Shown: piece by piece, positions 1 to 46,724 of the stretch
Position numbering within the stretch: position 1 is the stretch's first letter
Layout of the letters: the number at the start of each line of letters is the position of its first letter
Origin: Chlamydiia bacterium
GTDB lineage: Bacteria > Chlamydiota > Chlamydiia > Chlamydiales > FEN-1388
Direction: 5' to 3'
NCBI GenBank assembly: GCA_903848235.1
Contig: CAINFV010000146.1
Location: 1 to 46,724, forward strand
Length of the DNA stretch: 46,724 nt
Program-made: the position numbers and the translations under genes
The notes under the pieces: model-generated
Databases searched by the model: none
Told to the model about the DNA's origin: nothing
What the model saw: the letters and a program-made list of their open reading frames with translations, nothing else

Positions 1-139
1 AGCATTTTTTGGGCACCGAGTTCGCAGAGGGTTGTCTCTCAGACGATTGCATTTATCATAGATCGGCCTGGGCAGGCCATCTATGATAAATGCAATCGTC
101 TGAGAGACAACGAATGCGAAATCGGTCTCAAAAAATGCT
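1..139. repeat. 139-bp near-complete palindrome (long hairpin) starting exactly at the window edge
   Basis: Arms 31-63 (gttgtctctcagacgattgcatttatcatagat) and 79-111 are perfect reverse complements around a 15-nt GC-rich loop that can itself pair (ggcctg/caggcc). Outer arms 1-30 and 112-139 pair imperfectly (agcattttttg... / ...caaaaaatgct). Confidence 0.9.
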
Positions 140-489
140 AAGGTCCAGTGGAAGGCTTTTCCCTCGAAGATGGGCTCAAAAAATTATCAAAGTCGAGCTT
201 AGGTTAGTTTGCACAATCTTTATACATTTTTGTTTTCTAAAGATACAATTAAGAAAATAAAACCTTGAGTTCAATAATGCCTCTAAAGATCATCCAGAGC
301 ATGGGCTTATAATAACTTGCTGCCAAATGAAGCCGTTTGGTAGAAACGTGATCGAAGGTGTTGCACAATGATGCAACGCTGGCGTCGATGTGAGCGACAC
401 AACAGATCGCGCTAATCGTTTTGTGATTTCGATCGGATGATTAACATCAGACGTATTTTACGTATCAGTAATAGTATGAGGGAATTTTT

Positions 490-864
490 ATGAGCACTTC
501 TACTGTAGGTGGATCGCCCGCTCTTGTAATCAATCTCGAGGGTCTTATCCCACCGCCACCCTTCTCGGGCAGTACAATTGGACAGTTAGGTGGATCATTG
601 ACCGAGGCTGTTGAAAAATTTCAAGCGATGGTCTTGAAGGTTCAAAATGTGGTACAGATGATCTTCGCCGAATTTCTGGGGCGGCTGTCTTCGATCATGT
701 CGTGTATGCAGTCGTTTAGCGTGTGCATTGGAAAGCTAGAAGAAGCGTTTTGTCCAAAGCCTATTGTATCACCTGCTCTTGGGGAAAGCCTCAAGGCGTT
801 CTTGGCCTCGTTGAACGCAACCCCCATTCCAGTCCAATCTCAACTAAGACCGCCAGTTTTATAA
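490..864 (+). CDS. Hypothetical 124-aa protein with no recognisable family
   Basis: ATG is preceded by gagggaattttt (a purine-rich RBS-like motif). The ORF ends 13 nt before a strong shared hairpin (877-907). The Pro-rich N-terminal region and helical middle match no motif I recognise. Confidence 0.4.
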   Translation: MSTSTVGGSPALVINLEGLIPPPPFSGSTIGQLGGSLTEAVEKFQAMVLKVQNVVQMIFAEFLGRLSSIMSCMQSFSVCIGKLEEAFCPKPIVSPALGESLKAFLASLNATPIPVQSQLRPPVL

Positions 865-876
865 CAGCATTTTCAC

Positions 877-907
877 ATTCTCTGGCACCATCCGCGTGCC
901 AGAGAAT
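877..907. terminator. Hairpin between convergent genes (possible bidirectional terminator)
   Basis: attctctggcac (877-888) and gtgccagagaat (896-907) form a perfect 12-bp stem with a 7-nt loop. It lies between the stop of ORF 490-864 (+) and the stop of the collagen-like gene at 927 (-). There is no clear U-tract. Confidence 0.5.
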
Positions 908-926
908 AATGTAGAGAGACTCCACA

Positions 927-1868
927 TCAGTTGATTTTGTGGATAGATACGTAGGCTGTGACTTTTACAGCTGGTGAAAGCTGCCCATAATCGTTGAAAT
1001 ATCCTAGGAGACCGGTCGGAAGTGTGAGAATCTGCAGGTTGACTAAATTCCCACTCGTGAGTGAGCGGACGATATGCTTCGTCCCAGTGCTGAGTGCGGT
1101 ATATGTATAGTTGGCCGGCGTCGGAGGAGATGTCCAAGGAGACCCAAAGATTGGAACGGGAAAGAGCTCATCGCCGACTGCGGCTGGAGCACTGGTTCCG
1201 GAGAAGAAAACCTCCATTGTGGCCGGAGGGCCAGAAAGCGCGGTTGCACCTGGAGGAAATAGGATCTGAACAAAGTAATCTATAGCATAGACGCCATCTA
1301 TGTTGATTGTGAAGGTGTTGGGGGTATCATTAAACGAGACGTTGTTGAAGTCTTCGTTCTCAATTTGAAGAGGGACGATAAATGGGACAGGCGAAATCTG
1401 AACGGCTGTCGCCCCTGTAGGGCCAGGAAGGATGGCGCTTCCAAACGCTGCTATTATTCCTGAGCCATCGGCTCCCGTTGCCCCTGTTGCCCCCGTTGCC
1501 CCTGTAGCCCCTGTTGCCCCCGTTGCCCCTGTTGCCCCAGTCACCCCTGTAGCACCTGTTGCCCCCGTCGCTCCAGTAATCGTTGCCCCAGTAGACCCTA
1601 GAGAACCGGTCGCCCCCATAGGCCCTGTGGCTCCTATGGCTCCGTTAGGCCCCTTAAAACCTTTCCGCCCCTTTTTTCCCCTTTTTCCCTTCTTCCCAGT
1701 TTCTCCCCTGTGCCCCTTTTCCCCTCTCCTCCCAACAGCACGATGCCATTTTGGCACGACGTCCGATTGATCCTTTTCATCGATAAACGGGGGATCTACA
1801 GCTTCTATGTGACACATTGAAGCAATGCAGGTCAGGAACAAAGCTAGTGTCTTGAGTCGGTTCATCAA
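927..1868 (-). CDS. Secreted collagen-like (Gly-X-Y) protein with a C-terminal globular domain (BclA/C1q-TNF-like jelly roll inferred)
   Basis: N-terminal signal peptide [23 protein letters not shown]. About 29 Gly-X-Y triplets follow ([43 protein letters not shown]...(GAT)n...GADGSG). A ~175-aa beta-rich C-terminal domain follows ([16 protein letters not shown]...). Paralog of ORF 3039-4028. Confidence 0.85.
1467..1733 (-). repeat. Coding tandem triplet/9-bp repeat tract (Gly-X-Y, mostly GAT = Gly-Ala-Thr)
   Basis: The plus strand shows reiterated gttgcccc[t/c]gt[t/a]gcccc units. These translate on the minus strand as [19 protein letters not shown]... Confidence 0.9.
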
Positions 1869-1992
1869 TCGACGAGGCTAAAGACCGTGACCTTTAGGTC
1901 ATGGAGGAAGCCTCGCTCCTTAGTTAATTGTTAAAAATGGGAGAGTTTCCCCCTCACAAAATGCCCTTAGGAGTCCAGTTAAACTTGACTCC

Positions 1993-2664
1993 TTACGGAA
2001 TCGTATAAAGTCTCCTCGACCTTGTCTTTTGTGGGTTTTTGTAGACATCCTCCATAAACGCCACCTGTTGAAAACCATACCCATCACCACGCTGAACAAT
2101 TTTGCAATGACGATGCGATATCCCCTGGATTAATCCTTGTGGGGTCTGTATGTTAAAATTGCCCGAGGAACGTACTGCAACACGGCCAACATAGGTTCCA
2201 GCCTTTTTTCCGGTCGGTACAAATGCTTTAGCTATATCACCTGTTTGGAATCCCTTGACTTGCTTTGTGCGCGGCAGATATCCGCGTGGAAACCCGTAGG
2301 CTGTCAGTCGAGTGCGTTGATAACAACCACGTCCTATCGCCTTGATTTTCAATACTGGTATTTGCCAATTGGTAACAGATTCGACATTCCCAACACATAT
2401 TGCATCAAGGGCATGCGTTTTGGGGATGGCCAGTCGCGAACGGTTCCATTTTGTTCTACCACCAGTACCTGTCTCCACTGGCAATCCTGTTTCTTTGAGG
2501 GCGCTGTACAGCGTCAAACGGGTGCTGTTGACTGCCGAGACGTCCTTGAGCGGCATTTTGGTTTTTGCGAGGATACACTGTAAGCGTTCGAGTAACAGCC
2601 TTGCTCGTTTTTCGCTGCATGGCATGAGCGCCTTGCCTTTCTTGTCCAACACAAATACGGCCAT
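1993..2664 (-). pseudogene. IscB-family (OMEGA RNA-guided nuclease) relic. The PLMP/RRXRR N-terminus is fused to the RuvC-III + C-terminal TAM-interaction region. RuvC-I/II, bridge helix and HNH are deleted, but the reading frame is still open.
   Basis: From ATG 2664 the translation is MAVFVLDKKGKALMPCSEKRARLLLER, the hallmark IscB N-terminus. It runs directly into ...ILAKTKMPLKDVSAVNSTR...GLPVETGTGGRTKWNRSRLAIPKTHALDAICVG...KGFQTGDIAKAFVPTGKKAGTYVGRVAVRSSGNFNIQT...GISHRHCKIVQRGDGYGF. This matches the post-HNH half of IscB proteins as I remember them. There is no GIDPG-type RuvC-I motif and no CxxC...HH HNH motif. Length is 223 aa, versus roughly 400-500 aa for intact IscB. Confidence 0.7.
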
Positions 2665-2960
2665 CTCATTTCTCAAAATAATCGCCCTTACGGGCCTTTT
2701 GTTACGCGCCCCTCAAGGGGGCGTCTCCCTTCGACACTGTTGTATATCGGCACGTGTTCTGATCTGTTTCGTGCTTACCCTATTGCTTGTCTACTACCAA
2801 AACTTCGAGAGGTCAGAACTAAGGAAGCATTCTGACGTCGGTCTTTGGCCTACATACAACGTAAGTTGCCTTTCGGCAACTAAAGTCTGGTCAACCAAGG
2901 CTTAAAAGTCTCCTTTCAAGCCTCTCCCTTTAGGGAGGGGTTGTTGACAGTCCCCTCAGA
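2665..2960 (-). ncRNA. Candidate omega-RNA remnant or IS200/IS605-type left end upstream of the IscB relic
   Basis: This ~300-nt non-coding stretch lies immediately 5' of the iscB-like start on the same strand, where omega-RNAs are encoded. It contains several GC-rich stem-loops: 2684-2695 gccc/gggc, 2707-2723 cgcccc/ggggcg, 2865-2880 gttgcc/ggcaac and 2921-2940 cctctccc/gggagggg. I cannot confirm homology to known omega-RNA models. Confidence 0.3.
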
Positions 2961-3001
2961 GTGATGCGATTTTCTGTCTCTTACGAAAAAACTATTGGAC
3001 T

Positions 3002-3032
3002 CGACCAAAGAGAAAGGTTCCCTCTTTGGTCG
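3002..3032 (-). terminator. Probable terminator of collagen-like gene 2
   Basis: cgaccaaagag (3002-3012) and ctctttggtcg (3022-3032) form a perfect 11-bp stem, 7 nt after the stop at 3039. On the minus strand a UUUUUU run follows about 10 nt after the stem. Confidence 0.5.
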
Positions 3033-3038
3033 TGAACG

Positions 3039-4028
3039 CTAGTTAATTTTGTTAATGGCTACATAGGCTACGATCTTCTCGGGAGCATTTGTGTCATATG
3101 CATCCAAATACGTTGGAAGGGGACCTGTCGGACCTGTTCCCAACTGCATCACCGGAAGTTGCGTAATCTGTAATCCAACTGTCGTATTTGGAATAAGATG
3201 TCGAACGATATGCCGTGTCCCAGAGCTTACTGCCGTATACGGAAAAGACAGATATATGGGAGGAGGGGAAGTCCAGGGAGAGTCGAAGATGGGAGTGGGC
3301 ACAAGTTCATCATCAACAACGTCGGGCAGTGAGCCAGTAGGGCCAGTAGTGCCAAAGACAATTTCCATAGTTACTGGAGGCCCAAAAATCGTAGGCCCTG
3401 TTGGTCCAGTAACGCCTGTGTTGTGAAGAACCTGCAGGAAGTAATCGATGGCATATTCCCCCTCAAGGTTAATCGTAAACTGTTTGCTACCGTTATCAAA
3501 GGTCATATTGTGTGGAGTAGGTTCGTCCGTGGATACAATGGGTACGGTGTAGGGCAGGCTCATAGTGGTTGGAAAGGCCCTTCCGCCCACTAAGGATGCA
3601 CTTCCAAATGCAGCGACAAAATCTAATCCAGTCGCTCCCGTCGTTCCTGTAGTTCCTGTAGTTCCTGTAGTTCCTGACATCCCCGTCGCCCCCGTCGCCC
3701 CTGTCGGCCCAGTCGCTCCCGTCGCCCCTGTCGCCCCTATCGCTCCCGTCGCCCCTGTTGCTCCCGTCGCCCCTGTCAGCCCTTCAATTCCACGATGCCC
3801 TCTTCTCCCTTGGCGGCCACGGAGACCCTGGGGCCCTGTGTCGCCTACTTGGCCACGGTGTCCTCTGTGTCCATCGTGTCCTTTGGGCCCTCTGTGAAGA
3901 ATACCCTTTTGAACCGTGTTTTTTTGATTGGAAGAACCATTTTGTAGAAATGGTGGGTCGACAGCCTCAGCTTTGCATACAGCAACACTGCAGATGAGAC
4001 AAAAAGCAAAGGTTCTTAGAGAATTCAT
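3039..4028 (-). CDS. Secreted collagen-like (Gly-X-Y) protein, paralog of 927-1868, with extra GPTG insertions in the globular domain
   Basis: Signal peptide [22 protein letters not shown] followed by the same VDPPF motif as the paralog. About 30 Gly-X-Y triplets follow ([46 protein letters not shown]...[18 protein letters not shown]). The C-terminal domain is colinear with the paralog ([17 protein letters not shown]..., [35 protein letters not shown]). Confidence 0.85.
3621..3890 (-). repeat. Coding Gly-X-Y tandem repeat tract
   Basis: The plus strand shows reiterated gtcgc[c/t]cc[c/t]gt and gtagttcct units. These translate on the minus strand as [49 protein letters not shown]. Confidence 0.9.
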
Positions 4029-4314
4029 GGAGTGCCCCCAGAAAAAAAAGTAAATGATGTTTTCCCTTATTTCATCTCCTTTGTCAAGGGTTTTGTGGAC
4101 ACAGATGATTTGATGAGCGTTGTTTTGAGAGGGCTAGGCCCAAAATAATTTCGCTGAAAGAAGCTGAAGATCGCCTAGATCAGTTGCTTTTAACTAGGAA
4201 GCTCCGATTAAATTGAAAACCAGATTGCTGCCTATCTCGCGTTCAATAGTGTGTCCAGCAGCAAGGCCCAGCAATTTTTTTTTGGACGTTAAGAACAGAA
4301 GGTCTATTTTATAT

Positions 4315-5616
4315 ATGGCTATTCCATCCCCAACAGGGGTCTTTGACATTCTTCCCATCGTTCCGAATGATCCCTGGAGAGCTGTTCACCTGTGGCAGCA
4401 TGTTGAAGGCGTATGTAGACAGCTGGCGTCTGATTATGGCTTCTCGGAAATTCGAACACCGATGTTCGAGCGCGCAGAGCTCTTTCTTCGTAGCATTGGT
4501 GATGAGACAGATGTTGTTTCCAAGGAGATGTACATTTTCGAAGATCGGGGTGGGCGCCACCTAGCTCTTCGCCCGGAAGGAACAGCATCTGTCATCAGAG
4601 CCCTGGTGGCAGAAGGGGTCTTTACGCCTGTCCACGCGCTACGATATTTTTATATCGGCCCTATGTTTCGCTATGACAGACCTCAGGCAGGCAGATTTCG
4701 TCAGTTTCATCAATTTGGCGTTGAAGTATTCGGTGTCGGAGCTCCCGAGCAAGATGTTGAGCTGATCGCTATGATGATGCAGCTGTATGACCGACTGGGG
4801 ATTCCTCACTTGAAAGCTTACATCAATTCTCTTGGAGATCCTGTATGTCGCGCAACATTTCGTGAAGCTCTCATAAAATACCTCTCAGGGCATTTTTCGG
4901 CTATGTCTGAGGATAGCCAACGTCGGTTTGATAAAAACCCACTTCGCATCCTGGACTCGAAAGACCACGGAGATCAAGAGGTCGTTGCTGGGGCTCCTTC
5001 GATTCTCGACTTCCTCAGCACCGCTGATGCTGCTCATTTCCAACGTGTCCAAGAGCTTTTGACATCGCTTCAGATTCCATTTGAAGTCTCTCCGCTGCTT
5101 GTCAGAGGGTTGGATTATTATCAGAGCACGGTCTTTGAGGTAACATCAGGAAAGCTCGGCTCGCAGAATACGGTAGGCGGGGGAGGACGATATGATGGGC
5201 TCCTAAAACAGCTCGGAGGTCCCGACCTTCCATCAATTGGATATGCCTGCGGCATGGAACGAATTATCAACCTCATCCTCAAAGAGGGTGTCGGCGACAC
5301 CGTGGTAGCTCCGTCGCTGACGCTGGTCATTCTCCCTCTTGATGAGAAGGCGCGGACAAAAGCATTGTTATTAGCAGAAGCCCTTCGCCAAAAATCCGTC
5401 CGTACGCTCGTTGATTTTTCAGGAAAGAAAATCAAACAATCGATATCGGCTGCTGCAGAAGCAGGTGGAAAATGGCTTCTCGTTTTAGGAGAACGTGAAT
5501 TAGAAACAGGAAAAGGTTCTCTAAAGTATCTGGCAGATGGCTCTCAAACTGAGGTGGCATTGGACGAGCTCGATGTGCTCGTTCACTTCCTCAACTCTCG
5601 ACATGGTAAGGAGTAA
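4315..5616 (+). CDS. hisS: Histidine--tRNA ligase
   Basis: Class II HisRS motifs are present (...LRPEGTASVIRA..., FRYDRPQAGRFRQFHQFGVEVFG, GGGGRYDGL). I place the start at ATG 4315 (MAIPSPTGVFDILP). The TTG 4213 extension has no HisRS-like sequence. Confidence 0.95.
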   Translation: MAIPSPTGVFDILPIVPNDPWRAVHLWQHVEGVCRQLASDYGFSEIRTPMFERAELFLRSIGDETDVVSKEMYIFEDRGGRHLALRPEGTASVIRALVAEGVFTPVHALRYFYIGPMFRYDRPQAGRFRQFHQFGVEVFGVGAPEQDVELIAMMMQLYDRLGIPHLKAYINSLGDPVCRATFREALIKYLSGHFSAMSEDSQRRFDKNPLRILDSKDHGDQEVVAGAPSILDFLSTADAAHFQRVQELLTSLQIPFEVSPLLVRGLDYYQSTVFEVTSGKLGSQNTVGGGGRYDGLLKQLGGPDLPSIGYACGMERIINLILKEGVGDTVVAPSLTLVILPLDEKARTKALLLAEALRQKSVRTLVDFSGKKIKQSISAAAEAGGKWLLVLGERELETGKGSLKYLADGSQTEVALDELDVLVHFLNSRHGKE

Positions 5617-5624
5617 AGAATCTC

Positions 5625-7391
5625 ATGGCACCCGTCTTTCGTACGATGACCTGTGGTGAGGTGCGCCCCACACATGATGGGCAGCATGTCATTCTTTCAG
5701 GGTGGGTTCATAGAAGCCGAAATCTTGGCTCAATGGTCTTCATTGATCTTCGAGATCGGTACGGGATAACGCAGGTTATTTTCGATCCTCAGTATTCTCC
5801 GCAAGACGTGTATGAGCAGTCAAAGGACTTAGGCAATGAGTTCGTGGTGACTATCGAAGGCGATGTTGTCATGCGCCAGAGTCCGAACGCGAAGATTCCT
5901 ACAGGGCTTGTTGAGGTGAGAGCTCAAAAGCTTTCCGTTTTATCAGAAGCTGCTGTCCCTCCATTTCCAATCGCTGACGTGACAATAGAACCCCATGAAG
6001 AGCTGAGGTTAAAATATCGCTATCTGGACATGCGCAAAGGGACTATCATCCCCAACCTCATTATCCGTCATAAGACTATGCAAGCCGCCAGGGCAGCGTT
6101 AAGCGAGGAAGGGTTTACGGATGTGACGACGCCGGTCCTCAGCAAGGCGACTCCAGAGGGGTCTAGAGACTATCTCGTTCCTTCGAGGGTACATCCTGGG
6201 CAGTTCTATGCTCTTCCCCAATCACCTCAGATGTATAAACAGCTGTTGATGATGGGAGGCTTAGATCGGTATTTTCAGATAGCGACCTGTTGTAGAGATG
6301 AAGACTTGCGGGCTGACCGACAACCGGAGTTTCATCAGATTGATATTGAGATGAGCTTTGCTACTCGTGAGCAGCTGTTTCCAGTGGCGGAACGAGTCCT
6401 GCAAAGGGTTTTTCGTGAGTGCCGGGGAGTAGAGCTAAAAACTCCCTTTCGCCAGGTAACCTATCGAGAATGCATGGATAGATTTGGGTCAGATAAACCC
6501 GACCTTCGATTTGCCATGGAGCTGGTGAACGCAACGGACCTTGCGAAGAAAACGTCTTTTTCTGCCTTTTCAGAGGCCATTTCTGGCCAAGGAGAGATAC
6601 GGGGGCTGACGCTAAAGGGCGGGGCTTCGTTGAGCCGGAAGGGGATTGATGAATATCAGCAACTTGTTGCTCAGCTTTCCTTCAAAGGCCTTGCCTGGCT
6701 TCGGCTTCAGGACGGTGTTCTCCAAGGGAGCATTCTGAAGTTCATCGACACTCAGGATCATGCTGCATGGATTGAGAGATTTGCGATGGCTGATGGAGAC
6801 CTTTCGTTCATCCTTGCTGGACCTAAGAAGAGGCTGTTGCAGGCTTTAGATCAACTGCGACGCCGTCTTGCAAAAGATCATAACTTGATCGATACTTCTC
6901 GGTATGAACCCCTCTGGGTCATCGACTTTCCTCTTTTTAGTTGGAATGAAGAGGAACATAGACTGGAGTCTGAGAATCATCCGTTTACGTCGCCGCATTT
7001 CGACGACATCGATTTCCTTGAAAAGGATCCTCTTTCCGTACGATCGCTTGGATATGACTTAGTACTCAATGGATATGAACTCTCATCGGGCTCTCAACGT
7101 ATTCATGACAGCCGATTGCAAGACCGTATCTTCCATCTTTTGGGGTATACAGAGGAAGAGCGATTATTACGTTTTGGATTTTTTGTCGAAGCGTTAACGT
7201 ATGGGACGCCGCCACATATTGGCATGGCGTTAGGATTGGATCGTATTGTGATGATTTTAACAGGGACTGAGAACATACGTGATGTGGTGGCCTTCCCGAA
7301 AAACCAGAGGGCTGTCGATCTTATGACGGTGGCTCCATCTGAGGTTTCCCGGGAACAGCTCAAAGAGCTAGGAATTATGTTAGAGATATAG
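5625..7391 (+). CDS. aspS: Aspartate--tRNA ligase
   Basis: Bacterial-type AspRS: an OB-fold N-terminus, FRDEDLRADRQPEFHQIDIEMSF, GSQRIH and GLDRIVM motifs, and 588 aa. Confidence 0.96.
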   Translation: MAPVFRTMTCGEVRPTHDGQHVILSGWVHRSRNLGSMVFIDLRDRYGITQVIFDPQYSPQDVYEQSKDLGNEFVVTIEGDVVMRQSPNAKIPTGLVEVRAQKLSVLSEAAVPPFPIADVTIEPHEELRLKYRYLDMRKGTIIPNLIIRHKTMQAARAALSEEGFTDVTTPVLSKATPEGSRDYLVPSRVHPGQFYALPQSPQMYKQLLMMGGLDRYFQIATCCRDEDLRADRQPEFHQIDIEMSFATREQLFPVAERVLQRVFRECRGVELKTPFRQVTYRECMDRFGSDKPDLRFAMELVNATDLAKKTSFSAFSEAISGQGEIRGLTLKGGASLSRKGIDEYQQLVAQLSFKGLAWLRLQDGVLQGSILKFIDTQDHAAWIERFAMADGDLSFILAGPKKRLLQALDQLRRRLAKDHNLIDTSRYEPLWVIDFPLFSWNEEEHRLESENHPFTSPHFDDIDFLEKDPLSVRSLGYDLVLNGYELSSGSQRIHDSRLQDRIFHLLGYTEEERLLRFGFFVEALTYGTPPHIGMALGLDRIVMILTGTENIRDVVAFPKNQRAVDLMTVAPSEVSREQLKELGIMLEI

Positions 7392-7456
7392 GAAGAGTCT
7401 TTAAAAAAAGTCTCTCCAAAAATTTTTTTACTTTATACAAGGAGCTTTCGCGTCAT

Positions 7457-8314
7457 ATGATGAATCGTCTACATCGAATTGGGTGTTTGGCAGGGTTGAT
7501 GATCGCTCCGGTTGTCTTTTCTGGTTTGTCAGCAGATGAAAAGACGCCGCCAGCACAACAAAAAGAAACCACCAAACCCAAGAAAGAAGAGGTGTTTTCT
7601 AAGGAAAATATCTCACGCATTTCTGAAGCCTATGGTCATTTTATCTACAAGAGCCTCGAAAACCCTATCCTACGTTTAGATTATGCAGGCGTTATGAAGG
7701 GGATGAACGATGCAAAATCTGGCAAAACCGCCCCTATGACCGAACAAGAATATGAAGAGGCTATAGCGTCGGTACAAGAAGTAGCATTTCAGGAAATGTC
7801 AGAGAAAAATCTCAAAGATGCTGAAGCATTTTTGGTGAAGAATGCCAAAGAGCCTGGTGTTGTTGAGCTTGAGAAAAACAAGCTTCAAATTAAAGTTCTC
7901 CAGCCAGGGAAAGGTGAAGAAGTCACAGAGTTGACCATGCCAGTGCTCCACTATACAGGAAAATACTTGGATGGCACTACCTTTGGGAACTCCTATGAAT
8001 CCAAAGAGCCAATTTCTATTAACCTTCGTCATACGATTCCTGGGTTCCGTCAAGGCGTGATGGGCATGAAGATCGGTGAAAAACGACGCATCTTCATCCA
8101 CCCAGAATTGGGCTATGGGACGTCAGGACAGCTGCTTCCGAACTCGCTGCTGATCTTCGACATTGAATTGATGAAAGTAGATCCAGCACCAAAAGATGAT
8201 GACACAACGGCTGATGACGACTTCTCGGATAGCGAAGAAGATGGCGGCCTTGATGATGATGATTCTGATGATGATGGGGACGATAATGATGCTGCGTCTT
8301 CAGAGAAGACCTAA
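7457..8314 (+). CDS. mip: Mip-like FKBP-type peptidyl-prolyl isomerase with signal peptide and a long acidic C-terminal tail
   Basis: The FKBP core reads YTGKYLDGTTFGNSYESKEPISINLRHTIPGFRQGVMGMKIGEKRRIFIHPELGYG...LLIFDIELMKV. A Mip/FkpA-type N-terminal helical region is present. The position next to aspS matches C. trachomatis mip. Confidence 0.88.
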   Translation: MMNRLHRIGCLAGLMIAPVVFSGLSADEKTPPAQQKETTKPKKEEVFSKENISRISEAYGHFIYKSLENPILRLDYAGVMKGMNDAKSGKTAPMTEQEYEEAIASVQEVAFQEMSEKNLKDAEAFLVKNAKEPGVVELEKNKLQIKVLQPGKGEEVTELTMPVLHYTGKYLDGTTFGNSYESKEPISINLRHTIPGFRQGVMGMKIGEKRRIFIHPELGYGTSGQLLPNSLLIFDIELMKVDPAPKDDDTTADDDFSDSEEDGGLDDDDSDDDGDDNDAASSEKT

Positions 8315-8337
8315 TCTCTTCTCCTGAAGAGCAGATG

Positions 8338-8367
8338 TGATGTGGAGGCATAGCGGCCTCCACATCA
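8338..8367. terminator. Hairpin between convergent mip and trxA
   Basis: tgatgtggaggc (8338-8349) and gcctccacatca (8356-8367) form a perfect 12-bp stem with a 6-nt loop. There is no strong U-tract. Confidence 0.5.
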
Positions 8368-8378
8368 AGTCTTAGGAC

Positions 8379-8693
8379 TTATGCTTCCTCGATCAGCCTT
8401 TTCAAGCTTGCTAAGTCTTTTAATCCTACCACGCGATGTTTGACCACTCCATCTTTGAAGATGATGAGAGTGGGTACAGAAGAGATGTCGTACTGCATGG
8501 CAATTGACTGAGACTCGTCGACGTCGACCTTGATGACGGTGACGGTGTCTTGCATTTGTTGGGCCAGAAGTTCGAGGATTGGTGCTAGCATCCGACACGG
8601 ACCACACCAGTCAGCAGAGAAGTCAACAAGGACAGTGCCAGCGGCTACGATGTCGCTAAAAGTACGATCATCGACAGATTTCACATACGCCAT
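8379..8693 (-). CDS. trxA: Thioredoxin
   Basis: 104 aa with a WCGPC active site and typical thioredoxin-fold sequence. Confidence 0.95.
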   Translation of the reverse strand: MAYVKSVDDRTFSDIVAAGTVLVDFSADWCGPCRMLAPILELLAQQMQDTVTVIKVDVDESQSIAMQYDISSVPTLIIFKDGVVKHRVVGLKDLASLKRLIEEA

Positions 8694-8874
8694 ACATACA
8701 ACCTGGGTTAAAAAAAGAATCTCATCCAGAGTTTTGCCGATCCGTCAATTTTCACGCCAAAGGAAAAGGAGTTGATGTACATTTTCCTCGTGTGTTGAGA
8801 AAATCAAGGCAAATCACGTACGATCAACCCTAATCTGAAGATAACAAGTCTTTTATCACGTAATTGAGGGTTGA

Positions 8875-9732
8875 ATGGGTCGTTTCCGACATCAGCAAAC
8901 AATACAGTCTCCCCAGTCGTTTGCTGGAATTGGGATTCACACTGGGCAAGAGGTTGTGATTCGCTTTGTTCCTGCAAAGGAAGGGGAAGGGATGTTTTTT
9001 CGCCGTGTTGATCTTCCAGGTCAGCCTGTGATTCCTGCTACTGTTGAATATGTCGCAGGGACGGCGCGTGGAACGACCCTCGCTGTAGGGGAAGCTAAAG
9101 TCCATACTGTTGAGCATGTGCTTGCGGCAGTAAGAGCCTTTGAAATTGATAACATCTGCATAGAGATTTCTGGAATAGAACCTCCTGCGGGAAATGGTAG
9201 TTCTGATGTCTATGTGGAGATGCTCACCGAAGCTGGGTGTGTTAAACAGGCGGCGAATGTCCCCATTATGGCGTTGAAAAAGCCCGTTTGGTGGAGCCAG
9301 GATGATGTTCATATGGTCGCCCTTCCCTCTGACACCTATCGCATCAGCTATACCCTCTATTATCCTAATTCTCCACCTCTTGGCAGCCAGTATTTTTCTT
9401 TTGATGTGTCTGCTGAAGGGTTTCGCGAACAGATTTCCTCATGTCGGACGTTCGCGTTATACGAAGAACTATCAGCATTGATGGATAGGGGACTTATCCG
9501 AGGGGGTAGTCTTGAGAATGCTGTCGTGGTTCAAGAAGGGGCTATTATTTCAAAAGGCGGGCTTCATTTTTCTGATGAAGCAGTACGGCATAAGGTTCTC
9601 GATTTAATTGGAGACTTGAGTCTTGTCGGAATTCCCTTTACGGCGCATATCATATCATTAAGGTCCGGTCATGCTTCCAACTGCCTTTTTGCCAAGAAGC
9701 TGTACCAACATCTTTCATCGGAGAATGCATAA
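8875..9732 (+). CDS. lpxC: UDP-3-O-acyl-N-acetylglucosamine deacetylase
   Basis: LpxC-like sequence (GIGIHTGQEV..., TVEHVLAA, HASNCLFAKKL). Heads an lpxC-fabZ-lpxA cluster. Confidence 0.93.
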   Translation: MGRFRHQQTIQSPQSFAGIGIHTGQEVVIRFVPAKEGEGMFFRRVDLPGQPVIPATVEYVAGTARGTTLAVGEAKVHTVEHVLAAVRAFEIDNICIEISGIEPPAGNGSSDVYVEMLTEAGCVKQAANVPIMALKKPVWWSQDDVHMVALPSDTYRISYTLYYPNSPPLGSQYFSFDVSAEGFREQISSCRTFALYEELSALMDRGLIRGGSLENAVVVQEGAIISKGGLHFSDEAVRHKVLDLIGDLSLVGIPFTAHIISLRSGHASNCLFAKKLYQHLSSENA

Positions 9733-10202
9733 TGTCTAATCCAGAACAGCCTTTATCACCCAGTATGTTGGATACGAAGAAGATCGTAAAAATTCTTCCT
9801 CATCGGTATCCATTTCTCTTTGTCGATCAAATTCTAGAGCTTGATTTAGAAAAAGGGACGATTGTAGGTAAAAAGAACCTGACGATCAACGAGGCCTTTT
9901 TCCAAGGCCATTTCCCAGAGGCGCCTTTGATGCCCGGAGTGCTTATTTTAGAGGCATTGGCGCAGACAGGAGGGATTCTCGTTCACCTTCGGGATAATCG
10001 AGGGAAAGTTGCGATTTTACTCGGTGTTAATAATGCAAAGTTTCGTCGCCCAGTGAAGCCTGGTGATGTGTTGATATTAAAGGCAGCAGTACTGCACCTA
10101 AGTTCGAAAGGGGGGAAGGTCGCTGCTGAAGCATATGTAGATGATGTACTAGTTGCTGAAGCGGAAATGAGTTTTGCTCTTGTCGACAAAGATCAGATTT
10201 GA
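9732..10202 (+). CDS. fabZ: 3-hydroxyacyl-ACP dehydratase FabZ
   Basis: LPHRYPFLFVD..., FFQGHFPEAPLMPGVLILEALAQTGG. The ATG overlaps the lpxC stop. Confidence 0.95.
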   Translation: MSNPEQPLSPSMLDTKKIVKILPHRYPFLFVDQILELDLEKGTIVGKKNLTINEAFFQGHFPEAPLMPGVLILEALAQTGGILVHLRDNRGKVAILLGVNNAKFRRPVKPGDVLILKAAVLHLSSKGGKVAAEAYVDDVLVAEAEMSFALVDKDQI

Positions 10203-10217
10203 AAAGGAACTTCGAAT

Positions 10218-11036
10218 ATGTCACAGATCCATCCTACAGCTATTGTAGAACGTGGCGCCCAGATTGGAGAAAACGTCGTGATCGGGCCGTATGCCATTGT
10301 TCATTCGAATGTGATTTTGGAAGACGATGTTGTTATCAAAGCTCATGTCTATCTTGATGGGAATACAACGATCGGAAAAGGGACTGTTATCTGGCCCGGA
10401 GCTGTGTTAGGGACGAAAACACAGGATCTAAAATTTAAGGGGGAGAAGACATTTGTTGAGGTGGGAGCTGGCTGTGAGATTCGTGAATATGTCACGATTA
10501 ATGCCTCGTGTGGAGAGGGAACAGTCGTTCGCATTGGGAATAAGTGTCTTATTATGGCCTATTGTCACGTAGCGCATAACTCCGTCTTAGGAGACGGGGT
10601 AATTCTTGCGAATAACGCAACGCTGGCAGGACACGTTACAGTTGAAGATGCAGCTGTGATCGGAGGTCTTTCTGCTATTCATCAATTTGCTCGGGTAGGG
10701 CGTCATGCTATGGTCGGAGGTATGAGCCGTGTGACGCATGATGTCCCTCCGTACACTATTGGAGCAGGAAGTCCGTATCGCCTTGGTGGGGTGAACCTTG
10801 TCGGCTTACGACGCCATGGGTTCTCATTGCAATCTCGAATTGCACTCGCAAAGGCCTTTAAAATCCTCTATCGGGCAGGATTGCCTGTTACGGAGGCACT
10901 TGCGCAGATCGAGGGTGAAATTGAGTCTACACCTGAAATTCAGCGTTTAGTGGAGTTTTGCCGTTCTACAAAACGGGGTATCATTGCTGACGGAGGACGG
11001 GGAAGAAAAGACCAAAATGGAGAGGCTTGCGAGTGA
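10218..11036 (+). CDS. lpxA: Acyl-ACP--UDP-N-acetylglucosamine O-acyltransferase
   Basis: MSQIHPTAIVE..., hexapeptide repeats and an LpxA C-terminal helical domain. Confidence 0.94.
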   Translation: MSQIHPTAIVERGAQIGENVVIGPYAIVHSNVILEDDVVIKAHVYLDGNTTIGKGTVIWPGAVLGTKTQDLKFKGEKTFVEVGAGCEIREYVTINASCGEGTVVRIGNKCLIMAYCHVAHNSVLGDGVILANNATLAGHVTVEDAAVIGGLSAIHQFARVGRHAMVGGMSRVTHDVPPYTIGAGSPYRLGGVNLVGLRRHGFSLQSRIALAKAFKILYRAGLPVTEALAQIEGEIESTPEIQRLVEFCRSTKRGIIADGGRGRKDQNGEACE

Positions 11037-11977
11037 GAGTTGTTTTTTTTGGTACCCCAGAGTTTGCTGCATCGATATTAGAATATGTCGTCACGAAGAC
11101 GCATCATGAAGTCGTAGCTGTTGTTTCAAAGCCTGATGCTCCTAAGGGGCGAGGGCGCACGCTCCAGCCAACTCCTGTTAAGAGTATGGCGCAGAAACTG
11201 CTTCCTGGAGTTTTGTTATTTCAGCCTGAGAAGGCCTCCACGGCTGAATTCAAAGAGCAGCTAAAGAGTTTTTCTCCCGATGTGTTTCTTGTAGTCGCCT
11301 ATGGTGAGCTTATTAAGGCAGATCTTCTTGCCGTCCCGCGCCTAGGCTGCTATAACATTCATGCAAGCCTATTGCCATCATATCGAGGAGCCGCTCCTAT
11401 CCAAAGAGCATTGCTCGATGGCACGTCAAAAACAGGGATTACTATTTTTCGATTGACGAAGGGGATGGACAGCGGAGATATCGTCTGGAGCATGGGCTGC
11501 GATGTCGGACCGGCCACGAATTCAGGAGAGCTTACTGAGCTGCTGTTAGAGATAGCAAAACAGGGAGCAGAGCAAACGTTAGATTTGCTGGAGGCAGGAC
11601 GAGTACAGTTTATCCCTCAACACCATGAAGAGGCAACATTTGCTCCAAAAATTACTCCCGATGACCTTGTCCTTGACCAAAACCAAGATGTTGAAAAACT
11701 TCATGACCGCGTCAGGGCTTTTGCTCCCAATCCTGGGGCTTTTTTTTGGGTACAATATCGTGAGCAAAAGATGCGGCTGAAGGTCGTAAAAAGTCATGTA
11801 GACACTTTTATAACAGATCCACACCGACGCTGGGTTGTGTTAGAAAATGGTGCTTTAGGTCTCTGTTCCCCAGATGGAACGCTTGTTTTCGATCACGTTC
11901 AGCTTGAGGGGAAGGCTTCTATGGATTCTGCCGCCTTTCTTCGTGGCATTCCATTGCGTCACCTTCTTTTTCTATAA
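11027..11977 (+). CDS. fmt: Methionyl-tRNA formyltransferase
   Basis: VVFFGTPEFA..., NIHASLLPSYRGAAPIQRALL. The start is ambiguous (TTG 11027 or GTG 11033) and overlaps the lpxA end. Confidence 0.93.
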   Translation: MRVRVVFFGTPEFAASILEYVVTKTHHEVVAVVSKPDAPKGRGRTLQPTPVKSMAQKLLPGVLLFQPEKASTAEFKEQLKSFSPDVFLVVAYGELIKADLLAVPRLGCYNIHASLLPSYRGAAPIQRALLDGTSKTGITIFRLTKGMDSGDIVWSMGCDVGPATNSGELTELLLEIAKQGAEQTLDLLEAGRVQFIPQHHEEATFAPKITPDDLVLDQNQDVEKLHDRVRAFAPNPGAFFWVQYREQKMRLKVVKSHVDTFITDPHRRWVVLENGALGLCSPDGTLVFDHVQLEGKASMDSAAFLRGIPLRHLLFL

Positions 11978-12412
11978 ATTCCAAGTTGCTTCCGCTCTTG
12001 ATCTTTTGAGTGCAAAGGTGATAGCAGTCTAGGGGTTCCCCCAAATTTTTCCTCAGTTTTCTGAAGTAAATTTTGTCATACCGAATATGTATGACAAAAA
12101 AGCTAGCGATAATTTGAGTTCATCCTAATAATCCCCGACGCGCCTTTATGAGAAAGATGCTTGAAACCTATTTGCTGCCTTATTTTTGCTTCGAAACGAA
12201 TGGTGGGCTTGGGAAAAAAGATGGGGAGTTGCACACGCGTGCTCTTCAATAGAGCTGATTTAGAGTTTTCGCAAATGTTTGAGGCTGGATGTCCATCCAT
12301 GACCTGGTTTGTAGAGGCATTTGCAAAACTAGCTGGCGCGCTCTGCTCGCGGCGGCTCGTTTTGCAAAAGCCTCTGTAGAAGGCGAATAAACATATCAAA
12401 AGTGAGGGACGT

Positions 12413-13216
12413 ATGTCAGCAGAGATAAGTCAAACCGGTGGAGTGTGGGCCTTGGCAAAAATGGCGCAGAACGTTGGCACATGGCTGACAGATGGGCCAA
12501 GGCAACTTTTTGCAGATGTTGATGCAACAACAGATCTCTTAAAACTTGCGCAGAGAATTCACGCAATCTTTGAGCCGATTATTCAGATTATCCCTCTCAA
12601 ACAATTTGCTCATGCAGCGACAGCTATCACGGAATTTGTGGATGCTCGGAATTTTATTGGCAGCTTCCATGATTTAATTTCAGGAACGGCAGCATGGGAT
12701 ACGCCGTTTTCAGCTCACTTTCCTGATTTATTGAAGGTTGCTAGCAAACTAGTTTTTCTCATTGGAGACCTCGGTGCTCTTGCGAGTTGGCTTTCGTCCA
12801 TCCACGTTTTAGGAGAATGGGTCAAGACGTCAACGGCTCAGATTGTGACATGGGGAAAGAAATTCAATATCTTGGATGGGATAGGGGATGTCTCGTGTAT
12901 CACAGGGGCCTTGCTCAGCATCGCTGATACCATCAGGCTGATCGTCAAAGAGACCGTGTTGGAGGACTATTTCAAAAATGGCCGACTGAACATGAGTAAG
13001 CTAGCGGATCGCCTTATCGACATCGCATACGATGTTTCAAGTATTGCTGCTTCTGTCCTTTCAAACATTCCGGGAGTACCTGCTGTGATGTCTCTTGTAT
13101 CTCTGGCAGTAGGTTCTACTCTTTCCTTAGCAAGGTTTTTTAAAAGACAGTATTGTAATGAGCCCGAACTGAACGTTTTTCAAGAGTCTACAGGACACAT
13201 CATTATCAGTTCTTAA
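12413..13216 (+). CDS. Paralog A of a lineage-specific putative membrane protein (Inc-like bilobed hydrophobic region), in the slot occupied by Cap1/CT529 in C. trachomatis
   Basis: An RBS-like gaggga precedes the ATG. The 267 aa align without gaps to the downstream paralog. Residues ~205-243 (IAYDVSSIAASVLSNIPGVPAVMSLVSLAVGSTLSLARFF) form two hydrophobic lobes split by a short turn. Confidence 0.7.
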   Translation: MSAEISQTGGVWALAKMAQNVGTWLTDGPRQLFADVDATTDLLKLAQRIHAIFEPIIQIIPLKQFAHAATAITEFVDARNFIGSFHDLISGTAAWDTPFSAHFPDLLKVASKLVFLIGDLGALASWLSSIHVLGEWVKTSTAQIVTWGKKFNILDGIGDVSCITGALLSIADTIRLIVKETVLEDYFKNGRLNMSKLADRLIDIAYDVSSIAASVLSNIPGVPAVMSLVSLAVGSTLSLARFFKRQYCNEPELNVFQESTGHIIISS

Positions 13217-13333
13217 AGTAGGAATGCGAAAATGGTGCGTGAGAGTGTGTGTTATTAGATGCCGAGGATAGTCAATGTACATACGGTAGCTATCCAAAAG
13301 GGCATTTTCTAGATAAAAATGGAGGTTTTTTTT

Positions 13334-14473
13334 ATGTGTGTTTTAGGAAATGTAGCCAATGGCGCTTTGGAAGCAGGAAGAATTGCTCAAGCTGGTGGTA
13401 ACTGGTTAGTAGATGGGCCAAAAAATGTGCTTGCTAACGTTGATCCATTATCGGACTTTATGAAGCTTGTCCAAAGGATCAACGATATCTTCAAGCCATT
13501 TGTAGAGATTATGCCCTTAAGGCATATTTCAGAGGCTTTTTCCCATATTACAGATTTCGTATCTGCACGGGGCTTTATCGGTAGGATTTCAGATCTTGTT
13601 TCAGGAAAAGCTGGTTGGGAAAAGCCCTTCAGCGAAAATTTTCCAGATCTTTTAAAGATTGCCAGTAAATGTGCCTATTTGATTGGCGACTTTGCCTCAA
13701 CTGCAAAGTGGCTCGCGATGATCAATATTCTTGGTGCCTGGGTAAAAGACTCTACCGCTCAGATTGTAACGTGGGGCAATGAATTCAACATCCTGAAAGG
13801 AATTGGTGATGTCTCCTGTATCACCGGTGCATTGCTGAGCATAGCTGACACCGTCAGGCTGATTGTCAGTGAAATCCGTCGTGATGGTTATTTCACGGAC
13901 AAAAAGCTTAAAATAAGCTTGTTTCTCGATCATGTGCTTGACGTTGCGTCTGATACAGTAAAGATTGCTGCAGCAGTGCTCTTTAATGTCCCAGGGGTCC
14001 ATATCCTCTTTGTTACAGCTTCTCTGGCTATCGGGTCTACGCTGTCTCTAATGAAGTTTTTCAAGAAGACATATTGGATTGAAGAAGCGCCAAAACTACT
14101 TCTTCAAGAAGAAAGTGAGTTGAGCTCCCTCTCGAGCAGCCAAATATCTACGCCAGCCACCGTTGTCGAGTCACTAGAAGAGGACGAAATTGATGATGAT
14201 GCATTAGAAGTAGCTCTCGCAGGGAATTTCGATGCCGAACGTGCTGAAGAACAAGCCGCACCAGCGACGGAGATTGCTACTGAAGCAGCAGTAGAAGAAA
14301 GGGAGTCAGCAGCTGCTGCCACAGAAGAAGAAATAGAACTAGGGACCGCAGGAGCAGCAGAAACGCCAGAGGCAGCATCAGCTGTCGAGATGCGTGTCGC
14401 AGCACCAATTGAAGCGGCAGCAGCATCAGTGGGTGTTCCAGCGGTATTAGAGGGTGAAACAGCGCCAGTCTAA
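13334..14473 (+). CDS. Paralog B of the same family, with an added ~130-aa Ala/Glu-rich acidic C-terminal tail
   Basis: I place the start at ATG 13334, with a GGAGG RBS at 13321-13325. This start aligns residue for residue with paralog A. The core STAQIVTWG..FNIL.GIGDVSCITGALLSIADT.RLIV is nearly identical in both proteins. The tail is EEESELSSLSSSQ...AEEQAAPATEIATEAAVEERESAAAATEEE... Confidence 0.72.
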   Translation: MCVLGNVANGALEAGRIAQAGGNWLVDGPKNVLANVDPLSDFMKLVQRINDIFKPFVEIMPLRHISEAFSHITDFVSARGFIGRISDLVSGKAGWEKPFSENFPDLLKIASKCAYLIGDFASTAKWLAMINILGAWVKDSTAQIVTWGNEFNILKGIGDVSCITGALLSIADTVRLIVSEIRRDGYFTDKKLKISLFLDHVLDVASDTVKIAAAVLFNVPGVHILFVTASLAIGSTLSLMKFFKKTYWIEEAPKLLLQEESELSSLSSSQISTPATVVESLEEDEIDDDALEVALAGNFDAERAEEQAAPATEIATEAAVEERESAAAATEEEIELGTAGAAETPEAASAVEMRVAAPIEAAAASVGVPAVLEGETAPV

Positions 14474-14579
14474 GACGTCAATAATTGGAGCGATCTTATT
14501 GGCGGAGGGATAAATGACAGTATCTTTGTTGATGAATAGTTGAGAAGTCAGCAATAAATGCTCTGAAGATGCCATTGGA

Positions 14580-14612
14580 GGCCAGGCAAGAAATTGCCTG
14601 GCCTTTTTTTTT
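14580..14612 (+). terminator. Rho-independent terminator after paralog B
   Basis: ggccaggcaa-gaaa-ttgcctggcc forms a perfect 10-bp GC-rich stem and is followed by nine T residues. Confidence 0.85.
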
Positions 14613-14613
14613 A

Positions 14614-14780
14614 TATATACCGCTTCCAGTTGAAAGTTGAGGTTTTTTGTCGCGGAAAAGGTTCGAGATTTGACCATCAAAAAACACCCCATAGTGTGCT
14701 ATTGGACGTTTTTTGATGGCTGAATGATCGAGGCTTTAACGCGGCAAAAAACTTCGAGTTTCAATTGGAAGCAGTATATA
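14614..14780. repeat. ~167-bp imperfect palindromic (MITE-like) element, copy 1
   Basis: Termini tatataccgcttccagttgaaagt (14614-14637) and tttcaattggaagcagtatata (14759-14780) are inverted repeats. Nested internal pairings exist: ttttttgtcgcg/cgcggcaaaaaa and ccatcaaaaaac/gttttttgatgg. Confidence 0.8.
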
Positions 14781-14938
14781 CCGCTTTCAGTTGAAAGTCG
14801 CGTACCTACCATCGAAAAAGTCCGCATCTTCGAGTCGGTAAAAACAACCCCTAATTCTAGTGCCGAGTCTGTTTTTGCCGATCGAATCTGCGGACTTTTT
14901 CTTCGGCATCTATCCAACTTTCAACTGTTAGCGGTATA
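14775..14938. repeat. ~164-bp imperfect palindromic (MITE-like) element, copy 2, abutting copy 1 through a shared tatata
   Basis: Termini tatataccgctttcagttgaaagt (14775-14798) and actttcaactgttagcggtata (14917-14938) are inverted repeats. Internal pairings include aaaaagtccgca/tgcggacttttt and cggtaaaaaca/tgtttttgccg. The terminal ~24 nt match copy 1 while the interior has diverged. Confidence 0.8.
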
Positions 14939-15025
14939 AAAAATGAATTTCGTAGAAGAGTTGCGCAAAAAACTCGAAGTAGATGATCGTCTACGAAGGA
15001 TCGTTTATATATAACAAATTTTGCG

Positions 15026-15556
15026 ATGATCGCAGCAATGAAAAATCAAACCTCACAGTTGAGATCTTACGAGCGGCATACAGCCTGCCTTCTATCCGGG
15101 CTTCTTGCGGGCCTTGGGCTGTTTGTTGTCATACAAGGAAGAAACATATCAGTTGGAGTGGGAGAGACGATTAGAGTTCATGTGGTAGGGGCTGCGCGAG
15201 AAACGGATGTGATGCTGCCTCTTGGCGCGACACTTGACGATGTGTTGACGCGCATAGAACTCCTAGATGGGGCGGAGCCAACCAATCTCGATGGACAACG
15301 CCGAATGAACAATGGTGAAATTGTCGTTATTCCTTATGGCGGAACAACAACCGTGTACGTGACCGGGGCTGTAAAAGAAGCAAAGGTAGTGGTGTTGGAC
15401 GACATGGCAAAGCCAAAACAAGTTCTTGAATGTGTGGATCTTCAAAATGATGCGGATATTTCGATGTTTTTGCGTAGAAGGACAGTGCGTAACGGATCAG
15501 TCATAGAAATAAAAAAGAAAAAAAAGTCATTTCAAAAAGAAGTCTTGCCTAAGTAA
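15026..15556 (+). CDS. Membrane-anchored protein with two SLBB-like (ComEA N-terminal type) beta-grasp repeats and no helix-hairpin-helix domain
   Basis: TM helix CLLSGLLAGLGLFVVI. It is followed by IRVHVVGAARETDVMLPLGATLDDVL...NNGEIVVIP and TVYVTGAVKEAKVVVLDD...VRNGSVIEI. Both follow the I.V.V.GAV...G..L.D.....G..I.IP pattern of ComEA/polysaccharide-export SLBB domains. The tail is Lys-rich. Confidence 0.5.
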   Translation: MIAAMKNQTSQLRSYERHTACLLSGLLAGLGLFVVIQGRNISVGVGETIRVHVVGAARETDVMLPLGATLDDVLTRIELLDGAEPTNLDGQRRMNNGEIVVIPYGGTTTVYVTGAVKEAKVVVLDDMAKPKQVLECVDLQNDADISMFLRRRTVRNGSVIEIKKKKKSFQKEVLPK

Positions 15557-15799
15557 AGCGAGTCAACAACGACAGAAGTTTTTTGAGAGGAAAGATTTTC
15601 TGCAATACCGCTGAAAATTTGCTGTTTTGATTTGTGAAAAATGTGAGAGATTTGTTAGCCTGTCCATACCAGCTCTTCATATTTCTAACGACGCATTGGT
15701 TTTCGTGAGAGAAAAGGCCTCCTGGAAAGTACAAACAGGGGGAGAAGTTGAGCTAAAGTTTACTCCAGTAAAGTATGGAAGTGGAGTTCGAGGTGTAGC

Positions 15800-16450
15800 A
15801 TGGTTCGAAGTTTGATCGGGAAAAAATGCGGAATGGTACGAGTGTATGATCAAGACGGTAGGCCCGTCGCATGCACACTCATACACATCGAGCCGAATGT
15901 GGTGGCGCAGTTGAAAAACCGCGCAAAAGATGGCTACGAAGCCATTCAATTAGCGACACTGAAGATTGTAACGCGCGATCCACGCACCATTGAAAAGCGT
16001 CTTTCAAAGCCTCTACTGGGCCACTATAAAAAAGCTGCAGTCGCTCCTTGCCGCCATCTCCATGAGATGAGGGTAGAAGATTCGACTCAATATCAATTGG
16101 GTCAGGAGCTGAATGTTTCTCTATTTGAAGGTGCGAAGTTTCTCGACGTGACCGGAACTTCAAAGGGAAAAGGCTATCAAGGCGTGATGAAGAAGTATGG
16201 GTTTTCTGGTGGGCCAGCTGCTCACGGTTCCGGCTTCCACCGTCATGCAGGATCAACTGGTATGAGATCATCACCAGGAAGATGTTTGCCAGGTGGACCA
16301 AGGCCAAGTCACATGGGTGATGAAAAGGTTACAGTTCAAAGTCTCAGAGTCGTTGCTCTTGACGCTGACAAGGGAATAGTGCTTGTAGAAGGCGCAGTTC
16401 CGGGAGCAAAGAATAGTATTGTTGTCGTCAGCGACGCAATGAAGAAATAA
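15800..16450 (+). CDS. rplC: 50S ribosomal protein L3
   Basis: LIGKKCGMVRVYD..., TSKGKGYQGVMKKYGFSGGPAAHGS. First gene of the ribosomal operon. Confidence 0.97.
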   Translation: MVRSLIGKKCGMVRVYDQDGRPVACTLIHIEPNVVAQLKNRAKDGYEAIQLATLKIVTRDPRTIEKRLSKPLLGHYKKAAVAPCRHLHEMRVEDSTQYQLGQELNVSLFEGAKFLDVTGTSKGKGYQGVMKKYGFSGGPAAHGSGFHRHAGSTGMRSSPGRCLPGGPRPSHMGDEKVTVQSLRVVALDADKGIVLVEGAVPGAKNSIVVVSDAMKK

Positions 16451-16452
16451 GG

Positions 16453-17154
16453 TTGCCGGGGGAAGGCGTGGGAACGTCACTTAAGAAATACAATTTGCAA
16501 GGCGAAGAAATTGGTTCGGTGGAAGTCAACGATCTGTTGGCTGAAGCTCGAGCAAATTCACAACTTGTAAAAGACTATATTGTTGCGCTGAGAGCGAATG
16601 CCCGTCAGTGGACGGCGTGTACGAAAACTCGTGGCGAGATGAAACACTCGACGAAGAAGCCTCATCCTCAAAAGGGCCAAGGTAGATCACGTCAAGGTTC
16701 ATTAGTAGCCCCACAATATAGAGGTGGCGGGCGAGTCTTTGGACCAAAGCCAAAACCAGATTTTCACCTACGTGTGAACCAAAAAGAACGGAAAGCTGCC
16801 ATTCGAGCGCTTATTGCCGAAAAGATTCGTGATGGGAGTATGGTCGTTGTAGACTCTCTGAGCATGGAAGCTCCTAAAACGAAGATTGTGAAGAACTTAT
16901 TAGATAGGTGTGGTTTCAAACGTCGAGTCTTGATGTTAGGTGAAGGTGCCTATATCGAACTTGGTGTTGAAGATCAGAAGCTTCTGTTGAGTATTGGTTC
17001 AGATCAGCACGATATCGTGAAGAAAAGTGCGCGTAACATTCCTCAAGTTGAGTTTTCGCTTGTGAAGGATGTTGATGGATACGCTGTTGCTGTGGCTCAT
17101 GCCATGGTCGTCACGGAAGCAGCGCTGACCGAACTTGAGCAGTGGCTGATTTGA
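16453..17154 (+). CDS. rplD: 50S ribosomal protein L4
   Basis: HSTKKPHPQKGQGRSRQGSLVAPQYRGGGRVFGPKPK. The exact start is uncertain (TTG 16453 or GTG 16468). Confidence 0.93.
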   Translation: MPGEGVGTSLKKYNLQGEEIGSVEVNDLLAEARANSQLVKDYIVALRANARQWTACTKTRGEMKHSTKKPHPQKGQGRSRQGSLVAPQYRGGGRVFGPKPKPDFHLRVNQKERKAAIRALIAEKIRDGSMVVVDSLSMEAPKTKIVKNLLDRCGFKRRVLMLGEGAYIELGVEDQKLLLSIGSDQHDIVKKSARNIPQVEFSLVKDVDGYAVAVAHAMVVTEAALTELEQWLI

Positions 17155-17177
17155 GGGAAGAGTTGAAGGCAGAGAGA

Positions 17178-17513
17178 ATGACAATGTACAGTCCGTATAA
17201 GATTATTAAGAAACGGTATCTGACAGAGAAAGCCGCCGTTCTTGAGAAGTTGAAGGATGCAACGAGTAATCGAAGTGTATCGCGCTGCGAGACACCGAAG
17301 TATACCTTCTTAGTGGATAGTAACGCGAATAAACCACAGATTGCTGAAGCTATCGAAGCGATGTACGCAGAGAAAAATGTCAAGGTGATTGCTGTGAATA
17401 CGATTACGGTGAAGCCGAAGATGCGCAACAAGCGGGGGCGAATGAATCCTGGTGTAAAGCAGGGATTCAAGAAAGCGATTGTGACGCTCGCTGTTGGAAA
17501 TGTGATTGAGTGA
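17178..17513 (+). CDS. rplW: 50S ribosomal protein L23
   Basis: The L23-like sequence follows rplD. I place the start at ATG 17178 or 17184, downstream of the rplD stop, rather than at the ORF-track start 17142. Confidence 0.92.
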   Translation: MTMYSPYKIIKKRYLTEKAAVLEKLKDATSNRSVSRCETPKYTFLVDSNANKPQIAEAIEAMYAEKNVKVIAVNTITVKPKMRNKRGRMNPGVKQGFKKAIVTLAVGNVIE

Positions 17514-17543
17514 TAGGGCATCTGAGGGGAGACGAATGATAGT

Positions 17544-18392
17544 ATGATGAAGAAGTTTCGACCGGTTACTCCAGGAACGAGAAGATTACTCCTTCCGACG
17601 AATGATCAACTGACGCGTATTGGAAAAACACGTGCGACAGTGCGACCAACGAAGTCATTGCTGAGTCCTAAAAAGAGGACCAATGGCCGTAATAACAATG
17701 GTCATATTACCTGTCGACATCGTGGTGGTGGCCATAAGCGCTTTTATCGGATTATTGATTTCAAGCGTGATAAGCTTGATATCAAAGCGACAGTTGGCTC
17801 CATAGAGTATGATCCAAACCGATCATCTTTTATTGCGTTGCTGAACTATTGTGACGGTGAAAAAAGATATATTATTGCTCCTGAGGGACTTAAAGCTGGT
17901 GACGTTGTCATATCAAGTGATGAGAATCCTTTGTTTACATGTGGATGCTGCTCACAGCTGAAAATGATGCCGATTGGTTCTGTCATCCATAATGTTGAGC
18001 TGAGGCCAAAGGGTGGAGCGAAGTTAGCACGATCTGCAGGTCTTTCTGCGCAATTGATGGGACGAAATAACGGGTTTGCAACGTTGCGCATGCCATCTGG
18101 AGAGATGCGTCTGGTTAGGGAAGAGTGCCGGGCTACATTTGGCGTTGTCTCAAATGCTGAGCATAACGTCCGTGATGAAGGCAAAGCCGGCAGGAAGCGG
18201 TGGATGGGAATCCGTCCTACAGTTCGTGGAACGGCCATGAACCCAGTCGATCACCCACATGGTGGTGGCGAAGGGAAACATAATGGCTATATTCCACAAA
18301 CACCGTGGGCTATGCAGACCAAGGGATATCGTACACGCTCAAAGCGTAAGGTATCGAGTCGCTTTATCATTAAGGATCGCAGGATTAAGTAA
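17544..18392 (+). CDS. rplB: 50S ribosomal protein L2
   Basis: FRPVTPGTR..., [29 protein letters not shown]. Confidence 0.98.
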
Positions 18393-18394
18393 CC

Positions 18395-18664
18395 ATGGCC
18401 AGATCGCTAAAGAAAGGGCCCTTTGTGGACCATCACCTTTTGAAAAAGGTGCAGGGATTAAGTATCTCGAAGGATAAGCGTACGATAAAGACGTGGTCGC
18501 GTCGATCGATGATTATTCCGGAGATGATTGGGAGCACTATCGAAGTGCACAATGGAAAGAAGCACATGCCTGTATATGTTACAGAGAACATGGTTGGTCA
18601 TCGCCTCGGTGAGTTTGTGCCGACGCGCCAATTTAAAGGACATCCACTCAAGAAGTCAGGGTAG
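18395..18664 (+). CDS. rpsS: 30S ribosomal protein S19
   Basis: [19 protein letters not shown]..., [16 protein letters not shown]. Confidence 0.98.
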
Positions 18665-18670
18665 GAAGCG

Positions 18671-19006
18671 ATGGAACGATACACTGCTGTAACAAAATAC
18701 ATCCGTATCAGTCCTCGCAAGGCTCGGTTAGCGGCTGGGTTGATCCGGGGTCTTACGGTAGAGGCTGCTGAGCTTCAACTTCAGTTTTGTGGGTTGAAAG
18801 CTGGGCGTTTGTTGGTAAAGACGTTGCGTAGTGCGACAGCTAATGCGGAGTCGCAAGGTGATATACGTCGAGAAAAATTAGTCGTTAAGGAAGTTCGTGT
18901 GGATGAAGGCCCACGGTTGAAGCGGTCGAAACCGCGAAGTCGTGGAAGCCGTCACCCCTTCTTGAAACGAATGAGTCATTTTACGGTTGTAGTCGCTGCG
19001 TCGTAA
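18671..19006 (+). CDS. rplV: 50S ribosomal protein L22
   Basis: IRISPRKARLAAGLIRG..., L22 family, operon position. Confidence 0.96.
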   Translation: MERYTAVTKYIRISPRKARLAAGLIRGLTVEAAELQLQFCGLKAGRLLVKTLRSATANAESQGDIRREKLVVKEVRVDEGPRLKRSKPRSRGSRHPFLKRMSHFTVVVAAS

Positions 19007-19015
19007 GGAGCACGA

Positions 19016-19714
19016 ATGGGACAGAAGACGAATCCTGTTGGATTCCGCCTCATCATGAACCGCCAGTGGAAATCTCGCTGGTATGCGAACAAGCAAGAGT
19101 TTGGAACGCTGGTTTTCGAGGACGAAAAAATTCGAAAATTTCTCATGGCAAAAGCATGCTGTGTAGGTACGTCATCGATTACGATTCGGCGGATGAGCGA
19201 TAAAATTGAGATTGTAATCCACACCGCAAGGCCTGGGTTGGTGATCGGTAAGAAGGGTAGTGAGATCGATATTCTCCGTGGTGAGTTGGCAAAGCTGACT
19301 GGCAAAGAGATATGGATTGAAGTTGAAGAAATTAAACGCCCTGATCTCGACGCAAAACTTGTGGCAGATGGCATTGCAAAGCAGCTTGAACGGAGAATAC
19401 CATTCCGTCGCGCTTTGAAAAAAGCTATCCAGAGTGTTCGTGAAGCGGGAGCTCCTGGAGTCCGTGTACAATGTACGGGACGTCTTGGTGGTGCTGAGCT
19501 TGCACGACGAGAATGGTATAAAGATGGTGTGATTCCTCTTCAAACTATGCGCCAAGACATTGACTTTGCGTATGGACGAGCCGAAACGACCTATGGGTCG
19601 ATTGGTGTCAAAGTGTGGATCAACCGTGGTGAATATAGTACTGTTCGCCGGAAGCCAGCGTCTGAGATAGTCTCTGATGTCGCTGGTGCCACGACAGCAG
19701 CAGCGGGAGCTTGA
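19016..19714 (+). CDS. rpsC: 30S ribosomal protein S3
   Basis: [12 protein letters not shown]..., KH domain [11 protein letters not shown], with a short Ala-rich tail. Confidence 0.97.
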
Positions 19715-19719
19715 ATTCA

Positions 19720-20139
19720 ATGACCTTGATGCCGAAGAAATCAAAGTTTAGGAAGTGTCGAAAAGGACATCTCACCGGATTAAGTAAAGGCGGAACATTC
19801 ATCGATTTTGGCGAGTATGGAATTCAGGTAATTGAGCGTGGATATATCACTGCGCAACAGATTGAAGCCTGTCGAGTAGCCATTACCCGTTTTTTCAGCC
19901 GCCGAGGAAAGGTTTGGATTCGCATTTTCCCTCATAAGCCAGTGACAAAGAAGCCAGCAGAAACGCGAATGGGAAAGGGAAAGGGTAGCGTTGACCACTA
20001 TGTAGCGCCTGTAAAACCAGGACGCGTGTTGTTTGAGGTGGGTAATGTGCCTCGTGAGTTAGCACAAGATGCGTTGCGACGAGCAGCTGCTAAGCTTGGG
20101 TTAAAGACGAGATTCGTAGAAAGAATTGAGAGAGTCTAA
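19720..20139 (+). CDS. rplP: 50S ribosomal protein L16
   Basis: [12 protein letters not shown]..., [29 protein letters not shown]. The start could be 19711, 19720 or 19729. Confidence 0.95.
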
Positions 20140-20153
20140 GGGGGCCAAAAGCA

Positions 20154-20384
20154 GTGAAAGGCGAAGTAACAGCCTCTGAGCTGAGAGTAAAAACAGATGT
20201 TGAGCTCCTTGAGAAGAAAAAAGAGCTTGAGCGCTCCATGTTTATGGCGCGAAGTATACTTGTGACAAGTGGCGAAAAAAAGCAGGATGCGATGATCCGA
20301 CAGATGCGAAAAGAGATCGCTCGTATCCTAACGATTATTCGTGAGCGAGAGCTTCAACAGTCGTTGCGTGAGCCTCTCTTATAA
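20154..20384 (+). CDS. rpmC: 50S ribosomal protein L29
   Basis: Small helical protein (ELRVKTDVELLEKKKELERSMF...) at the L29 position. GTG start. Confidence 0.88.
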   Translation: MKGEVTASELRVKTDVELLEKKKELERSMFMARSILVTSGEKKQDAMIRQMRKEIARILTIIRERELQQSLREPLL

Positions 20385-20411
20385 AAACGATCGGACGTGA
20401 GTTAAGGTGAT

Positions 20412-20690
20412 ATGATTCAGGAAGGTGTGCGTGGCGAGCGAAAGCTCCGTAAGGGCGTCGTAGTTTCGAGTAAAATGAAGAACACTGTTGTCGTACGTGT
20501 CAGCCGTTCGGTTGCGCATGCGAAATACGGGAAAGTTATTCTGCGAACATCGAAGTGTTATGCCCACGATGACTCAGGTACCTTGAAAGAAGGCGATGAA
20601 GTGATGATCATGGAGACTCGCCCTATTTCGAAATTGAAACGCTGGAGAGTCGTTTCTAGTTTGTCTCAGAATGCTGAGATAAATTTGTAG
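20412..20690 (+). CDS. rpsQ: 30S ribosomal protein S17
   Basis: [19 protein letters not shown]...HAKYGK...YAHD...[18 protein letters not shown]. Confidence 0.96.
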
Positions 20691-20732
20691 AACGTACGCC
20701 GTAGATTTTAGAGTAAGTGTTGGGATGGAGCC

Positions 20733-21098
20733 ATGATTCAACAGGAAACGCAACTGAAGGTTGCCGACAACACGGGTGCCAAGAGAGTTAAGTGCTTTAA
20801 GGTCCTCGGTGGATCGAAGCGCCGTTATGCTGGTGTTGGCGACGTGATCATTTGCAGTGTGAAAGAAGCTGAGCCAGATGGCAGTGTGAAGAAGGGCGAA
20901 GTAGTTCGCGCTGTCGTAGTACGGACAAAAAAGTATATCCGACGTAAAGATGGATATCTCCGTTTTGATTCAAATAGTTGCGTGCTCATTGATGACAAAG
21001 GAACCCCTCGCGGGACACGTATTTTTGGGCCTATTGCTCGAGAAGTTCGTGATCGTGGGTATGTAAAGATCGGTTCTTTGGCACCAGAGGTTATTTAG
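20733..21098 (+). CDS. rplN: 50S ribosomal protein L14
   Basis: [28 protein letters not shown]... Confidence 0.98.
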
Positions 21099-21116
21099 GT
21101 CGTATAAGAGGACGTC

Positions 21117-21473
21117 ATGATGGACGGTCAGGAATTAGGTTCGAAAAAAGTACGCAAAGGCGACCGAGTGGTTGTTATCGCAGGTAATGCGAGAGGCCAG
21201 AAAGGAACGGTTGAAGCTTGTTTGGGGAATCGTGTTATTGTTGGCGGTGTCAATATGCACAAGCGCCACATTAAACGCTCTCAGACACACCCACAAGGAG
21301 GACGGATTGACGTAGAAAGTCCAATCCATCTTTCCAATGTACGTGCGTGTGATGAAGAGGGGCATCCCTTGAAATTGAAGATGAGAACGAATGATCAAGG
21401 CGAGCGAGAGCTTGTCTATATGAAGGATGGCCAGCCGGTGCTGTGGCGTTCGATGAAACGGTCAAAGAAGTAA
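21117..21473 (+). CDS. rplX: 50S ribosomal protein L24
   Basis: KVRKGDRVVVIAGNARGQKGTV (KOW motif), operon position. Confidence 0.95.
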   Translation: MMDGQELGSKKVRKGDRVVVIAGNARGQKGTVEACLGNRVIVGGVNMHKRHIKRSQTHPQGGRIDVESPIHLSNVRACDEEGHPLKLKMRTNDQGERELVYMKDGQPVLWRSMKRSKK

Positions 21474-21485
21474 GGATCTTGCGAG

Positions 21486-22052
21486 ATGTCAAGGCTGAAG
21501 AAGCGGTACAATGATGAAGTCAAACCAGCTCTTTTAGAGAAGTTTGGCTATGAGAATCCAATGATGGTGCCATCCCTGCAAAAGATCGTGATAAGCATGG
21601 GGATTGCAGAAGCGGCAAAAGATAAGAATGCTATTCAAGATCTTACCCGTGAGCTCTCTGAGATTTCAGGGCAGAAACCAGTTTTGACGAAGGCGAAGAA
21701 AGCCATTTCCAACTTTAAGTTGCGAAAAGGTCAAATTGTCGGGTTAAAAGTGACGATGCGCGGCAAACGGATGTATGATTTTTTACATCGTTTTTGTAAT
21801 ATAGCTGCACCGAGGATTCGCGACTTTCATGGTTTCTCAGTAAAATGTGATGGCCGTGGGAGTTTTTCCTTGGGCCTTGAAGATCAGTTGATCTTTCCTG
21901 AGTTAAACCTTGACTTGGTGAAGCGTCCTCAAGGGATGAATATAACGTTTGTAACAAGCGCTAATACAGACGACGAGTGTGTTGAGCTGTTGCGTTTGCT
22001 TGGGATTCCTTTTAAAGATCTGCCCGTAGTCGTTTCCGGTTGGGCATCATGA
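21486..22052 (+). CDS. rplE: 50S ribosomal protein L5
   Basis: [39 protein letters not shown]..., [19 protein letters not shown]. Confidence 0.97.
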
Positions 22053-22072
22053 GATTGTGTGGAGTATAACTG

Positions 22073-22471
22073 ATGAGTCAGAGTGATCCAATCGCCGATT
22101 TTTTAACACGAGTTCGCAATGCTTCGGATGCCAAGTTACGGTATGCCGATATTCGTTGGAACAAGACGGTGCAGCATATTGCTGAGGTTCTGAAGAACGC
22201 GAATTTTATTGAGCATATTCTCGTTCGAACGGATGATGGTTTCCCCCAAATGCGCGTCTTTTTGAAGTACGGCGTAAAAAGGGCTCCTATTATTCGTGGA
22301 CTTCGTCGAGTTTCCTCGCCTGGATGCCGTCGTTATGTTGGAGCCAAGAAGATTCCAAGTGTCATGAATGGACTTGGTCTTACTGTGATGTCAACTCCGC
22401 AAGGCGTTATGTCTGGGAAAAGCGCCCGTGAAAAGGGTGTCGGTGGTGAAGTGTTGTGTTACGTCTGGTAA
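22073..22471 (+). CDS. rpsH: 30S ribosomal protein S8
   Basis: DPIADFLTRVRNA..., GGEVLCYVW. It directly follows rplE with no rpsN between them. Confidence 0.97.
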   Translation: MSQSDPIADFLTRVRNASDAKLRYADIRWNKTVQHIAEVLKNANFIEHILVRTDDGFPQMRVFLKYGVKRAPIIRGLRRVSSPGCRRYVGAKKIPSVMNGLGLTVMSTPQGVMSGKSAREKGVGGEVLCYVW

Positions 22472-22491
22472 GAGTGGGAGACTAGAAATCC

Positions 22492-23046
22492 GTGTCACGA
22501 AAAGGTAAGATGCCGATTACTCTTCCTACGGGAGTTGAGGTCGGAGTAGCAAGTGAAATTGTTACTGTCAAAGGGCCGAAAGGTACTCTGACGTTGAAAA
22601 TTGAAGGTGGAATTCAGGTAATATTGGAAGGGAATATCCTTCGTGTTGTACCTGATGATTCATCACGAGAATTGAGTCGACTTCATGGTCTGTACTTCTC
22701 CTTGATCCAGAATATGGTTATTGGAACGAGTACTGGGTTTGAGAAGAAACTAGAGATGATCGGTGTCGGATATCGTGCTGCAGTGCAAGGTTCTGTCATT
22801 GACGTCCAAGTCGGATTGTCTCACCCATCGAAACTTGAAATACCTCATGGTATTCACGTGAAGGTCGAGAAGAATACTCAGATTTCTGTAAGTGGGATCG
22901 ATAAACAGGCTGTAGGCCAGTTCGCCGCTGAAATTCGCGGAAAACGGCCACCAGAGCCCTACCAAGGCAAAGGTATTCGCTATGTTGGCGAATACGTCCG
23001 AAGGAAGGCCGGTAAGGCTGCAAAGACAGCTAAGAAAGCTGCATAA
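22492..23046 (+). CDS. rplF: 50S ribosomal protein L6
   Basis: MSRKGKMPITLPTGVEV..., PEPYQGKGIRYVGEYVRRKAGK. Confidence 0.97.
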   Translation: MSRKGKMPITLPTGVEVGVASEIVTVKGPKGTLTLKIEGGIQVILEGNILRVVPDDSSRELSRLHGLYFSLIQNMVIGTSTGFEKKLEMIGVGYRAAVQGSVIDVQVGLSHPSKLEIPHGIHVKVEKNTQISVSGIDKQAVGQFAAEIRGKRPPEPYQGKGIRYVGEYVRRKAGKAAKTAKKAA

Positions 23047-23120
23047 AAGTTATTTTGAGAGATTAAGGCTGTTTTGTGCAGCTTGATGATTCTTGTAGAG
23101 TGGTTGGAAGGTAGAGCGCG

Positions 23121-23492
23121 ATGAAGATCGGAAACAAAAAAGCCTTAAGTATGCAATCGCGACGTGCGTTGCGCGTTCGTGCACATTTGAGAGGTTCTGC
23201 AAAGAGACCGCGTATGTGTGTTGTGAAGTCAAATACGCAGCTGTACGTGCAGCTGATTGATGACGTGACTGGTACGACTCTTGCATCAGCACAAACTGGT
23301 GGCAAGGCTGCGCAGGGAACAGAGTTAGCAAAGAAGTCCAAAGCTTCAGCAAAATTGGTCGGTGAACAGATCGCCCAGAAAGCGAAAGAACTTGGGATTA
23401 CTCAAGTCATATTTGATCGTGGTCCGTTTAAGTACCACGGTATTTTAGCTGAATTGGCGAATGCGGCGCGGCAGCAAGGGTTGCAGTGCTAA
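23121..23492 (+). CDS. rplR: 50S ribosomal protein L18
   Basis: RALRVRAHLRGSAKRPRMCVVKSNTQLYVQLIDD..., FDRGPFKYHGILAELANAARQQGLQ. Confidence 0.96.
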   Translation: MKIGNKKALSMQSRRALRVRAHLRGSAKRPRMCVVKSNTQLYVQLIDDVTGTTLASAQTGGKAAQGTELAKKSKASAKLVGEQIAQKAKELGITQVIFDRGPFKYHGILAELANAARQQGLQC

Positions 23493-23530
23493 GCGGATAG
23501 CGTAAGTGATGGAAATGCGGGGCGTGTACG

Positions 23531-24043
23531 ATGGCAAAAGGTTCTGATGGCGGAAGGCGAGAAGGCTCGGATTCGGGTCTGATGGAAAAAGTGCTTTTCA
23601 TCAACCGTTGTTCTAAGACGGTAAAGGGTGGGAAGAAAATGTCCTTCTCTGCCTTGATTCTTGTTGGCGATGGGAAGGGTCGAGTAGGGTATGGTTTTGC
23701 AAAAGCGAACGAGTTGACGGATGCCATTCGTAAAGGTGGAGATGCTGCGAAGAAGAACATGATTACAGTATGCATGGAGGGGTCTACGATTCCTCATGAC
23801 GTAACTGAAAAATGGGATGGTGTTACTCTTATAATGCGTCCAGCTCCTGAAGGGACTGGTGTCATTGCTGGTTCGAAGATACGTGCTGTGCTTTCCTTTG
23901 CTGGAATTGTTAATGTTGTAGCGAAGATTTATGGATCGAATAATCCCGTGAATCAAGTGAGAGCGATTTTTAGAGCGCTCTCCTCTTTGATGTCGCGTGA
24001 GGCGATTCTTGCGGCAAGAGGTGTGACCCATGAAGCTCAATGA
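23531..24043 (+). CDS. rpsE: 30S ribosomal protein S5
   Basis: INRCSKTVKGGKKMSFSALILVGDGKGRVGYGFAKANE... Confidence 0.97.
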   Translation: MAKGSDGGRREGSDSGLMEKVLFINRCSKTVKGGKKMSFSALILVGDGKGRVGYGFAKANELTDAIRKGGDAAKKNMITVCMEGSTIPHDVTEKWDGVTLIMRPAPEGTGVIAGSKIRAVLSFAGIVNVVAKIYGSNNPVNQVRAIFRALSSLMSREAILAARGVTHEAQ

Positions 24044-24476
24044 ACTAAAAAATACGTCACGGCCCTATAAAGCACGAAAACGACGTGGTCGTGGTATAGG
24101 TTCTAAATTAGGTAAGACTAGTGGTCGCGGTCACAAAGGTGCTGGTTCACGCGCTGGATGGAAATCCCGAGCTCGGTATGAAGGTGGACAGTTGCCATTG
24201 TATCGAAAGACTCCAGAAAGAGGGTTTACCCGTGGTCGCTTTCTGAAGCGTCTTGACTCGATCAATCTTGGTGATATTGAGAATCTTTTTAACGATGGTG
24301 ATAAGGTCGATCTCCTTGCACTTCGTGAAAAAGGAATTCTGAAAGGAACTACCTTTGGGCTCAAAATTTTAGGTTTTGGCGAGCTTACGAAAAAGGTAAC
24401 TATCGAAGCGAATGCGATTTCTGCCAGTGCGAAAGAAAAGTTGGAACGCGCTGGAATCCCATGTATCATCGTCTGA
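24030..24476 (+). CDS. rplO: 50S ribosomal protein L15
   Basis: KLNELKNT..., RRGRGIGSKLGKTSGRGHKG. It overlaps the rpsE end, with no rpmD between them. Confidence 0.96.
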   Translation: MKLNELKNTSRPYKARKRRGRGIGSKLGKTSGRGHKGAGSRAGWKSRARYEGGQLPLYRKTPERGFTRGRFLKRLDSINLGDIENLFNDGDKVDLLALREKGILKGTTFGLKILGFGELTKKVTIEANAISASAKEKLERAGIPCIIV

Positions 24477-24510
24477 AGCTGTCTTTAACCCGGCGGCATC
24501 CATCTAACTT

Positions 24511-25878
24511 ATGAACGAAACCATAACGCGCATATTTCAGAATAGTGAACTGATGAAAAAGATTCAGTTCACGCTATTCATGCTTCTCGTTTTCCGTATC
24601 GGAGGGTTTATTCCCGTTCCTGGTATTGACGGCGAGGTAGCACTGAGTTATTTTCGTCATGCCACTGGTGGTGGACAGAATCTTTTTCAGCTGATTGATA
24701 TATTCAGCGGTGGAGCTTTCTCCCAGATGACGATCTTCGCTCTTGGGGTGGTACCATATATTTCTGCTTCCATCATCTTCCAATTGCTGGTGGCGTTGAT
24801 CCCGAGCATACAGCGAGAAGTTCGTGAAAATCCTGAGTATGGCCGTCGGAAGATTACTCGTTGGACACGGATTGGAACGTTGATGTTGGCTTTTATCCAA
24901 TCAGCGCTTTTTGCTCGTTTTGCGCTTCAGATGAACCAGTCCAATCCTGGGATTGTTTCCTCTGATCTTTTAGCAGTGCGAATGTTTGATGTGCCGTGGT
25001 TGTTTTACATGATTATGATCACCACGATGACAACAGGGACCTGTTTCTTGATGTGGATTGGTGAGCAGGTGACAGAAAAGGGTATTGGGAATGGAATGAG
25101 TCTTATCATTGCGACAGGTATTCTCTCGCAGCTTCCCTCAACGATTGGGTTGATTATTCAACAGTTAAATCTCGATAGCCCAGGGGCCGGCCAGCTTTCG
25201 CTATTTTCGGTACTTGTCTTGCTTGGATTGTTTGTAGGGGTGACGATTGCCACGATCTATATTATTCAGGGTCAACGGAAGGTCCCTCTTCAGTATGCTC
25301 GTCGAGTAATAGGAATGCGTGAAGTTCAAGGTGTTGGCAGTTCGTATCTGCCTCTGAAAGTCAACTATGCGGGTGTTGTGCCTGTCATTTTTGCATCATC
25401 GCTGTTGATGTTTCCAGCGACACTAGGTCAGTTTATTGGGGCTGGAAATTGGATGGGGGTTGTTGCGGACTCTTTGTCGCCAGGATCTTCGATGTATTTG
25501 TTGCTGTATGTATTGCTCATTCTCTTTTTTACTTATTTTTGGACTGCAACTCAGTTTCATCCGGATCAGATTGCTTCAGAGATGAAAAAGAATGGTGCTT
25601 TTATCCCTGGTGTACGCCAAGGGAAGCATACTCAGGAATATTTAGAGGAAACGATGCATCGCATAACGCTGATTGGTGCTTGTTCCCTCGCTGCCTTGGC
25701 GATCCTCCCATCGATTATTGGGAAGGTGATGGGAGTTTCCCCATCGATTAGTTATTTTTTTGGTGGAACTGCTTTGCTGATTCTTGTCGGTGTTGTGCTT
25801 GATACGATGAAACAGGTTGATTCTCATCTTATAATGCGTCGTTATGAAGGGTTTATGCGTCGTCCAAAGTTTCGATAG
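24511..25878 (+). CDS. secY: Preprotein translocase subunit SecY
   Basis: Ten-TM protein with SecY motifs ([59 protein letters not shown]). Confidence 0.97.
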
Positions 25879-25976
25879 CGATGTGCTCTCAAACGGCGGT
25901 GATGAGATGAACATTTGATTCAAATGCGATTTTTTGATAGGATCCTTAGGATCTTCTTAATCTTCAGGAGAGAACG

Positions 25977-26357
25977 ATGGTTCGAATTGTAGGCGTTGAC
26001 ATTCCAGACAACAAGCGGTTGGAAGTGAGCCTTAGATATCTTTATGGCATTGGGCCTACCCTGGCGCTTCAGATTATCGAACGACTGAAATTGAATCCTG
26101 GTATGCGCGCTCATCAGTTATCTGCTGACGAAGTAGCCAAGATTACACATCTTCTGCAATCTGAATTTACGATCGAGGGTGACCTGCGTCGTCAAGTGCA
26201 GAATAACATTAAGCGTTTGATTAACATTCACTGCTATCGTGGATCACGCCACAAAGCTGGTTTGCCAGTTCGTGGACAAAGAACTAGAACGAATGCTCGT
26301 ACCAGAAAGGGACCTCGTAAGACGGTCGCCGGTAAGAAACGTGCACCTCAGCAATAA
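25977..26357 (+). CDS. rpsM: 30S ribosomal protein S13
   Basis: [26 protein letters not shown]..., it directly follows secY. Confidence 0.97.
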
Positions 26358-26381
26358 TTGTGTGGTAGAAGGAGATCTCCG

Positions 26382-26789
26382 TTGAATACGACTAAGCAAC
26401 CTGTTCCGCAAAAGAAAGCGACGAGAAAGAAGGTTGTGCGCAATGTCCCGATTGGGGTGGCGCATGTGAAAGCTTCGTTCAACAATACGATTATTGCTAT
26501 TTCCGACCCGATGGGTCGTGTAATTGCTTGGTCGTCGGCTGGAAAATCCGGATATTCCGGATCGCGTAAGTCATCAGCCTTTGCTGCAACCGTTGCTGCC
26601 CAGGATGCTGGGAAGATCGCAGTTGCTCAAGGGATGAAAGAAGTTGAAGTGAATTTAAAAGGTCCTGGAGCTGGTCGTGAGCCAGCAGTTCGTGGATTGA
26701 TGAGTGCTGGATTAACCGTCACTGCAATTCGCGATACGACACCCGTACCCCATAACGGATGCCGTGCTAGAAAACGTAGAAGAGTTTAG
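26382..26789 (+). CDS. rpsK: 30S ribosomal protein S11
   Basis: [19 protein letters not shown]..., [13 protein letters not shown]..., [16 protein letters not shown] place the start at TTG 26382, behind an aggaga RBS, rather than at 26358. Confidence 0.95.
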
Positions 26790-26865
26790 TGGGTTTTTTG
26801 TCTATATATCCATTTGAAGACAGTTCTTTGGGTATACGTCGAACAAAACCTTTCGATCAGGAGTT

Positions 26866-35909: not shown

Positions 35910-38900
35910 ATGGCGTCGGTAGAGTATAGCCCGAGGCTCGCTACGAATCAACTTTTGACAATATTCCGTGATATTGAAAGCAAGGGTGTGTCAGAAGCTG
36001 ACATGAAAGCTGGGAAAATATTCCTTCGACATCAAGCTGCTGAAGGGCTGAAGTTTGAAAAGATCTCATTTTTCAAAGGCATTATTATCTGGTGGCGGGG
36101 AAAAAATGACTACAATTTTGAAAAAAATCTTTCTGTATTGCTGGATCTCTTCAATAGGTCTCTACAGGACATGAAAGGCGGGCTTGTCTCTCCTAAGGAA
36201 AAAGAACAGATTGTTGAATACGCAAATTATTATCAACGCTTAGTTGAGTCGTATGCGCAGAAGAAACTCAAGGGGGATCCTGGGGCGATTGGCAGCTTTG
36301 TTGACGAATATTCGATCGAAGCAGGGCTTTTTCAGAAATTGCAAGACATGGCAACAGGTCCAGATTTGGCAGAGCGCATGCTGTCGTGGAATGTATGTAA
36401 ATTTATCGATGACAGGCCTGATTTCAAAAAGGATCTTCAGAGACAGTTTCTTATCAAAGTCATGGTTTCTGATGATGTTTTGCACAATGCCATTCGATTA
36501 AATGACGTTAAGGATCGAATTACGGCCTTAGGGGCTGAAGTTCCTCAAGAACTGATAAAAGAGTATCAATCGTTAAGGCAGCAGTTTGGGGAGGTCTCTC
36601 TTCCCGCAGAGCCATTAGGGCCAATTGATTATGATGCAGATAGTTTTATTAAGGATTTTACACGAAGAGTTGAAATCGCCGAGGAGAGTCTAAGGATTTT
36701 TGAAGGTAAATTAGAAGGATTTAAAGACCTTGCAACCCTGGAACAGAGACGAAAGGCACTTTTAGCCGATGAGAGTCTAGGGAAGGCGTCTGAGGAAAAA
36801 CTAACGCTTCAACAAAGAAGATCCGAAGTTTCTAATCGCGTTGCGACTATTGAGCAGAGACAAAAAGATCTTTTAGCCGAAGTCCAGGCGGTTAACAGAC
36901 GAGCACAATCACTGAACGTGTCGGAGCTCCGTCCTGATGGCGCGATTGAAGTGTCCTTTACGCTGGATACTTCGCAAATGTCTTTGCAAGGTATGGATGA
37001 CATCGCGTCAGCGCTTGCGAGTCTTGAGGAAAGGCTGGCCGATCAAGCAGCAGCGATCAAAGCGAAGAGCGAAGAATTGGAAGCGGCGACCAAGAGTCGT
37101 GGCTTGAAAGTTGAAGCTGTTAAAGCTAGGGTCGGTCGTCTAGGCGAGGATATCAAGGGGCTGGAGAAGAGGGCAGCGCTCCTGAGGTCATTAGCATCAA
37201 GGCTTGGAAGCAAGGATGCTGAGAGTGTATTGAGTGAAATTTCGTTATTGCGAGCAGAATTCGATACAACGGAAAGCTCTTTAGCTCATCTGTCGACTGA
37301 AAATGTAGGAGAGGTGGAAAAACAGGCCGGGGCGTTGGAAGCTCGTGTTAAATCGAGTCAAGAAGGAGTGGAGAGGCTTTCGGAGGTTCTTGGGCAGGAA
37401 AGGAAAGCGCTAAATGCGAGATGGACGCAGGTTGGGCAGAGATATGAAGTAGCATTAAGTACGCTAAATGCTCGGCGTTTTACCATGGGGTATCAGCGGA
37501 CTTTAGGGGAATTTCTTGATAAACTTTCAGAAGCTCAACGAGCGCTAGGGGGCCTAGAGAGTCGACTTCAATCGATATATGGCCGCCGTGGCACTTTGGA
37601 TGAAGCGAAGTTATTAGATGTAGCGCGAGATGAGAGCGAACTTGGCGAAATTGAGCGAGGATTAGAAGCCCAAGGGGTAGTCTTTACGGAAATGGATGAA
37701 GATCTTGCGAGAAGACTGAGGACTGCTGAGGCAGAAGTTTTAAGGGGACTACAATCGGCTAATGTTGAGGGTGATCGTCTGAAGGCATCCATCACGGCGC
37801 TTGAAGAAAGAGAAAAAACAGACGGAGTGGCTGGAGAGGGTGTAAGTTCAGTATTAGCCTCAAGATGTGCTGCGGCTCGAAAAAGAATTCAACATGCGTT
37901 GTCACCCACCCCTGTTGTCCAAGAAACGCGGCCTCGAGCTTCTGGTCTACGACGAAGATATTTACACCCGTCAGGAGGGGGAGGGGAAGCGCGGCTAGAA
38001 GAAGAAAGGGCGCCTGCCGAGCCAGCCAATAAAGTACTCGCGGATTGTGAGGTAGAATTTGAGGCGTTGGCTAAACTGGTAAAGAGCCGTAATGCGGTGC
38101 TTGATACGCAGCGTGAAAAGAGTCGTGAAGCATTGCTGAGGCAGCAACAAGCTGTTCTCGCACAGTTAAGTATAGTTGAAGGAACTCTTACTGAAATTGA
38201 GGCAAGGGTTGATGCGTTAGGGAGTAGCACTGTCGTATTGGGCCAAGCTGATCCACTTCGTAAACAAATTAAAGACATTCGACAAGAAATCGCTAATGGT
38301 AGAAGACCGATTTCGGGTGAAAAACCTTCTTCTCAGGAAACCGTCGCTGAAGCTGAGGAATCGCTGAAGAGATGTAATCAGCAGATAAAAGATCTAGAGG
38401 CACAAGTTAAGGCGCGTGAACAGATGTTCGTCGTAAGTACATCATTCCAAGAGGTGCAACGACAACATGCCGCATTGCTTGCGAGTATTGAATCTCTCAA
38501 ACAGCGAGCCCAGAGAATTGGTTATGATGCTCTTCCCCGTGATTTCGGGGAATCAGTGCAGAGAGAGCCCCAAGCTGTGAAAATAATTCCGACTAGGCTT
38601 GCTCGGTTGATGTCGGCTGATGAAATACAAAGAGCCTCGGGGGCTCTTGAGTCTTGGAAGGCAACACTTCAAGAGCAAGGGCGTGTTGTCAGTGGTCTGG
38701 AGGCAATGGTAGGGAAATTCGCTGAAGGGAGCCGTATGAGTATTGTACGGCAGGCGACGGCCGTCAAAGAGAGGGCCGAGAAGGCCGGTTCTGATGAATC
38801 CCTGAAAACCTCCCTTCGTGGCCTTCAGGAACAAGCCCGAGATGAGAAAGAATTAGCCGCAGACACAGAAGAATTACAACGAGTTGGCATTAAAATTACC

Positions 38901-40181
38901 CAAGATGAAGCAAGACTGAGCGACCTTCGAGAGAAAACTGTGAGGTTAGCGGAGAGTGTGAAAGCCTGGGGAGCTTCACATCAAGGACCTGTGGCACAGA
39001 CAGTGTTTGAAAAAGCAAAAGCAGATGTCGATAGTTTTCTCGAAAATCTTGATGCTCCTGTCAAATCCAAAACAGTACGCGAGCTGACAGAGGAGGGTAT
39101 TGGGTTGTCGAGGCAATGCATCCCTCAGGCTCTAGATGCTGCGCTAAAAATAGAAGAGAGTCGGCAAGTACTTCTCCTGAGAGGGCAAAAGCTCGAGCCT
39201 GCATTTGCAGACATCCGTGAGCGTCTAGATAGCCTGGCTGCTATGCTCGAGGACGAGCGAGCGACAGCTGGTTGCAAAGTCCTGATGGCCCATGCTGACG
39301 AGGCGCGACAGTCTTTGGGGAGGGTACTTTCTGGTCCACCCTCTGACCTGAAACTATTTGAAGAGAAAATTTTACAGGCCGAACGTGATCTCAATGCTTT
39401 GAAAAAAGACGAAGAGGCTTTTATTGTTTCCATCTGGGGGGCTTGGGAAGGAAGGGTAAGGGAGTTGCTTGGTAAGGCGACGGCGTGTAATTTATCAAAG
39501 ATGATCCCCGGTATAAATCTAAAAGATTTTTTGAGTTTAAGTCGAGAAGACAGACACGCATATTTCGAACATGTGGCAAGGGTAGGTTCCTTGATAAAAA
39601 AACATGGAGCCCAGCTGAAGTTGATCCAAAAGTTTTTTGATACTGAGCTTTTTACTGTTGAAGATAAACGTCGCAACGGTTTGTCAGAATTGGCTTTAAC
39701 AGAATTTTGCCTTGGGTGTGAAGCGCTACAAATCTTGGAAGGTCCGTCTGTACAGGGAAGTAGAAAGAAAAACGAGCTCGATCCAGAAATCAAAGCCCTT
39801 CTCTTGGAAAAGAAGACAGCTGTTCTGGAGAGAGTGAACACTGTCTCGAAAAAGATCGTTGACTTCCGCAAGCGAATCGATATAGCAGGAAGAAGCTGCG
39901 AGGGAATCAAAAAACGTATCCCTCTTGGAGATCAAACTAAAACGGATCGAGAAAAAATCGAAGAGCTTTCAAATAGGTTAGTAAATATTGCCAAGAAGGC
40001 AAGGCTTGGTGCAAGTTTTGGATCTCATTCTTTTGTTCCTGCTTATGACGTCGGTCGTACTACTGAGCCAGAATTATTGAGTGCTTCGATAGATAGGCAT
40101 GCTCTCGAGGTGGCTAGTATCGAGAAGGATCTTCAAGCTTTATCCGGTAAATACCCAAGCAGGTCAGGGTCCCCTGTGTAA
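35910..40181 (+). CDS. 1423-aa orphan protein: ~230-aa N-terminal globular region followed by ~1200 aa of predicted coiled coil
   Basis: A good RBS (aggggg) precedes the ATG. The frame is long and uninterrupted, with E/K/R/L/A/Q-rich heptad-like sequence throughout. There is no TM segment, no signal peptide and no enzymatic motif I recognise. Confidence 0.8.
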   Translation: MASVEYSPRLATNQLLTIFRDIESKGVSEADMKAGKIFLRHQAAEGLKFEKISFFKGIIIWWRGKNDYNFEKNLSVLLDLFNRSLQDMKGGLVSPKEKEQIVEYANYYQRLVESYAQKKLKGDPGAIGSFVDEYSIEAGLFQKLQDMATGPDLAERMLSWNVCKFIDDRPDFKKDLQRQFLIKVMVSDDVLHNAIRLNDVKDRITALGAEVPQELIKEYQSLRQQFGEVSLPAEPLGPIDYDADSFIKDFTRRVEIAEESLRIFEGKLEGFKDLATLEQRRKALLADESLGKASEEKLTLQQRRSEVSNRVATIEQRQKDLLAEVQAVNRRAQSLNVSELRPDGAIEVSFTLDTSQMSLQGMDDIASALASLEERLADQAAAIKAKSEELEAATKSRGLKVEAVKARVGRLGEDIKGLEKRAALLRSLASRLGSKDAESVLSEISLLRAEFDTTESSLAHLSTENVGEVEKQAGALEARVKSSQEGVERLSEVLGQERKALNARWTQVGQRYEVALSTLNARRFTMGYQRTLGEFLDKLSEAQRALGGLESRLQSIYGRRGTLDEAKLLDVARDESELGEIERGLEAQGVVFTEMDEDLARRLRTAEAEVLRGLQSANVEGDRLKASITALEEREKTDGVAGEGVSSVLASRCAAARKRIQHALSPTPVVQETRPRASGLRRRYLHPSGGGGEARLEEERAPAEPANKVLADCEVEFEALAKLVKSRNAVLDTQREKSREALLRQQQAVLAQLSIVEGTLTEIEARVDALGSSTVVLGQADPLRKQIKDIRQEIANGRRPISGEKPSSQETVAEAEESLKRCNQQIKDLEAQVKAREQMFVVSTSFQEVQRQHAALLASIESLKQRAQRIGYDALPRDFGESVQREPQAVKIIPTRLARLMSADEIQRASGALESWKATLQEQGRVVSGLEAMVGKFAEGSRMSIVRQATAVKERAEKAGSDESLKTSLRGLQEQARDEKELAADTEELQRVGIKITQDEARLSDLREKTVRLAESVKAWGASHQGPVAQTVFEKAKADVDSFLENLDAPVKSKTVRELTEEGIGLSRQCIPQALDAALKIEESRQVLLLRGQKLEPAFADIRERLDSLAAMLEDERATAGCKVLMAHADEARQSLGRVLSGPPSDLKLFEEKILQAERDLNALKKDEEAFIVSIWGAWEGRVRELLGKATACNLSKMIPGINLKDFLSLSREDRHAYFEHVARVGSLIKKHGAQLKLIQKFFDTELFTVEDKRRNGLSELALTEFCLGCEALQILEGPSVQGSRKKNELDPEIKALLLEKKTAVLERVNTVSKKIVDFRKRIDIAGRSCEGIKKRIPLGDQTKTDREKIEELSNRLVNIAKKARLGASFGSHSFVPAYDVGRTTEPELLSASIDRHALEVASIEKDLQALSGKYPSRSGSPV

Positions 40182-40260
40182 GAGTTGACAAAATCTTGCT
40201 TTCTTGAAGCTTCCGCAGCAACTATACTGCTGTCTACATCCCACAAGGACATGACACTAT

Positions 40261-41412
40261 ATGCCTCTTTGCCTGATGCAGTCCCTTCCTGGGACTCAAT
40301 ATGCCCTCACCGATAGCCTTACTGTCGTCGTTCCCGATCCTTCCGCTGAACTGTCAGAACATGCCCCTGCTTCGTGCCGCAAAGAGGTGCGGGAGGGGAG
40401 AGCGGCGTGGCATACCGATAGCCGGCTCCCACAGGAAGGGGAGGTGTTTTCGTATGAGACGCTATCGGGGATGTGCAAGGCGTGGAGAGAGAGCGGGGTC
40501 TTTTCCTTTATAGAGGTCGGGTTGAGTGGGAAGATTGGTGCAGAAGAAAAAGCTCATCTGCATCGCCTCAAGCAGGTGGCAGATTGGCTTATTCTGGATG
40601 CTTCGTGTGAGATTCCGTCCGTATCAGGGGCTCTCCACATTGAATCGTGGGGCTATCTAGCACAGCAGATGAAGGAGATTGGCAAGAAGGTAGGGCTTCG
40701 CCTAGCCATTGATGGCCAGCTTCCCAATAGCATTCTCTTCCCATGGATTGCCAAGGTCGCTCTCGAGCTAGGGGCCCCAGGCTTTCTCTGTATCGAAGGA
40801 GAGTCGATAGACCGGTGTGTGGCAATTGTGCAAGGCGTCCAGGATATCCTCTCTGCCCACCCTCTGTCGAAAGATTCTGCACGCCTTATCCCTGCCCTCA
40901 GAACCTCTTCATATGCAATCGGTAAGAGTGAATATGAGGTTATTGACTTCTCAGCACTCGACGCGCTGCTGATTGAGTCGTGCCGCCCGTTTTTCGGAGG
41001 CGTGGCCATTCGGCATAAAAAATGCGAGAAGCTGTTCGGACTTTCCTTATGGCAGACGGTTCTGACGATGATCGCGCAGAAGCGCTCTGCATCGTCATGC
41101 CTGGCGTCTTCGGCTCATAGAGGATTTATCCCTAACGAGCTGCGGGCGCCTCTTGCCAGGGGCATGTATGATCTGCTGCTGTGGCTGTCACAAGAAGACC
41201 TGACGAAGATTGCACGGGAGATACGTATTCTTGAGGAAACATGGAACCGTTGTGCGCGAGAGATCTTTCAGGCTGATGATCAGACGGGTGCGTTGAAGGC
41301 GAGGATCAGCTCCTTGCTCGAACAGAGCAAGAGTGTGATAGAAAAATGCGGAGGAGCTGTCGCCCCCAGACCGTCGATCATAGGGTCTTTTTTCAGCTCG
41401 ATGAGTATGTAA
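40261..41412 (+). CDS. Hypothetical 383-aa protein
   Basis: The ORF has coding-like composition and is followed by a strong hairpin at 41424-41469. The alternating beta/alpha-like central part (FIEVGLSGK..., GFLCIEGES...) hints at a barrel fold, but I recognise no family. Confidence 0.6.
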   Translation: MPLCLMQSLPGTQYALTDSLTVVVPDPSAELSEHAPASCRKEVREGRAAWHTDSRLPQEGEVFSYETLSGMCKAWRESGVFSFIEVGLSGKIGAEEKAHLHRLKQVADWLILDASCEIPSVSGALHIESWGYLAQQMKEIGKKVGLRLAIDGQLPNSILFPWIAKVALELGAPGFLCIEGESIDRCVAIVQGVQDILSAHPLSKDSARLIPALRTSSYAIGKSEYEVIDFSALDALLIESCRPFFGGVAIRHKKCEKLFGLSLWQTVLTMIAQKRSASSCLASSAHRGFIPNELRAPLARGMYDLLLWLSQEDLTKIAREIRILEETWNRCAREIFQADDQTGALKARISSLLEQSKSVIEKCGGAVAPRPSIIGSFFSSMSM

Positions 41413-41423
41413 TCTAACGAAGA

Positions 41424-41469
41424 GAAGAAAAGAGGTGCTCTTTTTTGCAAAAGAGCACCTCTTTTCTTC
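41424..41469. terminator. Bidirectional terminator between convergent orphan genes
   Basis: gaagaaaagaggtgctctttt (41424-41444) and aaaagagcacctcttttcttc (41449-41469) form a perfect 21-bp stem with a 4-nt loop. A/T runs lie on both sides within the stem ends. Confidence 0.7.
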
Positions 41470-41487
41470 GTAAGGAAGCAGCGCGTA

Positions 41488-43071
41488 CTATTGCTGTTGC
41501 GCTATGAAGGCAGCCCGCAGGACTCCTTCTTGGTCGAGACTTTCAAGGGTGGTCCACCTTTCAAGCAGGGCCTCGATCGCTGCACTAGCAGGCCCCCCGT
41601 CTTCTTTTCCCTCAAGGCAAGCGACAAATCGCCGACGGTCGGCAGGCGTGAGCTTGAAGAGATCTATCTGGAACTCTGCAAGAGAGTCCATGAAGGTCTT
41701 GTGGCTTGGATCAATGATGTTTACAAGAAGGTTGTGGAAGACTGTTGGGCATTGTTCGCGCAGAGCTGGGAAGATTCTGGTGTCAAGGTTGTCAACAAGA
41801 TGTGCCTGAACCGTGGGTATGAGGAAAGGAATAAGGGCTGGCGCCATGTTGAGGATAGGGAAGAAGGAGGGGAGCATAGTGCGAAGATAGTCTGTCATAA
41901 ACTCAAGCGCTGCTCTTCGCTCTTCACGTTCTGGTGGGGCGAACTTCGAAATATACTCTTCTACGTGTTGTTGTGCCCTTGTAATGAGCTCTGTGCTGGA
42001 CAGCTGCGCCCCCCATAGCTCAGGGTGGTTTAGCTGTGCTGCGGGGATAGCGCTAAAAAGAACCTTGGCAAGGTCAACGATTTCAGGAAGCAGAGGCGGG
42101 ACGATGTCCTGCACCATCATCCTGGAGAGGACATTCCCGATTTTTAGAGTTTCTTCCATCGAGGGGGGCTCCTTTCTCATGAATGCTTCTAATTTTGCAG
42201 TCCCTTCAAAATCAGTACGCTGCTTTTTGTGCGCTGGCTCTGAAGCGGGTAATTCGTCTTTTTCTTGCTTAGGAATCTGTAGAGAGATCCCATGGCTTTT
42301 CAGAAGGCTTGTTAGCTGCTTTTTCATCTCACGTGCCGTTGACGTTCCTGCTTTAGATTGCAGAGTTGCCCACTGAAGGGCAAGAGATTGCACGCGGCCA
42401 TTTGGGCTTGGTATATTGCCGAAGAGCTGCTGTGCAAGCTGTGTCAGTTGTGGCAAGGAGAGGGTAGCGACAGCCTGATGGAATCCCTCTATAGCCTCTA
42501 TGAGCTCCAGCCGCTGTGGGTTGAAAATGAGGAGTATATTATGGAGGTTATGCGGGGCTGTTGCGTGTAGATCTTTTAGCGCAGCTTCCAGGGTCTCATC
42601 GGCGATAACCGCTGATTGGACCGTGCTCTTGCCGCCTAGAATCGGGAACCCACGGGCCATCAGCGCCTGGGTGAAGAAGTTTAAGAGCGACTCTCGGTCT
42701 GTTCGAGCACCAGGAGTTGTAAAGCGACGTAAGTAGCTAGCTACTGCAGCATCTCCTACCTCTGCTGGCTGAAAAAAGCGAGCGGCGATTGCCGCGATGA
42801 TTCTTCGCTCATACCCTTGGAGTAGCTGCGTTGCCGCGGCTTCTTCTTGAGGAGAGACTTCCATGCCATCTTCACATGCTTTTGGCACGACGACATTGAC
42901 GACATGGCTTCCTAAGAGTGATCGCAACTGACGAGGGGTCTCTTTTTGGAGTACTAGCTGGAAAATCTGCGCTTGCGCGCGAGAAGGCAGTGCGGAGAAG
43001 GAAACTGGCTGCTGGGGTGCGCCAGGAAGAGTAGGGTATGGAGCGGCAGGAGATGCGTCTTTTGATATCAT
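41488..43071 (-). CDS. Hypothetical 527-aa all-helical protein with a Pro-rich, disordered N-terminus
   Basis: Long ORF that ends at the shared hairpin. The N-terminus is MISKDASPAAPYPTLPGAPQQPVSFSALPS. I recognise no family. Confidence 0.65.
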   Translation of the reverse strand: MISKDASPAAPYPTLPGAPQQPVSFSALPSRAQAQIFQLVLQKETPRQLRSLLGSHVVNVVVPKACEDGMEVSPQEEAAATQLLQGYERRIIAAIAARFFQPAEVGDAAVASYLRRFTTPGARTDRESLLNFFTQALMARGFPILGGKSTVQSAVIADETLEAALKDLHATAPHNLHNILLIFNPQRLELIEAIEGFHQAVATLSLPQLTQLAQQLFGNIPSPNGRVQSLALQWATLQSKAGTSTAREMKKQLTSLLKSHGISLQIPKQEKDELPASEPAHKKQRTDFEGTAKLEAFMRKEPPSMEETLKIGNVLSRMMVQDIVPPLLPEIVDLAKVLFSAIPAAQLNHPELWGAQLSSTELITRAQQHVEEYISKFAPPEREERRAALEFMTDYLRTMLPSFFPILNMAPALIPFLIPTVQAHLVDNLDTRIFPALREQCPTVFHNLLVNIIDPSHKTFMDSLAEFQIDLFKLTPADRRRFVACLEGKEDGGPASAAIEALLERWTTLESLDQEGVLRAAFIAQQQ

Positions 43072-43167
43072 TATGGGACCTATTTGCTAATTTGGTTTAA
43101 CAATGGTTCTCTCTCTGTCTTTTTTGATTATGCATAATTGATGGATTTTCGCTATGGGTTTTTAAAT

Positions 43168-43323
43168 CCGCCATTGCACAATTTTTGGACCCATATTCGA
43201 GGGAGAAGCAACCTACAGCGTAATGAATTTCGAAGAGATAAGTATTTTTACCCTTCCTGAGAAATTCATTTAGCTGTGGAAAGCTTCTCGCCGAAGATAG
43301 GTCCAAAAATTGTGCAAAGGCGG
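43168..43323. repeat. ~156-bp imperfect palindromic element between valS and the 527-aa gene
   Basis: Arms ccgccattgcacaatttttggacc (43168-43191) and ggtccaaaaattgtgcaaaggcgg (43300-43323) match in 23 of 24 positions. Pairing continues inward (gagaagc/gcttctc, aatgaatttc/gaaattcatt). Confidence 0.8.
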
Positions 43324-43340
43324 GTTAACCCGCCTTTTTC
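43319..43340 (-). terminator. Probable valS terminator, overlapping the right arm of the palindromic element
   Basis: The palindrome ggcgggttaacccgcc (43319-43334) lies 11 nt after the valS stop. On the minus strand it is followed by tttgcacaattttt. Confidence 0.6.
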
Positions 43341-43345
43341 TGACG

Positions 43346-46201
43346 TCACATTCCCTGTAGAAGGCTGAGCTGCTGCTCCATCACCTCGCGATCACGCCGC
43401 TGTTGGTCGATCGAAATCTGGAGCTTTTCGATTACCTCAGCAGGCGCCTTGCCGCTGACAGACAGCTTGTCGTACTGCGCTTGTGTTTTTTCAGCAGATG
43501 CTCGAGCCTTTTCAAGAGCCTTTTTCAACCGAAGCGTCTCCTGTTCACGCATCTCCGTTGGTAGAGGAACGAAGAGTTCGAGGTCGTTTATCGGCGCTCG
43601 GCTGGCAAGCTGTATGGTCGCAGGAGCTGTTGTGACATAGGCAACAGTATTCATCTTTACAAGAGAACGCAGAAGTCGTTCATTATCAGAGATGAGCTTT
43701 TGTGTTGCAGAAGGTACAGAGCCAATGACATACAGGTCGCAGGCAGTGCCAGGAGAAATCTTCATCTCACCGCGAATGGCTCTGACGGTCAGCAGCACCT
43801 GTTGGAGCTGCATAAACTGCTCTTCTACCTGTTGTGACTCATCAGCAGCTTGCGGTGTAGGATAGGATGTCTGGCAGAGGACCTCTCTTTGTAAGCTTTC
43901 AAGAGCATCGCGAATTCGGGGTGAGTGGCACATCTGAGGCTGAAGCATGCCAAAGTGCTCTTTGAGAATCACAAACAGCTCGTCGGTGATATAAGGAGCA
44001 AAGGGATGGAGTAGCTTAATGGTGTCCAGGAGAAGGACGAGGCAGAGCGCTTGCTTCGTTGTGCGAAGGGTTTTTGGCGCTGACGATGAAAAGGCAGACT
44101 TTGACATCTCTATATAAAAGGCGCAGAACTCATTCCAGAAAAACTCATAGACAGCAGTCGTTGCTTTATCGAAGGCATATTTTTCAAGGGACTGGACGAT
44201 CTTCGCTGTTGTCTTCGAAAACCGTGAGAGGATCCATTGATCTTCTAAAGAGAGGTCATCGAGGGTGCAGGCGTACAGATCTTCTTTTGTCAGCGAGGCT
44301 TCAGGAGCTTCTTCTGAAAAAAGCTTGCTCAGGACAAAGCGAGCGCCATTCCATACTTTATTGATAAAGTGTTGATACTCCTCAAACCGCCGACGGTCGA
44401 GCTCAATGATACTCGCATCGGTAGTCACAGCGGCGAGGGCAAGGCGCATGGCATCAGCACCATATTCGTCGATGATCTCCATAGGGTCTATGACATTTCC
44501 CTTAGACTTAGACATCTTTTCCCAGCGGGACTTGACGTCTGACGGAACTGGCGTCTTCCCAAGGTCATACTCTTTTTTCTCTTCTGGGGTGACATAGACA
44601 ACGCCAACCTTCTCGTCTTCTCTCCAATAGGATTTTCCGTAGATAAGGCCGTGGAGAAACGTCTCGTAGAAAGGTTGTTTGCCGAGGGCAAAATGGCTCA
44701 TCATGATCATCCTCGCTACCCAGAAGAAGAGGATGTCGTGGCCGGTAATGAGGGTGCTCGTTGGAAAAAACTTTGCCATCTCTGGGGTGTTTTCAGGCCA
44801 GCCAAGAGTTGACATTGGCCATATGCCAGCTGAAAACCATGTGTCAAGGACATCGGGGTCTTGTATCCATAGGTGAGGGTCTTTTTTTACCTCTTCAGGC
44901 TCTCCTTCCCCTTCATGGCAGACGAGGATTTCAGGGTTGTCGATGCGATACCAGACAGGAATGCGGTGGCCCCACCAGAGCTGCCGGCTGATGCACCAGT
45001 CACGAAGATTGTCGATCCATTGAAAGTAGGTGGACTCCCATGAAGCAGGAGAGAGCGCGACTTTTTTCGTGACAACGTAGTCGGTGAGCGCCTCTTTGAA
45101 GGCGCTTAGCCTGACAAACCATTGCTGTGACAGCATCGGCTCAATGGTGGCCTTGGAACGATATGAGACGCCAACGCGATTTTGATGGGGTTCGATCTTT
45201 TCGAGGACGCCAAGTGATCGTAGCTCTTTGACAACGGCATCTCGGGCCTCGAGGACTGTCATTCCTACAAAGCGTCCGCCCTCTTCGTTGATCTTCCCAT
45301 CTTTTGTGAGGATGTTGATCATTGGCAGGCCGCGCCGTTGTGCCAGCTGATAGTCGCATGGGTCATGGGCTGGGGTGATTTTCACAACGCCAGTGCCAAA
45401 TTGCGGATCGACAAATTCATCGGCGACGATGGGGATGCGCCTCCCGGTGATCGGATGATCTACCTCCTTGCCAATAAGATGGTGGTAGCGTGTGTCGTGA
45501 GGGTGGACAGCGACGGCGGTGTCGCCGAGCATGGTCTCAGGGCGCGTCGTAGCGACGAAGATACAGGTGTTCTCACCGACGATAGGGTAGCGGATGGTCC
45601 ATAGAAACCCTTGTCGGTCTTCGTATTCTACCTCATCATCGGCAAGTGCTGTGCCAGTAACAGGATCCCAGTTGACCAGGTAGTTTCCTCGATATATCAG
45701 CCCATGGTCGAAGAGCTTTTTAAACATATGTCGGACGCTTTTCGAGCACTGCTCATCCATGGTAAATCGCAGGCGCTTCCAGTCGCAGCAGGCGCCTATA
45801 GCACGAACTTGACTGAGAATTCGATCCTGGCTTTTTTGTTTCCAATCCCAGATATGGCCGAGAAACTCCTCACGAGAAAATTCTAGACGATGTTTGCCGG
45901 TTGTTTTCAGCAGATGGCGTTCGACGACGGTTTGGGTGGCAATTCCAGCATGGTCCGTCCCTGGCATCCAGAGGGTTTCAAAGCCGGACATCTTTTTCCA
46001 GCGAACGAGGATATCCTGGAGCGTGGTGTCGAGGGCGTGGCCCATATGAAGGGTGCCTGTGACATTCGGCGGCGGCATCATCACGCAGAAGGGAGGCTTG
46101 TTCGATGCGGGGTTGGCATGAAAAACGCCGCTTTTGTTCCATATCTCAGGCCATTTCTTTTCTACGTCACGTGCTATATATGCTGAAGGAAGCTCTCTCA
46201 T
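43346..46201 (-). CDS. valS: Valine--tRNA ligase
   Basis: PPPNVTGTLHMGHA (HIGH motif), KMSKSKGNV (KMSKS motif), a CP1 editing domain and a C-terminal coiled coil. 951 aa. Confidence 0.97.
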   Translation of the reverse strand: MRELPSAYIARDVEKKWPEIWNKSGVFHANPASNKPPFCVMMPPPNVTGTLHMGHALDTTLQDILVRWKKMSGFETLWMPGTDHAGIATQTVVERHLLKTTGKHRLEFSREEFLGHIWDWKQKSQDRILSQVRAIGACCDWKRLRFTMDEQCSKSVRHMFKKLFDHGLIYRGNYLVNWDPVTGTALADDEVEYEDRQGFLWTIRYPIVGENTCIFVATTRPETMLGDTAVAVHPHDTRYHHLIGKEVDHPITGRRIPIVADEFVDPQFGTGVVKITPAHDPCDYQLAQRRGLPMINILTKDGKINEEGGRFVGMTVLEARDAVVKELRSLGVLEKIEPHQNRVGVSYRSKATIEPMLSQQWFVRLSAFKEALTDYVVTKKVALSPASWESTYFQWIDNLRDWCISRQLWWGHRIPVWYRIDNPEILVCHEGEGEPEEVKKDPHLWIQDPDVLDTWFSAGIWPMSTLGWPENTPEMAKFFPTSTLITGHDILFFWVARMIMMSHFALGKQPFYETFLHGLIYGKSYWREDEKVGVVYVTPEEKKEYDLGKTPVPSDVKSRWEKMSKSKGNVIDPMEIIDEYGADAMRLALAAVTTDASIIELDRRRFEEYQHFINKVWNGARFVLSKLFSEEAPEASLTKEDLYACTLDDLSLEDQWILSRFSKTTAKIVQSLEKYAFDKATTAVYEFFWNEFCAFYIEMSKSAFSSSAPKTLRTTKQALCLVLLLDTIKLLHPFAPYITDELFVILKEHFGMLQPQMCHSPRIRDALESLQREVLCQTSYPTPQAADESQQVEEQFMQLQQVLLTVRAIRGEMKISPGTACDLYVIGSVPSATQKLISDNERLLRSLVKMNTVAYVTTAPATIQLASRAPINDLELFVPLPTEMREQETLRLKKALEKARASAEKTQAQYDKLSVSGKAPAEVIEKLQISIDQQRRDREVMEQQLSLLQGM

Positions 46202-46724: not shown

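Follow-up and report, generated by a model that had tools for sequence, protein, structure and literature searches.

A probable recently decayed, non-autonomous IscB element with a stand-alone omega-RNA in a Chlamydiia bacterium

The window analysed here, a 46,724 nt stretch of DNA from a Chlamydiia bacterium (GenBank assembly GCA_903848235.1, contig CAINFV010000146.1), carries a short open reading frame resembling the two extremities of an IscB protein. The locus raises the question of whether this mini-IscB is a domesticated RNA-binding protein or the remnant of a recently decayed OMEGA element, and an earlier note made from the sequence alone had allowed for either.

The mini-IscB reading frame and its internal deletion

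The open reading frame as listed covers positions 1993–2676 on the minus strand and would encode 227 amino acids from a TTG start. The start typical of the family is an ATG at 2664, which gives the N-terminus MAVFVLD, and from this codon the mini-iscB frame (1993–2664, minus strand) comprises 223 amino acids and a stop, in the order PLMP domain, RuvC-III, TAM-interacting domain (TID) and a non-native tail. Profile searches agree with the earlier proposal of an internally deleted IscB in which PLMP and RuvC-III/TID are joined in an open frame. The Pfam RRXRR profile matched the 227-residue frame at residues 7–37 only, equivalent to profile positions 1–31 of 174, while the NCBIfam guided_IscB model (NF040563) aligned in two pieces, at profile positions 1–25 and 249–314 of 314. 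The guided_IscB score of 86.2 bits falls below the curated cut-off of 175, and mini-IscB does not score as a whole IscB protein.

The PLMP domain is present, and this stretch is 96% identical to that of C4, a paralog in the same genome. Mini-IscB does not have a complete split RuvC (I, II and III) with its bridge helix; only the RuvC-III motif K-T-H-A-L-D-A (2401–2421, minus strand) is left, with its catalytic His and Asp, and K82, H84, D87 and A88 occupy invariant columns of our family alignment (A1). No HNH domain was matched in the mini-protein by the Pfam search, whereas the paralogs carry one at about residues 196–247. Residues from about 100 to 200 align with the family and include the TAM-interacting β-barrel (2080–2262, minus strand; residues about 135–195). 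Among alignment columns conserved at 90% or above, mini-IscB keeps 72 of 74, and Y198F is its sole private change at a highly conserved site.

The deletion was mapped against C4, which is 88–92% identical to the window copy at the DNA level by blastn. The alignment fell into two blocks with a six-base overlap, and the 687 bp of C4 that separate them have no counterpart in the window copy. Both breakpoints carry the hexamer CGAACG, which lies at 2585–2590 (minus strand) in the window and bears out the earlier placement of a microhomology junction near 2575–2590. The 687 bp correspond to 229 in-frame codons, and the frame is still open because this length is divisible by three. In C4 numbering the lost segment spans about residues 26–254 and takes with it RRXRR profile positions 26–174 together with HNH; in C4 itself Pfam places RRXRR at residues 1–180 and HNH at 199–243. 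Its translation holds the DPGSK motif of RuvC-I, an arginine-rich helix, the RuvC-II region and the CxxC...DH...N core of HNH. RuvC-I, the bridge helix, RuvC-II and HNH had all been noted as missing, and all are, including the catalytic Asp of RuvC-I and Glu of RuvC-II; only the size of the loss, put at roughly 200 amino acids, was too low.

The C-terminal tail has a different origin from the rest of the frame. Alignment of the 3' regions and blastn against C4 identified a duplicate of approximately 70 nt of the 3' end of another omega-RNA subtype (type A HEARO) at 1957–2050 on the minus strand, and this duplicate encodes the last 18 or so amino acids and the stop codon. A 23-nt palindromic insert (1970–1992) that is unique in the genome splits the duplicate, whose codons vary between copies. 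Both the window copy and C4 have the type A HEARO 3' duplicate followed by the type A terminator module behind the IscB body, an arrangement that suggests a chimeric origin of this subtype by recombination with an element that had no ORF. A further copy, C45, was considered as one that keeps IscB C-terminal codons and was rejected, because the stretch in common is the type A HEARO 3' end, which follows the ORF as a duplicate in the window copy and in C4.

In known IscB proteins the RuvC fold is built from all three of its segments, and the bridge helix holds the guide-target duplex. Judged against this architecture, the mini-IscB product would be unable to cleave DNA or to bind it in an RNA-guided manner. 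AlphaFold2, run with a 47-sequence alignment, modelled the mini-protein with a mean pLDDT of 67.8 and a pTM of 0.37; values above 90 were confined to residues about 135–195, which form the TID barrel, and the PLMP domain remained below 50. A Foldseek search of the PDB returned nothing below an E value of 0.01, with IsrB and IscB chains ranked top, and for the TID the nearest structures, all weak matches, were those of IscB/IsrB and the PAM-interacting barrels of Cas9. Searching the sequences of solved structures gave one marginal match, to TbaIscB (E 6.5e-4). At best, the product would amount to an orphan TAM-binding barrel accompanied by some remnants of helices.

No decay is seen among the codons that remain. 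Over the 197 codons shared with C4, the Nei-Gojobori dN/dS is 0.15, with a dS of 0.25, a ratio which indicates that most of the divergence between the two copies arose while both encoded working proteins. Taken with the 72 conserved columns, the low dN/dS argues that the deletion is young when measured against the divergence between copies. The same ratio and the open frame would fit a recent deletion and continued selection on the mini-protein alike.

The omega-RNA and the boundaries of the element

The region upstream of mini-iscB had been put forward as the site of an omega-RNA, and a covariance-model search confirmed this. Rfam family HEARO (RF02033) is the RNA today called the IscB omega-RNA (Meers et al., 10.1101/2023.03.14.532601; PMC13565253), and cmscan matched it at 2719–2948 on the minus strand with 93.8 bits (gathering score 83, E 7e-20). 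The match is full length (model positions 1–211 of 211), lies on the same strand as iscB and ends 54 nt before its ATG. The 306-nt stretch upstream of the frame also folds better than shuffled sequences (z = -4.8). Beyond the model, folding identified two GC hairpins at 2680–2718 (minus strand), including GGCCCGTAAGGGC at 2696–2684, and a GGCCC-GTAA-GGGC hairpin of this 3' extension is kept in all six copies compared. RF02033 is described as omitting downstream structural elements of the RNA (Meers et al., 10.1101/2023.03.14.532601), and the extension is probably part of the omega-RNA.

The guide segment is flanking DNA outside the element, directly 5' of HEARO position 1 (2949–2964, minus strand), its length of 16 nt being assumed by analogy with published IscB systems. 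This flank ends in ..GGGGACT and adjoins the TAM at the empty site described below. Across the whole genome, the 12-nt and 16–20-nt guide sequences were found at the mini-iscB locus only, and matches to 14 nt of the guide with up to two mismatches were in no case followed by ATGAA, indicating that there is no second target. A scan for promoters of the omega-RNA found no sigma-70-like sequence, a result that carries no information in a chlamydia. Between the guide and the collagen-like gene upstream of it, at 3004–3030, there is a perfectly palindromic hairpin that resembles a terminator and has a T-run; no such hairpin is present in the short stretch between the corresponding genes of a same-genus genome (G001).

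The whole element spans 1866–2948 on the minus strand (1083 bp, 5'-GTCAAC ... CGATTG-3'). When the copies in the genome were aligned, similarity began exactly at HEARO position 1 (GTCAAC, window position 2948) with unrelated flanks upstream, and on the distal side every copy showed TAAGGAG, a compound hairpin, a few bases and ATGAA, after which similarity ended. In G001, the corresponding site is empty and reads ..ACTCTGAGGGGATCT|ATGAACCGA, where the filled site in the window reads ..ACTCTGAGGGGACT|GTCAAC..1083 bp..CGATTG|ATGAACCGA. This comparison fixes the bounds of the element at 2948 and 1866 and demonstrates insertion at N|ATGAA with no target duplication. The element is flanked by paralogous genes for secreted collagen-like (G-x-y repeat) proteins (927–1868 and 3039–4028), and the pair is kept in tandem in G001, where the two genes lie 46 nt apart at the empty site. 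The target/TAM ATGAA occupies 1861–1865 (minus strand), and its ATG (1865–1863) is where translation of the downstream collagen-like gene starts.

Two hairpin features mark the distal part of the element. A terminator-like hairpin followed by a T-run (1933–1953, minus strand) is kept in the ORF-less copies and in C4, and the end distal to the omega-RNA (1866–1922, minus strand) consists of the invariant TAAGGAG followed by the compound hairpin, is retained in all seven copies and shows compensatory changes between element types. In TnpA terms this is the left end of the transposon. The upstream region had previously been read as an IS200/605 left end, but by published convention the omega-RNA side is the right end (Meers et al., 10.1101/2023.03.14.532601). 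In its ends, its short target, the lack of target duplication and the existence of an empty site, the element has the properties of a non-autonomous ISC / IS200-IS605 transposon.

The same organisation is known from described elements. ISC1-1_MA and ISC2-1_MS have the target N|ATGA and a 5'-GTCA terminus (Kapitonov et al. 2016, PMC4810608), and the TAM of GstIscB is TTCAT, the reverse complement of ATGAA (Meers et al., 10.1101/2023.03.14.532601). Like the window element, these have a 5'-GTCA... terminus, insert 5' of ATGA(A) and leave the target unduplicated; HEARO lies directly upstream of iscB, the guide is drawn from the flank, the distal end bears a hairpin and there is no internal tnpA. 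The window element differs from them in the loss of 229 nuclease codons, in an ORF tail that lies in a fragment of another HEARO subtype, and in its chlamydial host. It also resembles stand-alone omega-RNAs (Altae-Tran et al. 2021, as summarised in PMC10691335) and PATE-like protein-less derivatives (also Meers et al.) in keeping guide RNA and ends after nuclease function was lost, but with about 670 bp of coding sequence still open it represents an intermediate state. IsrB, a natural HNH-less relative, and the TldRs, which are nuclease-dead TnpB proteins, are, like mini-IscB, relatives of transposon RNA-guided nucleases that have been shortened or inactivated. However, IsrB has a complete RuvC and bridge helix and forms a conserved clade, whereas mini-IscB has neither of these domains and no orthologs, and TldRs keep an RNA-/DNA-binding core and are conserved vertically, neither of which holds for mini-IscB.

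No damage is apparent in the scaffold, the guide or either end, and the locus therefore amounts in functional terms to a stand-alone omega-RNA element. We consider it very likely that it is a recently decayed, catalytically dead and non-autonomous IscB (ISC/OMEGA, IS200/IS605) element, so that the first of the two readings offered earlier is the one we favour. A Y1 transposase acting in trans would have inserted it 5' of ATGAA, directly before the ATG of the collagen-like gene, after the host species and its sequenced same-genus relative had diverged. A subsequent deletion through microhomology, most likely by replication slippage between the two CGAACG hexamers, would have removed 687 bp and left an in-frame stump, whose product has presumably lost catalysis and most of the surface for the guide-target duplex. 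Mobilisation by Y1 and protection by an intact IscB would then be possible only with both supplied in trans; action of stand-alone omega-RNAs in trans is documented (PMC10691335). The locus is no new system but a new, well-resolved member of the known OMEGA/ISC elements, and the mini-protein is most likely a dead remnant. For this internally deleted copy, the empty site in the sister species reveals both the inserted sequence and its exact position.

Other copies, deleted homologs and alternative readings

Among named organisms, the AspRS encoded in the window is closest to that of MAGs labelled 'Chlamydiales bacterium' and of some labelled Verrucomicrobia, at 56–61% identity. The host genome (2.35 Mb in 284 contigs, 93% complete) contains six HEARO matches. 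A search for further copies and shared ends, as the earlier note had advised, recovered a full-length IscB (C268), the C4 paralog and ends common to seven copies. C268 is the sole complete IscB frame in the genome (443 amino acids); it shares 43% identity with the window subtype, and its HEARO is of another subtype. In C4 the TID is disrupted by a +1 frameshift, which must be real since it recurs in diverged database sequences (P0081, P0251 and P0242–P0245). The four remaining copies (C168, C45, C96 and C192) have HEARO without an ORF, the RNA being followed immediately by the terminator-like hairpin and then the distal end. The assembly of this genome contains no intact IscB of the window subtype. 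The set is a natural snapshot of OMEGA decay, with intact (C268), frameshifted (C4), in-frame deleted (window) and four guide-RNA-only copies side by side. The Y1 transposase (PF01797) was detected by profile search as three fragments of 26–44 residues, all at contig ends (C20:1411-1542, C66:1-78 and C67:25727-25804), which suggests unassembled multi-copy IS200/IS605 tnpA.

Internally deleted IscB proteins are also frequent elsewhere in the databases. Among the best 120 database matches of 122–391 amino acids, at least ten have an intact PLMP and internal deletions with other breakpoints (examples are P0004, P0007, P0009, P0041, P0091, P0118 and P0120), one of which, P0118, is recorded on three contigs and has independently joined PLMP to the post-HNH region. 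Homologs as short as mini-IscB are in part fragments cut off at contig ends and in part products of independent deletions. Because the breakpoints differ among the deleted proteins, mini-IscB is best seen as a one-off deletion product and not as a member of a family. The 90%-identity clusters that hold the window protein and C4-type copies also include P0252, an intact 463-residue IscB of the window subtype from ENA assemblies that falls in the cluster of C4-type copies, P0001, with a different deletion of about 77 residues, and P0249, with another frameshift. No ortholog of mini-IscB was found among 40 relatives.

Could the deletion have been created by the assembly of a fragmented metagenome? 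The genome is in many contigs, has 4.85% contamination, and its IscB/HEARO copies break contigs. Against this, the identical 223-residue protein occurs on five NCBI and ENA contigs, which also points to a stable allele in the population sampled; a repeat of 6 bp is far below the length able to mislead a k-mer assembler; and the flanks of the locus are unique and syntenic with G001. We regard an artefact as scarcely credible. The proposal that mini-IscB has been domesticated, as a factor that binds the TAM or the omega-RNA and regulates the downstream gene or hinders homing by analogy with TldRs, would account for the open frame, the near-complete set of conserved columns, the dN/dS of 0.15, the intact omega-RNA and the similar join in P0118. 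It is nevertheless very improbable in our judgement. The site is empty in the same-genus relative and an ortholog was found in none of 40 relatives, so that the vertical conservation at a fixed locus seen with TldRs is not found here, and the look-alikes of similar size, with their differing breakpoints, form no clade. Loss of the bridge helix, together with two thirds of the split RuvC, prevents an RNA-guided DNA-binding core from forming, and neither the low pTM nor the poorly modelled PLMP points to a stable fold. The C-terminal tail derives from a duplicated omega-RNA fragment and varies between copies, and a deletion leaves the frame open one time in three. For these reasons the idea of a domesticated RNA-binding remnant did not hold up.

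A different possibility is that the element still works as a selfish unit, its omega-RNA being used by an IscB of the same subtype and its ends by Y1, both in trans. Its omega-RNA, guide, TAM and ends are intact, ENA assemblies include an intact same-subtype IscB (P0252), Y1 fragments at three contig ends are what would be expected of an unassembled repeat, and trans use of stand-alone omega-RNAs has precedent (PMC10691335). However, the only intact IscB that was assembled, C268, is 43% identical and belongs with another HEARO subtype, the same-subtype C4 is frameshifted in a manner that recurs in other assemblies, and the copies are 12% diverged and hence not recent transposition products. 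We therefore think continued activity rather unlikely, and favour the decayed element described above.

The earlier note was aware of no report of OMEGA/IscB elements in Chlamydiae. Our literature search found no paper on IscB in chlamydiae, the only related statement being that Chlamydiae are poor in TnpB (PMC10691335), but the elements themselves are fairly common there. IscB proteins above the curated cut-off were present in 29 of 401 sampled genomes of the phylum and were concentrated in two families (15/69 and 13/90 genomes); none was found in one family of 30 genomes, whose listed members are small (1.0–1.2 Mb). The MAG of a Parachlamydiales bacterium in GenBank has at least four full IscB copies in addition to broken ones. 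Cas9-ancestor elements are accordingly widespread in environmental chlamydiae. The closest relatives of the window subtype outside the host genome are proteobacterial (60–73% identical), which suggests horizontal spread.

Position of the elements relative to start codons

In nearly all copies, the ATGAA at the distal end of the element is the start codon of a co-oriented gene. Within the host genome this applies to six or seven of seven copies (window, C168, C45, C96, C192, C268 and C4), and the downstream genes include those for the collagen-like protein in the window, a MerR-type protein and an HtpX-like protein, with infC ambiguous. In other chlamydial genomes (loci L024, L025, L110, L111 and L112) five of six copies have the same position, one of them before dnaN, and another copy lies inside a methyltransferase ORF. 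By a rough count, start-like sites make up only approximately 8–25% of the ATGAA sites at which insertion would be tolerated.

In the window, the native Shine-Dalgarno-like GAGGGGA has been moved 1083 nt from the start codon. Three diverged element types fold to one compound hairpin (window 1866–1922, L007 1020–1115 and L024 2850–2945) with compensatory changes in the stems (CGAGGCT/AGCCTCG, CGACGC/GCGTCG and CAGCGC/GCGCTG). Each compound hairpin has an invariant AAGG(G)AG at its 5' foot, and the AUG of the host gene follows 6–7 nt after its 3' foot, so that the motif and the hairpin could, on this pattern, act as a split Shine-Dalgarno sequence. Chlamydial IscB/HEARO elements would then not be scattered at random but might land or survive almost only 5' of co-oriented ATGAA starts, with AAGGAG, brought by the hairpin to 6–7 nt from the AUG, replacing the displaced ribosome-binding site. 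We put this forward tentatively and consider it doubtful; if it were true, the mini-IscB element would be the 5' leader of a collagen-like surface-protein gene. The start-codon position is the one aspect of the locus that might be worth an experiment.

Two further groups of sequences share termini with the HEARO elements. A second, commoner repeat family has their 32-nt terminus with a different continuation (C107, C133, C141, C179, C30, C50 and C80, several at contig ends). TnpB-type (IS605B) elements are known to share ends with ISC elements (Kapitonov et al., PMC4810608), and this family may be such a TnpB-type partner. In addition, mini-elements of approximately 45 nt consist of GTCAAC...CCCTCCC-TAAA-GGGAGGG, a hairpin end, and about 15 nt (C102:26287-26323, C37:8646-8677 and C96:20074-20107); each lies directly before an ATGAA start codon, in one case that of pheS.
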